Notes under the pieces: generated by a model
Seen by the model: the letters and a program-made list of their open reading frames with translations, nothing else
What the model was told of the DNA's origin: nothing
Databases searched by the model: none
Program-made: the position numbers and the translations under genes
Shown: one piece after another, positions 1-37,558 of the stretch
Position numbering within the stretch: the first letter of the stretch is position 1
Layout of the letters: every line of letters begins with the position of its first letter
Source of the DNA: a virus
Taxonomy: Duplodnaviria; Heunggongvirae; Uroviricota; Caudoviricetes
DNA length: 37,558 nucleotides
IMG/VR virus record: IMGVR_UViG_2698536484_000025
Strand: one strand, 5' to 3'

Positions 1-1065
1 AATTCACTGTCGGCGAAGGTAAGTTGATGACTCATGATGAACCCTGTTCCATGGCTCCAGATGACAAACATGATCTCATATCAGGGACTTGTTCGCACCT
101 TCCTTAGATGAGATCATATTTGGCAAAAGCCAAACATACAGAACCAGTGACACAATCAAACAGAGGACGGCATAAATATATAACCGCACCCATAGCGTTC
201 GACATTTGTTCGGATTGTTCTGCATCCTCTCACTCCATTATTTAACGAATAAAAAAGCTGCGGTGCCGGGTGCCTCCCGGTGTCCTTTGGCTGGTTATCC
301 ACCGTGGACGGGGAAACAAGGAGAAATGAATGGACTGATATAACCATTTCCCCGCGTGCGCTTAGCCGCATTCACCGCAACGGAAAGAGCATTCTTGGTG
401 GACCTGTAGATTGGGATATGAACCCGTTACAGGAGAATGCTCTTACCTGTTACGTGCTCCGTTTCGTGGAGCTAACGGCGGGTGATCAGACCGCACCAGA
501 CTGGACTTATTTCAGCGTTATGCTCATGCCAGAGAATCAAACTGTGATGGTCGGTGCTGAACTCCGACACAGGGTTGTAGCAAGCCCCGCAAAGCGCGCA
601 CTACTGTAGTTGCGGCACATCAGCCTGTGCATTCACCACAATGTTGAGAACACTGGTTGTCACGCTGCAACGCAACATTTATTCGTAGATTGGGATATGA
701 CCCCGTTACGCCAGTGTTCTCAACGTTGTAGTGCCGGTTACGGTTCCGGCCAGGCCTCTTCCTCAACGGGGTGTTCTCCATACGGACTACCGTTTATTGG
801 TCGTTCCTGCGGTTTATGTTGTGAAGCCAGATGCTTATCTTCTGGTTGCTTCAAAGAGCTGCACTTCATCACAACGGTAAGAGCACTCGATGCATTTAAG
901 CCAAGCCCCATAAGGGAGAATGCCCTTACCTGTTGTGTTGTGATGACCGGTGCTGATCTCCGGCTTGCGGTTATTTCAGACTCTCACGGGCGTTTATTTG
1001 CCCCGCCGAACAGCTCTTTTCCGCAATAGCTGCAATGTCTTTCGCGCATCAGCCTGCGCATTCAT

Positions 1066-1153
1066 CACAACGGTAAGGGTACTTCGTAGGGATTCGAACC
1101 CTCTGCCAAGCACGGCGATCTCCGACGTCACAAAATACCCTTACCTGTTGTGT
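1066..1153 (-). other. tRNA-like remnant: T-arm-like hairpin enclosed by a 16-bp inverted repeat
   Basis: Plus strand 1088-1100 gggattcgaaccc is the complement of a tRNA T-arm (GGGTTCGAATCCC), but no complementary acceptor 5' strand exists. Flanked by inverted repeat cacaacggtaagggta (1066-1081) / tacccttacctgttgtg (1137-1153). Confidence 0.3.
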
Positions 1154-1229
1154 TGGTGCCGGTTAACGGACTCGAACCGCTGACATCCTGCTTACAAGGC
1201 AGGCGCTCTACCAACTGAGCTAAACCGGC
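1154..1229 (-). tRNA. tRNA-Thr, anticodon UGU, CCA encoded
   Basis: Minus strand folds as GCCGGTT-TA-GCTC-AGTTGGTA-GAGC-G-CCTGC-CTTGTAA-GCAGG-ATGTC-AGCGG-TTCGAGT-CCGTT-AACCGGC-A-CCA; 7-bp acceptor stem, anticodon loop CU-UGU-AA. Confidence 0.85.
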
Positions 1230-1233
1230 AATT

Positions 1234-1320
1234 TGGTGGGGAGTGATGGAGTCGAACCACCCGAGTCGCAATGACAGTAGATTTACAGTCTACCCCGCTA
1301 CCCCTACGGACTAACTCCCC
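1234..1320 (-). tRNA. class II tRNA with long variable arm, anticodon GUA (Tyr-type), CCA encoded
   Basis: Minus strand GGGGAGT...GTAGA-CTGTAAA-TCTAC-(15-nt variable arm TGTCATTGCGACTCG)-GGTGG-TTCGACT-CCATC-ACTCCCC-A-CCA. Acceptor stem perfect; D-arm slightly non-canonical (3-4 extra nt before D-stem). Confidence 0.7.
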
Positions 1321-1325
1321 TAAAT

Positions 1326-1402
1326 TGGCGATGGTGGGTGGATTCGAACCACCGACCGACAGCTTAGAAGGCTGCTGCTCTATCCTACTGAGCTACACCA
1401 CC
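1326..1402 (-). tRNA. tRNA-Arg, anticodon UCU (reads AGA), CCA encoded
   Basis: Minus strand GGTGGTG-TA-GCTC-AGTAGGATA-GAGC-A-GCAGC-CTTCTAA-GCTGT-CGGTC-GGTGG-TTCGAAT-CCACC-CACCATC-G-CCA; canonical cloverleaf. Confidence 0.8.
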
Positions 1403-1591
1403 ACTGTGCCGGGTACGTCTCCGGCGAGGGCTTCCACCTCCGTATGCTTTTCGGCGCACCGCGCCCTGGCTGCAATTCAGTAACAGGGGATGCATAACCC
1501 TGGCTTCCAGCGTGATTAGCGCCTTCAGCATGACGGGATATACCCGTAACCAACAAACTTTCCCATATACCATCAAGCAATGGCTGTTACG

Positions 1592-1692
1592 CGGGAGGGA
1601 CGTAACAGGTAAGGGCGCTGACCAGAAAGACCTGACCCTTCTCATTCATCTGGTTAATCACACCAGCGCCCTTACCTGTTGTGCCTCCCCGT
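1592..1692. other. structured element: 17-bp perfect inverted repeat enclosing an inner 6-bp hairpin, carries the conserved motif CCCTTACCTGTTGTG
   Basis: aacaggtaagggcgctg (1600-1616) pairs with cagcgcccttacctgtt (1663-1679); inner hairpin accaga/tctggt; outer gggaggg/cctcccc partial pairing. Confidence 0.3.
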
Positions 1693-2065
1693 TCCCTAAT
1701 ACACAGACGGGGACACTCTGCGGTCGATTTTTTTGACGGGGGACGACTCATACCCCGTGGCATCTGGTTTCTTAGGCCGCTACCATCATCAGATCATCGT
1801 TTGCATTTACTTTAATGGTCAGTTTCTAAACCGCCGCAAAGTCGCTAACCATGACGAAAACCCTGAAAAAAACGCCCACCCGAAGATGGGCAAACTGGAA
1901 GCTCGTAACGCACTTCGGCGTTGCCACTTAGGCGCATGGTCAACCTGGCAACTCGGTGGTTTGTCTGGGAGGACTAGGCCCAGCCATGCTTACCGCCGCG
2001 CCTGTCGCGGCTAACAGCTAAATCGCTCTATAAATCACGATTCATTGAGGCGATATTACACTGAT

Positions 2066-2082
2066 AAATTTATTAGAGCAAT
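2066..2082 (-). promoter_or_regulatory. C1 repressor operator (17/17 match to consensus ATTGCTCTAATAAATTT on minus strand)
   Basis: Plus strand aaatttattagagcaat at 2066-2082, overlapping the dmt stop codon. Consensus is from memory of P1 C1 operators. Confidence 0.6.
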
Positions 2083-4091
2083 ATACCCAAAACGTCATGA
2101 GCTACACCTCGAGTGTCCCCCTTACAAGACACAGAACGTCTGGCAAAAAGATGTTCCACTCTGAAGCCACTGTCATGATAAAGCTCTCTGATGTTTGGCG
2201 CGCCACTGTTAGTAATGAGAACCTTTGCACCTCGACGATGAGCATCCGTCAACAGAGACACCAGGCGTTTTTGCTCTTCAAACTTAAAGTCATGACCGGA
2301 ATAGTTCGTGAATCCCTCTGTATTTGGAAGCGGTTCATACGGCGGATCGCAAAAGATGACATCTCCTTCTCCGGCAGCTTCAATCACCGCTGCAAAATCA
2401 CCGCATACAAACTCAGACCGCCCTTCCGCACCGAGGAAGGCTTCCATCTCCTGTAATGGGAAATACGGAGTTTTATACTTCCCATAACCGACATTGAACT
2501 CACCGGCCTGGTTGTAACGCGTCAATCCGTTAAAACAATGTCGGTTCAGGAACAAAAACGCCGCTGCGCGATGTAAATCATCATAGACTTGTTTGTTAAA
2601 CGCATTCCGTACTGCCAGGAATCCCTCCTGGGTGTTGTAGTCCTGGAAGAACCGATGTGCCAGAGTGATAAGTGAATGCGCCTCGCGTTGCAGAGTCTTG
2701 TAAAAGTTAATCAGGTCAGCATTCACATCATTTAGCAGATTTTCCTGGTATCCGGCATTCATGAAGACAGCTCCACCACCGACGAAAGGTTCAATCAGGC
2801 GCTTCCCTTCTGGCAAATAGCGAAAGATTTGTTCCAGAACACCAAATTTTCCACCAGCCCATTTGAATATGGACCGTTCGAATTCTGCCGCTGGTTTAAC
2901 TTTTCGCTCTTTTGTTTCACGCCCTTCATTCTGCCGACATGCAGCCTTGGTTATCCGCTCGCCAATCCAGCGCATTACTGGTATCGCCATACTATTGCCG
3001 ATCGCTTTGTAACGCGGTCCGTCAGCTGCAAGCATTGCAGCCTCTTCTTCGTTCAAATCAGGAGAGTTTTTGCGAAGGTATGCCAGTTCATCTGAAGAAA
3101 CTTTTTTACGCTTTTCCGTAGGGATCAATGTATGTCCATCAGGAAAACCTTGCAGCCTTTCACATTCGACAGGGGTAAGACGGCGCATTCTACCGTCGCC
3201 GAGCAATACAATTGGTGCTTCATGGTTACATGTCAAAGTTGGTGCCGAATTATCGGTTTTTATCTCAGCCCCTCCTTGCCCATGTGCCATGGCAACTATG
3301 TTTGTATCATCGCAAGATCTGATAGCGATGTCTGAAGTATATCTGGTAGTTTCCTTCCCCTCGCCTCTGCTCGGCGCAATATTCCGGCGCACGCCTTCGA
3401 ACTCAAAAAGTACCGTTGCGGGATCGAGGTCTGTTCGAGCACTTGCGACAACAAACACGCGTCGGCGTCGTTGTGCCACTCCGAAGTATTGGGCATCAAG
3501 GATTCTCCAGGCCACCTTTCGCTGCGGTCCATAAATACAACCACACTGCGGCCACTTTGGAACATGGCAACCGGTTTTGCCATCCCACCGCCAGAACGCG
3601 TTGCTTTTTCCTGATTCAGGTCGATCACCTGGTTCAAATGGCACATCTTCTCCAGCCAATCCAGCAAGGAAACATCCGAAGGCGTTATCTGCCGATGACA
3701 AGACTCCTGGGACATTTTCCCAGACGATAACGGCTGGTTTGAGAAATGACTCAGCCCGTTTGTCGTCAATTGCATTTGCAAGCTCCACATACTTTAAAGT
3801 TAGCGCGCCACGCTCATCATCAAGCCCACCACGTAATCCCGCGATACTGAATGCCTGACAAGGTGTTCCCCCGACGAGCACATCAGGGGATTCGATTTCC
3901 CCAGCCAGGACTTTTTTGGCAAGTTTTGTCATGTCGCCAAGGTTGGCGACATGGGGCCAGCGGTGCGCAAGAACGGCAGATGGAAAAGACTCGATTTCAG
4001 CAAACCACACCGGACGCATACCCAACGGTTCCCAGGCAATACTCGCGGCTTCAATTCCACTGCAAACAGATCCATAGCACAGCTCTTTCAC
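2073..4091 (-). CDS. dmt: bifunctional DNA methyltransferase: N-terminal C5-cytosine MTase fused to C-terminal Dam-like N6-adenine MTase
   Basis: 672-aa ORF. N-terminal half has C5-MTase motifs ([10 protein letters not shown] motif [16 protein letters not shown] motif IV, ENVPG motif [11 protein letters not shown] motif [17 protein letters not shown]). C-terminal half has Dam motifs FKWAGGK and DPPY. GTG start overlaps the hrdC stop (GTGA). Confidence 0.9.
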
Positions 4092-4993
4092 TGCTTAGCC
4101 TCTCCACCAAGGGCATTTACCAGAGCATCAACCAGGCACGAAATTTCACTGGTCAACAGGAAGAAATCTGCGTCCAGTCGCTGCGCAACATCTTCACTAT
4201 CAATATCAGAGTTCTGCTCAAGCAATTCATCCGCAAATTTGACGCTGGTAAGGCTGAAGTTATGGTCCAGTGTAAATTTAATGCGGTTCTGCCAGTCGAG
4301 TGCCAACTTAGTGACGAGCTTGCCAGCTTCCAGGTGTGTGGATATTTCATCACTTCCCAAGTCCTGCTTTTTCACTCGGGCAATACCGCCATCCTCAAGC
4401 ACTGCCTTAAGTTCTGCCGCATCCCCCATTTGAAATCCCTGTGGAGCACTACCATCACGTACCCAGTCGGTCAGCGTTAATTCAATGGGATTTTCAACAC
4501 TCAGGGGAACAACAGGAAGAGAACCCAGAGACTTACGCATAAGCGCGAGCATATCCTCTGCCTGCCGCGCGCTGGCATTGATATAGATACGTTTAGTTGA
4601 ACCGTCGTAGATCGCCTGGATAACAGAAAACTTTGAAAAAGCCCGTGGCAGAAGAGAATGCAGAACTTCGTCTTTCAGGGAGTCCTTCTCTGTTTTCTTC
4701 AGTTTACGCGCTTGTTCTTGCTCAAGTTTTTCAATTTTTTCTTGAATAGCTCGCTGGATAACCGGCGGGGGAAGAATTTTTGTTTCGCGCTTTGCTTCAA
4801 CAAGGATAAAACCATTTCCATGCATAGCGATAACTTCGGAATTATCACCAAATGGAGATACAAAACCGAACTTGGCCATATCCTGACTACCGCATGGCGT
4901 GAAAAGGATCATTTTCTTTTTATCTTCTAAGTCGGTCAGATCCGCCTCACGAGAAAGTTTATAAATAGTAATGTTTTTCCAGTGCTTAAACAT
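4088..4993 (-). CDS. hrdC: RdgC-like recombination-associated protein (homolog of RdgC)
   Basis: About 301 aa from ATG at 4993 ([13 protein letters not shown], RdgC-like N-terminus) with SD AGGG 8 nt upstream. Track ORF extends to 5107 but the upstream extension lacks an RBS. Confidence 0.8.
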
Positions 4994-5270
4994 GTTGTAA
5001 CCCTTGAATATCAACCACAGAAAGCTCGTCTTTGTAGAAAAAGGCCAGGTTGTGGCACCCCCTCGTTTGAGCGTATGAGCTGGGACCAATTTCGTTCTTC
5101 CAGACAAATGGCTTCAAATCCGTACGGCGAAGCATAAAAACGCGATTTGTTCCGCTCTGATTCCCAATGAGGCAAAAGCCTTCTTTCACCTTGATAGCCT
5201 GCAAGTTGTCGAGTTCACCGCTGGTTACACGGCTATCGAACTCCTTGCGGCTTATTAGCTCCATCTGCAT
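4986..5270 (-). CDS. small hypothetical protein upstream of hrdC (P1 uhr position)
   Basis: Minus ORF; preferred start ATG at 5270 ([11 protein letters not shown]) preceded by GGAG 7 nt upstream. Alternative starts ATG 5333 or TTG 5342 lack SD. Stop overlaps hrdC start. Confidence 0.5.
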
Positions 5271-5341
5271 CTGACGACTCCAAACAAATGCCCATTGAAG
5301 GGCGATGGCTGAATGGTACCGAAAACACGACATAAAAAACA

Positions 5342-5358
5342 ATATTTATTAGAGCAAT
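5342..5358 (-). promoter_or_regulatory. C1 operator-like site (16/17) in divergent intergenic region
   Basis: Plus strand atatttattagagcaat at 5342-5358, between the minus-strand uhr/hrdC/dmt operon and the plus-strand genes starting at 5440. Confidence 0.5.
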
Positions 5359-5439
5359 TTTGCAATAAGTAAACGCCACACAGACCACAAATAACCTAAG
5401 TTAAAATAACGAAAATCAGAGCAAATCATTGGTGATGAC

Positions 5440-5724
5440 GTGGCAAGTATTGCAACAAAAGACAGCATTTGTTCGGGGCACGGAGGATTCCCATCCAGGC
5501 CTCCCGTAGAGAGCGAACCACTACTTAAAGTCAACGGAGTCGAAGTGTTAGTTGATGGTAAGCAATATGCACAGCATACCGATGGGAACAGCACGCACGG
5601 CGGGCAAGCTATATCAACCAGGGCATGGTTTACCGTCAACGGGAAAGGGGTCGTATGCGTTGGTGATCCTGTTTCATGCGGCTCTACCGTTGCAGCCGGA
5701 GACGGCCTGGTTCAGGTAAGTTAG
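5440..5724 (+). CDS. small Gly/Cys-containing protein with PAAR-like repeats (P1 upfC position)
   Basis: 94 aa, GTG start. Motifs CSGHGG, VNGxxV, GDPVSCGST resemble PAAR-repeat proteins; assignment is by eye only. Confidence 0.55.
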   Translation: MASIATKDSICSGHGGFPSRPPVESEPLLKVNGVEVLVDGKQYAQHTDGNSTHGGQAISTRAWFTVNGKGVVCVGDPVSCGSTVAAGDGLVQVS

Positions 5725-5732
5725 GAGATATC

Positions 5733-6521
5733 ATGCTGGAAAAAGACTACCAGTTATCCGCATATAAAAAATTGGCCGCCGCCGGTGGGATGAAAACACC
5801 TGGTGCCATAACATCGGCACGAAACAGTGCTAACACAGCAAAACTGCTTGCAGAAGAATTGACCGGATTAATTCTGGATACAATTGTCTATCCCGACACT
5901 ATTACCAGCTATGTTTCAACGATCAGAACAACCGCAACCGGTTTAACGAATATTGGAGGGCTGGCAACTCAGCACGCGGACCTGTTGGCTGGTTATGCTG
6001 ATCTGTCAATGCTCCTTCAACTCGATATTGGTTGGGATGTTTACTGTCGTGCTAATGAGCGAGAAGTTTCAGAACTGCCGATCTCTATTGCCATTGGTGA
6101 TGTGACTATTACTAAATCGCTTGAGGACGCTGTAAACGAGCTTAATACATCAAGTTTAGTCGCTGCTATGGGGGAGATTAACCAGACCCTTAACACTGGC
6201 TCAGGAAGCTCGTCAGGCTCTGGTTCAGGCGGCGGCACTGCCACTCCCCCACCAGCACTAACAGAAGAGCAAATTGAATCTCTGAAAGTAGCAACTGAAC
6301 AGTTTGGGGTTGTTTTCAACCAGACAACAGCGCCCACAACTGCGTTACAACAGCAGTATGAACGAGCGAATGAAAGCGCCAACGTAGCCATAACTGCTTA
6401 TAACCATGCTATCGGTACCGCGCTTGCGGAAGCATCAGCAAATAAGGTCAGCACAGCCAGCGCAGTTGCCGCTTTGGTTCCTGATTCTGTTCTTGATGAA
6501 TTAAACAAAGCGGCACAGTAA
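5733..6521 (+). CDS. hypothetical protein with Gly/Ser-rich linker (P1 upfB position)
   Basis: ATG at 5733 with AGGAG 5 nt upstream. About 262 aa, contains GSGSSSGSGSGGG low-complexity linker; Ala/Thr-rich. Confidence 0.7.
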   Translation: MLEKDYQLSAYKKLAAAGGMKTPGAITSARNSANTAKLLAEELTGLILDTIVYPDTITSYVSTIRTTATGLTNIGGLATQHADLLAGYADLSMLLQLDIGWDVYCRANEREVSELPISIAIGDVTITKSLEDAVNELNTSSLVAAMGEINQTLNTGSGSSSGSGSGGGTATPPPALTEEQIESLKVATEQFGVVFNQTTAPTTALQQQYERANESANVAITAYNHAIGTALAEASANKVSTASAVAALVPDSVLDELNKAAQ

Positions 6522-6560
6522 CAAAGGACTTCATTGATAATTTTTCTTCAGGAGGAAGAC

Positions 6561-6983
6561 ATGTCATTCTTTTCTACGTTAAAAACAGCTTTGTCTTTGA
6601 AGGAGAAACTTGCTGCTACTGGTGTTCTTGTTCTGATTTGCGCACTTGTTGGTGCTGGGTTTGCATGGGAACGTCATCAGCTAAAGCAAGCCATGGAGAA
6701 AATTGGCAGTCTTGATCAGGCTGTTAAGGAACGTGATAAGTCAATAATGGATCTTAACCAGACCATTGAGACGATGAACAAAGCAGAGCAACATTTTCAC
6801 AGCCAGGAAGTGAAAAATGAATCAGAACAAGCCAAATATGCTGACAGGCAAATGGAACGAAAAGCTGAAGTTCAGAAACAACTGGTTGCGGCGGGTAATG
6901 TTCGCCAGCGCATTCCTGCTGACACTCAGCGGTTGCTCCGGGAGTCGATCAGCGAATTTAACGCCGACGCCGACAAAGGTTAA
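6561..6983 (+). CDS. N-terminal TM plus coiled-coil protein; candidate i-spanin (Rz-like) (P1 ppfA position)
   Basis: ATG 6561 with GGAGG 5 nt upstream. 140 aa: TM helix LAATGVLVLICALVGAGFAW followed by a charged coiled-coil region, the architecture of Rz-type inner-membrane spanins. Confidence 0.7.
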   Translation: MSFFSTLKTALSLKEKLAATGVLVLICALVGAGFAWERHQLKQAMEKIGSLDQAVKERDKSIMDLNQTIETMNKAEQHFHSQEVKNESEQAKYADRQMERKAEVQKQLVAAGNVRQRIPADTQRLLRESISEFNADADKG

Positions 6984-7149
6984 CCACCCTGCCCCCAAAA
7001 GTGCATTTATGTGCAGAATGCCAGAGTTTAGCAGTGAATATTTTGATGATCTGCCAGCGTATATCCTCGATACAGAAACGATGCTGAAGGGGATTAACAG
7101 GAAGAATCGCAACGTTAATGATTACAACCGTGCTATCAGCGGTAACTAA
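6817..7149 (+). CDS. lipoprotein with lipobox LSGC, overlapping the 3' end of the preceding gene in another frame; candidate o-spanin (P1 mlp position)
   Basis: ORF contains FASAFLLTLSGCSGS (lipobox L-S-G-C) followed by a Pro-rich segment. Possible starts ATG 6817 (SD GGAAG), 6838 or 6898; start uncertain. Confidence 0.6.
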   Translation: MNQNKPNMLTGKWNEKLKFRNNWLRRVMFASAFLLTLSGCSGSRSANLTPTPTKVNHPAPKSAFMCRMPEFSSEYFDDLPAYILDTETMLKGINRKNRNVNDYNRAISGN

Positions 7150-7160
7150 AAGGAAAAACT

Positions 7161-7520
7161 ATGTCCGATATGGAAATTGAAAAAGAGATTCTGGCCAAAG
7201 GCAAAACAGCACCACGCCTGACTCCTGATCACATCGAGAGTGTGATTGCCGAAGAGCATTATTTCACAGCTTTTGACGGCATTCGCGCTGCGCACGAAGG
7301 CGTTCGTGAGGTGCTGTCTGTTCATCCCTCTACGCGTAGCCTGACCATCTGTGTCTTGGTGCTGTGCAATGGATTCATTGTTACCGGGGAAAGCGCCTGT
7401 GCCAGCCCTGAAAATTTCGACGCGGAGATTAGCCGTAAGGTGGCCCGTAAGAACGCCATTGAGAAAATCTGGCCGCTGGAAGGTTATCTGCTGAAGCAAA
7501 AGCTCAGCGAGCAGATTTAA
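7161..7520 (+). CDS. hypothetical protein
   Basis: 119 aa; ATG 7161 with AAGGAAAA upstream. No recognisable domain by eye. Confidence 0.65.
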   Translation: MSDMEIEKEILAKGKTAPRLTPDHIESVIAEEHYFTAFDGIRAAHEGVREVLSVHPSTRSLTICVLVLCNGFIVTGESACASPENFDAEISRKVARKNAIEKIWPLEGYLLKQKLSEQI

Positions 7521-7590
7521 TCAACTGTAGAAATCGTAATATCAACACTCATGACTTTACTTTGGCAGGAAGCCACTAAGGACAAACAAC

Positions 7591-7992
7591 ATGTTTGCGG
7601 TTAAACAAGAAATAAACAACGCTACTTCTTTGTTCGAAATTGAGAGTATTACCGTTGGATATCCTGGGTCAGATCAATTTAAACAGGCGTTCGAGATTGC
7701 TGAAGAACTGGGTATCAAAACGCCTGATGCGATTGAATATATCCCTGTTGCGTACGAAGATGAGGAGATGACAAAGGCAATCGGGGAAGAGCAAACTTTG
7801 AGTACAGAGCGTAAGGATGTACAGCGGGATGACTGTATCGCCGTGATTTGCTCTGGGGTTGCTTCTGAAATGTTCCCCGACCTCCCTGCCATAGGAGGTG
7901 TTGGTTATCAATTCCTCTACAAAGGTGATACGTTACGCATCTATACAAGTAGTTTGTTGATCGAAGAAGTAGGTACGGAAAACGACAACTAA
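7591..7992 (+). CDS. hypothetical acidic protein
   Basis: 133 aa; ATG 7591 with AAGGA upstream; acidic. Confidence 0.65.
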   Translation: MFAVKQEINNATSLFEIESITVGYPGSDQFKQAFEIAEELGIKTPDAIEYIPVAYEDEEMTKAIGEEQTLSTERKDVQRDDCIAVICSGVASEMFPDLPAIGGVGYQFLYKGDTLRIYTSSLLIEEVGTENDN

Positions 7993-8041
7993 TTCGCTTC
8001 AACTCTTCACAGAAATCGGTCCTCAGTGGCCGGTTTTTCAC

Positions 8042-8125
8042 TTATCCACATTATCCACTGGGTAGATCCAATAATCAGGTCCATACAGATCCCAATTAGA
8101 TCCATATAGATCCCTGATCGTTGCA
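8042..8125. promoter_or_regulatory. oriR origin core: tandem DnaA boxes plus GATC-rich AT region
   Basis: ttatccaca (8042-8050) and ttatccact (8051-8059) are DnaA boxes. Five GATC sites within 8065-8119 in repeated agatcc heptamer-like units, as in the P1 plasmid origin. Confidence 0.8.
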
Positions 8126-8158
8126 GGCCGCGCCACGTCTGGCTTAGAAGTGTATCGC

Positions 8159-8262
8159 GATGTGTGCTGGAGGGAAAACGATGTGTGCTGACGGGATAAA
8201 AATGTGTGCTGACGGGTTGCTAATGTGTGCTGGCGGGATATAGGATGTGTGCTGACGGGAAA
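8159..8262 (+). repeat. incC: five direct RepA-binding iterons (about 19 bp, 21-bp spacing)
   Basis: Repeats of (g)ATGTGTGCTGGAGGGAAAA-type at about 8159, 8180, 8202, 8223 and 8244; overlap the repA promoter region. Confidence 0.9.
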
Positions 8263-8318
8263 GCCCGGGTAGTTATCACCGCTTATAAAAACTATCCACA
8301 TAATTCGGAAAAAGTAAT

Positions 8319-9179
8319 ATGAATCAATCTTTTATCTCCGATATTCTTTACGCAGACATTGAAAGTAAGGCAAAAGAACTAACAGTTAATTCAAACAACA
8401 CTGTGCAGCCTGTAGCGTTGATGCGCTTGGGGGTATTCGTGCCGAAGCCATCAAAGAGCAAAGGAGAAAGTAAAGAGATTGATGCCACCAAAGCGTTTTC
8501 CCAGCTGGAGATAGCTAAAGCCGAGGGTTACGATGATATTAAAATCACCGGTCCTCGACTCGATATGGATACTGATTTCAAAACGTGGATCGGTGTCATC
8601 TACGCGTTCAGCAAATACGGCTTGTCCTCAAACACCATCCAGTTATCGTTTCAGGAATTCGCTAAAGCCTGTGGTTTCCCCTCAAAACGTCTGGATGCGA
8701 AACTGCGTTTAACCATTCATGAATCACTTGGACGCTTGCGTAACAAGGGTATCGCTTTTAAGCGCGGAAAAGATGCTAAAGGCGGCTATCAGACTGGTCT
8801 GCTGAAGGTCGGACGTTTTGATGCTGACCTTGATCTGATAGAGCTGGAGGCTGATTCGAAGCTGTGGGAGCTGTTCCAGCTTGATTATCGCGTTCTGTTG
8901 CAACACCACGCCTTGCGTGCCCTTCCGAAGAAAGAAGCTGCACAAGCCATTTACACTTTCATCGAAAGCCTTCCGCAGAACCCGTTGCCGCTATCGTTCG
9001 CGCGAATCCGTGAGCGCCTGGCTTTGCAGTCAGCTGTTGGCGAGCAAAACCGTATCATTAAGAAAGCGATAGAACAGCTTAAAACAATCGGCTATCTCGA
9101 CTGTTCAATTGAGAAGAAAGGCCGGGAAAGTTTTGTAATCGTCCATTCTCGCAATCCAAAGCTGAAACTTCCCGAATAA
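8319..9179 (+). CDS. repA: plasmid replication initiator RepA
   Basis: 286-aa ORF flanked by iteron arrays on both sides; N-terminus MNQSFISDILYADIESKAKELTV matches my recollection of P1 RepA. Confidence 0.92.
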   Translation: MNQSFISDILYADIESKAKELTVNSNNTVQPVALMRLGVFVPKPSKSKGESKEIDATKAFSQLEIAKAEGYDDIKITGPRLDMDTDFKTWIGVIYAFSKYGLSSNTIQLSFQEFAKACGFPSKRLDAKLRLTIHESLGRLRNKGIAFKRGKDAKGGYQTGLLKVGRFDADLDLIELEADSKLWELFQLDYRVLLQHHALRALPKKEAAQAIYTFIESLPQNPLPLSFARIRERLALQSAVGEQNRIIKKAIEQLKTIGYLDCSIEKKGRESFVIVHSRNPKLKLPE

Positions 9180-9465
9180 GTGTGTGCTGGAGGGAAGATG
9201 CATTAAAAAAATGTGTGCTGACGGGAAGGCTTGTCCAATTTCCTGTTTTTGATGTGCGCTGGAGGGGGACGCCCCGCAGTTTGCCCAGACTTTCCCTCCA
9301 GCACACATCTGTCCATCCGTTTTTCCCTCCAGTGCACATGTAATTCTCTGCCTTTCCCTCCAGCACACATATTTGATACCAGCGATCCCTCCACAGCACA
9401 TAATTCAATGCGACTTCCCTCTATCGCACATCTTAGACTTTTATTCTCCCTCCAGCACACATCGA
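9180..9465. repeat. incA copy-control locus: nine RepA iterons (three direct, six inverted)
   Basis: TGTGCTGGAGGGAAG-type repeats at about 9181, 9211, 9251 and their reverse complements (ccctccagcacaca) at about 9294, 9326, 9356, 9387, 9417, 9447. Confidence 0.9.
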
Positions 9466-9639
9466 AGCTGCCGGGCAAGCCGTTCTCACCAGTTGATAGA
9501 GAGTGAAGCCTGGCTGCCCGTTGAAGCAGGAAATCACCAAAATGATTCAGGCTACAACCTGAACATAGAAGAAATCCGCGTCCTTTATGCGTGGAGGATG
9601 CCAAAGCATGTTGTGACACACTTGGCAAAGGAGTAAACA

Positions 9640-9736
9640 TGCAGAGAATGCTATGTACAAGCATCTGCGCATACATTATTATTTTATGCAGCATTTTTAA
9701 TTAAATTCAAAAATACAGCATAAAGGATGACTTTCG
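9640..9736 (+). promoter_or_regulatory. par operon promoter/operator region (AT-rich, imperfect dyad)
   Basis: AT-rich stretch with imperfect inverted symmetry immediately upstream of parA; position consistent with autoregulated parOP. Boundaries approximate. Confidence 0.35.
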
Positions 9737-10933
9737 ATGAGTGATTCCAGCCAGCTTCACAAGGTTGCTCAAAGAGCAAACAGAATGCTCAATGTTCTGA
9801 CTGAACAAGTACAGTTGCAAAAGGATGAGCTACACGCGAACGAGTTTTACCAGGTCTATGCGAAAGCGGCACTGGCAAAATTGCCTCTACTGACTCGAGC
9901 GAACGTTGACTATGCCGTAAGTGAAATGGAAGAAAAGGGTTATGTTTTCGATAAACGCCCTGCTGGCTCTTCAATGAAATATGCGATGTCAATTCAGAAC
10001 ATCATTGACATATATGAACATCGCGGAGTGCCAAAATACCGGGATCGCTACAGCGAAGCGTATGTGATTTTCATCTCCAATCTTAAAGGCGGTGTGTCAA
10101 AAACTGTATCGACGGTTTCTCTGGCGCATGCAATGCGTGCCCACCCTCATCTTCTGATGGAAGATTTAAGGATTCTGGTTATTGACCTTGATCCGCAATC
10201 TTCAGCAACGATGTTTTTAAGCCATAAACACTCTATTGGTATCGTAAACGCAACATCTGCACAGGCTATGTTGCAGAATGTAAGCCGTGAAGAGCTGTTA
10301 GAGGAGTTTATTGTTCCTTCTGTTGTACCTGGGGTTGACGTTATGCCTGCGTCGATTGACGATGCCTTTATTGCATCCGATTGGAGAGAGCTGTGCAATG
10401 AGCATCTACCGGGTCAGAACATCCATGCTGTCCTGAAAGAAAATGTGATTGATAAGCTGAAGAGCGATTATGACTTTATCCTCGTTGATAGTGGTCCTCA
10501 CCTTGACGCCTTCCTGAAAAATGCTTTGGCCTCGGCCAATATACTGTTTACACCTCTGCCGCCAGCAACTGTCGATTTCCACTCATCGCTTAAATACGTT
10601 GCCCGCCTTCCTGAGTTGGTGAAACTCATTTCGGATGAAGGCTGCGAGTGCCAGCTTGCGACTAACATTGGTTTTATGTCCAAGTTGAGTAACAAGGCAG
10701 ATCATAAGTATTGCCATAGCCTGGCTAAAGAAGTGTTCGGTGGGGATATGCTCGATGTCGTCCTCCCTCGCCTTGACGGTTTTGAACGTTGCGGCGAGTC
10801 TTTTGACACTGTTATTTCAGCTAACCCGGCAACGTATGTTGGTAGTGCTGATGCATTGAAGAACGCGCGAATTGCCGCGGAAGATTTTGCTAAAGCAGTT
10901 TTTGACCGTATTGAATTTATCAGATCTAACTGA
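9737..10933 (+). CDS. parA: partition ATPase ParA (type Ia, with N-terminal DNA-binding extension)
   Basis: 398 aa; deviant Walker A FISNLKGGVSKT; long N-terminal extension typical of P1-type ParA. Confidence 0.92.
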   Translation: MSDSSQLHKVAQRANRMLNVLTEQVQLQKDELHANEFYQVYAKAALAKLPLLTRANVDYAVSEMEEKGYVFDKRPAGSSMKYAMSIQNIIDIYEHRGVPKYRDRYSEAYVIFISNLKGGVSKTVSTVSLAHAMRAHPHLLMEDLRILVIDLDPQSSATMFLSHKHSIGIVNATSAQAMLQNVSREELLEEFIVPSVVPGVDVMPASIDDAFIASDWRELCNEHLPGQNIHAVLKENVIDKLKSDYDFILVDSGPHLDAFLKNALASANILFTPLPPATVDFHSSLKYVARLPELVKLISDEGCECQLATNIGFMSKLSNKADHKYCHSLAKEVFGGDMLDVVLPRLDGFERCGESFDTVISANPATYVGSADALKNARIAAEDFAKAVFDRIEFIRSN

Positions 10934-10949
10934 GGAGTAAGAAACCCCC

Positions 10950-11951
10950 ATGTCAAAGAAAAACAGACCAACAATTGGGCGAACCCTTAATCCTTCAATA
11001 TTAAGCGGATTTGATAGTTCTTCAGCCTCTGGCGATCGAGTCGAGCAGGTATTCAAGTTATCAACTGGTCGCCAGGCCACATTTATTGAAGAGGTAATAC
11101 CTTCGAACCAGGTAGAAAGCGATACCTTTGTTGATCAGCATAACAACGGGCGTGACCAGGCATCTCTTACGCCAAAATCATTAAAAAGTATCCGAAGCAC
11201 TATTAAGCATCAGCAATTTTACCCTGCAATAGGTGTTAGACGGGCTACAGGGAAAATTGAAATTTTGGATGGTTCCCGGCGTCGAGCTTCTGCCATCTTA
11301 GAGAACGTAGGGTTGCGGGTTTTAGTCACGGACCAGGAGATCAGCGTTCAGGAAGCGCAAAATTTAGCGAAAGACGTTCAGACAGCATTGCAGCACAGCA
11401 TTCGAGAAATAGGTCTGCGTTTGATGCGAATGAAAAATGATGGGATGAGTCAGAAGGATATTGCAGCCAAAGAAGGGCTATCTCAGGCGAAGGTCACGCG
11501 TACTCTTCAGGCAGCGAGTGCTCCGGAAGAATTAGTCGCCCTTTTCCCTGTGCAGTCGGAATTAACCTTTTCGGACTACAAAACGCTTTGTGCTGTTGGC
11601 GACGAAATGGGGAACAAGAATTTAGAGTTTGATCAGCTTATTCAAAACATATCCCCGGAAATAAACGACATCTTATCCATTGAAGAAATGGCCGAAGATG
11701 AAGTTAAAAATAAAATCCTGCGCTTGATAACAAAGGAAGCCTCACTACTCACGGATAAAGGTTCTAAAGATAAGTCCGTAGTTACTGAATTATGGAAATT
11801 TGAGGACAAGGATCGCTTTGCAAGGAAGCGCGTGAAAGGCCGTGCATTTTCTTATGAGTTTAATCGACTTTCAAAAGAGCTACAGGAAGAACTCGACAGG
11901 ATGATTGGGCATATCCTTAGAAAGAGCCTCGATAAAAAGCCGAAGCCTTAA
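10950..11951 (+). CDS. parB: partition centromere-binding protein ParB
   Basis: 333 aa; ATG 10950 with GAGGAG upstream, immediately after parA; followed directly by parS. Confidence 0.92.
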   Translation: MSKKNRPTIGRTLNPSILSGFDSSSASGDRVEQVFKLSTGRQATFIEEVIPSNQVESDTFVDQHNNGRDQASLTPKSLKSIRSTIKHQQFYPAIGVRRATGKIEILDGSRRRASAILENVGLRVLVTDQEISVQEAQNLAKDVQTALQHSIREIGLRLMRMKNDGMSQKDIAAKEGLSQAKVTRTLQAASAPEELVALFPVQSELTFSDYKTLCAVGDEMGNKNLEFDQLIQNISPEINDILSIEEMAEDEVKNKILRLITKEASLLTDKGSKDKSVVTELWKFEDKDRFARKRVKGRAFSYEFNRLSKELQEELDRMIGHILRKSLDKKPKP

Positions 11952-11955
11952 ACTT

Positions 11956-12040
11956 TCGCCATTCAAATTTCACTATTAACCTACTGTTTTTAAAGTAAAT
12001 ACCTATAAAATTTCAAGGTGAAATCGCCACGATTTCACCT
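11956..12040 (+). other. parS centromere: ParB box B (TCGCCA) and box A (ATTTCAC) motifs flanking an AT-rich IHF-type spacer
   Basis: tcgcca (11956-11961), atttcac (11967-11973), AT-rich centre, then gtgaaat (12018-12024), tcgcca (12024-12029), atttcac (12032-12038). Confidence 0.85.
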
Positions 12041-12101
12041 TGGATTTTACCTTCCTCCCCTACTCCCGAAAAAAATAAAAAAATTGCTTGTCACGAGAAA
12101 G

Positions 12102-12125
12102 TCAACAAGTGACTTTCAATAAAAT
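12102..12125 (+). promoter_or_regulatory. candidate late promoter: TCAACAAGTGAC box, 6 nt, then TAAAAT -10-like hexamer
   Basis: Shares a box-spacer-hexamer arrangement with sites at 17566 and 24393; upstream of the major head gene. Confidence 0.4.
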
Positions 12126-12176
12126 CTCTTCCGAAAAGGGATTCACACAAGTGCCTTGTGTTTAAGGAAGAGTAAA

Positions 12177-13883
12177 TTGAGTAACTTACGCGAATACCAG
12201 AATCGTATTGCAGATATCGCAAAACGCTCTAAAGCTGTGCTTGGCTGGGCAAGCACTGCGCAGTTCGGTACTGATAACCAATTCATTAAAGATGATGCCG
12301 CGCGTGCCGCATCTATCCTTGAAGCTGCACGTAAAGACCCGGTTTTTGCGGGTATCTCTGATAATGCCACCGCTCAAATCGCTACAGCGTGGGCAAGTGC
12401 ACTGGCTGACTACGCCGCAGCACATAAATCTATGCCGCGTCCGGAAATTCTGGCCTCCTGCCACCAGACGCTGGAAAACTGCCTGATTGAGTCCACCCGC
12501 AATAGCATGGATGCCACTAATAAAGCGATGCTGGAATCCGTCGCAGCAGAGATGATGAGCGTTTCTGACGGTGTTATGCGTCTGCCTTTATTCCTCGCGA
12601 TGATCCTGCCTGTTCAGTTGGGGGCAGCTACCGCTGATGCGTGTACCTTCATTCCGGTTACGCGTGACCAGTCCGACATCTATGAAGTCTTTAACGTGGC
12701 AGGTTCCTCTTTTGGTTCTTATGCTGCTGGTGATGTTCTGGACATGCAATCCGTCGGTGTGTACAGCCAGTTACGTCGCCGCTATGTGCTGGTGGCAAGC
12801 TCCGATGGCACCAGCAAAACCGCAACCTTCAAGATGGAAGACTTCGAAGGCCAGAATGTACCAATCCGAAAAGGTCGCACTAACATCTACGTTAACCGTA
12901 TTAAGTCTGTTGTTGATAACGGTTCCGGCAGCCTACTTCACTCGTTTACTAATGCAGCTGGTGAGCAAATCACTGTTACCTGCTCTCTGAACTACAACAT
13001 TGGTCAGATTGCCCTGTCGTTCTCCAAAGCGCCGGATAAAGGCACTGAGATTGCAATTGAGACGGAAATCAATATTGAAGCCGCTCCTGAGCTGATCCCG
13101 CTGATCAACCACGAAATGAAGAAATACACCCTGTTCCCAAGCCAGTTCGTTATCGCGGCTGAGCACACGGTACAGGCGGCGTATGAAGCACAGCGTGAAT
13201 TTGGTCTGGACCTGGGTTCCCTACAGTTCCGCACCCTGAAGGAATACCTGTCTCATGAACAGGATATGCTGCGTCTTCGCATCATGATCTGGCGTACTCT
13301 TGCGACCGACACCTTTGACATCGCTCTGCCGGTTAACCAGTCCTTTGATGTATGGGCAACCATCATTCGTGGCAAATTCCAGACTGTATATCGCGACATT
13401 ATTGAGCGCGTTAAATCTTCTGGTGCGATGGGGATGTTTGCTGGTGCTGATGCAGCATCCTTCTTCAAACAGTTGCCGAAGGATTTCTTCCAGCCAGCCG
13501 AAGACTATATCCAGACTCCGTATGTTCACTACATCGGTACCCTGTTCGGTAACGTGAAAGTGTACGAAGTACCTGCTGGTATTTGTAAGAACTTAACGAC
13601 AGAGAACATTCAGTTCAGCTCGATGGATGTGCTGTGCTACGTCCGTGATGAAAATCCGGGTAAAGCAGGCTTCGTGACTGGTGATGCTGTCCCGGCCATC
13701 CCGTTCCAGCATCCGACCACTCAGGCGCTGGTCAACCGTACCACGCTGTGGGGTTCGGCTATCAACGATATGCACCCACGCAACGGCGCTGATTACTTCA
13801 CTCGTGTAACGCTGACAATGGCCAAAAAAGGCGGGCTTAACTTCATAAGCGGCGACACGATTGATGCCGGTGACTCTGAGTAA
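12177..13883 (+). CDS. 23: major head (capsid) protein precursor
   Basis: About 568 aa from TTG 12177 (MSNLREYQ) with AAGGAAG 6 nt upstream. Size and position after parS fit the P1 gene 23 head protein precursor; function assigned by synteny and recall. Confidence 0.75.
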   Translation: MSNLREYQNRIADIAKRSKAVLGWASTAQFGTDNQFIKDDAARAASILEAARKDPVFAGISDNATAQIATAWASALADYAAAHKSMPRPEILASCHQTLENCLIESTRNSMDATNKAMLESVAAEMMSVSDGVMRLPLFLAMILPVQLGAATADACTFIPVTRDQSDIYEVFNVAGSSFGSYAAGDVLDMQSVGVYSQLRRRYVLVASSDGTSKTATFKMEDFEGQNVPIRKGRTNIYVNRIKSVVDNGSGSLLHSFTNAAGEQITVTCSLNYNIGQIALSFSKAPDKGTEIAIETEINIEAAPELIPLINHEMKKYTLFPSQFVIAAEHTVQAAYEAQREFGLDLGSLQFRTLKEYLSHEQDMLRLRIMIWRTLATDTFDIALPVNQSFDVWATIIRGKFQTVYRDIIERVKSSGAMGMFAGADAASFFKQLPKDFFQPAEDYIQTPYVHYIGTLFGNVKVYEVPAGICKNLTTENIQFSSMDVLCYVRDENPGKAGFVTGDAVPAIPFQHPTTQALVNRTTLWGSAINDMHPRNGADYFTRVTLTMAKKGGLNFISGDTIDAGDSE

Positions 13884-13943
13884 TCAGGGGAAGTTCTCCG
13901 TTTAACATAGCGCCCCCGTGCGGGGCGCATAACAGGGAAAGTT

Positions 13944-15533
13944 ATGTCTCAATATTCAATTCAACAGTCATTAGGTAATGCATCCGGCGTCGCGGTTAGC
14001 CCGATCAATGCCGATGCGACGTTATCTACCGGTGTTGCATTAAATAGCAGCTTGTGGGCTGGTATTGGCGTATTTGCGCGTGGCAAGCCGTTTACTGTTC
14101 TTGCGGTTACTGAGTCCAATTACGAAGATGTTCTCGGCGAACCGCTGAAGCCGTCTTCCGGCTCACAGTTCGAACCAATTCGCCATGTATACGAAGCTAT
14201 TCAGCAAACGTCTGGTTATGTTGTCCGTGCTGTTCCGGATGATGCGAAGTTCCCGATTATTATGTTCGATGAATCAGGCGAACCGGCTTACAGTGCGTTG
14301 CCATACGGTTCTGAAATTGAACTTGATAGTGGCGAAGCCTTTGCTATCTACGTTGATGATGGTGATCCGTGTATTTCACCTACCCGTGAGTTAACCATCG
14401 AAACGGCAACAGCGGACAGCGCGGGTAATGAACGCTTCCTCTTAAAACTGACCCAGACGACTTCGCTCGGCGTGGTAACGACCCTGGAGACACACACTGT
14501 GTCTTTGGCGGAAGAAGCGAAAGATGACATGGGCCGCTTGTGTTATCTGCCTACGGCTCTGGAAGCCCGTTCTAAATATCTGCGCGCGGTTGTTAATGAA
14601 GACCTGATTTCGACAGCGAAAGTAACAAACAAAAAATCGTTGGCGTTCACTGGTGGTACCAACGGGGATCAATCGAAAATCCCAACTGCTGCGTACCTGC
14701 GTGCGGTGAAAGTGCTGAACAATGCGCCGTACATGTACACCGCTGTTCTCGGCCTGGGTTGCTATGACAATGCGGCGATCACCGCGTTAGGTAATATCTG
14801 TTCTGATCGCCTGATTGATGGCTTCTTTGATGTCAAACCGACATTGACGTACACGGAAGCGATCTCTGCTGTTGAAGATACCGGTTTACTTGGTACCGAT
14901 TATGTAAGCTGTGCTGTCTATCACTTCCCGTTCTCCTGCAAAGACAAATGGACCCAATCCCGTGTGGTCTTCGGTCTGTCTGGCGCGGCGTATGCGGCGA
15001 AAGCTCGTGGCGTCAAGAAAAACTCTGATGTCGGTGGTTGGCATTACTCACCGGCTGGTGAAGAACGTGCCGTCATTGCTCGTGCGGCAATTCAACCGCT
15101 GTATCCGGAAGATACCCCGGACGAAGAAGCAATGGTCAAGGGCCGTCTCAATAAAGTATCTGTTGGCACCTCTGGCCAGATGATCATCGACGATGCTTTA
15201 ACTTGCTGCACGCAGGATAACTATCTGCACTTCCAGCACGTCCCATCCCTGATGAATGCAATCAGCCGTTTCTTTGTCCAGTTAGCCCGACAGATGAAGC
15301 ATAGCCCGGACGGCATTACTGCGGCTGGCCTGACTAAAGGGATGACGAAACTTTTAGATCGCTTTGTCGCCTCCGGCGCTCTGGTGGCTCCTCGTGATCC
15401 GGATGCTGACGGTACAGAACCGTATGTGCTGAAAGTTACGCAGGCGGAATTCGATAAATGGGAAGTGGTATGGGCCTGCTGCCCGACAGGTGTAGCCCGT
15501 CGTATCCAGGGCGTACCGCTGCTTATTAAGTAA
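13944..15533 (+). CDS. 22: contractile tail sheath protein
   Basis: 529 aa; ATG with AGGGAAAG upstream; position and size consistent with myovirus sheath (P1 gene 22). Inference by synteny. Confidence 0.7.
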   Translation: MSQYSIQQSLGNASGVAVSPINADATLSTGVALNSSLWAGIGVFARGKPFTVLAVTESNYEDVLGEPLKPSSGSQFEPIRHVYEAIQQTSGYVVRAVPDDAKFPIIMFDESGEPAYSALPYGSEIELDSGEAFAIYVDDGDPCISPTRELTIETATADSAGNERFLLKLTQTTSLGVVTTLETHTVSLAEEAKDDMGRLCYLPTALEARSKYLRAVVNEDLISTAKVTNKKSLAFTGGTNGDQSKIPTAAYLRAVKVLNNAPYMYTAVLGLGCYDNAAITALGNICSDRLIDGFFDVKPTLTYTEAISAVEDTGLLGTDYVSCAVYHFPFSCKDKWTQSRVVFGLSGAAYAAKARGVKKNSDVGGWHYSPAGEERAVIARAAIQPLYPEDTPDEEAMVKGRLNKVSVGTSGQMIIDDALTCCTQDNYLHFQHVPSLMNAISRFFVQLARQMKHSPDGITAAGLTKGMTKLLDRFVASGALVAPRDPDADGTEPYVLKVTQAEFDKWEVVWACCPTGVARRIQGVPLLIK

Positions 15534-15542
15534 GGGAATACA

Positions 15543-16358
15543 ATGAGCAAAACCTTTTTTCAATCCGGGGCATTTTTGGGGAATGGACTGTCCCGTTTCG
15601 CTTTGAACTCTGATCCTGTGCAGCTGATGGAGTCTGCCCGAGCAAGCGCACAACCGCCAGCAGATCCGATTATTAATAATAATCCGGAACCGGCGGCACA
15701 GATTAACGAGAACGTTCCACCTGACCAGGCTCCTGAGCAAATCCTGGAAGGGAAAGACGGTAAAGAATGGACCGTCGAACAGGCGCACCAGATGATTCTG
15801 GAAGCTGCAAATCGAAGTGCTATGCAGAATGCGTTGAGTGATGCGGCCGACGCCGTTTTCGCCTGGGCTGATAGCGGTGATCTGACTTTCGACTCCCTTG
15901 ATGGTTTCGTTCAGGCTATTGCTGGTATCTCTGACGACGACGACTCCGAAGTTACAGAAGAACAGGACGATGCCTATAACGAAGCATGGGCAAATGTTGC
16001 TGACTTCCTCGCAGCATGCGGTGTAGATGATGACCTGATCGAAGCACTGGCTGACGATGAAGACGACGACGCAGCTGCTGATGTTGGTGCCTCTATCGCT
16101 GGTTTAGATAGCGACGACCGCGACGAACTGGAAGCGGCGTTTGTTGTTGCTGGCACTTCTGATGAAATGCTGACTGAAGCATTTAAGAAGGTTGTTCGTA
16201 ATGGTGAGATCAAACTCATCCGTAAACGCCTGCGTAAAAAACGTCTGACTGCGGCTCAAAAATCGGCGCTGAAAAAAGCACGCCGTAAAGCCCAGACCGG
16301 CGCGGCAAAACTGGCCCGCAAAAAGTCAATGAAACTGCGCCGTAAGCGCCTCGGCTAA
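15543..16358 (+). CDS. acidic protein with strongly basic C-terminal tail
   Basis: 271 aa; central Asp/Glu runs (DDDDSEVTEEQDD, DDEDDDAAAD) and C-terminus KRLRKKRLTAAQKSALKKARRKAQTGAAKLARKKSMKLRRKRLG. Confidence 0.7.
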   Translation: MSKTFFQSGAFLGNGLSRFALNSDPVQLMESARASAQPPADPIINNNPEPAAQINENVPPDQAPEQILEGKDGKEWTVEQAHQMILEAANRSAMQNALSDAADAVFAWADSGDLTFDSLDGFVQAIAGISDDDDSEVTEEQDDAYNEAWANVADFLAACGVDDDLIEALADDEDDDAAADVGASIAGLDSDDRDELEAAFVVAGTSDEMLTEAFKKVVRNGEIKLIRKRLRKKRLTAAQKSALKKARRKAQTGAAKLARKKSMKLRRKRLG

Positions 16359-16393
16359 AGGGGGAGGCCGGAGAACTCCGGCCTTTAACTTGA

Positions 16394-16975
16394 ATGGCTC
16401 CTATAGCTTATGGGGTTTACAGCCAGGCTGACGGTGTATCGCCATATCTGAAAGTTACTTTAACGAACTCTCAGTACCAGGTTACCGGATATATCAGCCA
16501 GGGAGCGGCAATGAACATGGCCCAGAATTGGGAAGCGCCGTTTACCGGTATGTCCATGGGATCTGTTTCTGGTGCTCTGGGTGGTTTTGTGCAAGTAGGT
16601 ACTGAAACAACGTCGGTTGCCCGTTGGAATAGCTTAATGGTTTGGGAAGGGGGGACTCCGCCGACGTTCACGCTGCCTGTAACTTTCATTGCTTTGAACA
16701 ATCCATTCATTGAAGTTTCAGGCGCTATCGCCGCGTTGACAGCCATGATTAGCCCGGAACTAAAAGCGGCCAATGTTGGTGGTCGAATCCCGGAGCGCGT
16801 GACGCTAAACATTGGTCGCCGGATCAACATCACCGATGTCGCCATCCAGGACTTAAGTTTTGATCTCGATGCGCCAAGGGACAGTAATGGATATTTCCTG
16901 AAAAACACCGTCAACCTCCAGTTGACCGGTTCTTCGATATATAACAGCTCCGATATTGTTCGGGCGTTCCAGTAA
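16394..16975 (+). CDS. tail tube-like structural protein
   Basis: 193 aa, about 21 kDa; sits between sheath and the next small structural gene. Function by size and synteny only. Confidence 0.6.
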   Translation: MAPIAYGVYSQADGVSPYLKVTLTNSQYQVTGYISQGAAMNMAQNWEAPFTGMSMGSVSGALGGFVQVGTETTSVARWNSLMVWEGGTPPTFTLPVTFIALNNPFIEVSGAIAALTAMISPELKAANVGGRIPERVTLNIGRRINITDVAIQDLSFDLDAPRDSNGYFLKNTVNLQLTGSSIYNSSDIVRAFQ

Positions 16976-16986
16976 AAGGATTTTAT

Positions 16987-17496
16987 ATGGGGCACAATAA
17001 CACTAAGGGAAACCGTAAATTTATTAAGGGCCGCTATACTGCCAACGCGGCCAAAGGCGAACGACTGGTATCTTCTGAATTCCAGCTCACTTTTGCAGGC
17101 CATGAAGATATCAGCGTACTGGTTCGCACGTCGCAAATCCCTGAAATGACACGCGAGGATGTGGAGGACTATGGTCCGAATGGTGTGAAGTTCAACCAGC
17201 ACGGACCAATTCGAAACTCTGGGGAAATCCAGGTCCAGTGCGTGGAGACTATCGAAGGCGATATTCTTCAGTTCATCAAGGATCGCATTGCGGCGAAGGA
17301 CTATGTTGATATCACGATGGCTGCTACCCCTGAATCCAAATCTTCCGGGGTTAACGCTGTGACAAAAGCTGCTACAACAATTGAAATGTTGGACTGCAAA
17401 ATCTACAGTGATGCAATCGACTTTAGTACCGAAGATGTGACTGCCGCTGTGCGCCCGTCACTTCGTATCGTCTACAACTGGATTGAGTGGGATTAA
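16987..17496 (+). CDS. tail tube or baseplate tube-initiator-like structural protein
   Basis: 169 aa; ATG with AAAGGA upstream; size and position of a T4 gp19-like tube family protein (by eye). Confidence 0.6.
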   Translation: MGHNNTKGNRKFIKGRYTANAAKGERLVSSEFQLTFAGHEDISVLVRTSQIPEMTREDVEDYGPNGVKFNQHGPIRNSGEIQVQCVETIEGDILQFIKDRIAAKDYVDITMAATPESKSSGVNAVTKAATTIEMLDCKIYSDAIDFSTEDVTAAVRPSLRIVYNWIEWD

Positions 17497-17515
17497 GAGT
17501 CATCCCTTGTATTTT

Positions 17516-17540
17516 AAAGCTCCTTCGGGAGCTTTTTTTA
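17516..17540 (+). terminator. rho-independent terminator
   Basis: AAGCTCC-TTCG-GGAGCTT stem with tetraloop, followed by TTTTTTT; immediately after the 16987-17496 gene. Confidence 0.85.
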
Positions 17541-17565
17541 TAACTATTTTATATAAGAATGCATC

Positions 17566-17589
17566 GATAACATTGTCTTGAGTTTTATG
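17566..17589 (+). promoter_or_regulatory. candidate late promoter: GATAACATTGTC box, 6 nt, then TTTTAT hexamer
   Basis: Same box-spacer-hexamer architecture as 12102 and 24393. Confidence 0.35.
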
Positions 17590-17667
17590 TTAGATTATTA
17601 ATGTTCTAATAAACTACAATTATTGAGGTAGATGTTTGTGCCTGTACTGTTAAAGGGGGACTCTAAA

Positions 17668-18264
17668 ATGGCTGTGATTCCAATGTCGTACTCCCCGGGT
17701 ACTGTCGCTCGTCGATTTTCGATCCTGGACGGAGTTACCATCCAGGGTGTGCTTTACCAGGTTATATGGGATTCCAAAACCCCATTTGCAGCTGTAATAG
17801 AGGCTGCGCCTTCTGTTATCGATGGTGATATGCGCCATAAGGTTGTCGCTACTCTTGAACTTCAACGTCGCCCGCAGCTTGAAGGCGTACTGGTAAGGAA
17901 GTTCTGGGAGGATAGCGATGTTGCCCAGATTGAAGGTATCGTGGTTGATGGAACCGTCCGGGATGTCGGTTTAGCTACTTTTGTTTACGAAACCGTAGCC
18001 TCAAAAGCTGGTGTTGTTTTGCTCAGTGATAATGAGCAATACGAAGGTGGAAAAGCTCTTTGGCAACACATCGCCCGTCGCTCTTCCGAGCTAAAAGTGT
18101 TTATCCTCGACACCGATGCCGCTCAGTATTACCCGTTTGACGGCGAACGTGTTTGCTATGACGGGGTAAGTATTCCTGAATCCGAGATATGGAGTGAACA
18201 CCCAGATCGAAGTAAGCATGGGGTTGTTCTGGTCGCTGAATCCATAATTGGAAAGGCGGCATAG
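17668..18264 (+). CDS. hypothetical protein
   Basis: ATG 17668 with AAGGGGGA 7 nt upstream (track ORF starts at 17632, too close to its SD). About 198 aa, no clear domain. Confidence 0.65.
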   Translation: MAVIPMSYSPGTVARRFSILDGVTIQGVLYQVIWDSKTPFAAVIEAAPSVIDGDMRHKVVATLELQRRPQLEGVLVRKFWEDSDVAQIEGIVVDGTVRDVGLATFVYETVASKAGVVLLSDNEQYEGGKALWQHIARRSSELKVFILDTDAAQYYPFDGERVCYDGVSIPESEIWSEHPDRSKHGVVLVAESIIGKAA

Positions 18265-18446
18265 CAGTAAAAAATTCCTTGCTCCTAAAAAGGGGAGAGG
18301 GCTAATCTACGTATGCTAAGCATAGATATGGCCTCAGATTAATGTTAAGCGTCTTGCAGGACGCGTAATGTTATCTGGGGCTTTCTTCTATCTGCTTGTC
18401 GGGTAATGCCTGAAGCAGATAGCCTCAAGCACCCGCAGCGATTGTA

Positions 18447-18692
18447 TCAATGTCTGGCTTTTTTTCTATAGAAATCACCTGGAAGGGTGAATATCCACAT
18501 CAGAAGAAATGTTGCAGCAAACATGATCCCTAATGGCCAGACCGCGCCAAAGAAAATCCATACTAAGATCTCCTCTGCTCGTTCTTTGCGGTCGATATCG
18601 ACAAGCATTTTTCGGCTGATCATGTATACACAGAAGCCAATACAAACATATCCTGCAAAAGCGATCGCTAACTGTAAAAAATCAGATTGCAT
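18447..18692 (-). CDS. small two-TM membrane protein downstream of repL
   Basis: Preferred start ATG 18692 with GAGGtcGGAG upstream; 81 aa with two hydrophobic helices (FLQLAIAFAGYVCIGFCVYMI; ILVWIFFGAVWPLGIMFAATFLLMWIF). Confidence 0.5.
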   Translation of the reverse strand: MQSDFLQLAIAFAGYVCIGFCVYMISRKMLVDIDRKERAEEILVWIFFGAVWPLGIMFAATFLLMWIFTLPGDFYRKKARH

Positions 18693-18742
18693 CTCCGACC
18701 TCAAACTGAAAACGCCAGGTGACTCCAGATTAGAGCAATCTA

Positions 18743-19588
18743 TCACCCTCTGAATCCTGCCGGTATACCCCATTTTTCGTTATCTTTATTTTTGGCTAAA
18801 ATCGCATTAAGAGCTTCGTTTACCGTCATGCAATGCGGCAAATTATCGAAGTTTGATCCCCCGCCAATATCAGGAGAACGCTTGTTCTTCAGGTAAGCAT
18901 ATTTCCGCGCTGCCGCCTCTACTTTCTGCTTGAACTCATGTTTTTGAGCGCGTTTTTTGGATAACCGCAGATTGTCAGCCTTTGCTTTTGCCTCAGCGAT
19001 CCATGAAGTCAATTTTTTGAGTCTGCTCGTTCCGGCACCGCCGGAAACTGATCTTTTTGTTTTTTTAACTTGTGACTTCTTATTCTTTATTGCCACGTCA
19101 TCCTGACAGGGGGAGGGGGTATCATTTTGACATGGGGGTGTGGATAAAAAATTAAATAAAGCCAATGTCTTAGCGAGAACAGCTTTAACCTTGGTTGCCG
19201 CTGAAGAGATCTTTAATTTGCTTTCAATCAGCGCATTTTTGGCTTGTTGTGCGAAGGCCAAAAAGGATGGTGTAAACCGGTACAGGTTAGCGCGACGTTC
19301 ACGGTGATCGCCGATAACAATCTCTACAGACAGGATTCCTTTGTTTACAGCTTCACGGAATGCACGAACGACGGTTGATTGGCTATAACCAGTTTCTGCC
19401 GCGATCAGGCGGTGAGGCTTGTGAATGAAGTATTCACTGGTTGTTGCCGCGAGATTTGCACATTGCGACAGGATATGCCCGGCGCTACGGGATAGACCGG
19501 AGTGTGTTACAAAGCAGGCCAATTCATAGCCAGAAAAAGTAAAATCGCTCATCGTTATACAGCTCAGGAAAGTGACTTTAGCCAGCAT
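18743..19588 (-). CDS. repL: lytic replication initiator RepL
   Basis: 281 aa; downstream of kilA in the same operon, under the C1 operator at 20488; size and position match P1 RepL. Confidence 0.85.
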   Translation of the reverse strand: MLAKVTFLSCITMSDFTFSGYELACFVTHSGLSRSAGHILSQCANLAATTSEYFIHKPHRLIAAETGYSQSTVVRAFREAVNKGILSVEIVIGDHRERRANLYRFTPSFLAFAQQAKNALIESKLKISSAATKVKAVLAKTLALFNFLSTPPCQNDTPSPCQDDVAIKNKKSQVKKTKRSVSGGAGTSRLKKLTSWIAEAKAKADNLRLSKKRAQKHEFKQKVEAAARKYAYLKNKRSPDIGGGSNFDNLPHCMTVNEALNAILAKNKDNEKWGIPAGFRG

Positions 19589-19617
19589 TACAATGCTGGT
19601 GGTTCTTACTACGTCTG

Positions 19618-20418
19618 TTAGCGCGTTGCCGCGACAGGTACCAGCACACCAGCATCAAGCAATCGCTTCATCAGCCACTGCTGACCTTTGCCGGTTATAC
19701 GAGTCGTGAAAGAAATCCTGCTTCCATTGCTTGTATCGATCACGGTTTCTTTAAGGGTGAAATACCCACGGGATATGTATTCTTGTTTGGGGACGTTTCT
19801 GCGTTCACCGGTTGCGATCAGAATTCCGTTATCACGCAACCAGGTGAAGAGATAGTTTTGGCCCAGGCCGAGCACTTTGGCATAGTTGCCGATTAGAACC
19901 CCGCTGGCGGTAGCAACGCGTTCGGCGAATTCGACTTTAGGTGCATCCATCAGCATTTTTTGCTCCAGCCGTTGCTTTTGCTCTGCCAGGTCGGCAGCCA
20001 AACGGAGAGCTTCTGGGAGGCTCTTCGGAATAGCAGGTTGTAATCTTCCAGCTCGATAGTCGATAAATGTCTGGTTTACCTTCAGCCGAAACGCGGGAGA
20101 AATCCAGCCTGCGTACTCCACAGCGAGCAATTCATGGGCAAAAGTGCCGCCGCCACGGCCTTCGAACGAAACTATGCAATTCTGCATAGTTTCTTTTTCA
20201 AGCTCTTCGATGAGCTGTTTGGCTGACAGCGTTCTTAGCCATTGAGCTGGCGCTTTATGGGCACCGAGTCCGCTCGCTCTGTGTAGAGCATTAAGGTTGT
20301 AACGGCCAGCGCGGTCGGTCGTAATTTCAACACCACAAATAACGGGCAGAGTGGTTGAAGGATCGACATTTTGATGAAGGTTTGATATATTCATATCCGC
20401 ATTGAATGTTTGTTGCAT
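19618..20418 (-). CDS. kilA: KilA: KilA-N domain plus antirepressor-type C-terminal domain
   Basis: 266 aa; N-terminal KilA-N-like region (GRYNLNALHRASG...APAQWLR); C-terminal about 130 aa paralogous to the Ant C-terminus. Confidence 0.85.
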   Translation of the reverse strand: MQQTFNADMNISNLHQNVDPSTTLPVICGVEITTDRAGRYNLNALHRASGLGAHKAPAQWLRTLSAKQLIEELEKETMQNCIVSFEGRGGGTFAHELLAVEYAGWISPAFRLKVNQTFIDYRAGRLQPAIPKSLPEALRLAADLAEQKQRLEQKMLMDAPKVEFAERVATASGVLIGNYAKVLGLGQNYLFTWLRDNGILIATGERRNVPKQEYISRGYFTLKETVIDTSNGSRISFTTRITGKGQQWLMKRLLDAGVLVPVAATR

Positions 20419-20469
20419 TTTTTCTCCAAATTTGCATCAACCTTCAATCACCAGCTCGAAATGGTGATT

Positions 20470-20510
20470 CTTTGCACTTAGAAAACGAAATTTATTAGAG
20501 CAAATTTTTC
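20470..20510 (-). promoter_or_regulatory. kilA-repL promoter with overlapping C1 operator (Op53-type, 16/17)
   Basis: Plus strand aaatttattagagcaaa at 20488-20504. On the minus strand the operator overlaps a -35-like TTGCTC with a TAAGTG -10-like 17 bp downstream. Confidence 0.7.
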
Positions 20511-20547
20511 TGACCCGATCCAGATCGGGTTGGACGATCTGCTCAGA

Positions 20548-20577
20548 AACCTGCCAGTTTGCTGGCAGGTTTTTTTC
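20548..20577 (+). terminator. strong plus-strand intrinsic terminator (antisense to ant/kilA)
   Basis: aacctgccag-tttg-ctggcaggtt stem followed by TTTTTTTCTTTT on the plus strand; only a weak U tract on the minus strand. Confidence 0.6.
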
Positions 20578-20582
20578 TTTTG

Positions 20583-21620
20583 TTAACCTATTGCTACTGG
20601 TTTTAACAAACCAGCATCAAGTAGCTTGCGAGTTAACCACTGCTGGCCTTTACCCGTTAATTGGGGCGTCAGCCGTATCTGGTAGCCATTTTCATCATCC
20701 AGCACCACTTCTTTCACCGTGAAATACCCGGCGTTAATGTACTGCTGGCGCGGTACGTTTTTGCGCGCACCAAAAGCCATGAGAATGCCGTTCTGGCGCA
20801 ACCATGAGAAAAGGGCGTTTTGCTTAAGTCCAACGATCTTTGCAAAGTTCCCGATCAGGATTCCATTAGCCACTGATACCCGGTCGGCAAAATCGACTTT
20901 AGGGGCTGCGGCCACCAGCTGTTGTTCCAGCTGCATTTTCTGTTCTGCCAACTCGGCAGCCAGGCGTAGAGCTTCTGGTAATGTTTGGGGGATCGATGGG
21001 GCAGGGGAGTTTGCCTGCTGCAATTCTTCCAGTTTGTCGATCAGCGAACGGCGGACAGCTTTTGATTCGCGCGCGGCGACTCGCATGGCTTGTTTGAAAG
21101 TCATGGTTATGACAAGCATTGATGTTTTGTTCATTTTTTCCACTACACTTTTTGTGTAGTGCTCACCATCAAGCTCATCGAGTATTTTTTCTATGAATTT
21201 GTTGTTCCGAACCTCTGGTTCCCCACATAACTTACGCGCTTCATTGACCATCTTTAACAGTGTCAGGCTGTCGATTGTGTCTCCGGTGTTGGGGATGATA
21301 TTCACGGCTGGTGCTGGCGTAGCTGACGTAACAGGTGCTGTTTTTTCAACATTCAAATTATTACCGGTCATTCTATGTGCCTCCTTTCTCATTTCTGCTG
21401 CCACTGTTGCGTAACGTAGACGTCCTTGTTCAATCAAATAATCCCTGATCTCGGCTATCAGTAGCCTGTTGATCACAGCCTTATCTGTTCGGGTATAAAA
21501 ACGTCTGGTTATCATGAAATAGTTAGCAATTGCGCCGGGGATCTCCCGTGTCGGCATACAGGCAGTATGCAAGGCGATCGCTTCGGCTATTTCATTACGG
21601 GTGACGAGAGGTGTTTTCAT
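20583..21620 (-). CDS. ant1: antirepressor Ant (Ant1, with in-frame internal Ant2 start expected)
   Basis: 345 aa; C-terminal domain paralogous to KilA C-terminus; start ATG overlaps icd stop (ATGA). Confidence 0.85.
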   Translation of the reverse strand: MKTPLVTRNEIAEAIALHTACMPTREIPGAIANYFMITRRFYTRTDKAVINRLLIAEIRDYLIEQGRLRYATVAAEMRKEAHRMTGNNLNVEKTAPVTSATPAPAVNIIPNTGDTIDSLTLLKMVNEARKLCGEPEVRNNKFIEKILDELDGEHYTKSVVEKMNKTSMLVITMTFKQAMRVAARESKAVRRSLIDKLEELQQANSPAPSIPQTLPEALRLAAELAEQKMQLEQQLVAAAPKVDFADRVSVANGILIGNFAKIVGLKQNALFSWLRQNGILMAFGARKNVPRQQYINAGYFTVKEVVLDDENGYQIRLTPQLTGKGQQWLTRKLLDAGLLKPVAIG

Positions 21621-21838
21621 AAACCCCCCTGAACGTCGGCAGAGAAGGGGAGGCTCCAGTAACTAAGTGAATTGCGCGAGTTAGTTGAAAAACGGGCAGT
21701 AAAAATGCAGGGGCCATCAGGCAATTGAGAGCGTGCTTCGTCTTCTGTTGCTGCGATAACGAAGTGATAGTGGTGTTTTTGGCAGGAGTAAAAGCGCCAG
21801 ATAAATTCAGGATGAGTAGGGGTAGGGATAGTAGCCAC
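21617..21838 (-). CDS. icd: Icd-like small protein (interference with cell division), translationally coupled to ant
   Basis: 73 aa; GTG start at 21838 with AAGGAGG 9 nt upstream; stop overlaps ant start. Confidence 0.7.
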   Translation of the reverse strand: MATIPTPTHPEFIWRFYSCQKHHYHFVIAATEDEARSQLPDGPCIFTARFSTNSRNSLSYWSLPFSADVQGGL

Positions 21839-21895
21839 AATGGCAGCCTCCTTTTGCTAATTTAAGGAGCTACCGCGTGAGGTTCCAATCTCAAT

Positions 21896-21976
21896 GGCGG
21901 TAGCACTGACTGGGTTGGAACTACCGGCGCAAAAGGGAACCGGCCTGCCTTTCGGCAGCCCAGCCAGCACTACCAT
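21896..21976 (-). ncRNA. c4: c4 antisense RNA (immI regulator); boundaries approximate
   Basis: Minus-strand segment between direct repeats a1b1 (plus 22053-22080) and a2b2 (plus 21850-21890). It carries CCCUUUUGC and GUUCCAACC, complementary to the GCAAAAGG and GAUUGGAAC elements, and folds into stems (CUGCC-GAAA-GGCAG; CCGG...CCGG). Confidence 0.5.
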
Positions 21977-22022
21977 TGATCTCGGAGCTATGTGCTACGT
22001 ATGGTTGTGCGATGGCATGACA

Positions 22023-22046
22023 CAAAAAAAGACGCTTTTGGCGTCT
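22023..22046 (-). terminator. hairpin plus U7 on the minus strand inside the immI leader (attenuator or terminator-like)
   Basis: Minus strand GACGCC-AAAA-GCGTC followed by TTTTTTT; lies between the a1b1 repeat and c4. Confidence 0.4.
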
Positions 22047-22173
22047 ATGTCGCCTTTTGCATTATCCGGGGTTCCAATCCCGGCATCCGTTTTACTAAGA
22101 TGCCTGTTTAGGATAAACCGAAAATGCATTAGCACGCAAGCAAGTTAATGTAGCATATGAAGCTAAAAAAATA

Positions 22174-22190
22174 AAATAATTAGAGCAACT
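22174..22190 (-). promoter_or_regulatory. C1 operator-like site (14/17), candidate immI operator (Op51-type)
   Basis: Plus strand aaaataattagagcaac; core ATTAGAGCAA conserved. Lies between immI and the divergent AT-rich island. Confidence 0.5.
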
Positions 22191-22335
22191 TGCAACCATG
22201 TAAATTATTTCTCTGGTAACTAAAATGTATGAGTTTAATTGATATGGGTCAAAGATTTTGACCATTGCATGGTGAAACTTTATGCTACAAAATGTTATTT
22301 TAAGGCGTTTTATCTGTGGCAGGAGATAGTTAATC

Positions 22336-22686
22336 ATGTCATCTGAACATGTTCGTAAAGGTGTAACAAATGCGAAATTCAATGAAGAGCAATCTAATAT
22401 TCTCTTTATTGAAATAGGAATTCTGTCAATACTGATAGGTTTAATGTCTAAATCATGGTGGGCCTTTGGCGGTTCTTTTCTTGGACTGATTTTTAGTTTA
22501 AGAATAAAATTTCTAGCAATACCATTGATGATTGTATTTAGCTTAGTATGGGGAGCTATTGGCTATAGTATTGGTACTTTGTTTGAATCAACAGCAGCAA
22601 GTATTGTTTTGGGGGTAATTGCTTTCCTGAGTGGTTTGGGTACTCATTTTGCTGCCGTGCAATGGGCAAATGATATTGCAGAATAA
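22336..22686 (+). CDS. small multi-pass membrane protein (AT-rich island gene 1)
   Basis: 116 aa; ATG 22336 with AGGAGA 9 nt upstream; three to four hydrophobic helices (ILFIEIGILSILIGLM; FLGLIFSLRIKFLAIPLMIVFSLVWGAIGYSIG; IVLGVIAFLSGLG). Confidence 0.75.
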   Translation: MSSEHVRKGVTNAKFNEEQSNILFIEIGILSILIGLMSKSWWAFGGSFLGLIFSLRIKFLAIPLMIVFSLVWGAIGYSIGTLFESTAASIVLGVIAFLSGLGTHFAAVQWANDIAE

Positions 22687-22708
22687 TTACAGATAAGAAG
22701 CGAAAAGA

Positions 22709-23185
22709 ATGAATATGAGATGGTTTTTATTATTTGTATCGTTAGTTTCAGCAGGAACATTTGCAAAAATTGATCCTCTACAATGGAATGTAATTGAAGA
22801 GAGAGGGGGGAGAGAATATACAATCCATAATCATAATGGTGATAAGATAAGTTTTTTATGTGATATGGGATTCATGTATGGTTCACCAGATAGTGCAGGT
22901 AGTTTAGGCTTGTTGCTAAGTTCGTCGAATAATAAAAAAGAGTATAATGCTGACAAGAATAAAATAGTATTAACTATAGATGGTGATCAATATCCTTTTA
23001 GCAATCTTGGATCAATGGTTGGAGATTCTTGGTGGTATGCCTTTTGGCAAGATGCAGCAGATTCAAATGCTAATATGATTGATGCTTATGTTGATAATGA
23101 AAAAATTGCTACATTCCCTCTTTCTGGGCTAAGTAAGTTGTATCAACAAGCCAAAATGGATGGATGTATTAAACGAGGCAAATGA
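22709..23185 (+). CDS. secreted or periplasmic protein with signal peptide (AT-rich island gene 2)
   Basis: 158 aa; N-terminus MNMRWFLLFVSLVSAGTFA-KIDP resembles a Sec signal peptide with an AxA-like cleavage site; Trp/Asp-rich C-terminal part. Confidence 0.75.
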   Translation: MNMRWFLLFVSLVSAGTFAKIDPLQWNVIEERGGREYTIHNHNGDKISFLCDMGFMYGSPDSAGSLGLLLSSSNNKKEYNADKNKIVLTIDGDQYPFSNLGSMVGDSWWYAFWQDAADSNANMIDAYVDNEKIATFPLSGLSKLYQQAKMDGCIKRGK

Positions 23186-23259
23186 TCTTTCTGTGTTAAA
23201 GATTAACGCAATCAATAAAACATTGGTTGCGTAATATTCTATTATATAAATGGAATAAT

Positions 23260-24294
23260 ATGACAAAAATTACTAATTCTAATGAGTTGAAGTTGCTGTA
23301 TAAACAGTCAGTGCTCATTCCATCATACAAAGATCACGTAGCGATCTTGCAAAAACAATTAGGAATAGAAAAACATTCTTTTCAAAATATGCCAAGATTG
23401 AATAGACAAGCTGTAATTAGTAACTCTCTTCGAAAACAATTGGCTAGTATACCGAACTTGGCTGGAATAGGCAGCAAGTATCGTGAACATATCGCGATTT
23501 TACAGAAACAGACTCAGGCTCTTTTCCCTCATGATGCAAATAGATATATTCAAATGCTAAGGAAACAGGCCGAAATAGCTATGCCATTACGAAAACAGCT
23601 TGAGGTGCTTAATAAGCAAGCTGGTTTAAATAACATGCAAGCGATACTTAAAGAATTACAACAAAGTGCAAGTTATAAAATAGATGTAAGCCAAGACATA
23701 AAGAAAGTACTAGATCACTATGCTAGAACAAGAAATGCTTCATTACATCAAATAATAGAGCAGGGGATTTCATCTATTGCGCAGGCTTATGCTGAAGGTG
23801 CTACTGAAACATCACACACCAAAAGTAATGTTCAAAATAAAGGATTAAATAAACCTAGCTCAAAGTTTGTTGATTCATTTAAAGAGCTTCCTTATCCACT
23901 GCAATGGTTACTAATGGTTATATTTTCTCAAGTTGTGTTTGGTGCTTTTATTGATTACGGAAAAGAGAAAACCTTGCTGGGAATACACAAGGCAGAATCA
24001 TATTTTATATCTCTGTTTGAGGATAAACCAATATCAAAACAACAATTAATTAAAGAAAACAAAGAAATTAGTTGGGAAGATCTCAATGGTTTTCGTTTTA
24101 TAACTGGTGAGAACGTAAGATTACACGTCAGTCCTTCTATAAATAGTGAGGTGATTGAATGCATTGGCAAAAATACTATAGTGGCTGTTTTAGATAAAAA
24201 AGATCGCCAATGGCTTTTCGTGCAGGTTAAATCAGGGGACGAGTTTATTACTGGATGGATTACACGAACATACACAAAGCCTCTTAAGGCTTGA
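23260..24294 (+). CDS. membrane protein: N-terminal K/Q-rich repeats, one TM helix, C-terminal SH3b-like domain (AT-rich island gene 3)
   Basis: ATG 23260 (track ORF starts at TTG 23227). Repeats HVAILQKQ / EHIAILQKQ / LRKQAEIAMPLRKQLEVLNKQ; TM LPYPLQWLLMVIFSQVVFGAFIDYG; C-terminus FRFITGENVRLHVSPSINSEVIECIGKNTIVAVLDKKDRQWLFVQVKSGDEFITGWITRTY is SH3b-like. Confidence 0.75.
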   Translation: MTKITNSNELKLLYKQSVLIPSYKDHVAILQKQLGIEKHSFQNMPRLNRQAVISNSLRKQLASIPNLAGIGSKYREHIAILQKQTQALFPHDANRYIQMLRKQAEIAMPLRKQLEVLNKQAGLNNMQAILKELQQSASYKIDVSQDIKKVLDHYARTRNASLHQIIEQGISSIAQAYAEGATETSHTKSNVQNKGLNKPSSKFVDSFKELPYPLQWLLMVIFSQVVFGAFIDYGKEKTLLGIHKAESYFISLFEDKPISKQQLIKENKEISWEDLNGFRFITGENVRLHVSPSINSEVIECIGKNTIVAVLDKKDRQWLFVQVKSGDEFITGWITRTYTKPLKA

Positions 24295-24392
24295 ATTTTA
24301 TCACCGTATCTTGGGGCTGGGTGTTGATGACGATGTGCTACTTGAAGTACTTGGGTTTTTTAACGCAGCATCTGAAATGTGTAGACTGACCG

Positions 24393-24416
24393 GTAACAAA
24401 TGACAACTCGTAGAAT
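24393..24416 (+). promoter_or_regulatory. candidate late promoter: GTAACAAATGAC box, 6 nt, then TAGAAT hexamer, overlapping an 11-bp perfect palindrome
   Basis: Same architecture as 12102 and 17566. Palindrome ctcgtagaatc (24406-24416) / gattctacgag (24430-24440) overlaps the -10-like hexamer. Confidence 0.4.
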
Positions 24417-24423
24417 CGGGTAA

Positions 24424-25014
<591 letters not shown>

Positions 25015-25024
25015 GGGGGCTGAT

Positions 25025-25636
25025 ATGGGGCTTAATGTTGCTTCAGTAAAGTCTTATGTATCTTCGGCATTAACGACGACATTATTTGGCTCCGGCGTTG
25101 GTGAGCGGGAAGTTGGTAAGCTGACGTCAATCATCATGAACAAAATGCTGTTCGCGCAAGGATGGCAGTTCTCTGTCGAAGTTGATGGACTGGAGGGGGC
25201 AGATTTCTTTGCCAAAGATATTACCTACCACGATTACAGCATCGAATATGAAACGATTAAAATCGGCGGAGGGAATATCCTTCAGCCAACGGAGCGTTCG
25301 CCTGGGCAGATAACGATGATGGTCAGGGATACCGTTGATGGCCTCGTTTTGGACTGGTTTAAGACGGCAAAAAGTCGGGTGATCAATCCGGACGGTACCG
25401 GGAATATACCGTCTAAATATTTGCTCAATGTGCGTATTTATCGGTTGCTGTCCTCCGGTTTAACCAAACTGGAAAATGAGATGACGGTATTCCCGGTCAC
25501 TACCGGCGATGTCACCTATGCGCGGGATCAGGTTACGGAATTTAAGTCATTCCCAATGACCTTCGCATTGCACAGCACGTTTAACCAATCCTCAAGTTCT
25601 TTAGCTTCCCTTCTGGGCTTTAGTTTTTCGCTTTAA
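25025..25636 (+). CDS. hypothetical protein (probable virion or morphogenesis gene)
   Basis: 203 aa; tightly packed after the previous gene. Confidence 0.7.
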   Translation: MGLNVASVKSYVSSALTTTLFGSGVGEREVGKLTSIIMNKMLFAQGWQFSVEVDGLEGADFFAKDITYHDYSIEYETIKIGGGNILQPTERSPGQITMMVRDTVDGLVLDWFKTAKSRVINPDGTGNIPSKYLLNVRIYRLLSSGLTKLENEMTVFPVTTGDVTYARDQVTEFKSFPMTFALHSTFNQSSSSLASLLGFSFSL

Positions 25637-25650
25637 ATTAAGGAGCAAGG

Positions 25651-26532
25651 ATGCTTTTACCTCTTTTCCCGCTACCATCGCGGCCAACTGAATTGATCCA
25701 GTTCCGTCAGCCAAATATTGCTGATGCGATGCGTTTCAACTCGATAACACCGGAGGAACAAGAACAACAGACAACGGCGTATTTAAAAGCCTTGCTGGCT
25801 GAACCCGCGAAATATGATCCCCTGACATGGACGGCGCAGGACCGGATTACCGCGTTATGGTGGATATTTACTGGCTCCCGTGAAACACCGGTCGAGACAT
25901 TCACCTACACCTGTAAACATTGCGGTAAAGAGCATTATTACGATTGCGATATGAATGCTCTGGCTGAAGATATCCAGGTCCTGGAAGTGGAACCGTTCAT
26001 TGACGATATTGAGGTGTCTGTAGAGGGCGTGCCTTATCAATGGCGTATCGTGCCGCTTGATGGTTGGGCAATGGAAATGCTGGAGATGCGCCGTGCAGCA
26101 TTGCCACCTGAAGACGACGCGGAATTCAAAGAAGCGATCGTTGATTTGCGTTTTTGGGAATTCGCTTATCAGTGTGAACTTTATAACGATGTTAGCGGTA
26201 CTCGTGAAGAGCAGGCTGAGCGTCGTTATGAAACGATCAAACGGATGGCCATTGATACTGAATTTATGAAGCTGGCGGCACACATCCGGCTGGCTCATGA
26301 AAAGCTCGAACATGGTTTACCGTGCTACATCGATAAAGGCGAAATGCGTCTTCGTCTCCCGCCGCATAAATGCCCAAATCAGGATAAAAAGGAGTCCACA
26401 GAGGGTGCATATACCCGTCTGTGGGTGCCCTTTCGGGCTACCGACTTCATTCCACAGGTGGGGATTGAAAAGCTATCAGACCTTAGTGTCCAACCTGGTT
26501 TTGTATGGGGGTATACCGATTCAGGACGCTGA
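25651..26532 (+). CDS. hypothetical protein with Cys-x2-Cys motif
   Basis: 293 aa; CKHCGKEHYYDCD and later HKCPNQ suggest a possible zinc ribbon; otherwise unassigned. Confidence 0.7.
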   Translation: MLLPLFPLPSRPTELIQFRQPNIADAMRFNSITPEEQEQQTTAYLKALLAEPAKYDPLTWTAQDRITALWWIFTGSRETPVETFTYTCKHCGKEHYYDCDMNALAEDIQVLEVEPFIDDIEVSVEGVPYQWRIVPLDGWAMEMLEMRRAALPPEDDAEFKEAIVDLRFWEFAYQCELYNDVSGTREEQAERRYETIKRMAIDTEFMKLAAHIRLAHEKLEHGLPCYIDKGEMRLRLPPHKCPNQDKKESTEGAYTRLWVPFRATDFIPQVGIEKLSDLSVQPGFVWGYTDSGR

Positions 26533-26613
26533 AAGGCTTACTGAATCCTATGCGTTTTTCCTGTTGGAGAAACTGGAAGAAAAACTTAAACCGAAACGGT
26601 AGGCGATAAGATC

Positions 26614-29600
26614 ATGGAAAGAAAAAACGCCAACATTGACGATGTTATAAGGACAGTTGAAACCGCCAGCGCAAAAGAGCTGGAAGAGCTTGCAGGTATC
26701 CGGGAAGCTGTTGAAGATTTGAAAGGGGGACACGTTGCTACAGTTGATCCTGTCTCTCGCAGTGTGTCGGCATTAAATCGCACAATCGAAAATTCCCGGC
26801 CTGACTTTGTGGCCAAAGCGCCATCCGTAGACCCTATTGTTGACGCAATGAAACGGCTTAATTTAGGGGACGTTTCTCGTGTAGTTCAGGAAGATGTTGC
26901 TCAACAGGAACAGCGGGCCAAATCAACCACACCAAAGGGTAAAAAACGACGCAGGAAGGTTATACCAGAGGATGTAAAGGCACAACGGACCGAAGCAGCC
27001 GAACACGCTCGCGAAATGTTCGGTCAAAAAGTCGGTGCGCAAAAAAGCCAAAACCAACGCGATGCGCGTGGTCGTTTTATTGGAAAGTCAGGGAGTAAGG
27101 CCGCAGCGGAAGATGCACGTGCTGAACGAGCAGAAAAGGCCAGGCGCAAAGAGGATGATGAGCGTCTAAATGCTGAATCAGGTTTATTAAAAAAACTGTC
27201 AAAAGTAGCTGAAGGCATAGGTAACCCTTCAGAGACTCGTGCCGTCGATGCGTTAGGTTATGCCGTTGCTGGCCCATTGTGGGCAGCAGGGAAGGAGCTT
27301 GGCGGGATATCAAAAGAAGTTGGTGGATCGCTTAATGGTGCCAGAAAGTCTATTGCCGATGTGATTCGTGGCAATGACGATAACAGCCGTAGAAAAGGTT
27401 TTTTTAGGCGTAAATCGCAAAATAGTGCCGATGTCGTTCAGGTTAACACCCAAAAACGGACGGTTCAGGAACTTCAGGAGCAGACCAGCGAAATTAAAGA
27501 GGGCAATGACAAGATTCTCAGCGCCCTTGATCAGATAGCCAAAAACACCGGGAAAAAGAAGGGCGGCTTGCTGTCTAAACTATTTAGCCTGTTAGGGAAG
27601 GGGGCCGGTGGCGTCGCGTCGTTGTTAATGGGGCGTGGCATGCTGAAAAAAGCTGGAGCACTCGCTTTTGGCGCTCTGGGGGCAAAGAGACTCGTAGGAA
27701 TGCTACGCGGTGGGGGCAAGAAGACTCTCGCCCATGAAGGCGGAGATTTGGCTGCCCGGGCAGCAGGTAAACTTGGATTAAAGGCAGTTGGTAAAGGGGC
27801 GTTACGCGCAATTCCCCTAGTCGGCACAGTGGCTGGAGGTATTTATGATGCGGTAACCGGTTGGAATGATACAGAAGCGCAACGTCGAGCGTTTGGGCTT
27901 AAATCAGGACAAGATCCATCATTCCAGCAAAAAGCCGCTTATACGTTAGCCAATGTTCTTGATTTGGGGGGACTGGTATCTGGTATTAGCAGTGCTATTG
28001 GTGATGTTCTCAAATCACTTGGATTTGAGGATATCGGCAATATGTTGCAATCATTTTCGACGGAAAGTATTGCCCAGGCCATTGATAGCGGGGTTACCAA
28101 CTTAGAAACATATATTTCTAACCTTGGCGACACCATTTCTACCAAGTTCGATGATTACACAGCAAAGATTGGTGATGCTGTTTCAGCATGGTTTAGCGAT
28201 ACATCTAATAAGTTGCTTGAAAAGCTGGATGCCATCAAAGACTTCTTTACTGTCGATAACCTGAAACAGGTTTTCAGTGATGCAATTGATAGTGCAATTG
28301 ACTTCATTAAGAACCCAGGGAAACACATTAAAGAGGCGGCTGGTAATATTTGGGATGGGGTTAAAAATTTACCCGGTAAAGCATTAGATGCAGCGGTTGA
28401 TGCCGTTAAAAATACCCCTGCGGCAATGATTGTATCAAAAATACCCAATCCGATCGGCGAGGCTAATGCAAAAGAAATCACTCCAGAGTTAAAAGCTCCG
28501 GTTAATAGCCACCAGGAGACATCTGATTCTAAAACTGAATCCGATGCTAAACAGACTAATATTGCTACCCGCGTGATAAATGCGGCACTGGACACGGCGA
28601 AAGATAGCAATAAAACAGTTAAAGAAACTGCCAATCAGATTATCAATGCAAATGCCGTAGAAACGGGCAATAGCGCGGTGCGGAAAATTGATTCAGCTAT
28701 TGGACAAAATAGCTCGTCATCATCGTCGCGTAATACCACCGGCACTGGGAATGACATTCAGAAAGCTGCTGATACCTACAATAATGGCAACTTAGATGTA
28801 AAAGTCGGAAGCCTTGGCGCTGAAGGTAAGGCAAATCTCGATAAGTTAGCTCCGTATTTTGCTGAACTAGAGAATAAATATGGTCTTCCTGAAGGCACTC
28901 TTTACGCGATTGCTGCAACTGAATCAGGAGGGGATCCTAACGCAAAGTCTCCGCTTACAAGATCACCAGATGGAAAGTTAAGTGGTGGCGCACTCGGGAT
29001 GTTCCAGTTCACGAGTATTGCTCGTAAAGAGACAGGGATATCGGAACCGGATGCATTTGATCCTGTGAAATCGGCAGAAGCTGCGGCTCTTCTCATGAGC
29101 AAGTATCTGAAGCAAGCCAATGGAGACTTAAACGAGGCCATCACTGCATATAACGCTGGGTTTGGCACTATTAATAGGTGGAAAAAAGGCACAGGTGACT
29201 TATCGAAAGAAAACCGTGAGTACGCGATCAAGGTCAATACTCATCGTGCTCGCTATTTAGGTGGTGAAATCTATACACCAGGGGCAGGAGCACAGGGGGG
29301 GGCGCAATATGGAGTGAGGGGACCACTGCCTGATAACGCCGTTATCGATCAGTCTACTGGCCTGGCGTTTACCCCTGGTGATAGCCCGTTTGAGAAGGGC
29401 GGTCTGGTAGACAAAATCGGTAATGCTGTTGGCGTTAACGATCTGGTCAACAAATTCATGAATGGTCGGGGGATGCGTCGAGAAGTCGTCCAGGGAACCC
29501 TCGAAGAACGTGCACGAGGGAAGGGGACCGCAACAGCAGCTGGCAATGTGTATGTTGATACTCCGATGCCAGTTGAAGAGGCGCGTCCGGTGGCCAGCAA

Positions 29601-30036
29601 CTCAAGTTACTTTGACCAGCTCGGCGCACAAATGGGGATTGATGGACTGTATGACAAACTCATTAATGCCCGGGGAATGCGCTCAAATAATTCTCCTCAA
29701 CCAGCCTCCACGTTCCAGGTGACGACTGCCGCCAACGATTTGCAGCAACCAACCGGTCGTATGCAGATAGACGGACAGGTTATTAGTGACCTTGGCGGCT
29801 CCGGTGCCAAGCCGACAATGCAGTTGGCTGATAATACCGTTTCACTTGATGGTGAAACGAAGCGGCTGTTTGCGCAGATGACCTCATTGCTTGCCAGGAT
29901 TGAAGAGCACACTAAAGACTCGGCGAAAGGCCAGGGAACTGTCGTAAAGGTCAGCACGCCTCAACCGGGCGTTATGCGCACGGTGCCACTGTCAATTGAT
30001 GATCCGTTGATGAATGACTACGCGAGAGTTGATTGA
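26614..30036 (+). CDS. sit: large injection/structural protein with internal lytic transglycosylase (SLT) domain
   Basis: 1140 aa; SLT motifs ATESGGDPNAKSP...GALGMFQF...AYNAG; long coiled-coil and Gly-rich regions; size matches P1 Sit. Confidence 0.85.
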   Translation: MERKNANIDDVIRTVETASAKELEELAGIREAVEDLKGGHVATVDPVSRSVSALNRTIENSRPDFVAKAPSVDPIVDAMKRLNLGDVSRVVQEDVAQQEQRAKSTTPKGKKRRRKVIPEDVKAQRTEAAEHAREMFGQKVGAQKSQNQRDARGRFIGKSGSKAAAEDARAERAEKARRKEDDERLNAESGLLKKLSKVAEGIGNPSETRAVDALGYAVAGPLWAAGKELGGISKEVGGSLNGARKSIADVIRGNDDNSRRKGFFRRKSQNSADVVQVNTQKRTVQELQEQTSEIKEGNDKILSALDQIAKNTGKKKGGLLSKLFSLLGKGAGGVASLLMGRGMLKKAGALAFGALGAKRLVGMLRGGGKKTLAHEGGDLAARAAGKLGLKAVGKGALRAIPLVGTVAGGIYDAVTGWNDTEAQRRAFGLKSGQDPSFQQKAAYTLANVLDLGGLVSGISSAIGDVLKSLGFEDIGNMLQSFSTESIAQAIDSGVTNLETYISNLGDTISTKFDDYTAKIGDAVSAWFSDTSNKLLEKLDAIKDFFTVDNLKQVFSDAIDSAIDFIKNPGKHIKEAAGNIWDGVKNLPGKALDAAVDAVKNTPAAMIVSKIPNPIGEANAKEITPELKAPVNSHQETSDSKTESDAKQTNIATRVINAALDTAKDSNKTVKETANQIINANAVETGNSAVRKIDSAIGQNSSSSSSRNTTGTGNDIQKAADTYNNGNLDVKVGSLGAEGKANLDKLAPYFAELENKYGLPEGTLYAIAATESGGDPNAKSPLTRSPDGKLSGGALGMFQFTSIARKETGISEPDAFDPVKSAEAAALLMSKYLKQANGDLNEAITAYNAGFGTINRWKKGTGDLSKENREYAIKVNTHRARYLGGEIYTPGAGAQGGAQYGVRGPLPDNAVIDQSTGLAFTPGDSPFEKGGLVDKIGNAVGVNDLVNKFMNGRGMRREVVQGTLEERARGKGTATAAGNVYVDTPMPVEEARPVASNSSYFDQLGAQMGIDGLYDKLINARGMRSNNSPQPASTFQVTTAANDLQQPTGRMQIDGQVISDLGGSGAKPTMQLADNTVSLDGETKRLFAQMTSLLARIEEHTKDSAKGQGTVVKVSTPQPGVMRTVPLSIDDPLMNDYARVD

Positions 30037-30392
30037 TGGCCAACAATAACGAAATTGATCCTTTGCTTACGCTGGAGTTATCCGGCGTAAAAACGTATGA
30101 GTCCCAGGAGGAGGCCTGGGGCGCTCGTTTATATGAGTGGCTAAACACTTATCAGGGTGAGGTATACGGAGATCCGTCATGGGGCAATGTTTTACCGCAG
30201 TTTAAACACGAACCGACCAACTTGTCGCATGTTCAAATTGCGGTTGAGGCAATGCTGTTGCAAAAACTGACGGTAGATTTACCTGACATACCGATTTCTG
30301 GCTTGTCAGTAGCCGAGGGAGATGCTTTTGATAAGTTGAAAATATCCATTCGTATCAGGGATATAACTATCACACAGGACGTGGTGCTATGA
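30033..30392 (+). CDS. small baseplate protein (gpW/gp25-like by size and position)
   Basis: 119 aa; start overlaps sit stop (ATGA); precedes a large J-like gene. Confidence 0.65.
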   Translation: MMANNNEIDPLLTLELSGVKTYESQEEAWGARLYEWLNTYQGEVYGDPSWGNVLPQFKHEPTNLSHVQIAVEAMLLQKLTVDLPDIPISGLSVAEGDAFDKLKISIRIRDITITQDVVL

Positions 30393-31822
30393 GTAAAACA
30401 ACACCTACTAAAGACAGTATTCGTGCAGAGTTTGAAGAGCTTGTCGAGAAAGATTCATTCTGGTCGAAGTTTGTCGGCTCTCAATTTGTCTCGATGCTGA
30501 CATTGTTTATTACCCAGATTGTCTACAGGTGCTTTCAGTATGCCGATGCGGCGCTGGCTGAAGGCTTTATATCGACCGCGACGCGGCGTTCTTCTATCCT
30601 GGCAGCGGCAGAAACGAATAGTTACGTTGGTACCAAGCCAACACCGTCATCGGGGATGATTGAGATCACCGTCACAAGTGAAGATGCCCCAGCGGTAATC
30701 CCCAAAAACATGCCTTTAATATCTGACGACCAGTACCCTTACATGACTATGGATGTATGCAGGTTGGTTGACGGCACCGGTACGGTAGAAGTGGCACAGT
30801 TGGAAATCCAGGAGGTGACATATACCGTTACGGCAGCCAAAGAATTTCTGGAAGTCGTGTTATCAAAGGCTCTCACTGCTGTCTGCTATAAGCTGGAAGT
30901 ATTCGTGACGACCGATGGTAAGACCACGCAGTGGTCTTCCAGCACTATGTTCCGGTTAGCCGGTAGTAAAAGCCAGGTCTACGTTGAGTTTTATAAACCA
31001 TCCGAGCAGTTGGGGGTTCGATTCGGTGATGGGCTAATTGGGCAAATACCGCCAGAAGGCTCGACCATTACACTTAAGGTATGGTGCACCAACGGAGATA
31101 TAACCTTGGTTGCTGGCCAAAATCTGACGCCTGTCGATTCTGCGGCTAATTTAGCTAATTTGATTTCAGTTAAGACAACGACACCCATAACCGCAGGTAC
31201 CGATGCCGAAACAACGGAGATCACACGTAATCGTGCACAATATTACCTTGCCTATGATGATCAGGTCGTATGGGGCGGGGACTATACGTATTTTCTGGTG
31301 CGTAACATCCCGGGACTGTCCTGGGTAAAGGCATGGGGCGAAGGCCAGCAAGAGAAATTAGATGGTGCTTATAATGTTCGGAATATCAATAAGATATTTA
31401 TTTCAGGATGGCATCCAAACAAAAGCCAGTCAGAGCTTGAAGAAATGATCCTGGCTGCCTTTAAGAAGGTGCCGAATGAGTTGAACAAGAAATTCTCGTA
31501 TAAAGAGGTCAGAAAACTACCCTTTAAGATCACCATCACCGGGCGGATATCGGCAAGCCTGACCATTGAGAACGTGACTGATGAGCTGAAGTCGGCACTG
31601 GAAACAAAATTTGGGCGTGACTCAACTTTCTTTGATCCGAACCGTGTCGGCAAGTACATCCTAATCAAGAAAAAAGACGTTTGGGCATTTATCGAAACGC
31701 TGGGTTATTTCCGCGACTTTTATCTGGAATTTGTCGAGTGGAATGAGTCCAACGGCTTTTACGATTTCGTTTATCTGGATACAGAAAACTCCACCTTTAA
31801 TATTTCGTATGAGGAGGAGTGA
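30389..31822 (+). CDS. baseplate wedge protein (gpJ/gp6-like by size and position)
   Basis: 477 aa; translationally coupled to flanking genes. Confidence 0.65.
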   Translation: MSKTTPTKDSIRAEFEELVEKDSFWSKFVGSQFVSMLTLFITQIVYRCFQYADAALAEGFISTATRRSSILAAAETNSYVGTKPTPSSGMIEITVTSEDAPAVIPKNMPLISDDQYPYMTMDVCRLVDGTGTVEVAQLEIQEVTYTVTAAKEFLEVVLSKALTAVCYKLEVFVTTDGKTTQWSSSTMFRLAGSKSQVYVEFYKPSEQLGVRFGDGLIGQIPPEGSTITLKVWCTNGDITLVAGQNLTPVDSAANLANLISVKTTTPITAGTDAETTEITRNRAQYYLAYDDQVVWGGDYTYFLVRNIPGLSWVKAWGEGQQEKLDGAYNVRNINKIFISGWHPNKSQSELEEMILAAFKKVPNELNKKFSYKEVRKLPFKITITGRISASLTIENVTDELKSALETKFGRDSTFFDPNRVGKYILIKKKDVWAFIETLGYFRDFYLEFVEWNESNGFYDFVYLDTENSTFNISYEEE

Positions 31823-32658
31823 TGCAGCGTTCCTGGTTTAATAACCGGCTTACATCAGCTAAGCAAAAGTCATTGCTCTATAAATCATTGGCTGATTTGG
31901 TTCAGTCAATGATGGACACCTTTGTTGACCCATGGTTGGAGCGAATTACCAACCGGAAGTCTATTTTCTCCATGAGCAAGGAGGACCTGGAGACCAGGAC
32001 AAATGAACTTGGCCAGTTCTTTACTATCAGAACCTCGAACTCATCTTCCGTTCCGATGTTGTTACAACAGCGGCTTGATGAGATCCACTTTAAGGGAACT
32101 GAACGTCCTATAAACCAGACAATTTACCGCGAATTTAACGGTATTTCTGTTTTATGGGATCCGATATATGCACCGGTGGACCTTGAACGTTATCCCTATG
32201 GCACAGTTCTAATACCAGAAAGCACACTGGAGACTACCGGCGGCACATTCGGCGAGATGTTTCTGACTTCCAGAGGGATGATCAGTATTCCCATAAACGA
32301 CCTGGCCAGGACAATGGGTATTACTGGCACGATAGATCAGTCCGCAATTACAGAAGAAATTCTCAGAAAGTTTAATCAGTTCGTAAAGCCTCTACTGCCA
32401 CTGCATATAGTGTTTGATGGGCTTACGCTCTATTTGTCGGTTGTTGTAAATGAACAGGCCGACATGATCACTTTGAACGAGATTTCTGATACCGAAAAAG
32501 CATTCTGCTGGTTTGAAACTTCGGATACAACTTCGCTTACTGGAGTTACGTCGATTAGCGCCCCGATCACTGCAACGCCGGGCGGCACTATTGTGAAAGC
32601 AACGCCTACGTTTGATCGCACCCGCGCAGATGATTTGCTGCTGGATAGCGATGCCTGA
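31822..32658 (+). CDS. baseplate or tail protein (gpI-like by position)
   Basis: ATG 31822 overlapping the upstream stop (TGATG) with GAGGAGGAG upstream; about 278 aa. Confidence 0.65.
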   Translation: MQRSWFNNRLTSAKQKSLLYKSLADLVQSMMDTFVDPWLERITNRKSIFSMSKEDLETRTNELGQFFTIRTSNSSSVPMLLQQRLDEIHFKGTERPINQTIYREFNGISVLWDPIYAPVDLERYPYGTVLIPESTLETTGGTFGEMFLTSRGMISIPINDLARTMGITGTIDQSAITEEILRKFNQFVKPLLPLHIVFDGLTLYLSVVVNEQADMITLNEISDTEKAFCWFETSDTTSLTGVTSISAPITATPGGTIVKATPTFDRTRADDLLLDSDA

Positions 32659-32661
32659 CAA

Positions 32662-32700
32662 TCACCCCGTCCGTAGGGCGGGGTGACAAGTTACTTCTCT
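32662..32700 (+). terminator. GC-rich hairpin followed by T-rich tract (probable terminator or attenuator)
   Basis: tcaccccgtcc-gta-gggcggggtga (10-bp stem, one mismatch) then caagttacttctctt. Confidence 0.4.
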
Positions 32701-32736
32701 TACAATGAGGCTTCACAACATTGATTAGGGAAAATC

Positions 32737-33171
32737 ATGTCTGACGTCTCAACAAACCTCTATAAGAGTCAGTTGTTGGACTATTACTATCAGCGGCGCG
32801 CTGAATCGTCCATTAACAAAGGCTCTCGATTTTTAATCAGCAAGGCCGTTTTCGGTACTAGTTCGCTGGTTACTAAGAAAGGAGATGGCACTTATGAGAT
32901 TGGAGAACTGCCAAAGGCTTTCGATCTGGCAGAACTGACCAGTCAATTTTGCACCATCAACCTCGTGCCAACCTACTCAGGTGGGATAATTACTGTCCGA
33001 ATGGACCTTGATCAAAGCCAGTTGCAGGAAGGGAAAAACTACCCATTCAACACTCTGGTTGTTCTGGATAACGAGAACAAGCCAATCGCCATTATTTGTG
33101 TCCAGGAAGACTCGCTGTATGTGGGCAAAACATATACCGCAGTTATGGCCATAAACACGACTACAGCATAA
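32737..33171 (+). CDS. R: tail fibre-associated protein (P1 R position)
   Basis: 144 aa; ATG with AGGGAAAA upstream; immediately precedes the tail fibre gene. Confidence 0.65.
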   Translation: MSDVSTNLYKSQLLDYYYQRRAESSINKGSRFLISKAVFGTSSLVTKKGDGTYEIGELPKAFDLAELTSQFCTINLVPTYSGGIITVRMDLDQSQLQEGKNYPFNTLVVLDNENKPIAIICVQEDSLYVGKTYTAVMAINTTTA

Positions 33172-33182
33172 GGATATGCTTG

Positions 33183-36101
33183 ATGAATGACGTTACAGTT
33201 GTCACATCGGTTACTTACCCATCACCCGAGTCGTTGGCTCTGGTGGCTGATGTGCAATACCACGAACCATATCTGTCAGCCGCGCTAAACCGAAAATTCA
33301 GGGGGATTGTTGACCCGGGATTTTATGCCGGTTTCTTACCTAAGCCTGGCGGTGGAATGAACCTGTTAATCACCTCAGTGGATGGTGATAAAACCGCAGG
33401 CGCGGCGTCGGTGGATATTGGTGAATTCTACCAGGTAACTATTCAGCAACGTAAGGATATTTCTCTTGCACTTAGTGCAGGCAAGAAATATGTAATTGTG
33501 CTGAAGGGAAGATATCTCCTTGGAGAAGATACCTATCAGGTGAATACCGCGTCACATATTCATGCGGCTGAATTTGTTGCCAGAACCTATACCGATTCAT
33601 ATCAGTTAGGAGATGGGGAGCTGCTTGTTTGTACGGTGAATATCCCTGCTGGTGTATCAGCCATTACCCAGGAGATGATTGATACATCCGAGCGTATTAA
33701 CCGCACGATCGGCATTGATATTTCAGACTCTGTAACCAGTAGCAGAAGTGATGTTGCTGCAAGTTCGCTGGCAGTTAAAAAAGCCTACGATCTGGCGAAA
33801 AGCAAGTATACGGCGCAGGATGCAAGCACAACGCAAAAGGGATTAGTTCAGCTCAGTAGCGAAACTAACAGCGACAGCGAAACAATGGCGGCTACCCCTA
33901 AAGCTGTTAAGTCTGTAAAAGATCTTGCTGATACCAAAGCGCCAATAGAAAGCCCGAGTCTGACAGGAACGCCAAGCGCGCCGACGGCAGCGCAAGGTAC
34001 AAACAGCACGCAGATAGCAAATACAGCCTTTGTTAAGGCAGCTATAACTGCACTTATCAACGGTGCGCCTGGCACACTGGATACGCTGAAAGAAATAGCG
34101 GCTGCGATCAATAACGACCCGAATTTCAGCACAACTATCAACAATGCTCTGGCTCTTAAAGCTCCTTTAGCAAGTCCTGCATTAACGGGAATACCTACTG
34201 CGCCTACCGCTGCACAGGGTACGAATAACACGCAGATTGCTACGACCGCTTATGTAAGAGCTGCCATATCCGCATTGGTTGGTTCATCACCAGAAGCTCT
34301 TGATACCCTGAATGAGCTTGCCGCAGCACTTGGTAATGACCCGAACTTTGCGACAACAATGACAAATGCGCTGGCAGGCAAACAGCCTCTGGATGCAACT
34401 TTAACCGCGCTTGCTGCCCTTGCGACTGGTGCAAACAAACTGCCTTATTTCACTGGTAAGGATACGGTAGCGCAGACTGATTTAACGTCAGTCGGTCGCG
34501 ATATTCTGGCCAAAACAAGCGTCCTTGCTGTTATCCAATACCTTGGTTTAAGAGAACTTGGTACCAGCGGTGAAAAGATCCCCCTGTTGAGTACGGCTAA
34601 CACATGGAGTGCGCGCCAGACTTTCAACGGCGGGATCACCGGGGCGCTGACAGGGAACGCCGACACCGCGACGAAATTAAAAACAGCCAGAAACATTAAT
34701 GGCGTCAGATTCGATGGTTCGGCTGACATTAATATCAATACTCTGGTATCGCGTGGTCGCGTAACGGCACTGGGGGCGAATGCACAGGGGACATCCGGGA
34801 TTCAGCTGTATGAGGCATACAACAATGGCTACCCTTCCCCCTATGGCAATGTGCTTCACCTTAAAGGTGCCACCGCTGCTGGCGAAGGTGAGTTATTCAT
34901 TGGCTGGAGTGGCACGAGCGGTGACCATGCGCCCGTACATATCCGTTCGCGGCGTGATACTGATTCTGCCAACTGGTCTGAATGGGCACAGGTCTATACG
35001 TCAAAAGATTCCGTTCCCGGCGTTAATGCCAAAGGGAATCAGGATACCTCTGGTAATGCGGCTACAGCGACTAAATTGCAGACAGCACGTACTATTAACG
35101 GTGTCTCGTTTGATGGTTCTAAAAACATTGAGTTAACGGCGGAAGATTTAAATCTTGAGCAAACCGTAGAATTAGCCGCTGGATCATTGCAGAAAAACCA
35201 GAACGGCGCGGATATTCCTGGAAAAGATACCTTCACTAAAAATATTGGTGCATGTCGCGCTTTTCACAGTTCTATTAGTACAGGTGCAGGGAACTGGACA
35301 ACGGCACAATTGATTGAATGGCTGGATTCTCAAGGGGCATTCAATCACCCATACTGGATGTGCAAATGTTCATGGTCATACGGCAATAATAAAATTATAA
35401 CCGATACTGGCTGTGGAACTATTCATCTTGCAGGTTGCGTTATTGAGGTTATGGGTAATAAAGGTGCCATGACCATCCGTGTAACAACGCCAAGCACTTC
35501 CACCGGTGGCGGAACCACTAATGCGCAATTTACTTATATAAACCACGGTGGAGATTACGCACCAGGCTGGCGGCGTGACTACAGTACCAAAAATCAGCAG
35601 CCTGCATTTGCTTTAGGGCAGACAGGAAGCACTGTTGGAAATGACAAAGCTGTTGGATGGAACTCAATTAGTGGCGTTTATAATGCGACTATTGGTGGAG
35701 CATCAACATTGATTCTTCACTTTAATATGAATGCGGGGAGTTGCCCTGCTGTTCAGTTCCGTGTGAATTATAAAAATGGCGGTATTTTTTATCGTTCAGC
35801 GCGAGATGGTTACGGATTCGAAGCTGACTGGTCAGAATTCTACACCACAACACGTAAGCCATCAGCGGGAGATGTTGGTGCATATACCAAAGCAGAATGT
35901 AATTCACGATTTATTACAGGTATTCGATTAGGTACAAAATCGTCAGTGCAAACATGGAATGGTCCTGGTTGGAACGATAAATCTGGTTATGTTGTTACTG
36001 CCTCAATCAACTCAAATAAGGACGAACTTATTGATACAACTCAGGCAAGACCTGTGCAGTATTGTATCAATGGCACTTGGTATAACGCGGGAAGTATTTA
36101 A
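33183..36101 (+). CDS. S: tail fibre protein S (constant part Sc, then variable part Sv inside the invertible segment)
   Basis: About 972 aa from ATG 33183; tandem Ala/Thr-rich repeats; phage tail-fibre repeat motifs ([19 protein letters not shown]; [19 protein letters not shown]); C-terminus [11 protein letters not shown] parallels the inverted Sv' C-terminus [11 protein letters not shown]. Confidence 0.85.
33937..34380 (+). repeat. two tandem copies of an in-frame 222-bp (74-aa) repeat within the tail fibre gene
   Basis: [74 protein letters not shown] and [74 protein letters not shown]. Confidence 0.8.
34531..34556. other. cixL-like crossover site for a Cin/Gin/Hin-family DNA invertase
   Basis: ttatccaataccttggtttaagagaa closely resembles the 26-bp gix/hix/cix sites (TTATCCAAAACCTCGGTTTACAGGAA-type, recalled), with dyad around the central TT; lies in frame inside S. 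Confidence 0.6.
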
Positions 36102-36103
36102 TT

Positions 36104-36637
36104 ATGCAGCATTTGAAAAACATCAGATCCGGAAATCCAAAAACTGTTGAACAATATGAATTGACGCGACAATTCGGTGTTGTCTGGTTGTATTCTGAGG
36201 ACGATAAAAACTGGTATGAGGAACAAAAGAACTTTCAGGATGACACTATAAAAATTGCTTACACATCAGATGGAATTATTGTGGCTATAGATAAAGACGT
36301 ATCTACAATAAATCCAGAAGGTTTAAGCGTTGTTGAGGTTGCTGACATTACTGCAAATCGCCGTGCTGACATTTCGGGTAAATGGATGTTCAAAGATGGC
36401 GTAGTGATAAAGCGAACTTATACCGAGGAAGAACAGAGGCAGCAGGCAGAGAATGAAAAACAAAGCCTGTTGCAACTTGTCAGGGATAAAACCCAGCTAT
36501 GGGACTCACAGCTACGGCTGGGTATCATTTCAGACGAGAATAAACAAAAATTAATCGAGTGGATGCTCTATGCGCAGAAAGTCGAATCTACAGACACCTC
36601 CAGCCTGCCAGTAACGTTTCCCGAACAACCAGAATGA
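36104..36637 (+). CDS. U: tail fibre assembly chaperone U
   Basis: 177 aa; N-terminus [21 protein letters not shown] and C-terminal PEQPE parallel the inverted paralog U'. Confidence 0.85.
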
Positions 36638-36642
36638 GAGAA

Positions 36643-36658
36643 GGCCCGCTATCGGGCC
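36643..36658. terminator. shared hairpin between convergent U and U' (bidirectional terminator)
   Basis: ggcccg-ctat-cgggcc followed by ttaatttta on the plus strand. Confidence 0.5.
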
Positions 36659-36664
36659 TTAATT

Positions 36665-37192
36665 TTACTCTGGTTTTTGTGGCCATTCTGGCTTTGCCGT
36701 ATCCACGCGGCTGACCAGAACGCTGTAGCGTTCCCAGGCTTCCAGTCGTGTACGTTCCTCATCTGTTGCCATATTCAGCCTGACAGCGCGCTCCAGTGGC
36801 TGAATAACGCTTTCCGCTTCGGAAAGTAACGCGGCCTTTTGTGATTCGGCCTGTTGTTGCTGTTCTTCTGCCGTATAAATCCGTTTAACCACAGCTCCGT
36901 CCTTAAACATCCACTTACCGGAATCATCGGCCCGACGATTGGCTGTTATATCGGGGACTTCAACAACGCTAAAGCCTTCAGGATTAAGTGTGGAGGCATC
37001 TTTAGTGATGGCTACAATAATATTATTTTCATCGTAAACAATCTTTATTGTGTCTGGCTGAAAATTCTTTACCTCTTCATACCAGTTCTTCCCGTCTTCA
37101 GAGTAAAGCCAGATAACTCCGTGCTTCTTTGTTAACTCATACTGCTCCGGTGTTTTAGCATTACCAATTTTTATGTTCTTTAAGTGGATCAT
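36665..37192 (-). CDS. alternative tail fibre assembly chaperone U' (inverted orientation)
   Basis: 175 aa; [40 protein letters not shown] is clearly paralogous to U. Confidence 0.85.
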
Positions 37193-37193
37193 A

Positions 37194-37558
37194 TTAAACG
37201 CTCGCTACATTATACCAGGTGCCATTTATATACTTTTGAACGGGTCTGTAATAAACGCCAGCTATATTATCGGCAGAATTTGACCCTGTATCCTGAACAT
37301 TTATACCAGACAATACATGACCTGAAGGGCACTGGAAGTTCCATGTTTGCCAGTTGTTCACACCATAATATTGCTGTGAGCCAAGCCGAACATCTTTCAC
37401 ATATCGGGAATCAATGTTACCCCAGTTGCTTGGTTGTATCTGACCGTTTACAGCAAATATCACCGAGTTATCTGTATTTCGCTGACTATAGAAATGCCAG
37501 CCTGAATCATCACCAAGCTCTGCAACAGTTGGTCTTGACGAATTTCCCCACAAGTTAA
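37194..37558 (-). CDS. alternative tail fibre C-terminal segment Sv' (3' part only; ORF runs off the window)
   Basis: C-terminus [12 protein letters not shown] parallels Sv; open at the window end. Confidence 0.75.

Follow-up and report, generated by a model that had tools for sequence, protein, structure and literature searches.

The repeats around the tRNA genes of the 37,558-nucleotide stretch analyzed here (the window), which is a P1-like phage-plasmid, are five members (A to E) of one RNA hairpin family. They are best explained as copies of a modular hairpin carried in long non-coding leader and tRNA transcripts of temperate and virulent enterobacterial phages. The RNA has the form 5'-CACAAC-A-GGUAAGRGCAUUG-(variable cargo of 15-95 nt)-CAGUGCUCUUUCC-GUUGUG-3', usually followed by GUGAAU and then a small hairpin; its helix of ~22 bp consists of 6 bp, a bulged A, and 13-16 bp that include one conserved U·U and several G·U pairs, and the cargo is apical. 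The family has never been annotated and is absent from Rfam, and a literature search for the element sequences found nothing relevant. The elements and the domains around them are as follows.

259 to 379, minus strand: terminal domain resembling STnc100/PasD, immediately following element A (37.8 bits and E 4e-6 with the Rfam STnc100 model).
376 to 454, minus strand: element A, a hairpin with 5' arm 454-438 (CGUAACAGGUAAGAGCA), 25-mer cargo 430-406, and 3' arm 391-376.
634 to 733, minus strand: element B, a divergent member with an 8-bp plus 14-bp stem (~22 bp) of different sequence, the 25-mer motif of A in its cargo (709-685), and, as in other members, GUGAAU and a hairpin (630-615) in its 3' flank.
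870 to 937, minus strand: element C, the canonical scaffold with a 35-nt cargo shared with the non-P1 contigs L047 and L070.
940 to 1065, minus strand: spacer domain from D to C, comprising GUGAUGAAU, hp1 (1059-1044), a variable part, and hp2 with CAUCAC (964-940).
1066 to 1152, minus strand: element D, the canonical scaffold beginning 2 nt past the CCA of tRNA-Thr, with a tRNA-like cargo in which a 7-bp acceptor-like stem prolongs the scaffold and the T-arm AGGGUUCGAAUCCCU lies at 1102-1088.
1154 to 1402, minus strand: tRNA-Thr(UGU), tRNA-Tyr(GUA), and tRNA-Arg(UCU), called by ARAGORN (Rfam tRNA 74.9, 41.9, and 70 bits).
1601 to 1683, minus strand: element E, whose stem is perfect over 20 bp and has the bulged A paired; of the five, it comes first downstream of the tag-like module.
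1690 to 1863, minus strand: upstream module with a conserved 5' part (1863-1834) and a tmRNA-tag-like frame, ANDDLMMVAA*, from 1804 down to 1772.

The 15-nt motif CCCTTACCTGTTGTG occurs exactly at 923-937, 1138-1152, and 1669-1683 on the plus strand, as originally predicted, and a copy with two mismatches is located on the opposite strand at 1601-1615; this count of four compares with 0.09 expected, and four or more were reached in 0 of 100 shuffles. A variant that had been placed at 440-456 is present within 436-457. The 25-mer GTAGATTGGGATATGA(A/C)CCCGTTAC at 406-430 and 685-709 (0 expected) is equally real, although the shared segments had been drawn 2-3 nt off, at about 404-430 and 682-708. 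Among the inverted repeats, 1604-1620 pairs with 1664-1680 at 17 of 17 positions and can be extended to 1601-1620/1664-1683, and further pairs are found at 1072-1087/1130-1145 and 382-395/434-447. The partner arms form a direct-repeat family of their own with four copies, TTCAYCRCAAYGG.AAGRGCA. Each motif copy had been described as the 3' arm of its inverted repeat; because the RNA strand is the minus strand, it corresponds instead to the RNA 5' arm, of which the plus-strand motif is the reverse complement. The fifth hairpin (634-656/711-733), the arms of which differ in sequence from those of the other four, had been only half noticed.

The stem structure is conserved, and the RNA strand is the minus strand. 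Minus-strand folding was far better than that of shuffles for all five hairpins (z from -4.5 to -6.8; for element B, -49.2 kcal/mol and z -5.8), and A to D folded 5-10 kcal/mol better on this strand than on the plus strand. A covariance model based solely on 38 non-P1 members (CM R1; 6-bp and 13-bp stem, bulged A, and 3' GUGAAU with hairpin) scored the minus-strand elements at 81.9 bits for D (E 1e-18), 68.1 bits for A (E 2.4e-15), 61.1 bits for C (E 1.3e-13), and 35.4 bits for B (E 2.5e-7, minus strand only). Plus-strand scores were at most 30.6 bits, with A at 22.2 bits, and element E scored nearly the same on both strands (28.2 bits minus, 30.6 bits plus). The model found no match beyond A to E across the whole 37.5 kb. 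Stem cells were paired in 93.9% of cases compared with 33-59% in slid controls, double-sided changes occurred in 5-7 stem pairs, and the covariation score was reached by 0 of 500 shuffles; in the stems, G·U outnumbered A·C by 52 to 7. D-type relatives contributed three covarying pairs, relatives of B carried G·U-only stem substitutions, and in the P1 variants of E the stem included G·U and U·U and was followed by a U-run. For element B, the sole Rfam matches were miRNA-precursor models. The original prediction is supported in part, namely in seeing a structured, non-coding RNA or processing-signal family rather than coding sequence: phages both related and unrelated conserve the elements, the stems show covariation, and the overlapping ORFs lack a coding signature.

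The repeats are located between dmt and an IS5 end and share the strand of the three tRNAs, and the counterpart region of P1 lies between P1ban/Op72 and tciA-ban. According to the P1 annotation, they would constitute the leader of the C1-repressed ban operon, transcribed from Pban, and the three tRNAs would be co-transcribed with them. Read from the ban promoter, such a transcript would carry a short hairpin/terminator, the tag-like module, E, the three tRNAs, D, C, B, A, and an STnc100-like terminator. Co-orientation and linkage with tRNAs, the genomic positions, and the missing coding signal are matters of direct observation. For 23 distinct members, every tRNA called up to 700 nt away shares the strand of the element. 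Lambda has one family copy (44787-44862) in its late leader, where, as in Qin-like prophages, the element begins 6 nt after tR'; mEp460 and Stx2a_WGPS2 have an element in the ~700-nt pL leader; and in IME207, ZC2, and Magnus the element is upstream of tRNAs. The K-12 prophages Qin and DLP12 contain no family member, and published K-12 RNase III maps are therefore uninformative.

The domains that follow the elements resemble a known sRNA. STnc100/PasD RNAs are Hfq-bound sRNAs of lambdoid prophages, encoded beside Q and lysis genes (bioRxiv 10.64898/2026.05.13.724894). Their core comprises a closing stem UGGUG...CACCA, GAAU, a small hairpin, and a second hairpin CCGGG...CCCGG, which is the layout of the domains after each element, and the spacer domain at 940-1065 has a similar architecture. 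The window's terminal domain (-53.3 kcal/mol, z -3.1) scored below the gathering score of 47 for STnc100 (RF02076), whereas two relatives exceeded it (L171, 52.9 bits; L150, 102 bits); its closing stem and U-run (~265-245) look like a terminator of the non-coding array. Scores above gathering for STnc100 accompany elements in phage Magnus and a Klebsiella plasmid. STnc100 as a general partner of the elements was rejected, the threshold being reached at just 1 of 18 further loci. The Rfam model does not cover the stem-loop elements, and most spacer domains fall below its gathering score. In lambdoid phages, a stretch 95-97% identical to the spacer is part of the pL leader; in Qin-like prophages, it comes after the element.

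The elements may well be RNase III-type processing hairpins that cut leader and tRNA transcripts into stable RNAs, a proposal on which our own judgment is evenly balanced. The conserved helix would be a substrate of host RNase III, and staggered cuts in the stem would part the modules (tRNAs, STnc100-like sRNA domains, and cargo hairpins) while freeing the downstream mRNA, tciABC-ban in P1 and the late genes in lambda. From the same cuts, the cargo would emerge as a small hairpin RNA whose ends are paired, and this product would be tRNA-like in D-type cargos. We infer RNase III cleavage of the elements, as we do any function of the cargos. The helix is 19-23 bp long in the five elements and in lambda, and it measures ~20-23 bp in canonical, B-, E-, and mEp460-type members despite their unlike sequences; this agrees with the intramolecular helix of ~20-22 bp required of RNase III substrates (PMC6212723). 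The enzyme accommodates ~22 bp, and a specific base-pair pattern marks its in vivo substrates (PMC6212723), which would explain the conservation of stem sequence. This conservation is stronger than in most known RNase III substrates, and it could have another cause: a protein that recognizes the sequence, horizontal spread in recent times, or homogenization by recombination. In lambda, the late transcript that depends on Q has documented RNase III processing sites (Daniels et al. 1988, Virology 167:568, as cited in PMC7547250). Within the lambda late leader, the element is the only helix of at least ~20 bp besides the tR' terminator hairpin; a global MFE fold of this leader did not recover the hairpin. 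In the window, the stem that closes the adjacent spacer domain (GUUGUGAUG/CAUCACAAC) is an alternative to the basal 6 bp of the hairpins and competes with them. Some genomes have B/A hybrid copies with non-complementary arms, and therefore not every copy is maintained.

RNase III sites of phage leaders (the lambda late leader, the lambda N leader and sib, and the T7 R sites) resemble the elements in being hairpins of about two turns situated in non-coding stretches of polycistronic phage transcripts, between functional units. The lambda late leader holds a bona fide family member (44787-44862), the position of which may match the late-transcript RNase III sites; the other classical sites have no sequence in common with the family. 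New with respect to these sites are the conserved scaffold with an interchangeable apical cargo, the tandem arrays, the linkage to tRNA genes, and the occurrence in many phage types.

Alternatively, the apical cargos might be the functional parts, acting as tRNA-like modules or as small RNAs with a regulatory or decoy role (a decoy might, for example, engage tRNA-targeting defense nucleases or tRNA-binding proteins), with a stem that only stabilizes and presents them and RNase III dispensable. We regard this as unlikely. A T-arm-like hairpin (GGUUCGAAUCC, GAGUUCGACUCUC, GGUUCGAUUCC) is present in about one-quarter of the distinct cargos, far above chance, and the Magnus cargo combines a type-II tRNA D-loop (GGAAAUUGGUAGAC) with a T-arm; moreover, like cargo types reappear in different scaffold contexts, and the cargo motif of A and B recurs in mEp460 inside a stem of unrelated sequence. 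Yet cargos range from 15 to 95 nt, most share nothing, and one member has just a 15-nt loop; no cargo reaches an Rfam threshold, and the invariant T-arm of D yields no covariation, RNAalifold favoring another fold. Within the window, only the interior of element D is tRNA-like (GGUUCGAAUCC with the 7-bp acceptor-like stem), as are some cargos in other phages. Searches of the window with the tRNA model (RF00005) and ARAGORN, of the kind originally proposed, recovered three genuine tRNAs and scored no element as a tRNA; the best element match at E<=10 was that of D to tRNA-Sec (16.2 bits, E=3.2), with mascRNA also weak. The idea that the repeats are tRNA-derived fragments is not borne out, the conserved part being a stem scaffold rather than a tRNA remnant, and neither is the reading of the 25-mer as a degenerate T-arm: GGGUUCAUAUCCC is the cargo motif of A and B, and no model backs its likeness to a T-arm.

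Like element D and the cargo of Magnus, bacterial Y RNAs (YrlA) have a long basal stem topped by a tRNA-like apical module with a T-arm. The YrlA model (RF02553) matched no element at E<=10, its lone match being a true tRNA; the stems of the two are unrelated in sequence, the neighborhood lacks an rsr gene, and most cargos have no tRNA-like character. The tRNA-miRNA encoded RNAs of MHV68 and pri-miRNA hairpins, in which tRNA-like units are joined to ~22-bp hairpins and excised by a dsRNA-specific or tRNA-processing nuclease, offer an analogy only, as organisms and enzymes are unrelated and there is no homology.

Another explanation places selection on DNA, the arms and flanks serving as linkers for the homologous shuffling of tRNA/sRNA cassettes and the hairpin being a by-product. 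P1-like genomes do differ in module deletions and fusions, and these fall exactly between repeats: P1 itself has the D cargo fused to the C flank, and in the B/A hybrids the junction lies inside the 25-mer. Boundaries of mosaicism with other phages coincide with element edges, and the adjacent tRNA content varies (Asn/Thr, Asn/Tyr/Thr, or Arg/Tyr/Thr). Such handles, however, need not be inverted repeats. They would show no compensatory changes, no one-stranded preference for G·U over A·C (52:7), no helix held at ~22 bp in sequence-unrelated variants, and no strict co-orientation with transcription. We consider this explanation quite improbable.

The upstream module carries a strictly conserved, tmRNA-tag-like frame of 10 codons with its stop codon 88 nt before element E. 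The frame occurs in 318 phage records, including P1, HK620, and Vi1-like and N4-like phages, with the pattern AN[DE][DEN]xx[LM]x[AV]A*. The elements might thus belong to a phage tmRNA-like apparatus, the long helix being a structural helix (compare the P2 and pseudoknot hairpins of tmRNA) and the tRNA-like cargos a tRNA-like domain working with the upstream tag template, although we find this highly improbable. In ~100 of 130 instances the frame is found 78-88 nt upstream of the first element, it evolves like coding sequence, its resume-codon context and tag are like those of enterobacterial SsrA, the 5' part of the module resembles the tmRNA 5' region, and some cargos resemble a tRNA-like domain without an anticodon arm. 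Against this, the Rfam tmRNA matches are weak (24-26 bits), all below the gathering score of 47, and ARAGORN found no canonical or permuted tmRNA in 173 sequences. Neither an acceptor end with CCA and G3·U70, nor a detectable tRNA-like domain with a free CCA end, nor an evident pseudoknot ring was found, and most members, including those of lambda, the Qin-like prophages, and A to D of the window, have no tag module nearby. An apparent split acceptor (module 5' GUUUUCG with a distant CGGGAAC) was rejected, as its 3' piece is the end of an ordinary tRNA-Met (in ZC2, an Arg/Met fusion). A literature search for phage tmRNA-like RNAs found nothing relevant. A broader speculation, which we think rather unlikely, is that the hairpins are joints of an unrecognized, horizontally mobile "stable-RNA operon" made up of tRNAs, tRNA-like cargos, STnc100/PasD-type domains, and a translated tag template, so that P1 and many other phages would encode a non-canonical trans-translation or tagging RNA with the helix and cargos as its parts. 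The tag-like frame, if translated, would provide phages with a new route to interact with ribosome rescue.

It is very improbable that the elements are MITE-like mobile DNA, with terminal inverted repeats around a variable cargo and a transposase acting in trans; the imperfect 17-20 bp repeats and the sharp boundaries in many unrelated phage backbones fit this view, but the flanks lack target-site duplications, position and orientation are always tied to transcripts or tRNAs, the G·U bias is one-stranded, and no transposase is associated. Hardly credible is the view that the plus-strand ORFs 280-609 and 610-1029 encode Upl and Plp, following the P1 annotation, with the repeats incidental: both frames are open and have PHROG families, but the latter exist only because P1-like annotations carry these genes, upl and plp have no Pfam family, third codon positions account for 3 of 16 variable sites (no excess), 5 of 9 sequence variants have upl disrupted by 1-nt indels, repeats of hairpin arms make up the ORFs, relatives have gained and lost modules, and several annotators leave the ORFs uncalled. 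The overlapping ORFs look spurious, in agreement with the original view of this region as non-coding.

Two further candidates were rejected. Local alignment of the arms to the rrnH operon, as possible mimics of rRNA (e.g., the 16S 3' region), was no better than that of shuffles (p 0.06-0.9), and a hammerhead-like CUGAUG...GAAA in the 3' flank leaves no space for stem II and has no Rfam ribozyme match.

The family gives a name and a testable function to sequence of two of the best-studied phages (the lambda late leader and the P1 ban leader) and of hundreds more, sequence that has so far been unannotated or misannotated as upl, plp, the end of lambda orf-64, or, in Magnus, tiny "hypothetical proteins." It suggests how phages bundle tRNAs and Hfq-binding sRNAs (STnc100/PasD) in one transcript and then release them, and how such cassettes pass between phages; the scaffold-plus-cargo design could be of use as a natural cassette in which small RNAs are expressed and processed. 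The family is present in at least 171 phage records and in 628 of 5,426 E. coli genomes (~12% of complete genomes). This reach far beyond P1-like genomes, lambda included, had gone unseen in the original prediction.

The hairpins of the window are a real, conserved family of RNA elements that has so far gone unannotated. Five members, elements A to E, were located together with their neighbors.

Features of the window
1-104: IS5 end (95% identity to the E. coli K-12 element IS5B)
259-379, minus strand: last of the predicted domains resembling STnc100/PasD, directly after element A
376-454, minus strand: element A, hairpin
634-733, minus strand: element B, hairpin
870-937, minus strand: element C, hairpin
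1066-1152, minus strand: element D, hairpin
1154-1402, minus strand: tRNA-Thr, tRNA-Tyr, and tRNA-Arg(UCU)
1601-1683, minus strand: element E, hairpin
∼1690-1863, minus strand: tag-like module, with its frame at 1804-1772
2073-4091, minus strand: dmt

The repeats and sequences described in the original prediction were all recovered to within 2 to 4 nt and lay far beyond chance. Its 15-nt motif is an arm of inverted repeats as claimed, but it corresponds to the RNA 5' arm in reverse complement and not to a 3' arm; the partner arms of the motif copies constitute a second repeat family. Folding z-scores of the five hairpins ranged from -4.5 to -6.8, and A to D folded 5 to 10 kcal/mol better on the minus strand than on the plus strand.

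Pattern scans and BLAST yielded approximately 60 distinct family members sharing the RNA-strand form 5'-CACAAC-A-GGUAAGRGCAUUG-(cargo, 15-95 nt)-CAGUGCUCUUUCC-GUUGUG, usually followed by GUGAAU-GCGCAGGCUGAUGCGC. The cargos, the variable apical parts, were mostly unrelated to one another; about one-fourth contained a T-arm-like hairpin, accompanied in phage Magnus by a type-II tRNA D-loop. When a covariance model was derived from 38 non-P1 members, its minus-strand matches in the window were D, A, C, and B (E values of 1e-18 to 2.5e-7), with much weaker plus-strand scores; element E was nearly strand-symmetric, and there were no further matches. Among 39 distinct scaffolds (the conserved stems), 93.9% of stem cells were paired, 7 of the 19 stem pairs showed double-sided changes, and the covariation score was reached by none of 500 shuffles; a slid-register control gave 36 to 60% pairing, and the outcome for the full alignment was similar. 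Stem cells held 52 G·U versus 7 A·C combinations. Element B and the mEp460 copy kept a helix of ∼22 bp with entirely different sequence, and substitutions in relatives of B produced wobble pairs on the minus (RNA) strand only. Moreover, for 23 distinct members, all tRNAs called up to 700 nt away had the orientation of the element. We consider it very likely that the family is a conserved structured RNA, encoded on the minus strand in the window.

The view of the elements as noncoding also held for the overlapping ORFs upl and plp, which the P1 record annotates as predicted ORFs opposite to the ban operon strand. Neither had a Pfam family, their PHROG matches merely mirror P1-like annotations, third codon positions made up 3 of 16 variable sites and so showed no excess, and 1-nt indels broke upl in five of nine variants. 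These two are probably not genes, nor, probably, are the 30- to 40-aa ORFs annotated in Magnus. The lambda member (44787-44862; 988-1063 in our lambda J02459 locus, L169) starts 6 nt past the 6S RNA terminator tR' and overlaps the 3' end of annotated orf-64 (44621-44815); because of this overlap orf-64 as a whole may be no real gene, and its end is probably not genic.

The region is 92 to 96% identical to P1-like phages (Punavirus: RCS47, P1, P7, D6, and SJ46). In the P1 record the dmt-ban interval is the C1-controlled ban operon, transcribed from P1ban/Op72 (corresponding to the window minus strand) in the order "dicF-like region," trnA, trnT, tciABC, trnI, and ban. An AT-rich palindrome (ATATTACACTGATAAATTTATTAGAGCAATAT) at 2053-2084 of the window sits where P1 carries its Pban promoters and Op72, a bivalent C1 operator; a simple sigma-70 scan of 100-2200 found no promoter. 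At 1866-1891 (minus strand), ∼160 nt downstream of the presumed Pban and within the "dicF-like region" of P1, a strong hairpin (GCCCAUC-UUCG-GGUGGGC) followed by U7 looks terminator-like; its position before the elements mirrors the pR'-6S-tR' arrangement preceding the lambda element. The IS5 end occupies the position of tciABC in P1 and of a putative protease gene in RCS47, and the 22 nt after it (to 126) also match the nmpC sequence flanking IS5B in prophage DLP12.

Elements always lay in sense orientation within noncoding parts of regulated phage transcripts: the ban leader in P1, the late leader just past tR' and also the pL leader in lambdoid phages, and small tRNA units in siphoviruses and Magnus. 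Thirteen of 59 distinct members begin directly after a U-run, and at least 12 P1-like variants have an element start 2 nt past the CCA of tRNA-Thr. The stretches between elements are predicted to form domains that have GUUGUGRUG/CAYCACAAC as closing stem and contain two small hairpins each, a layout resembling the Hfq-binding prophage sRNAs STnc100 and PasD. The last such domain scored 37.8 bits against STnc100, below the Rfam gathering score of 47, and its predicted closing stem and U-run look like a terminator. Helix 11 of 16S rRNA (nt 243-282) has a 40-nt look-alike (85% identity, E value of 1e-4), its stem carrying a compensatory UA/AU swap, in the post-element domain of some relatives (L029, ∼1957-1996, and also L095, L121, and L030); these loci are outside the window.

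Upstream of element E, and inside the "dicF-like" stretch, the tag-like module carries on the minus strand (1804-1772) AAAU-GCA AAC GAU GAU CUG AUG AUG GUA GCG GCC UAA, which translates as ANDDLMMVAA* and lies 88 nt from the element. Its conserved 5' part is GGGUUUUCGUCAUGGUUAGCGACUUUGCGG, with AAAU directly before the frame. Across 130 instances (27 nucleotide variants and 17 peptides) the frame was always exactly 10 codons ending in GCC, GCT, GCG, or GCA, then TAA or TAG, and variation occurred at every third codon position. This constant length with synonymous last-codon and stop changes among the 27 variants is coding-like; the length of an overlapping AUG frame was not conserved. The distance from the stop to the next element was fixed at 78 to 79 or 86 to 88 nt in ∼100 of the 130. 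The module was present in 318 phage records and matched Rfam tmRNA models weakly; an accompanying tRNA-like domain was sought and not found.

The 3' arm module occurred in 628 complete E. coli genomes out of 5,426, unannotated in every case, and in at least 171 phage records, including lambdoid, P22-like, P1-like, 46- to 48-kb siphovirus, ∼158-kb Ackermannviridae, and other phages; no Rfam 15 family covers the hairpin element. Many matches in unrelated bacterial assemblies (Pseudomonas, Bacillus-like, Bacteroidota, actinomycete, and others) are lambda contamination; identical 76-nt matches lay on low-coverage contigs of ∼48.4 kb (L132, L133, L136, L138, L140, and others).

[quoted passage not shown] We therefore propose, at roughly even odds, that the elements are RNase III-type processing hairpins. 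Cleavage would split the leader/tRNA transcript into modules and set the cargo hairpin free. In vivo substrates of RNase III are set apart by a specific base-pair pattern (PMC6212723), which could account for conservation of the stem sequence. The phage leader processing hairpin is already known as a kind; what appears to be new is the scaffold-plus-cargo design, the breadth of distribution, and the way the family is associated with tRNAs, with STnc100-like domains, and with the tag-like module.

The repeats clearly recombine with one another, as seen in a D/C fusion in P1, B/A hybrids in some genomes, and variable copy number; such recombination accounts for cassette exchange but not for the RNA-level signatures. 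The tRNA cassettes at the window's locus have evidently been swapped: the set is Thr/Tyr/Arg(UCU) here versus Asn/Thr in P1 and Asn/Tyr/Thr in Ro157c2. The Tyr-Arg pair shares ∼84% identity with tRNAs from virulent phages, rV5-like ones among them. In phage ZC2 (L172), a tRNA-like sequence without an acceptor stem (2612-2690) joins the 5' part of tRNA-Arg(UCU) to the 3' end of tRNA-Met, as judged against relatives in which both tRNAs are intact.

Follow-up and report, generated by a model that had tools for sequence, protein, structure and literature searches.

We found that two overlapping genes in a 37,558-nt stretch of viral DNA (the window) are the already catalogued ppfA and mlp genes of a P1-like phage-plasmid, and we conclude, with a probability of about 85%, that they encode a two-component spanin of the overlapped type formed by LysB and LysC of phage P2. 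As a predicted two-part spanin, the pair would act in host lysis. An earlier note on this DNA had taken the genes for an i-spanin/o-spanin pair in overlapped arrangement, at a distance from any lysis cassette. The coordinates it gave for the two + strand open reading frames proved exact (Table 1), and its reading agrees with the way the P1 orthologues are catalogued as well as with profile matches, homology to LysC and the selection analysis described below.

In reverse complement, the window matches about 33-70 kb of P1. DNA identity is 98-99.7% to records of P1, P7 and other Punavirus members, in which the pair is called ppfA/mlp, 'Rz-like spanin' or Rz/Rz1, and the RefSeq name for mlp is 'Rz-like spanin'. 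PpfA is 99.3% identical to P1 PpfA, with one of 140 residues differing (M45 for I45), and Mlp is about 97% identical to its P1 counterpart, with three of 110 residues differing. Point substitutions are the sole differences within the pair: P1 has the same 167-nt +1 overlap, lipobox, 39-residue signal and placement relative to repA. The pair belongs to the SpaninDB family 'P1', being nearly identical to gp064/gp063 with upfC and upfB upstream and repA downstream. Kongari et al. 2018 (Table S1) list P1 gp064 as 'OIS' and gp063 as 'OOS' with the architecture 'ovl', that is, an overlapped i-spanin/o-spanin. Bednarek et al. 2022 credit the identification of the P1 spanin pair to Summer et al. 2007, note that its operon is unlinked to the remaining P1 lysis genes, and describe it as experimentally unverified.

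Table 1. Features of the ppfA/mlp locus, in positions of the window
Feature	Position	Strand	Basis or remark
Late-promoter pattern match AAATAACCT-aagt-TAAAAT	5389..5407	+	exact to relaxed pattern, 33 nt upstream of upfC
upfC (PAAR-like)	5440-5724	+	upstream of ppfA
upfB	5676-6521	+	upstream of ppfA
Putative Lpa-dependent late promoter aacAAAGGACTTcattGATAAT	6523..6541	+	one mismatch to relaxed pattern; degenerate here
ppfA Shine-Dalgarno AGGAGG	6550..6555	+	read from sequence
ppfA, predicted i-spanin, 140 aa	6561..6983	+	ATG start, ORF list and translation, phrog_89
Codons of PpfA transmembrane segment, about residues 17-35 (LAATGVLVLICALVGAGFA)	6609..6665	+	hydropathy
mlp Shine-Dalgarno AGGAAG	6805..6810	+	built from PpfA codons Q82-E83-V84
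mlp, predicted o-spanin precursor, 110 aa	6817..7149	+	+1 frame relative to ppfA, ORF list, phrog_30284
Dual-coding overlap, 167 nt (PpfA residues 86-140 / Mlp residues 1-56)	6817..6983	+	frames
Lipobox L-S-G-C, Mlp residues 37-40	6925..6936	+	regex match
Mlp Cys66 codon	7012..7014	+	sole periplasmic Cys of the pair; invariant in alignment A2

We assessed both proteins with the spanin criteria of Summer et al. 2007 and Kongari et al. 2018. PpfA has the form these criteria expect of an i-spanin, a type II protein with a single transmembrane helix and a helical, coiled-coil periplasmic part. Its top 19-residue Kyte-Doolittle window begins at residue 17 with a mean of 2.35, and K8, K14 and K16 lie ahead of this hydrophobic stretch, so that an N-in/C-out orientation fits. 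There is one membrane helix behind a short cytoplasmic N-terminus; Kongari et al. 2018 (Table S1) give the N-terminal part of the P1 i-spanin as 36 residues, with 'one [Cys] in TMD', and PpfA has no Cys outside the transmembrane helix. The periplasmic part is 36% charged and its heptad score is highest over about residues 38-90. AlphaFold2 (mean pLDDT 71) models residues 13-110 as one helix and residues 120-139 as another, with a break over 111-119 between them, so that the periplasmic domain is helix-linker-helix. Hydropathy, heptad score and structural model all agree with the N-terminal transmembrane helix and periplasmic coiled coil that had been proposed for the first gene. The best PHROG match of PpfA is phrog_89, 'Rz-like spanin' (E = 1.2e-25). 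A Pfam search with PpfA gave only weak coiled-coil noise, with nothing at E <= 0.1. The sequence TCAGGAGG at the ppfA Shine-Dalgarno site is kept in all six loci compared.

The 110 residues of Mlp are predicted to divide into a signal peptide of 39 and a mature lipoprotein of 71. The LSGC lipobox reported earlier for the second gene was recovered by pattern matching, and Kongari et al. 2018 (Table S1) place LipoP cleavage of the P1 o-spanin at position 39, with no Prosite hit. By this pattern test Mlp has the features of a signal peptidase II substrate expected of an o-spanin: Cys40 is the predicted lipidated first mature residue, and the residue at +2 is Ser rather than Asp, which predicts sorting to the outer membrane. 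The lipobox Cys is invariant in alignment A2, and the box reads LNAC or LNGC in two relatives. The mature part had also been called Pro-rich; it does contain some proline, but the content is modest, at six of 71 residues (8.5%), with TPTPTKVNHPAP accounting for four of the six, and resembles that of P2-type LysC rather than that of lambda-type Rz1. Mlp Cys66, whose counterpart when Mlp is aligned with P2 LysC is the Cys of KVSLCPMP, provides the periplasmic Cys found, at least once in either subunit, in 507 two-component spanins out of the 528 in the catalogue of Kongari et al. 2018. Spanins generally depend on a homotypic disulfide, and Cys66 is a candidate for this role. Mlp had no Pfam match, and its best PHROG is phrog_30284, 'Rz-like spanin' (E = 2.8e-55).

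A signal peptide of 39 residues, counted from the conserved ATG, is unusually long, and Kongari et al. 2018 remark on a 'too long signal sequence' in the P1 o-spanin. We considered shorter starts at ATG 6898 and TTG 6886, which would bring the signal peptide to 12-16 residues, within the canonical range. ATG 6898 is not conserved; at the position of TTG 6886 four relatives have ATG, whereas JK004 has an Arg codon. We took the start as 6817 because the upstream Shine-Dalgarno sequence and ATG are conserved in all relatives: CAGGAGG, followed by ATG 8-9 nt further on, is kept in all five divergent loci, and the conserved ATG is made from differing PpfA codons across these loci. The gene may have dual starts.

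Upstream of ppfA are upfC and upfB, and the order upfC-upfB-ppfA-mlp on one strand is kept in loci L003 and L007-L010. We detected no + strand terminator-like site before 7880, and upfC and upfB are probably co-transcribed with ppfA and mlp. Just 3' of the mlp stop codon, P1 upfA is replaced by two other open reading frames, as in phage vB_EcoM-813R1. A putative late promoter ends 19 nt ahead of the ppfA ATG (Table 1). The box carries no annotation in NC_005856, and at the same ppfA-proximal position each of five divergent loci has an exact match to the pattern, the only match in that locus. There are three exact matches in the window, two of them at the P1-annotated LP23 and LPs; the third, upstream of upfC, is a possible operon promoter in this lineage. 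Late expression of ppfA and mlp is suggested by these pattern matches. A sigma-70 scan of the + strand ahead of ppfA gave nothing convincing, and the P1 record has two predicted sigma-70 promoters, P1ppfA and P2ppfA, before the gene. The P1vir transcriptome paper does not mention ppfA or mlp.

The earlier note had further held that the window contains no holin or endolysin, and our searches bear this out. Neither occurs among the P1 genes that match the window. Of the sequence with no P1 match, the scan covered 17539-18728, 21812-24394 and the two open reading frames at 7161-7992, and no PHROG lysis family was found there; the shorter unmatched stretches outside the scan are 1-258, 888-1053, 35169-35318 and 37103-37558. 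The sole muralytic domain in the window is that of the structural transglycosylase Sit. We considered upl/plp (window about 417-1029) as a second spanin-like pair and rejected it, as the translations do not show a convincing combination of transmembrane helix and lipobox. The lysis genes of P1 are scattered across several operons, and the separation of ppfA/mlp from lyz and lydAB is a previously described peculiarity of this phage.

As had been proposed, mlp starts inside the 3' part of ppfA in a different frame. Its start is 256 nt into ppfA, its frame is +1, and it runs on for 166 nt beyond the stop codon of ppfA, so the two lie in the overlapped arrangement of adjacent two-component spanin genes. 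An alternative is that only ppfA is a real gene and that gene callers rightly ignore an accidental lipoprotein frame. Most automatic annotations do omit or truncate mlp: ON470617 and OP279344 carry no mlp CDS, the calls in L007-L010 are 46-52-aa fragments or nothing, and full-length entries in the protein collection searched are few. Such under-calling is, however, a documented artefact for overlapped o-spanin genes, and we examined selection in five divergent P1-like loci with PpfA identities of 59-64%. At this distance none of the five loci has lost the open +1 frame, and the lipid-anchor Cys, Cys66, the Shine-Dalgarno sequence and the ATG are all kept. In the part that is mlp only, dN/dS is 0.087 in the mlp frame, while the two alternative frames give about 1.9-2.3; it is 0.18 in the part that is ppfA only, and off-frames overall give 1.2-2.3. 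Within the overlap the ppfA frame is constrained (dN/dS 0.23, with dS halved to 0.52) and the mlp frame, which is mostly signal peptide there, varies freely. The two overlapping frames are thus both genuinely coding; each is under purifying selection, which is strong in the lipoprotein frame. Given an open +1 frame in five relatives and a low dN/dS beyond ppfA, the pair is more than chance, and the selection test, to which the homology of Mlp to LysC can be added, effectively refutes an accidental frame.

The remaining alternatives accept both genes and place their function outside lysis. The pair might be an envelope module serving superinfection exclusion, lysogenic conversion or fitness in the plasmid state, as Bor, Cor and Llp do among prophage lipoproteins, with sigma-70 promoters driving it in the lysogen. 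Its neighbours are genes for replication and partition of the plasmid, lyz and lydAB being far away, and the two sigma-70 promoters predicted ahead of it in the P1 record would suit such a role. Both genes, moreover, are among a set of 21 extremely conserved genes in 54 P1-like phage-plasmids, elements mostly seen as prophages, and both are dispensable for plaques: CRISPRi knock-down gave plating efficiencies of 1.3 and 1.2 for ppfA and of 0.24 and 0.19 for mlp, each scored non-essential for plaque formation in a study that scored lambda Rz essential. A further point against the spanin reading, from Bednarek et al. 2022, is that Lyz, LydA and LydB alone suffice to lyse E. coli in shaken culture. 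Against an envelope module stand the homology of Mlp to LysC, which is a lysis lipoprotein, and the spanin families that are the best family matches of both proteins. An exclusion lipoprotein would need neither an overlapped second gene nor a type II coiled-coil partner, which together are a spanin signature. The late-promoter-like boxes at the same position in divergent relatives and the neighbouring upfC, whose PAAR-like product is presumably part of the virion, also speak against a non-lysis envelope module, which we regard as unlikely. We consider it still more improbable that the pair acts with UpfC and UpfB in virion assembly or in DNA injection across the envelope. The gene order, which is shared by all relatives examined and uninterrupted by a + strand terminator-like site, would fit such a role, but neither protein is marked as a virion component, anchoring by a transmembrane helix and a lipid is unfit for a tail-tip protein, and homology points to LysB/LysC. 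P2 lysB/lysC, too, lie directly upstream of tail genes, so a place beside structural genes is nothing unusual for a spanin of this type.

We therefore favor a two-component spanin. By analogy with lambda Rz/Rz1, PpfA would remain anchored in the inner membrane and Mlp would be lipidated and sent to the outer membrane. The two would join through their C-terminal parts into a bridge that spans the periplasm and is threaded through the peptidoglycan. At the end of infection the spanin would break the outer membrane, removing the last barrier to phage release. Transcription would occur late and independently of a lysis cassette, starting at the sites in the upfC-upfB-ppfA-mlp unit that resemble Lpa-dependent promoters. 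Tentatively, we propose a more specific version in which one or two Lpa-dependent late promoters that have so far gone unannotated drive the spanin of the P1 lineage, in a unit that starts with a PAAR-like tail-spike protein, and in which the o-spanin is made with a conserved, long and basic 39-residue signal peptide, its start codon and ribosome-binding site being embedded in conserved PpfA codons. If the first part of this proposal is true, the supply of spanin would be tied to virion morphogenesis and not to the expression of holin and endolysin; if the second is true, maturation of Mlp might be slowed or timed.

The observation made in the earlier note is correct but ordinary, because P1 is known for the odd distance of this pair from its remaining lysis genes, and it has little significance past confirmation. 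The pair is already in a published spanin catalogue and in RefSeq. Two points are of modest value. The selection test shows the overlapped lipoprotein frame to be coding, although mlp is dropped or truncated in many automatic annotations of P1-like plasmids, and the promoter-like boxes offer a testable reason for late expression of an 'orphan' spanin operon.

We compared the pair with known spanins. A tblastn search against phages and a word-indexed protein search returned only P1-like elements, at identities of at least 59%, and a PDB sequence search with the family profiles gave nothing meaningful. The separated spanin of T4, PseT.3/PseT.2, resembles PpfA/Mlp in that the periplasmic part of the i-spanin is Cys-free and disulfide capacity resides in the o-spanin only, and PseT.2 is comparatively long, as is Mlp. 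The T4 spanin genes are also unlinked to the holin and endolysin genes. They differ from ppfA/mlp in being non-overlapping, PseT.2 has two essential Cys where Mlp has one, and we saw no sequence relationship between the two systems.

Lambda Rz/Rz1 has a similar design, with a type II coiled-coil protein of the inner membrane and an outer-membrane lipoprotein encoded in the +1 frame. Rz1, however, is fully embedded in Rz and has 40 mature residues with far more proline (26% in Rz1 of the lambda-like KS5, against 8.5% in mature Mlp), whereas mlp is overlapped but not embedded. Rz has two periplasmic Cys and PpfA none, and Rz/Rz1 stand at the end of the S-R-Rz lysis cassette whereas ppfA/mlp lie outside any such cassette. 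The pair does not group with the lambda type: there was no Pfam Rz/Rz1 match at E <= 0.1, PpfA gave E = 0.26 against Rz by BLASTP, and the lambda families phrog_13 and phrog_3198 are absent from its PHROG matches.

P2 LysB/LysC is the prototype overlapped spanin, and PpfA/Mlp is of its type. Some features differ. In P2 a single cassette has holin Y, endolysin K and LysA immediately ahead of the pair, whereas here there is no holin or endolysin within 37 kb; LysB has two Cys in its C-terminal tail whereas PpfA has no periplasmic Cys; and the signal peptide of LysC is about 20 residues long compared with 39 in Mlp. PpfA showed no significant similarity to LysB or lambda Rz by BLASTP, nor did its family to LysB by hhalign, so its link to i-spanins rests on the PHROG profile and on architecture; LysB has the same best PHROG as PpfA, phrog_89 (5.8e-61), and NCBIfam TIGR03495 phage_LysB was the top hit of PpfA at 19.0 bits (E = 0.0013), far below the cut-off of 92.75. 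Mlp matched LysC by BLASTP (E = 4e-8) and by hhalign (probability 92.6%). It also matches the LysC family phrog_456 (E = 3.7e-5), and LysC matches phrog_30284 (E = 5e-4). The top NCBIfam hit of Mlp, NF038368 P2_Rz1, scored 14.9 bits (E = 0.023) against a cut-off of 27. Homology is thus supported and the curated cut-off is missed by a wide margin, making Mlp a distant relative of LysC and not an equivalog member. The two homologous lipoproteins have a periplasmic Cys in common, and their mature parts are similar in size and in proline content (about 9.5% in P2-type LysC). In both systems the start of the o-spanin gene lies within the i-spanin gene, in the +1 frame, and the o-spanin gene continues beyond the i-spanin stop codon, and both pairs adjoin structural genes.

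Megablast searches with the pair region and with the whole window placed this DNA among the P1-like phage-plasmids (Punavirus), where its reverse complement corresponds, with about 97-98% identity, to P1 (NC_005856) at about 33-70 kb. The overlapping genes are P1 ppfA (gp064) and mlp (gp063), with one residue substituted in PpfA and three in Mlp. RefSeq names mlp 'Rz-like spanin', and the pair goes by Rz/Rz1 in several P1-like records. Table S1 of Kongari et al. 2018 (PMC6139136) enters P1 as 'ovl', with gp064 as i-spanin and gp063 as o-spanin in their own family 'P1', a periplasmic Cys count of one for the o-spanin and zero for the i-spanin, and the remarks 'Too long signal sequence' and 'LipoP server finds cleavage site at 39th position'. 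Bednarek et al. 2022 trace the identification, as a predicted function, to Summer et al. 2007 and describe the two genes as an operon unlinked to the remaining P1 lysis genes; their o- and i- labels are swapped, the sequence identifying PpfA as the i-spanin and Mlp as the o-spanin. In a survey of P1-like phage-plasmids 21 genes are classed as extremely conserved, mlp and ppfA included, and the neighbouring repA-upfA stretch is classed as variable. Given these descriptions, the spanin pair and its separation from the lysis cassette are already known, and interest is low. Only three points are mildly new: quantitative proof of coding in the overlapped frame, conservation of the Shine-Dalgarno and ATG that start the long Mlp precursor, and the late-promoter candidates.

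PpfA is hydrophobic over about residues 17-35 (Kyte-Doolittle 2.35 for the best 19-residue window), with lysines in front of this segment, and its C-terminal part is rich in charged residues (36% D/E/K/R). Its translated sequence contains no cysteine beyond the membrane helix. A simple heptad score is highest over about residues 38-90, and an AlphaFold2 model built from a 20-sequence alignment (mean pLDDT 71) shows residues 13-110 as a continuous helix and 120-139 as another, separated by a break at 111-119 (AAGNVRQRIP), supporting the transmembrane helix and coiled coil that an earlier note had described. mlp overlaps ppfA by 167 nt and extends 166 nt beyond its stop. Mlp has a long signal peptide, an LSGC lipobox that occupies residues 37-40, and Ser in the +2 position; the 71-residue mature part has one further cysteine and six prolines, four of them inside TPTPTKVNHPAP. 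The ORFs, transmembrane segment and lipobox thus make the earlier description accurate, including the second gene in another frame, with 'Pro-rich' only moderately true.

Features of the ppfA/mlp region (window coordinates unless a locus is named)
Feature	Position	Strand	Details
Late-promoter-like site	5389-5407	+	AAATAACCTaagtTAAAAT; exact relaxed match, 33 nt before upfC
upfC, PAAR-like	5440-5724		phrog_281, E = 3e-30; Pfam PAAR_motif 26.1 bits, just under cut-off 27
upfB	5676-6521		annotated start overlaps annotated upfC 3' end by 49 nt
Late-promoter-like site	6523-6541		aacAAAGGACTTcattGATAAT; one mismatch to relaxed pattern, ends 19 nt before ppfA ATG
ppfA Shine-Dalgarno	6550-6555	+	AGGAGG, strong; read from sequence
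ppfA	6561-6983	+	ATG start, 140 residues; ORF list and sequence
mlp	6817-7149	+	+1 frame relative to ppfA, 110 residues
ORF	7161-7520		119 aa; Pfam Phage_gp49_66, E = 3e-32
ORF	7591-7992		133 aa; phrog_1453, unknown function
Lpa box and -10 before ppfA, L003	3964-3982		well-formed
Lpa box and -10 before ppfA, L007-L010	2964-2982		well-formed; L008, for example, gagAAGTGACTTaccgGAGAAT

The P1 genes that match the window begin with the tail-fibre genes, continue with sit, sim, c4/ant, repL, genes 21-23, par and repA, and end with dmt; lyz, lydD/E, lydA/B and lydC are situated elsewhere in P1. No holin or endolysin was found among the matching genes or in the main stretches without a P1 match (no PHROG lysis family), and to that extent their reported absence from the window holds. 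Two such stretches, 17539-18728 and 21812-24394, sit at the positions of P1's rlfA/rlfB-pmgF and sim/c4 regions and gave no megablast match to P1; they correspond to the published variable regions 4 and 5, and all PHROGs matched by their ORFs (phrog_7522, 3772, 15014, 3429 and 7086) are of unknown function. Where the P1 annotation has tRNA-Asn and tRNA-Thr, the window carries three tRNA genes at 1154-1402 on the minus strand (Thr-TGT, Tyr-GTA, Arg-TCT), so the tRNA set of this element differs from that of P1. Directly after the mlp stop the window leaves P1 (7154-8026), with upfA replaced by two ORFs, as also in phage vB_EcoM-813R1; this segment matches the published repA-upfA variable region. 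The vB_EcoM-813R1 record places the upfB start later, equivalent to window 5733.

For comparison we used five divergent P1-like loci (PpfA identity 59-64%): Cronobacter phage JK004 (L003) and four contigs (L007-L010) that come from other samples and include at least one of Klebsiella aerogenes. All share RdgC and uhr leftward and PAAR-like upfC, upfB, ppfA, a Gp49-family gene or nothing, and repA rightward; the Gp49-family gene follows the pair in L007, L009 and L010, and L008 has no gene at this place.

Seven annotated P1 late promoters (Lpa, late-promoter activator, box plus -10) gave the pattern (a/g)ac-AAGTNACTT-N4-TANAAT, which we relaxed to AWRTNACYT-N5-ANAAT. Two of its three exact matches in the window fall at the places of the P1-annotated LP23 (12107) and LPs (32688), and the third precedes upfC, where P1 NC_005856 reads AAATAATCT and has no late-promoter annotation; the P1 record here has only two predicted sigma-70 promoters. 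Each of the five divergent loci has a single exact match, counting both strands, and it lies 18-19 nt upstream of the ppfA start codon; the spacer bases around it are not conserved. This ppfA-proximal site is degenerate in P1 and the window (AAAGGACTT), suggesting that the P1 branch may have lost this promoter or shifted it to the upfC position. No terminator-like site was found on the plus strand before 7880. The sites suggest that upfC-upfB-ppfA-mlp may be transcribed as a late, Lpa-dependent unit.

A Shine-Dalgarno-like CAGGAGG followed by ATG precedes mlp in all loci (AGGAAG at 6805-6810 in the window) and is formed by the invariant PpfA codons Q82-E83. The two lineages form the ATG out of different pairs of PpfA codons, an argument that the start codon itself is under selection. 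ATG 6898 was rejected because it is not conserved among relatives, and TTG 6886 is ATG in four relatives but Arg in JK004; the start was kept at 6817, and there may be an extra downstream start.

In all five divergent loci the +1 frame is open for about 110 codons and encodes a hydrophobic stretch, a lipobox-position Cys (in LSAC, LNAC or LNGC) and a mature part that is highly conserved. The lipobox of L008 and of L009 (about 3360-3380, mlp frame) has Asn at -2, outside the usual Prosite set; the rest of these lipoproteins is highly conserved. Nei-Gojobori dN/dS estimates over all pairs, for the ppfA, mlp (+1) and third frames respectively, were 0.18, 1.19 and 1.63 in the ppfA-only region, 0.23, 1.86 and 1.87 in the overlap, and 1.87, 0.087 and 2.35 in the mlp-only region. 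Constraint in the overlap is carried by the ppfA frame, with its dS halved (0.52 vs 1.10), and the mlp frame there, encoding mostly the signal peptide n-region, varies freely. mlp is absent or shortened to 44-52 codons in many automatic annotations (ON470617, OP279344, MZ188976, L007-L010), gene calls for it in the divergent contigs being either missing or pieces of 46-52 residues, full-length Mlp entries are few in a large protein collection, and the closest record, vB_EcoM-813R1 (99.7%), lacks any mlp annotation; such under-annotation of overlapped o-spanin genes was described by Kongari et al. 2018 (PMC6139136). That the lipoprotein frame is spurious is nevertheless effectively refuted by the selection test and deserves almost no credence; the frame is genuinely coding.

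We put the probability that the pair is a functional spanin at about 85%. Both membrane-anchor features, the helix-linker-helix domain, the conserved periplasmic Cys in Mlp, the constraint on both frames and the Mlp-LysC homology are observed; with the P1 listing and the phrog_89 and phrog_30284 matches, they support the overlapped i-/o-spanin reading of the earlier note. If the pair works as lambda Rz/Rz1 does, inner-membrane PpfA would join across the periplasm, through the C-terminal regions of both proteins, with lipidated Mlp of the outer membrane, which is probably dimerised by a Cys66 disulfide; after Lyz, under LydA/LydB control, had removed the peptidoglycan, PpfA-Mlp complexes would fuse both membranes. 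In a genome-wide CRISPRi study ppfA and mlp were non-essential for plaques (plating efficiency 1.3 and 1.2 for ppfA, 0.24 and 0.19 for mlp). This phenotype does not contradict a spanin, and culture conditions affect spanin phenotypes (Bednarek et al. 2022). A non-lytic envelope function for the pair is improbable, and action with its neighbours UpfC and UpfB in injection or assembly more improbable still. The observation is confirmed and its interpretation as a spanin supported.

PpfA matched phrog_89 ('Rz-like spanin') over nearly its full length (E = 1.2e-25), the best PHROG of P2 LysB (E = 5.8e-61). Mlp matched phrog_30284 (E = 2.8e-55) and LysC's family phrog_456 (E = 3.7e-5), and LysC matched phrog_30284 (E = 5e-4). 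Mlp aligned directly with P2 LysC (BLASTP, 37% identity over 68 residues, E = 4e-8; hhalign of the Mlp family, probability 92.6%) across the signal peptide, lipid-anchor Cys and second Cys. Pfam and PDB searches with the pair found nothing, and no significant direct similarity of PpfA to LysB or lambda Rz was found. The top NCBIfam matches, phage_LysB for PpfA (19 bits, cut-off 92.75) and P2_Rz1 for Mlp (14.9 bits, cut-off 27), fall far under their curated cut-offs, and the pair lies outside the curated LysB/LysC equivalogs. From these comparisons, ppfA/mlp is a distant relative of P2 LysB/LysC, with the same overlapped layout and a LysC-like size and proline content in Mlp, and it has no sequence relation to lambda Rz/Rz1.

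Follow-up and report, generated by a model that had tools for sequence, protein, structure and literature searches.

A four-helix membrane protein gene in the sim slot of a P1-like phage-plasmid, tentatively read as an exclusion or defence factor

The locus and its control signals

The stretch of DNA analysed here, 37,558 nucleotides long and referred to throughout as the window, belongs to a P1-like phage-plasmid, and the position of the region around g1 can be read off against the P1 and P7 records with their annotation. At the place where P1 carries simA-simB-simC and P7 carries upf50.5/upf50.0, the window has a different three-gene cassette, consisting of g1, g2 and g3. To the left of this slot lies the immI module (C1 operator Op51, c4 RNA, icd, ant1/2) on the minus strand, and to the right the late operon pmgC-tub-pmgB-sit, with LPsit/pmgC as the slot edge. 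The slot is annotated as superimmunity in the P1 record, and simABC is described as one of the eight regions of P1-like phage-plasmids that are both hypervariable and low in GC (PMC9603915). In addition, P1 forms plaques without need of the sim genes (PMC10695390), and the phage-plasmid papers treat the sim region as variable and no more. The features of the slot and its left edge are as follows.

21893-21980, minus strand: C4 antisense RNA (Rfam, 76.7 bits), just 5' of the island
22025-22103, minus strand: isrK-type RNA (Rfam, 58.3 bits), just 5' of the island
22100-24394 (approximate), no strand: low-GC island (34-38% GC, against 47-51% in the flanks) that fills the sim (superimmunity) hypervariable slot and has g1 as its first gene
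22173-22189, minus strand: C1-operator-like site GTTGCTCTAATTATTTT with 3 mismatches, placed where P1 has Op51/Oc4 and marking the edge of the immI region
22247-22263, no strand: perfect 17-bp palindrome GGTCAAAGATTTTGACC, overlapping the -35 element of promoter-like sites on both strands
22258-22286, plus strand: sigma-70 promoter-like site (TTGACC, 17-nt spacer, TATGCT; 9/12), a consensus match only, 50 nt 5' of g1
22321-22325, plus strand: Shine-Dalgarno core AGGAG, read from the sequence, 10 nt 5' of the ATG
22336-22686, plus strand: g1 coding sequence, ATG start, 116 aa; four-helix inner-membrane protein, predicted N-in/C-in; PHROG 15014
22709-23185, plus strand: g2, exported YfjT-family protein (PF27224), starting 22 nt after g1 and lying in the same recombination block
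23206-23232, plus strand: terminator-like hairpin with an 11-bp stem, just 3' of g2, at the breakpoint that swaps g3 for DUF4760
23260-24294, plus strand: g3, 344 aa, with one transmembrane helix (about 212-234) and an SH3_3 domain at the C-terminus; can be exchanged as a module of its own

DNA homology to P1, P7 and phage Ro157c2YLVW ends at 21811 and picks up again at 24387-24395. When the 3.5 kb around g1 are compared with P1, P7 and many P1-like phage-plasmids, only the flanks align (26% coverage). Out of 5426 complete E. coli genomes, 37 match the 3.5-kb region over its full length, on plasmids of about 95 kb and almost always with an identity of 99% or more. An earlier note, made from the DNA letters, had placed g1 first in an island, and this placement is borne out both by composition (34-35% GC, with 47-51% in the flanks) and by the gap in P1/P7 homology from 21811 to about 24390. 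Since homology to P1 breaks at 21811, the immI (c4) allele of the window differs from those of P1 and P7. Elsewhere in the window, C1-operator matches with 0-1 mismatch lie at 2066-2082, 5342-5358 and 20488-20504 (minus strand), the last at a position corresponding to the P1 kilA/repL operator; if all matches with up to 3 mismatches are counted, chance would give 0.18. A sok antitoxin RNA at 18260-18434 on the minus strand (Rfam, 89.7 bits) implies a hok/sok-type module near the repL/kilA region, and three consecutive tRNA genes occupy 1157-1402, also on the minus strand (Rfam tRNA, 42-75 bits).

For the slot in P1, the annotation of that phage predicts sigma-70 promoters upstream and no late promoter. 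In the window, promoter-like sites across the region show no excess over shuffled sequence. The 17-bp palindrome at 22247-22263 is present as a single copy in the window, with 0 expected by chance, and may be a candidate operator or other regulator binding site.

A membrane protein family spanning phyla

An exhaustive HMMER search places relatives of g1 in 297 clusters at 50% identity (E<=1e-3), 135 of them at E<=1e-10, compared with 13 relatives returned by a word-indexed search. Family members are mostly 112-122 aa long and align end to end. Because the representatives of all 297 clusters match g1, most of them at full length, and because of the pattern of substitutions between alleles, g1 is a real gene under purifying selection: the two E. 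coli alleles are separated by 10 synonymous and 3 non-synonymous differences (pN/pS about 0.09), and divergent pairs with unsaturated dS give dN/dS values of 0.08-0.3. The earlier note also credited the gene with a strong Shine-Dalgarno sequence, which is true of the AGGAG core and less so of its 10-nt spacing, which is slightly long.

Members occur in Deltaproteobacteria, Rhodanobacter, Pseudomonas, Ignavibacteria, Bacillota MAGs, Vibrio and Salmonella, as well as on an Anoxybacillus phage-plasmid and on Moraxella bovis plasmids. Within E. coli, g1 is carried by 78 of 5426 genomes, and 79 of its 80 copies reside on plasmids. Two homologues, one on a 6-kb contig binned as Bacillota (L013, 4569-4934) and one on a 1.27-Mb Pseudomonas MAG contig (L015, 4986-5351), have three differences over the approximately 70 N-terminal residues shown, a near-identity that would fit either a recent cross-phylum transfer or a mis-binned contig. 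The plasmid sequence CP148548.1, taken up as a divergent island on the strength of 74% identity in tblastn, was set aside: it carries this very island (97.8% identical DNA), with indels, and its annotation is fragmented.

An identical protein is present in RefSeq as a 'hypothetical protein' (WP_000093550.1), and nothing was found in the literature under WP_000093550. The sole PHROG match of g1 is PHROG 15014, aligned over positions 1-116 of 116 with E=1.3e-75; because this family is without functional annotation, the membership says nothing on function. Scans of g1 against Pfam (E<=1), NCBIfam and PADLOC gave no match, Pfam searches with 66 family members brought up scattered single weak matches with no member assigned to a Pfam family, and a profile run against PDB sequences had 0 matches at E<=10. 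In the GenBank phage collection, tblastn with g1 as the query turned up no match, though PHROG 15014 contains g1. Thus the family is without a name or a described function and its gene is annotated as hypothetical only, yet its kind, that of a small membrane-protein "moron" in an exclusion slot of a prophage, is familiar.

The protein had been described beforehand as small and multi-pass, made entirely of hydrophobic helices with short loops. Four Kyte-Doolittle hydrophobic segments (GRAVY +0.88) and an AlphaFold2 model built on a 66-sequence alignment (pLDDT 97.2, pTM 0.83) agree with the multi-pass description; the model has helices at 3-38, 41-54, 58-83 and 86-115, joined by turns of 2-3 residues, so that the short loops stand as well. 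What does not stand is the word "entirely", since the N-terminal 20 or so residues are hydrophilic and highly conserved (with the motif VRxGxTQAxFNE, they are among the most conserved of the family) and the last 10 or so are polar, the C-terminus being acidic, not basic. A multi-pass topology is predicted, with which the positive-inside pattern is consistent: over the family, K+R per sequence averages 3.0 at the N-terminus and 1.0 in loop 2. The averages for loops 1 and 3 are 0.29 and 0.03, and these two loops carry next to no charge or are acidic. Moreover, the domains fused to family members are all of cytoplasmic types, with zinc ribbons and TPR at the N-terminal end and HNH endonuclease, LPD7, DUF6308 and zinc ribbons at the C-terminal end. 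From the charge bias, the terminal fusions and the model together, g1 is predicted to be N-in/C-in, with both termini in the cytoplasm, almost no periplasmic exposure and its polar conserved residues mostly on the cytoplasmic side.

In the 66-sequence alignment, G35 is present in all 66 sequences and R7, S40, W41, W72 and D113 in at least 90%. Two conserved polar residues lie close to where helices 1 and 4 end on the cytoplasmic side, E26 in 57 of the 66 (otherwise Q) and H104 in 55 (otherwise N), and small-residue motifs run along the helices (G45/G46/G50, W72-G73-x2-G76-x3-G80, G100/G102). An acidic residue and a histidine, both conserved and close to the cytoplasmic leaflet, combined with glycine-zipper packing, would suit a protein of general membrane physiology, such as a small channel, a transporter subunit or a stress protein (handling, for example, protons or metal via E26/H104), that rides on mobile elements incidentally. 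The spread of the family over phyla and the placement of some homologues amid housekeeping genes (L006, L017, L046) point the same way. Nevertheless, the distribution is patchy, as the 78 of 5426 E. coli genomes and the almost exclusively plasmid-borne copies illustrate, and residence in hypervariable and defence loci, together with fusions to nucleases and zinc ribbons, fits such a role poorly. We consider it rather unlikely.

The earlier note had also proposed a holin-like role, and some properties of g1 would be at home in a holin, a lysis-timing protein or a small membrane toxin: it is small, very hydrophobic and phage-borne, and has a good ribosome-binding site. Foldseek gave no specific match for g1 (PDB E>1, BFVD E>0.4), but one weak BFVD match is annotated as a holin (E=0.96). 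However, neither Pfam nor PHROGs has a holin match to g1 at E<=1, hhalign probabilities stay below 1% (0.3% against P1 LydA, 0.2% against LydC), and the C-terminus is acidic. The gene neighbours of g1 are the immI region, g2, g3 and pmgC, not a lysis cassette; no endolysin lies beside g1 homologues in any of about 20 contexts, and homologues are found in chromosomes and plasmids without phage genes. In particular, pEC13-3, which is 99.8% identical over the 3.5-kb query region, has two holin-family proteins (lydC/lydA) and a LydB homologue at the canonical locus about 15 kb away. The slot is, furthermore, dispensable for P1 plaques (PMC10695390), with sigma-70 promoters and no late promoter predicted. 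Because holin profile matches are absent and the element has lydA/lydC elsewhere, lysis is a most improbable function for g1.

Exchangeable partners within the slot

The protein encoded by g2 bears the RefSeq name 'YfjT/YkfB family phage-associated protein', has PF27224 precomputed on its cluster, and is 26% identical to K-12 YfjT (blastp, E=7e-7). Its structure model, made from a shallow alignment (pLDDT 52.8), is unusable for the idea of a lysozyme or transglycosylase inhibitor, and the literature has nothing functional on YfjT/YfjS. The N-terminal half of g3 (window 23260-23640), predicted to be cytoplasmic, contains the repeated motifs HVAILQKQLG, HIAILQKQTQ, YIQMLRKQAE and PLRKQLEVLNKQ, which suggest an internal repeat or a coiled coil.

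The arrangement of g1 and g2 is that of an operon, with a 22-nt gap between them and the hairpin after g2, and both lie within a common recombination block, which makes for a looser tie between the two. This block, 21503-23179 up to the end of g2, is shared at 97.2% DNA identity with p1493-4, where an opposite-strand DUF4760 gene then takes the place of g3; p1493-4 is part of a second E. coli allele group of 43 records with 95-99% DNA identity. Other P1-like elements combine the same parts differently. A Salmonella P1-like plasmid has, in order, a SimA-like gene (222 aa), a g1 homologue (72% identity) and a YfjT-like gene, and a P1-like contig from IMG/VR has DUF4431, a g1 homologue (58%) and a YfjT-like gene on the opposite strand. 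In pCFSAN004176P_03, SimA-long is accompanied by a YfjT-like gene and an SH3 gene (68% identical to g3) without g1; phage Ro157c2YLVW has SimA-long and a YfjT-like gene only, again without g1; and in p7_33_80A-2, g1 is cut down to its last 106 bp beside an intact g2. Since the combinations of g1, g2 and g3 vary in this way among P1-like elements, the sim slot is best described as a mosaic of exchangeable modules, of which g1 is one optional module. Outside the enterobacterial P1-like elements, the g1 homologues in the contexts inspected have neither g2 nor g3 as partners. As far as gene order can tell, g1 is linked partly to g2, not at all to g3, and obligately to neither.

Two side observations concern the same slot. 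The composite arrangement in p7_33_80A-2 (L058, 1220-4050) consists of SimA-long, a YfjT-like gene, the 106-bp 3' remnant of g1, another YfjT-like gene (g2) and DUF4760, and so has tandem YfjT paralogues beside a decayed g1. In P1 itself, simA (52 aa; L002, 3239-3397) is 93% identical over 41 aa to the Ro157c2YLVW protein (L055, 1802-2449) and 56% identical to the Salmonella one (L004, 5234-5902); by these alignments it seems to be what is left, at the 5' end, of a longer gene whose exported product of 215-222 aa other P1-like elements still encode in full. The N-terminal 110 or so residues of SimA-long resemble the C-terminal part of the DUF4431 proteins that precede g1 homologues.

These arrangements bear on the earlier suggestion that g1 is a membrane anchor for the other two products. 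Because g1 homologues stand alone and homologues of g2 and g3 occur without g1, an obligate anchor role is argued against, and the decayed g1 beside g2 and the periplasmic loops of 2-3 residues lend it no support. A broader version would make g1 the membrane component of one envelope complex with g2, perhaps including the transmembrane helix of g3. In addition to the close spacing of g1 and g2 within one recombination block ahead of a terminator-like hairpin, YfjT-like genes adjoin g1 homologues in three further P1-like arrangements (L004, L029, L051), small proteins with signal peptides lie beside several distant homologues (L007, L014, L040, L047-L049), and a comparable trio, ypjK-yfjS-yfjT, exists in CP4-57 of K-12. 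On the other hand, g2-like and g3-like genes are found without g1, plasmid records with YfjT-like genes number 185 and those with g1 only 68, and the majority of g1 homologues have neither partner. Loops this short would leave almost no surface for a periplasmic partner, the exported flanking proteins are unrelated to one another, and YpjK is not homologous to g1. One envelope complex is unlikely in our judgement.

Genomic contexts, the favoured reading and known systems

Neighbourhoods of g1 homologues elsewhere were sampled in about 20 contexts, inspected by hand and with no background control. Those of note are listed here by context.

L013: Mrr-STAND NTPase and NucC-like nuclease (defence genes)
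L015: NERD-UvrD, PADLOC C3a187 (defence genes)
L016: Cas3c and WYL regulator (defence genes)
L010: HEC-04-like ATPase (defence genes)
L009, L031, L040: integrases
L044, L050: phage- or plasmid-like contigs
L052: Gram-positive (Anoxybacillus) phage-plasmid, with the homologue between a recombinase and AbiEi/terminase
L053: Moraxella T4SS plasmids
L006, L017, L046: ordinary-looking chromosome

These contexts are suggestive of a family that is accessory, conflict-related cargo. A PADLOC scan of ten additional neighbours gave a generic PLD/DrmC-like match only. A tie to SH3 proteins through an upstream 115-aa exported protein, conserved in a marine clade, was dropped when Pfam gave no hit. In a marine gammaproteobacterial integrative element (L031, 3636-4997), the g1 homologue closes a compact run of three genes; those before it (221 and 224 aa) are without a Pfam family, and one has a GEAAGFRG motif, which we take to be reminiscent of family-4 uracil-DNA glycosylases.

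Orphan genes on mobile elements and plasmids, frequently adjoined by exported proteins, could also encode immunity-type proteins, and g1 might then shield the inner membrane from a membrane-targeting toxin, such as a pore-forming bacteriocin, a CDI/T6SS effector or a product of the element itself. Pore-forming-colicin immunity proteins are of similar size and have a 3-4 TM architecture, which g1 resembles by analogy. However, no recognisable toxin gene lies next to a g1 homologue in any inspected context and no Pfam immunity family matches. Moreover, cytoplasm-facing residues conserved across phyla and fusions to HNH and zinc-ribbon domains are unfit for a toxin-specific shield, and we regard this possibility as improbable.

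The reading that we favour, tentatively and at somewhat less than an even chance, is that g1 is a prophage-expressed membrane exclusion or defence factor transcribed together with g2. An abortive-infection-like component was among the possibilities raised in the earlier note, and such a defence-like membrane role is plausible from position and neighbourhood; because g1 sits in the sim slot of this P1-like prophage, its most likely role would be to protect the host cell at the membrane, and not to lyse it. According to this model, g1 and g2 would form a two-gene unit in the sim slot, adjoining the immunity region, and would be expressed in the lysogen from their own sigma-70 promoter. At the cytoplasmic membrane, g1 would guard the lysogen against incoming phage or foreign DNA, either by superinfection exclusion at the DNA-entry step or by a membrane-level abortive response. 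Its working surface would consist of conserved residues that for the most part face the cytoplasm (R7, N16/E17, E26, H104, W110 and D113), together with tight glycine-mediated helix packing.

Several points weigh against the exclusion or defence reading. Profile, sequence and fold searches found no similarity of g1 to any characterised exclusion or defence protein, and PADLOC v2, which includes Kiwa KwaA, Zorya and the CBASS/Pycsar TM effectors, gave no match at E<=1 for g1, g2 or g3. The association with defence islands comes from the 20 or so contexts inspected by hand, which have no background control, and several homologues lie in ordinary chromosome (L006, L017, L046). The promoter is a consensus match only, in a region without an excess of such matches. 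Furthermore, exclusion proteins are usually narrow and fast-evolving, so that conservation across phyla is at least as much in keeping with a general biochemical activity.

The favoured reading also has a wider version. The g1 family might be a hitherto unrecognised single-gene, phylum-spanning membrane module of anti-mobile-element immunity that blocks or senses DNA entry at the cytoplasmic membrane. Its conserved cytoplasmic face would do the work and would, in fused variants, bring HNH nucleases or zinc ribbons that bind nucleic acids to the entry site; P1-like prophages would have taken the module up in their sim slot where others have SimC-type exclusion. We offer this as speculation of low probability.

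If the exclusion or defence reading is true, g1 would represent a new compact family (116 aa), confidently modelled and ranging from Proteobacteria to Bacillota, and the P1 sim slot would be a combinatorial hotspot that shuffles SimA-long, g1, YfjT-like, SH3, DUF4760 and SimB/C modules. P1-like phage-plasmids are common carriers of E. coli resistance genes, and their exclusion repertoire would therefore affect which elements coexist. Should g1 be just a generic membrane protein, it would be a "moron" of the ordinary accessory sort. With a broad, conserved family and a confident model, it makes a good experimental target.

Among known systems, the ypjK-yfjS-yfjT genes of K-12 CP4-57 are alike in that a gene for a small membrane protein precedes genes for exported ones, one of the YfjT family among them, in a prophage-like element. 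However, YpjK (78 aa) was rejected as an analogue of g1 since there is no similarity between the two, and the window cassette has no lipoprotein. T4 Imm and F TraS are small hydrophobic inner-membrane proteins, encoded by mobile elements, that block the entry of incoming DNA and are narrow and element-specific. Compared from general knowledge and Pfam, g1 is likewise small, hydrophobic, targeted to the inner membrane and encoded by a mobile element, but it has no Pfam match at E<=1, and its family spans phyla and has conserved cytoplasmic residues. Lambda RexB, which is expressed in lysogens and is the membrane partner in Rex abortive infection, is also a small multi-pass (four-TM) inner-membrane protein whose gene lies beside a prophage immunity region. 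In contrast to Rex, there is no RexA-like partner here and g1 homologues are mostly alone; hhalign gives 0.2% for g1 against RexB, and none of g1, g2 and g3 has a RexA/RexB Pfam match.

The closest comparison by position is with P1 SimABC. Sim is exported and processed, and the Sim proteins have a single N-terminal hydrophobic segment, whereas g1 is a four-helix integral protein with scant periplasmic exposure and has no blastp match to SimA, SimB or SimC. Nevertheless, the window cassette occupies the same slot, between Op51/c4-icd-ant and LPsit/pmgC, and like simABC, which is non-essential for P1 lytic growth, it is a low-GC accessory cassette of envelope-targeted proteins.

What the first reader, a model, noticed from the sequence alone, without database searches (positions are those of the whole stretch)
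22709..23185. Island gene 2: exported 158-aa protein
A clear N-terminal signal peptide (MNMRWFLLFVSLVSAGTFA) is followed by a Trp/Asp-rich domain (GDSWWYAFWQDAADSNANMIDAYVDNEK). Exported phage proteins at the immunity locus are typical of superinfection-exclusion functions, but this sequence is not one I recognise.
Basis: inference. Interest (0 to 1): 0.5.

Follow-up and report, generated by a model that had tools for sequence, protein, structure and literature searches.

The report
Exported YfjT-family protein, P1 sim slot
The gene is real and encodes a small secreted protein of a catalogued but never-studied family (YfjT/YkfB), sitting where phage P1 keeps its superinfection-exclusion genes, so blocking rival phages is a reasonable but untested guess.

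Summary
The ORF at 22709..23185 (+) is confirmed. It encodes 158 aa with a typical Sec signal peptide (predicted cut TFA|K after residue 19) and is under purifying selection (dN/dS about 0.2).

The window is a P1-like phage-plasmid. The gene lies in a 2.2-kb low-GC island (34% against 47% GC). The island fills the slot between the C1 operator/c4 immunity RNA and the late promoter of pmgC. In P1 this slot holds simA-simB-simC, the superimmunity genes.

YfjT-family genes are a more common occupant of the slot in PLSDB than simC: 185 plasmid records against 141. They occur as very divergent alleles (27-38% identity). They sit next to other envelope proteins:
- a SimA-like exported protein,
- a 116-aa multi-pass membrane protein,
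- an SH3 membrane protein.

The best reading is a periplasmic part of a prophage-expressed exclusion cassette. The location and context are shown here; the function is inferred. It is a new member of a known, uncharacterised family, of moderate interest.

The parts
22173..22189 (-). C1 operator-like site (GTTGCTCTAATTATTTT, 3 mismatches to the P1 consensus). It lies at the position of Oc4 and marks the left edge of the variable slot.
   Evidence: 5 matches in the window against 0.18 expected. Homology to phages RCS47 and JL22 stops at 22188. P1 map.
22190..22335 (.). Left end of the low-GC accessory island (whole island 22190..24394, 34% GC), upstream of the first island gene. The island occupies the P1 'sim' slot between the immI operator and the late promoter of pmgC.
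   Evidence: GC content; homology breakpoints at 22188 and 24395; P1 simABC at the same place and orientation; sim region described as a low-GC variable hotspot.
22258..22286 (+). Sigma-70 promoter-like site (TTGACC-17-TATGCT), about 50 nt upstream of the first island gene. Consensus match only.
   Evidence: The region as a whole has no excess of promoter-like sites.
22336..22686 (+). Island gene 1: a 116-aa protein with 3-4 predicted membrane spans (phrog_15014) and an AGGAG ribosome-binding site. It is probably co-transcribed with the finding; the gap is 22 nt.
   Evidence: Homologues at 58-72% identity sit beside YfjT-like genes in L022 and L021, but also stand alone elsewhere.
22709..22765 (+). 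Predicted Sec signal peptide of the finding (residues 1-19, cut TFA|KIDPLQW).
22766..23185 (+). Mature YfjT/YkfB-family domain (residues 20-158) plus the stop codon. The model has nine beta strands, a long Trp-rich helix (residues 103-118), a C-terminal helix and the conserved pair C51/C153.
23206..23232 (+). Terminator-like hairpin (11-bp stem) with a T-rich tail, directly after the finding. It suggests that genes 1 and 2 form one transcription unit.
   Evidence: 7 terminator-like sites found against 1.6 expected.
23260..24294 (+). Island gene 3: a 344-aa protein (ATG at 23260, as annotated in RefSeq). It has an N-terminal repeat/coiled-coil region, one membrane span and a C-terminal bacterial SH3 domain. 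It is an optional member of the cassette.
   Evidence: SH3_3, E 1e-5; phrog_7086. Homologues at 62-67% identity follow other YfjT alleles in L013 and L014. It is replaced by a DUF4760 gene in L008.

Best explanation
The ORF is a real, expressed-type gene for a small protein that the Sec pathway exports to the periplasm and signal peptidase I cleaves after residue 19. The mature domain of about 139 aa is probably stabilised by a disulfide.

It belongs to the YfjT/YkfB family. It is the second gene of a bicistronic unit, after a 116-aa multi-pass membrane protein. The unit lies in the accessory 'sim' slot of a P1-like phage-plasmid and is transcribed divergently from the immI immunity operon.

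The most likely role is as the periplasmic component of a prophage-encoded envelope cassette that protects the lysogen from superinfection. It would interfere with the step after adsorption and before the incoming DNA reaches the cytoplasm, which is the step that P1 Sim is known to block. It may act on the incoming tail's ejection proteins, such as the Sit tape-measure/transglycosylase, together with its membrane partner.

Shown here: the gene, its export signals, its family, its slot, its cassette partners and its allelic diversity.
Inferred: the exclusion function and the target.
For: Real gene:
- The ORF and its sequence are confirmed.
- dN/dS is 0.22.
- The full-length match to phrog_3429 has E 6e-71.

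Export:
- The signal-peptide features and the conserved cysteine pair are described.
- The N-terminus has low pLDDT.

Family:
- PF27224 'YfjT' is precomputed for the 98%-identical cluster representative and for all relatives found.
- RefSeq names a 100%-identical copy 'YfjT/YkfB family phage-associated protein'.
- An HMM built around the query scores K-12 YkfB at 110 bits.

Slot:
- P1 simA-simB-simC lie between Oc4 and LPsit/pmgC in the same orientation.
- The C1 operator-like site is at 22173..22189, C4 RNA at 21893..21980 and pmgC at 24448.
- The sim region is a recognised low-GC variable hotspot.
- P1 Sim causes superinfection exclusion (Kliem and Dreiseikelmann 1989, as cited).
- From prior knowledge: Sim is a processed, exported protein that acts after adsorption.

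Prevalence and diversity:
- YfjT-family genes occur in 185 plasmid records, almost all non-mobilizable replicons of about 90-100 kb. Alleles are 100, 93, about 37, about 29 and about 27% identical to the query. SimC occurs in 141 records.
- Each sampled allele (one locus for each diverged class) lies in the same slot.

Cassette logic:
- The neighbours are always envelope proteins: a SimA-like exported protein, the 116-aa membrane protein, or the SH3 membrane protein.
- All three of SimA, the 116-aa protein and YfjT occur together in a Salmonella P1-like element (L022).
- SimA-like proteins carry a conserved 33-48-aa stretch about 50% identical to Sit residues 936-979. This links the slot to the phage's injection machinery.

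Non-essential: sim-slot genes are dispensable for P1 lytic growth.
Against: - No experiment exists on any YfjT/YkfB member. A ykfB deletion had no motility phenotype, and that was the only test found.
- The family also sits in CP4-6/CP4-57-type integrative islands, beside antirestriction, RadC and toxin-antitoxin genes. It is also found in an Enterobacter chromosome and in lytic jumbo Serratia phages. Its role need not concern P1-type phages.
- The 116-aa partner also occurs without any YfjT gene.
- Position next to an immunity region is circumstantial evidence.
- The promoter and terminator are consensus matches only.
Confidence: 0.45

Rival explanations
1. It is a lysogenic-conversion envelope factor that benefits the host for reasons unrelated to phage entry. 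Examples would be an orphan periplasmic immunity or protective protein against colicins, type VI effectors or cell-wall-damaging agents, or a modulator of envelope stress.
For: - The family is carried by non-phage islands and by a chromosome locus about 1.4 kb from an Hcp (type VI) gene.
- Small periplasmic proteins with a disulfide are typical immunity proteins (established knowledge).
- The highly divergent alleles would also fit an arms race with toxins.
Against: - No adjacent toxin or effector gene was seen in any of the contexts read.
- The Hcp gene in L010 is on the opposite strand and is not part of the pair's operon.
- In P1-like elements the gene is tied to one slot whose only characterised occupant is an exclusion gene.
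Confidence: 0.22
2. It is a periplasmic adaptor or binding protein with no activity of its own. It would serve whichever envelope protein is encoded upstream (the 116-aa membrane protein here, SimA-like proteins or the YafY/YfjS inner-membrane lipoproteins elsewhere), or it would bind a hydrophobic or glycan ligand in a beta-sheet-plus-helix cup.
For: - It recurs as the gene after an envelope protein: yafY-ykfB in K-12 with a 22-nt gap, SimA-YfjT, 116-aa-YfjT, and small multi-pass proteins upstream in L006, L010, L011 and L012.
- The conserved residues are mostly Trp, Asp and Gly.
Against: - The upstream partners are unrelated to one another in sequence, which argues against a specific protein-protein adaptor.
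- No ligand-binding family was matched.
- This reading is compatible with, rather than exclusive of, the exclusion model.
Confidence: 0.2
3. It is a phage-intrinsic function needed for the phage's own cycle, such as a lysis accessory, virion assembly, or help for its own DNA injection.
For: It lies directly upstream of the late tail-gene block (pmgC, tub, pmgB, sit) and in the same orientation.
Against: - P1 itself and 141 SimC-type plasmids lack it.
- The slot's content is swapped freely.
- The late promoter LPsit lies downstream of the island.
- sim-slot genes are non-essential in P1.
- A terminator-like hairpin separates it from downstream genes.
Confidence: 0.04

Closest known systems
E. 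coli K-12 YkfB (CP4-6) and YfjT (CP4-57); Pfam PF27224 'YfjT'; RefSeq 'YfjT/YkfB family phage-associated protein'
   Same: - It is the same family by profile: K-12 YkfB scores 110 bits against an HMM built around the query, and PF27224 is assigned to the 98%-identical representative.
- The size is the same (147-168 aa).
- Both have an N-terminal signal peptide, the conserved W26/C51/W109/C153 pattern, and a position just downstream of another envelope-protein gene on a mobile element.
   Different: - Pairwise identity to K-12 YkfB is only about 25%.
- The K-12 copies lie in integrase-type islands after an inner-membrane lipoprotein gene (yafY or yfjS). This one lies in a phage-plasmid's sim slot after a multi-pass membrane protein.
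- The family has no known function, so membership explains nothing mechanistically.
Phage P1 SimC (Sim), the superimmunity / superinfection-exclusion protein
   Same: - It occupies the identical genomic slot and orientation, between Oc4/c4 and LPsit/pmgC.
- Both lie in a low-GC accessory island.
- Both have an N-terminal signal peptide. SimC processing is from the literature, as prior knowledge.
- Both are dispensable for lytic growth.
   Different: - No detectable sequence similarity (blastp E > 1).
- 158 aa against 264 aa.
- Its exclusion activity is untested.
Phage T4 Spackle (periplasmic inhibitor of the incoming tail lysozyme) working alongside Imm (small membrane protein)
   Same: This is an analogy only. 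A small secreted protein and a small multi-pass membrane protein are encoded by a phage. P1-type tails carry a peptidoglycan-cleaving domain (the SLT domain in Sit, window 26614..30036) that such a protein could target.
   Different: - No Pfam match to any exclusion family.
- The model is beta-rich, whereas Spackle is helical (prior knowledge).
- No evidence of binding to Sit.
Bartonella IalB (PDB 3dtd), the best structural match
   Different: - Foldseek gives E 0.8 and TM 0.36-0.39.
- No profile match.
- IalB's own molecular function is unclear.
- This is not enough to claim a shared fold family.

Membership tests
YfjT/YkfB family (Pfam PF27224) | Significant match to the family profile | tested here: met
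   - PF27224 is precomputed for cluster representative P0001, which is 98% identical to the query over its full length, and for every relative found.
- RefSeq names a 100%-identical copy 'YfjT/YkfB family phage-associated protein'.
- An HMM built from alignment A1 scores K-12 YkfB at 110 bits, E 8e-36.
- Caveat: the local Pfam and NCBIfam copies lack the model, so the query could not be scored against it directly.
YfjT/YkfB family (Pfam PF27224) | A single domain of about 145-170 aa preceded by a signal peptide, with the conserved Cys pair and Trp motif | tested here: met
   Alignment of 14 members: C51 and W109 are invariant; W26, G33 and C153 are conserved in at least 90%; all full-length members have a hydrophobic N-terminus.
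P1 SimC superimmunity protein | Sequence homology to SimC | tested here: not met
   blastp of the query against P1 SimA, SimB and SimC gave no hit at E <= 1.
P1 SimC superimmunity protein | Location in the sim slot, divergent from c4 and co-directional with pmgC | tested here: met
P1 SimC superimmunity protein | Confers exclusion of P1 after adsorption | not testable with these tools
   This needs plating-efficiency, adsorption and DNA-entry assays.
Known anti-phage defence or exclusion proteins (PADLOC; Pfam families such as T4 Imm) | Profile match to any catalogued defence or exclusion component | tested here: not met
   PADLOC gave 0 families for all three island proteins. Pfam gave 0 for the query, and only scattered single hits at E 0.03-0.35 across 14 family members.
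Periplasmic lysozyme / lytic-transglycosylase inhibitors (Ivy, MliC/PliC, PliG) | Sequence or fold similarity | tested here: not met
   [not shown]
IalB-like fold (PDB 3dtd) | Clear structural superposition | tested here: inconclusive
   [not shown]
META/HslJ domain | Profile-profile similarity | tested here: not met
   A weak phmmer hit to a META-repeat protein, P0016, collapsed in hhalign to a probability of 1.2%.

The most novel reading that the evidence does not exclude
SimA-like exported proteins, the 116-aa multi-pass membrane protein, YfjT-type periplasmic proteins and, optionally, the SH3 membrane protein form a modular, undescribed envelope system. This system would be the ancestral and commonest occupant of the P1 sim slot.

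It would exclude superinfecting phages at the periplasmic stage. SimA would mimic a conserved C-terminal motif of the Sit tape-measure/transglycosylase, and YfjT-type proteins would supply a rapidly diversifying second component.

P1's classical simB-simC would then be a later insertion that truncated simA. The same logic would assign a function to the K-12 orphan pairs yafY-ykfB and yfjS-yfjT.
Probability: 0.3. Interest if true: 0.65.

Novelty: new member of a known kind. Interest (0 to 1): 0.42.

Why it matters
- If the cassette excludes phages, it would give a first function to a family that includes two long-standing orphan genes of E. coli K-12, ykfB and yfjT.
- It would explain what most P1-like phage-plasmids carry in place of the textbook sim genes.
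- It would point to the Sit tape-measure C-terminus as a target or mimicry site during DNA injection.
- P1-like phage-plasmids spread resistance genes in Enterobacteriaceae. What governs their mutual exclusion therefore affects which elements can co-infect and recombine.
- If the cassette does not exclude phages, the gene remains an ordinary hypothetical 'moron' (accessory prophage gene) found in about 1.5% of complete E. coli genomes.

Tried and rejected
Sequence searches that found nothing informative:
- The local Pfam, NCBIfam and PADLOC scans of the query gave no hits. A lenient Pfam scan of 14 family members gave only scattered single hits.
- The PDB sequence profile search found nothing at E <= 10.
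- An HMM search of all six-frame ORFs of the window found no paralogue.
- tblastn found no simA remnant in this island. The only match in the window is the Sit motif.

Fold searches:
- Foldseek against the PDB gave no hit at E <= 0.001.
- BFVD returned only family members, labelled 'putative adhesin' without any basis.
- The afdb50 library was unavailable.

Spurious hits from the exhaustive HMMER search:
- P0011 (839 aa) and P0022 are low-complexity or repeat artefacts.
- P0016 is a META-domain repeat protein that hhalign rejected at 1.2% probability.

Hypotheses tested and rejected:
- The 116-aa protein and the YfjT protein as an obligate two-gene module. This was rejected because homologues of the 116-aa protein stand alone in four other contexts, and because the small membrane proteins upstream of other YfjT genes are unrelated in sequence.
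- Positive selection between close alleles. This was not seen; dN/dS is 0.2-0.28, merely more relaxed than the 0.03-0.07 of the neighbours.

Other:
- The literature holds no functional data on yfjT or ykfB and no description of this cassette.

Full report
**1. The observation**

The ORF listing and the raw sequence confirm an ATG-initiated ORF at 22709..23185 (+) of 158 aa with exactly the sequence quoted. It is preceded by a purine-rich stretch. It starts 22 nt after the stop of a 116-aa ORF (22336..22686), which has a good AGGAG ribosome-binding site.

The N-terminus has one basic residue (R4) and a 14-residue hydrophobic core, with a maximum Kyte-Doolittle 11-mer mean of 2.29. T-F-A|K fits the -3/-1 rule after residue 19. 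No dedicated signal-peptide predictor was available, so the export call rests on four things:
- these N-terminal features;
- the equivalent N-termini of all full-length relatives;
- the low AlphaFold2 confidence of residues 1-20 against 86-97 for the rest;
- two conserved cysteines, C51 (invariant) and C153 (at least 90%).

It carries the most conserved motifs of the family: GDxxWYxFW, with W109 invariant, and DVYVDxKKI.

The gene is under purifying selection. dN/dS is 0.22 against a 93%-identical allele and 0.20-0.28 in two other allele pairs. The flanking SimA-like and 116-aa genes show 0.03-0.07.

The surrounding 2.2 kb has 34% GC against 47% for the window, so the 'island' is real.

**2. 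Where it is**

The window is a P1-like phage-plasmid (genus Punavirus). The flanks match P1, P7, D6, RCS47 and many E. coli plasmids of 90-100 kb.

To the left, on the minus strand, lies the immI operon:
- ant at 20583..21620;
- icd at 21617..21838;
- the C4 antisense RNA at 21893..21980 (Rfam RF01695, 76.7 bits);
- an isrK-like sRNA at 22025..22103;
- a C1-operator-like site at 22173..22189.

To the right are the late tail genes: pmgC (24448..25014), tub, pmgB and sit (26614..30036).

Homology to other P1-like genomes breaks at 22188 on the left and resumes at 24395 on the right. The right breakpoint is at the position of the late promoter LPsit in P1.

In the annotated P1 genome, the interval between Oc4 and LPsit holds simA, simB and simC. 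They are transcribed divergently from c4 and co-directionally with pmgC. The island therefore occupies the sim slot.

The literature lists sim among the low-GC, highly variable regions of P1-like phage-plasmids. The sim genes are dispensable for P1 lytic growth. sim is known to cause superinfection exclusion (Kliem and Dreiseikelmann 1989, cited). From prior knowledge, Sim is made as a precursor, processed and exported, and it acts after adsorption.

**3. What the protein is**

It has no similarity to SimA, SimB or SimC. It has no hit in the local Pfam, NCBIfam or PADLOC libraries. It matches phrog_3429, of unknown function, over its full length.

Several lines place it in the YfjT/YkfB family:
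- The large protein database shows a 98%-identical cluster of 245 member sequences carrying the precomputed Pfam label PF27224. The look-up of encoding contigs names this family 'YfjT'.
- The newest RefSeq annotation of a 100%-identical copy reads 'YfjT/YkfB family phage-associated protein'.
- I fetched K-12 ykfB. It scores 110 bits (E 8e-36) against an HMM built from the alignment around the query, with 25% pairwise identity.

An exhaustive HMMER scan of 1.84 billion representatives found only 21 clusters at E <= 0.001, and several of those are fragments or artefacts. The family is therefore small. Its members come from Enterobacterales, Aeromonas, Entomomonas and jumbo Serratia/Pectobacterium phages.

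No functional study of yfjT or ykfB exists in the searchable literature. The one test found was a ykfB deletion that had no motility phenotype, although the gene has a FliA promoter.

**4. Structure**

AlphaFold2 with a 13-sequence alignment gave mean pLDDT 86.7 and pTM 0.78. The model has nine beta strands, a long helix (residues 103-118) that carries the Trp motif, and a short C-terminal helix.

- Foldseek against the PDB gave nothing at E <= 0.001.
- The viral structure library returned only family members.
- A PDB sequence profile search found nothing.
- A weak hit to a META-domain protein was rejected by hhalign.

The fold gives no functional assignment.

**5. The cassette and its relatives**

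An identical island occurs in 27 plasmid records. The two-gene unit of the 116-aa gene and the finding occurs in 82 of 5,426 complete E. coli genomes, with 83 of 84 copies on plasmids.

By tblastn, YfjT-family genes occur in 185 PLSDB records. Almost all of these are non-mobilizable replicons of about 90-100 kb. The alleles fall in classes about 100, 93, 37, 29 and 27% identical to the query. SimC occurs in 141 records, and SimA (full length or remnant) in 267.

I read one locus of each diverged allele class, and each lies in the sim slot. The arrangements are:
- This window: 116-aa membrane protein, YfjT, SH3 membrane protein.
- L008: 116-aa protein, YfjT (93%), and a DUF4760 gene on the other strand.
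- Phage Ro157c2YLVW and pO111_2: full-length SimA (215 aa, exported), then YfjT (37%).
- L013 and L014: SimA (163-172 aa), YfjT (29%), then an SH3 protein 62-67% identical to the one here.
- A Salmonella P1-like element (L022): SimA-like (222 aa), a 116-aa homologue (72%), then YfjT (28%).
- Cronobacter phage JK004: a SimA-like protein (189 aa) followed by YfjT (38%) directly upstream of a pmgC homologue, though without the immI genes on the other side.

Further observations on the components:
- P1's annotated 52-aa simA is the N-terminal remnant of the full-length gene, 93% identical over 41 aa. P1's simB-simC therefore looks like a later insertion into a SimA-YfjT-type cassette.
- SimA is 96-99% conserved across E. 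coli cassettes whose YfjT alleles share only about 28% identity. The YfjT gene is thus the fast-changing or swapped component.
- The 116-aa protein is not an obligate partner. Homologues stand alone in four other contexts. One follows a DUF4431 protein whose C-terminal part is SimA-like.
- Outside P1-like elements the YfjT gene again follows an envelope-protein gene: yafY (inner-membrane lipoprotein) then ykfB in K-12 with a 22-nt gap, and unrelated small multi-pass proteins in an Enterobacter chromosome and in phage-like contigs.

**6. A clue about the slot's function**

Full-length SimA-like proteins carry a stretch of 33-48 residues near the C-terminus that is about 50% identical to Sit residues 936-979 (window 29419..29550; consensus MRxxVQGTLEERARGxGT..GN).
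- tblastn against the window gives E 1.6e-7 for the E. coli SimA.
- It gives E 1.3e-6 for the Salmonella SimA, which is only 59% identical to the E. coli one. The motif is therefore conserved.

Sit is the tape-measure/injection transglycosylase. An exported prophage protein that copies part of it suggests competition for a periplasmic or inner-membrane partner of the incoming tail. That fits an exclusion role for the slot as a whole.

The window's own cassette lacks simA, so this supports the finding only indirectly.

**7. Interpretation**

Shown here:
- It is a real gene with export signals.
- It belongs to the YfjT/YkfB family.
- It sits in the sim slot.
- Promoter-like and terminator-like sites bracket genes 1 and 2, at 22258..22286 and 23206..23232. 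These are consensus matches only.
- Its partners are envelope proteins, and its alleles are very diverse.

Inferred: the protein acts in the periplasm of the lysogen to block superinfection after adsorption. I give this about 0.45.

The main rivals are:
- a host-benefit envelope or immunity factor unrelated to phage entry (0.22);
- an adaptor or ligand-binding role that serves the upstream envelope protein (0.20), which could coexist with exclusion;
- a phage-intrinsic function (0.04), which is unlikely because P1 lacks the gene and the slot is freely swapped.

**8. Novelty and score**

The protein is already in the databases as a hypothetical protein, and its family has a Pfam and a RefSeq name. 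It is therefore a new member of a known but uncharacterised kind.

Three things were not found described in the searchable literature:
- the sim slot of most P1-like elements holds a SimA / 116-aa / YfjT / SH3 cassette rather than simBC;
- simA of P1 is a remnant of a longer gene;
- SimA carries a Sit-like motif.

These make a concrete, cheap experiment worthwhile. Interest is 0.42.

Noticed in passing
window 29419..29550 (Sit residues 936-979); L002:4302-4949, L015:2277-2924, L022:3234-3902: Full-length SimA-like exported proteins of P1-like elements carry a conserved stretch of 33-48 aa that is about 50% identical to this part of the Sit tape-measure/transglycosylase (MRxxVQGTLEERARGxGT..GN). 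A weaker second G(I/V)D..(N)xxGMR copy lies about 60 residues further on in Sit. This may be molecular mimicry of the injection machinery.
   Followed up: partly
L004:4560-4718 (P1 simA): P1's annotated 52-aa simA is the N-terminal remnant (93% identical over 41 aa) of a 163-222-aa gene that is intact in other P1-like elements. About 150 PLSDB plasmids carry only such a remnant. This implies that simB-simC were inserted into an older SimA-YfjT cassette.
   Followed up: partly
window 22025..22103 (-) and 21893..21980 (-): An isrK-like Hfq-binding sRNA (Rfam RF01394, 58.3 bits, above the gathering score) lies directly upstream of the C4 antisense RNA (RF01695, 76.7 bits) in the immI leader. This immI region resembles phage D6 (93%) and RCS47/JL22 (87-90%) rather than P1.
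   Followed up: no
window 23260..24294 (+): Island gene 3 has repeated HxAILQKQ / RKQ-type heptad-like motifs in its N-terminal 200 residues, one membrane span and a C-terminal bacterial SH3 domain. The last ~70 residues (from about EDLNGFRFITG), which hold the SH3 domain, differ at only 4-8 positions from homologues that are otherwise 52-67% identical (L013, L014). In some plasmids the gene is replaced by a DUF4760 gene on the other strand (L008).
   Followed up: partly
window 2066..2082, 5342..5358, 20488..20504 (all -): Three further near-perfect C1 repressor operator sites (0-1 mismatch to ATTGCTCTAATAAATTT) occur in the window, against 0.18 expected by chance.
   Followed up: no
window 26614..30036, compared with L001:10615-14334: Sit is 1140 aa in this window but 1239 aa in plasmid pSBF22b, whose sim-slot island is 100% identical. 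The island allele and the Sit allele are therefore not strictly linked.
   Followed up: no
L018:439-1242: A 267-aa DUF4431 protein from a metagenomic contig has a C-terminal domain homologous to SimA (28% over 117 aa; 49% to the L021 fragment). A homologue of the 116-aa membrane protein follows it 13 nt downstream. The SimA-116 association therefore extends beyond P1-like phages.
   Followed up: partly

Follow-up and report, generated by a model that had tools for sequence, protein, structure and literature searches.

A repeat–transmembrane–SH3b protein in the superimmunity slot of a P1-like phage-plasmid, with a candidate role at the cell envelope

Several small accessory proteins of mobile elements, among them T4 Imm and Sp, P22 SieA and HK97 gp15, sit at the inner membrane and act at the envelope, and envelope-anchored sensors are also found in defence systems such as Zorya (ZorAB, in which ZorB is peptidoglycan-binding) and Kiwa (KwaA). 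In phage P1, the interval from c4 to pmgC is taken up by the superimmunity cassette simA-simB-simC, and simABC is one of eight hypervariable, low-GC regions described in P1-like phage-plasmids (PMC9603915). The window analyzed here, a viral DNA of 37,558 nucleotides, is such a P1-like phage-plasmid. Upstream of the region of interest, on the opposite strand, are ant, icd and the C4 antisense RNA, while downstream we find pmgC (24448-25014), a tail tube gene, pmgB and a 1140-aa Sit transglycosylase. Comparison with P1 showed that simABC has been replaced between these landmarks by a co-oriented island of three genes (22100-24400), with a GC content of ~0.345 against ~0.47 for the backbone. All three genes are on the plus strand: gene 1 (22336-22686) encodes a multi-pass hydrophobic protein of 116 aa (PHROG 15014), gene 2 (22709-23185) a protein of 158 aa with a signal-peptide-like segment at its N-terminus (PHROG 3429), and gene 3 (23260-24294, stop codon included) the 344-aa protein that is the subject of this report. 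A search of the PHROGs with the island proteins returned only families without an assigned function.

A C1-operator-like site with three mismatches (22173-22189, minus strand) lies between the island and the C4 RNA; it aligns with Oc4 of P1 and thus puts one border of the replaced segment just beyond the immunity region. At the other end, a short GC-poor hairpin with weak resemblance to a terminator covers the stop codon of gene 3 (24277-24292, plus strand), ahead of a conserved late promoter and pmgC, and the flank conserved with P1 starts at approximately 24387. The island thus resembles P1 SimABC in its slot between c4/icd/ant and pmgC, and in being a cassette of three genes for predicted envelope-targeted proteins within a variable region of low GC content. 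We considered whether it is simply a diverged sim cassette and rejected this, because none of the comparisons by BLASTP revealed similarity to SimA, SimB or SimC: gene 3 against SimC gave E values of at least 2.2, gene 2 against SimC of at least 6.7, and gene 1 could not be aligned with SimB at all. On sequence grounds, the gene 3 protein is not a Sim protein; the locus is shared and homology is absent. 

Some other features of the window were recorded along the way. The P1 C1 operator consensus is matched five times where 0.18 matches would be expected by chance, including sites at 2066-2082, 5342-5358, 20488-20504 and 22173-22189 with 0, 1, 1 and 3 mismatches, respectively (all on the minus strand). 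An isrK-family sRNA match (22025-22103, minus strand; 58.3 bits, gathering score 50) abuts the C4 antisense RNA (21893-21980, minus strand) between icd/c4 and the island. A match to the sok antitoxin RNA (18260-18434, minus strand; 89.7 bits) implies that the phage-plasmid carries an addiction module of the hok/sok type, and three consecutive tRNA genes lie at 1157-1402 on the minus strand.

Starting from the ATG at 23260, gene 3 has 344 codons for amino acids; this is the form used by RefSeq (WP_023352812.1, 'SH3 domain-containing protein'), while the open reading frame on which the original prediction was based starts at a TTG at 23227 and is 355 aa long. Comparison of three P1-type alleles gave dN/dS values of 0.11–0.26 for the SH3 domain, 0.20–0.42 for the transmembrane (TM) helix and linker, and 0.42–0.66 for the repeats, and since values from 0.11 to 0.66 were obtained in every segment, this is a real and functional gene under purifying selection. 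The C-terminus is strongly constrained and the N-terminus evolves fast, with the repeat region as the fastest segment of all (43–57% amino acid identity between alleles). We are confident of the overall architecture, which consists of helical repeats, a single TM helix and a C-terminal SH3b domain.

The N-terminal region (residues 1-205; 23260-23874, plus strand) is predicted to be cytoplasmic and to consist of degenerate amphipathic helical repeats. The original prediction had described three ILQKQ/LRKQ units; the helical repeats held up, but the count did not. The motif L[QRN][KR]Q matches seven times in the first 200 residues, always within residues 30-120, with ILQKQ occurring twice (29-33 and 80-84), LRKQ three times (57, 100 and 110), and LNRQ (47) and LNKQ (117) once each. 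Shuffled sequences had a mean of 0.07 matches, and seven were reached in 0 of 20,000 shuffles. The spacing of these degenerate units is irregular (7–24 aa), and Tandem Repeats Finder detected no tandem repeat in the DNA of the gene, from which we take the repeats of this allele to be of old origin and degenerated.

Following the repeats is the sole Kyte-Doolittle (KD) peak of the protein, a 19-residue hydrophobic helix with a value of 1.81 (residues 213-231; 23896-23952, plus strand; PLQWLLMVIFSQVVFGAFI), predicted to be a signal-anchor TM segment. In the numbering of the 355-aa frame this is 224-242, in agreement with the single hydrophobic span that had been placed at about 220-245. Residues 232-277 (23953-24090, plus strand) form a juxtamembrane helix and linker, in which alignments show the conserved pattern DYGKEK...ESY...DKPI...W..LN, and residues 278-341 (24091-24282, plus strand) form the SH3b domain, which is predicted to be periplasmic. 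An AlphaFold2 (AF2) model of the full-length protein, built from 29 homologues, was uninformative (pLDDT 38), and a good model was obtained for the C-terminal 145 residues only (pLDDT 89.3). Here, helices are predicted at 212-253, 260-266 and 272-277, the first of them being a single long helix that holds the hydrophobic span (pLDDT ~95), and the C-terminal domain is predicted to adopt the small beta-barrel fold of SH3 domains. Pfam SH3_3 matches residues 285-338 with 26.0 bits, 1 below the gathering cutoff of 27 bits (E = 1.1e-5). The nearest folds are extracytoplasmic, peptidoglycan-binding SH3b domains, examples being those of the phiSM101 endolysin (4krt), dipeptidyl-peptidase VI (3pvq/4r0k), LytB (7pj3) and a Bacillus cereus NlpC/P60 protein (3h41). 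The fold check that had been proposed along with the claim of an SH3-like C-terminal domain thus came out in its favor, and the model assigns the domain to the SH3b fold class.

We built a profile from the last 145 residues and searched 1.84 billion representative proteins with it at E ≤ 1e-3, which yielded 915 matches. Among the best 150, the complete TM–linker–SH3 module was found at the C-terminus in 81, and the remainder were generic multi-SH3b proteins. Pfam SH3_3 is matched at E ≤ 1e-3 by 81 of 82 family members (best value 1.3e-12), and the profile search shows the repeat–TM–SH3b architecture to be widespread in Gammaproteobacteria, with members in Thalassotalea, Klebsiella aerogenes, Vreelandella, Providencia, Psychrobacter and Methylotenera, among others. 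The N-termini of the family contain no Pfam domain, and consist of lineage-specific tandem repeats with periods of 12, 13, 17, 19, 24, 28 or 34 residues. When modelled as helices they are amphipathic, with a median z of 3.2 against shuffled sequences and 82% above z = 2. The TM span is conserved in its hydrophobicity (mean KD 1.92) and not in its sequence, it frequently has a polar or charged residue at mid-span, and in some relatives it falls under the usual KD threshold of 1.6. The profile also matched short proteins of 150–210 aa. The idea that these are a minimal, repeat-less TM–SH3 core was rejected, as they turned out to be collapsed repeats or split ORFs. In locus L082 (7414-8582), the 18-aa tandem repeats (NPAISATLQEIDRINQMV) are interrupted by a run of N at an assembly gap, and gene callers report a truncated product of 193 aa, while in L081 the N-terminal part is found in a separate, overlapping ORF. 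Database entries for short members of the family should therefore be regarded with caution.

As to the orientation in the membrane, the gene 3 protein has no N-terminal signal peptide, and the numbers of lysine and arginine residues on the two sides of its hydrophobic helix are even. A bias did emerge from the family as a whole: in 59 members, the flanks of the helix contain on average 1.95 K+R on the N-terminal side against 1.22 on the C-terminal side, with net charges of +0.83 and −0.58, respectively, and the N-terminal flank is the richer one in 32 members and the C-terminal flank in 12. Because of this family-wide positive-inside bias, and since there is no signal peptide, the prediction favors an N-in/C-out topology with the SH3b domain in the periplasm. 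The proposal of a bitopic protein with a periplasmic SH3b domain thus agrees with the charge distribution in its relatives.

How the gene moves is seen from plasmids and genomes. The full island is present in 27 of 541 PLSDB plasmids with common flanks, and 64 PLSDB plasmids contain a homologue of the SH3 gene, with three main allele classes among them (≥97%, ~67% and ~62% identity), against 182 plasmids for homologues of gene 2. Among complete E. coli genomes, 69 of 5,426 (1.3%) carry the gene, and 69 of the 70 copies are on plasmids. In NZ_CP076303 (L078), a near-identical cassette has retained genes 1 and 2 (93% identity), and the SH3 gene has been exchanged for a gene encoding a 297-aa DUF4760 protein on the strand opposite to the cassette (L078 4029-4922, minus strand). 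This protein has no match in PADLOC or NCBIfam, and its gene is another cargo of the sim slot. The third gene is absent from the cassette of NZ_CP103469, and NZ_CP049847 and NZ_CP039843 have divergent SH3 alleles with different genes upstream. In phage-plasmids of Citrobacter and Salmonella, the homologue is found alone and on the strand opposite to its neighbors, and on a Yersinia contig it travels alone after umuDC-like genes. Since the third slot is swapped or empty elsewhere and the gene is solitary in these elements, gene 3 is an independently mobile and swappable module, not a fixed part of the cassette. The neighboring gene 2 is itself variable: its alleles in the window (22709-23185) and in L077, L079 and L080 share 27–37% identity at the same position, which suggests that this family is a separate, fast-evolving and presumably periplasmic factor. 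The C-terminal region of gene 3 is also present, at 98% identity, on a 2.8-kb contig (L006, DXHF01000172.1) of a metagenome-assembled genome named 'Candidatus Paenibacillus intestinavium', and this contig is probably mis-binned Enterobacteriaceae phage-plasmid DNA.

Outside the sim slot, ~25 loci had flanks that were usable for a survey of the neighborhood, and relatives of gene 3 were recurrently found together with known defence genes, these being raw counts with no background set for comparison. Eight of the loci place the gene in or beside a Type I restriction-modification (RM) operon or its remnant (L010, L043/44, L046, L047, L064, L073, L082 and L083). The order in Thalassotalea (L010) is hsdM-hsdS-SMODS-SLATT-hsdR-YgjP-SH3. 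In three metagenomic loci (L043/44, L046 and L047), the start of the SH3 gene overlaps the stop of a gene for a YgjP-like protein. It follows hsdR in L073 and hsdS in L064, adjoins an hsdM fragment in L083, and in L082 lies between hsdM and hsdS within a dense defence island. Such overlaps of the SH3 start with the preceding stop are frequent in the Type I RM contexts, where translation of the SH3 gene appears, in one subfamily, to be coupled to that of a YgjP-like metallopeptidase or HsdS gene. The same operons also carry SMODS-SLATT, KAP NTPase/PDC-S20, YhcG and zeta-toxin-like genes as further defence insertions. Other members lie near an OLD-family ATPase-nuclease gene (one case), next to an HNH nuclease and a C5 methylase (one case), beside an integrase at the end of the contig (five IMG/VR contigs), in a prophage or satellite (one case), and in an integrative island with antirestriction genes (one case). 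Five or six of the ~25 loci, including L048, L050, L052, L055 and L057, have no recognizable defence neighbor. In L053, finally, the member (262-1176, plus strand) is located 78 bp upstream of a Drt1a RT-nitrilase gene (1254-4967, plus strand; PADLOC E = 0), and a validated RT-nitrilase system employs an unnamed partner with one TM segment (PMC9122126). The idea that the family is this Drt1b or '1TM' partner was rejected, as none of the ten relatives scanned matched such a model and the adjacency was seen only once.

Searches for an established system gave no further lead. The gene 3 protein had no match in the 2023 PADLOC catalogue (PADLOC-DB v2.0.0) at E ≤ 0.1, and neither had nine of ten relatives, the tenth giving a marginal match to RmrA (E = 0.022, 11.9 bits). 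No NCBIfam model matched the family, a profile search of the PDB sequences found no solved relative, and no copy of gene 3 turned up when 50,697 deposited phage genomes were searched by tblastn. A literature search on the accession, on SH3 domains in defence or superinfection exclusion, on SH3 genes embedded in Type I RM operons and on DUF4760 returned nothing relevant, and no publication on the family was found.

The location in a superimmunity slot with swappable cargo, the relatives at RM, defence and prophage sites, and the variable repeats together point to an involvement of gene 3 in an envelope conflict with other phages. In the mechanism that we propose, the product would be a bitopic inner-membrane protein that keeps ~205 N-terminal residues of amphipathic helical repeats in the cytoplasm, crosses the membrane once by means of a signal-anchor helix (213-231) that runs on as a juxtamembrane helix, and may be tethered to the sacculus by a periplasmic SH3b domain (278-341) of the type with which cell-wall hydrolases bind peptidoglycan. 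Entry of the genome of a superinfecting phage would then be hindered, or signalled, by the membrane helix together with the rapidly changing repeats in the cytoplasm, and the gene would act as an autonomous accessory ('moron') gene of the hypervariable sim slot that shields the lysogen from other phages at the envelope. The repeats, as the most variable part, evolve several-fold faster than the anchor. The earlier suggestion that the protein senses or binds components of the envelope or of the incoming phage fits with the sim slot, with the relatives in defence islands and prophages, and with the peptidoglycan-binding domains that are its closest predicted folds. Judging from these genomic associations, we estimate the probability of an anti-phage role overall, and of protection of the lysogen at the envelope by a wall-tethered bitopic moron protein, at about 0.5. 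A more far-reaching and more tentative proposal, to which we give distinctly less weight, is that repeat–TM–SH3b proteins constitute an unrecognized and widespread single-gene anti-phage module, a peptidoglycan-tethered sentinel in which the repeats set the specificity, which is exchanged among hotspots of phage-plasmids, prophages and satellites and inserted in Type I RM operons, and of which the window contains the version of the sim slot.

The main alternative to an anti-phage role is a non-defence envelope function, in which the protein would be a peptidoglycan-tethered scaffold of the inner membrane, or a lysogenic-conversion factor altering the wall or the division of the host, and would merely ride on mobile elements. 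A cytoplasmic N-terminus, a TM helix and a wall-binding domain in the periplasm is indeed the layout of housekeeping wall-associated proteins, bitopic SPOR-domain proteins being an analogous case, and both the loci that lack a defence neighbor and the absence of a PADLOC match for gene 3 would be consistent with it. A housekeeping protein would, however, hardly be expected to occur so sporadically and almost exclusively on plasmids, to be encoded by a low-GC gene in the sim slot, to recur within RM operons, or to diversify its repeats at a rate that resembles genes in an arms race, and we regard this function as unlikely. Another possibility keeps the anti-phage role and changes its nature, namely that the protein is a membrane effector or sensor of abortive infection, where the repeats respond to a product of the phage or to a signal from a partner system, the TM helix oligomerizes, permeabilizes the membrane and kills the cell, and the SH3b domain merely positions the protein. 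Type I RM operons likewise harbor known abortive modules such as PrrC, variation is concentrated in the part predicted to be cytoplasmic, the TM helix often has a polar or charged residue at mid-span, and the member beside Drt1a brings to mind the 1-TM partner of the validated RT-nitrilase systems (PMC9122126). On the other hand, a conserved domain for binding peptidoglycan would be of no obvious use to a pore-former, and yet constraint is strongest on the SH3b domain; the sequence of the TM helix is not conserved, and there was no match to Drt1b or another PADLOC effector among the ten relatives scanned. We therefore consider this mode of action doubtful. A sensor that relays its signal to adjacent systems would be a further mode, and the strong constraint on the SH3b domain makes us lean slightly towards an envelope-level mechanism.

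The gene neighborhoods could also be read as those of an accessory subunit that tethers or regulates co-encoded partners at the membrane: genes 1 and 2 in P1-like plasmids, and in other contexts YgjP-like peptidases or the complexes of Type I RM systems. Stops and starts overlap or abut with YgjP-like, HsdS or gene-2-like genes, and gene-2 homologues precede the SH3 allele in every P1-type cassette examined, as would be expected for a subunit. The partners are wholly different from one context to the next, however, genes 1 and 2 are found without the SH3 gene, and the gene is solitary and on the strand opposite to its neighbors in the Citrobacter and Salmonella elements, so that this role appears quite improbable. 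Barely credible, in our view, is a soluble cytoplasmic protein, with the hydrophobic stretch buried as a helix in its core and a cytoplasmic ligand bound by the SH3-like domain. The KD peak of 1.81 is just moderately above the usual threshold, some relatives do not reach it, and the positive-inside counts of the gene 3 protein itself are balanced. Against this, hydrophobicity rather than sequence is conserved in the family and accompanied by the positive-inside bias, AF2 predicts one long helix with no helix to pack against within the 145-residue fragment, and the SH3 folds nearest to that of gene 3 belong to extracytoplasmic domains that bind the wall.

If the family does serve defence or exclusion at the envelope, its architecture would be a novel one among the few systems that act or sense there, combining a wall tether and a single membrane pass with rapidly evolving repeats. 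It would also explain one alternative cargo of the superimmunity hotspot of P1, and give an identity to a gene that Type I RM operons commonly carry without annotation. Resistance genes are spread among the Enterobacteriaceae by P1-like phage-plasmids, and exclusion cargo on them thus has a bearing on phage therapy and plasmid ecology. If there is no phage phenotype, the product stays an ordinary 'SH3 domain-containing' hypothetical protein.

Compared with what is described, the gene 3 protein shares features with several systems and coincides with none. SimA and SimB of P1 open with hydrophobic, signal-peptide-like N-termini in their translations, and SimC is processed and exported, whereas the gene 3 protein has a predicted internal signal-anchor instead. 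Its C-terminus has the fold of the SH3b (SH3_3, PF08239) wall-binding domains of peptidoglycan hydrolases, but there is no catalytic domain, and the SH3b domain stands behind a membrane helix and a predicted cytoplasmic repeat array. Characterized SH3b domains are mostly from Gram-positive hydrolases, so peptidoglycan binding by the gene 3 protein is an extrapolation from these. T4 Imm and Sp, P22 SieA and HK97 gp15 are similar in concept, without homology, and to our knowledge none of them joins a repeat array to an SH3b domain. With Zorya ZorAB and Kiwa KwaA it shares the concept of a wall-coupled membrane protein in defence islands, but it has no homology to them, differs in fold, is encoded by a single gene, and came without a PADLOC match or a motor or effector partner that we could find. 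One relative is named YgiM in a JGI annotation, and YgiM of E. coli (DUF1202/SH3 family) likewise combines SH3_3 with a single TM segment. In YgiM, an N-terminal signal sequence is followed by the SH3 domain and a C-terminal TM segment, the reverse of the order in the gene 3 protein, and YgiM is not known to have a repeat array. In summary, the SH3 annotation of the protein was already available from RefSeq, and what is new is the view at the level of the family: its architecture, the repeats that are specific to each lineage, the predicted topology, the way the gene is swapped in and out of the sim slot, and its repeated occurrence within Type I RM operons.
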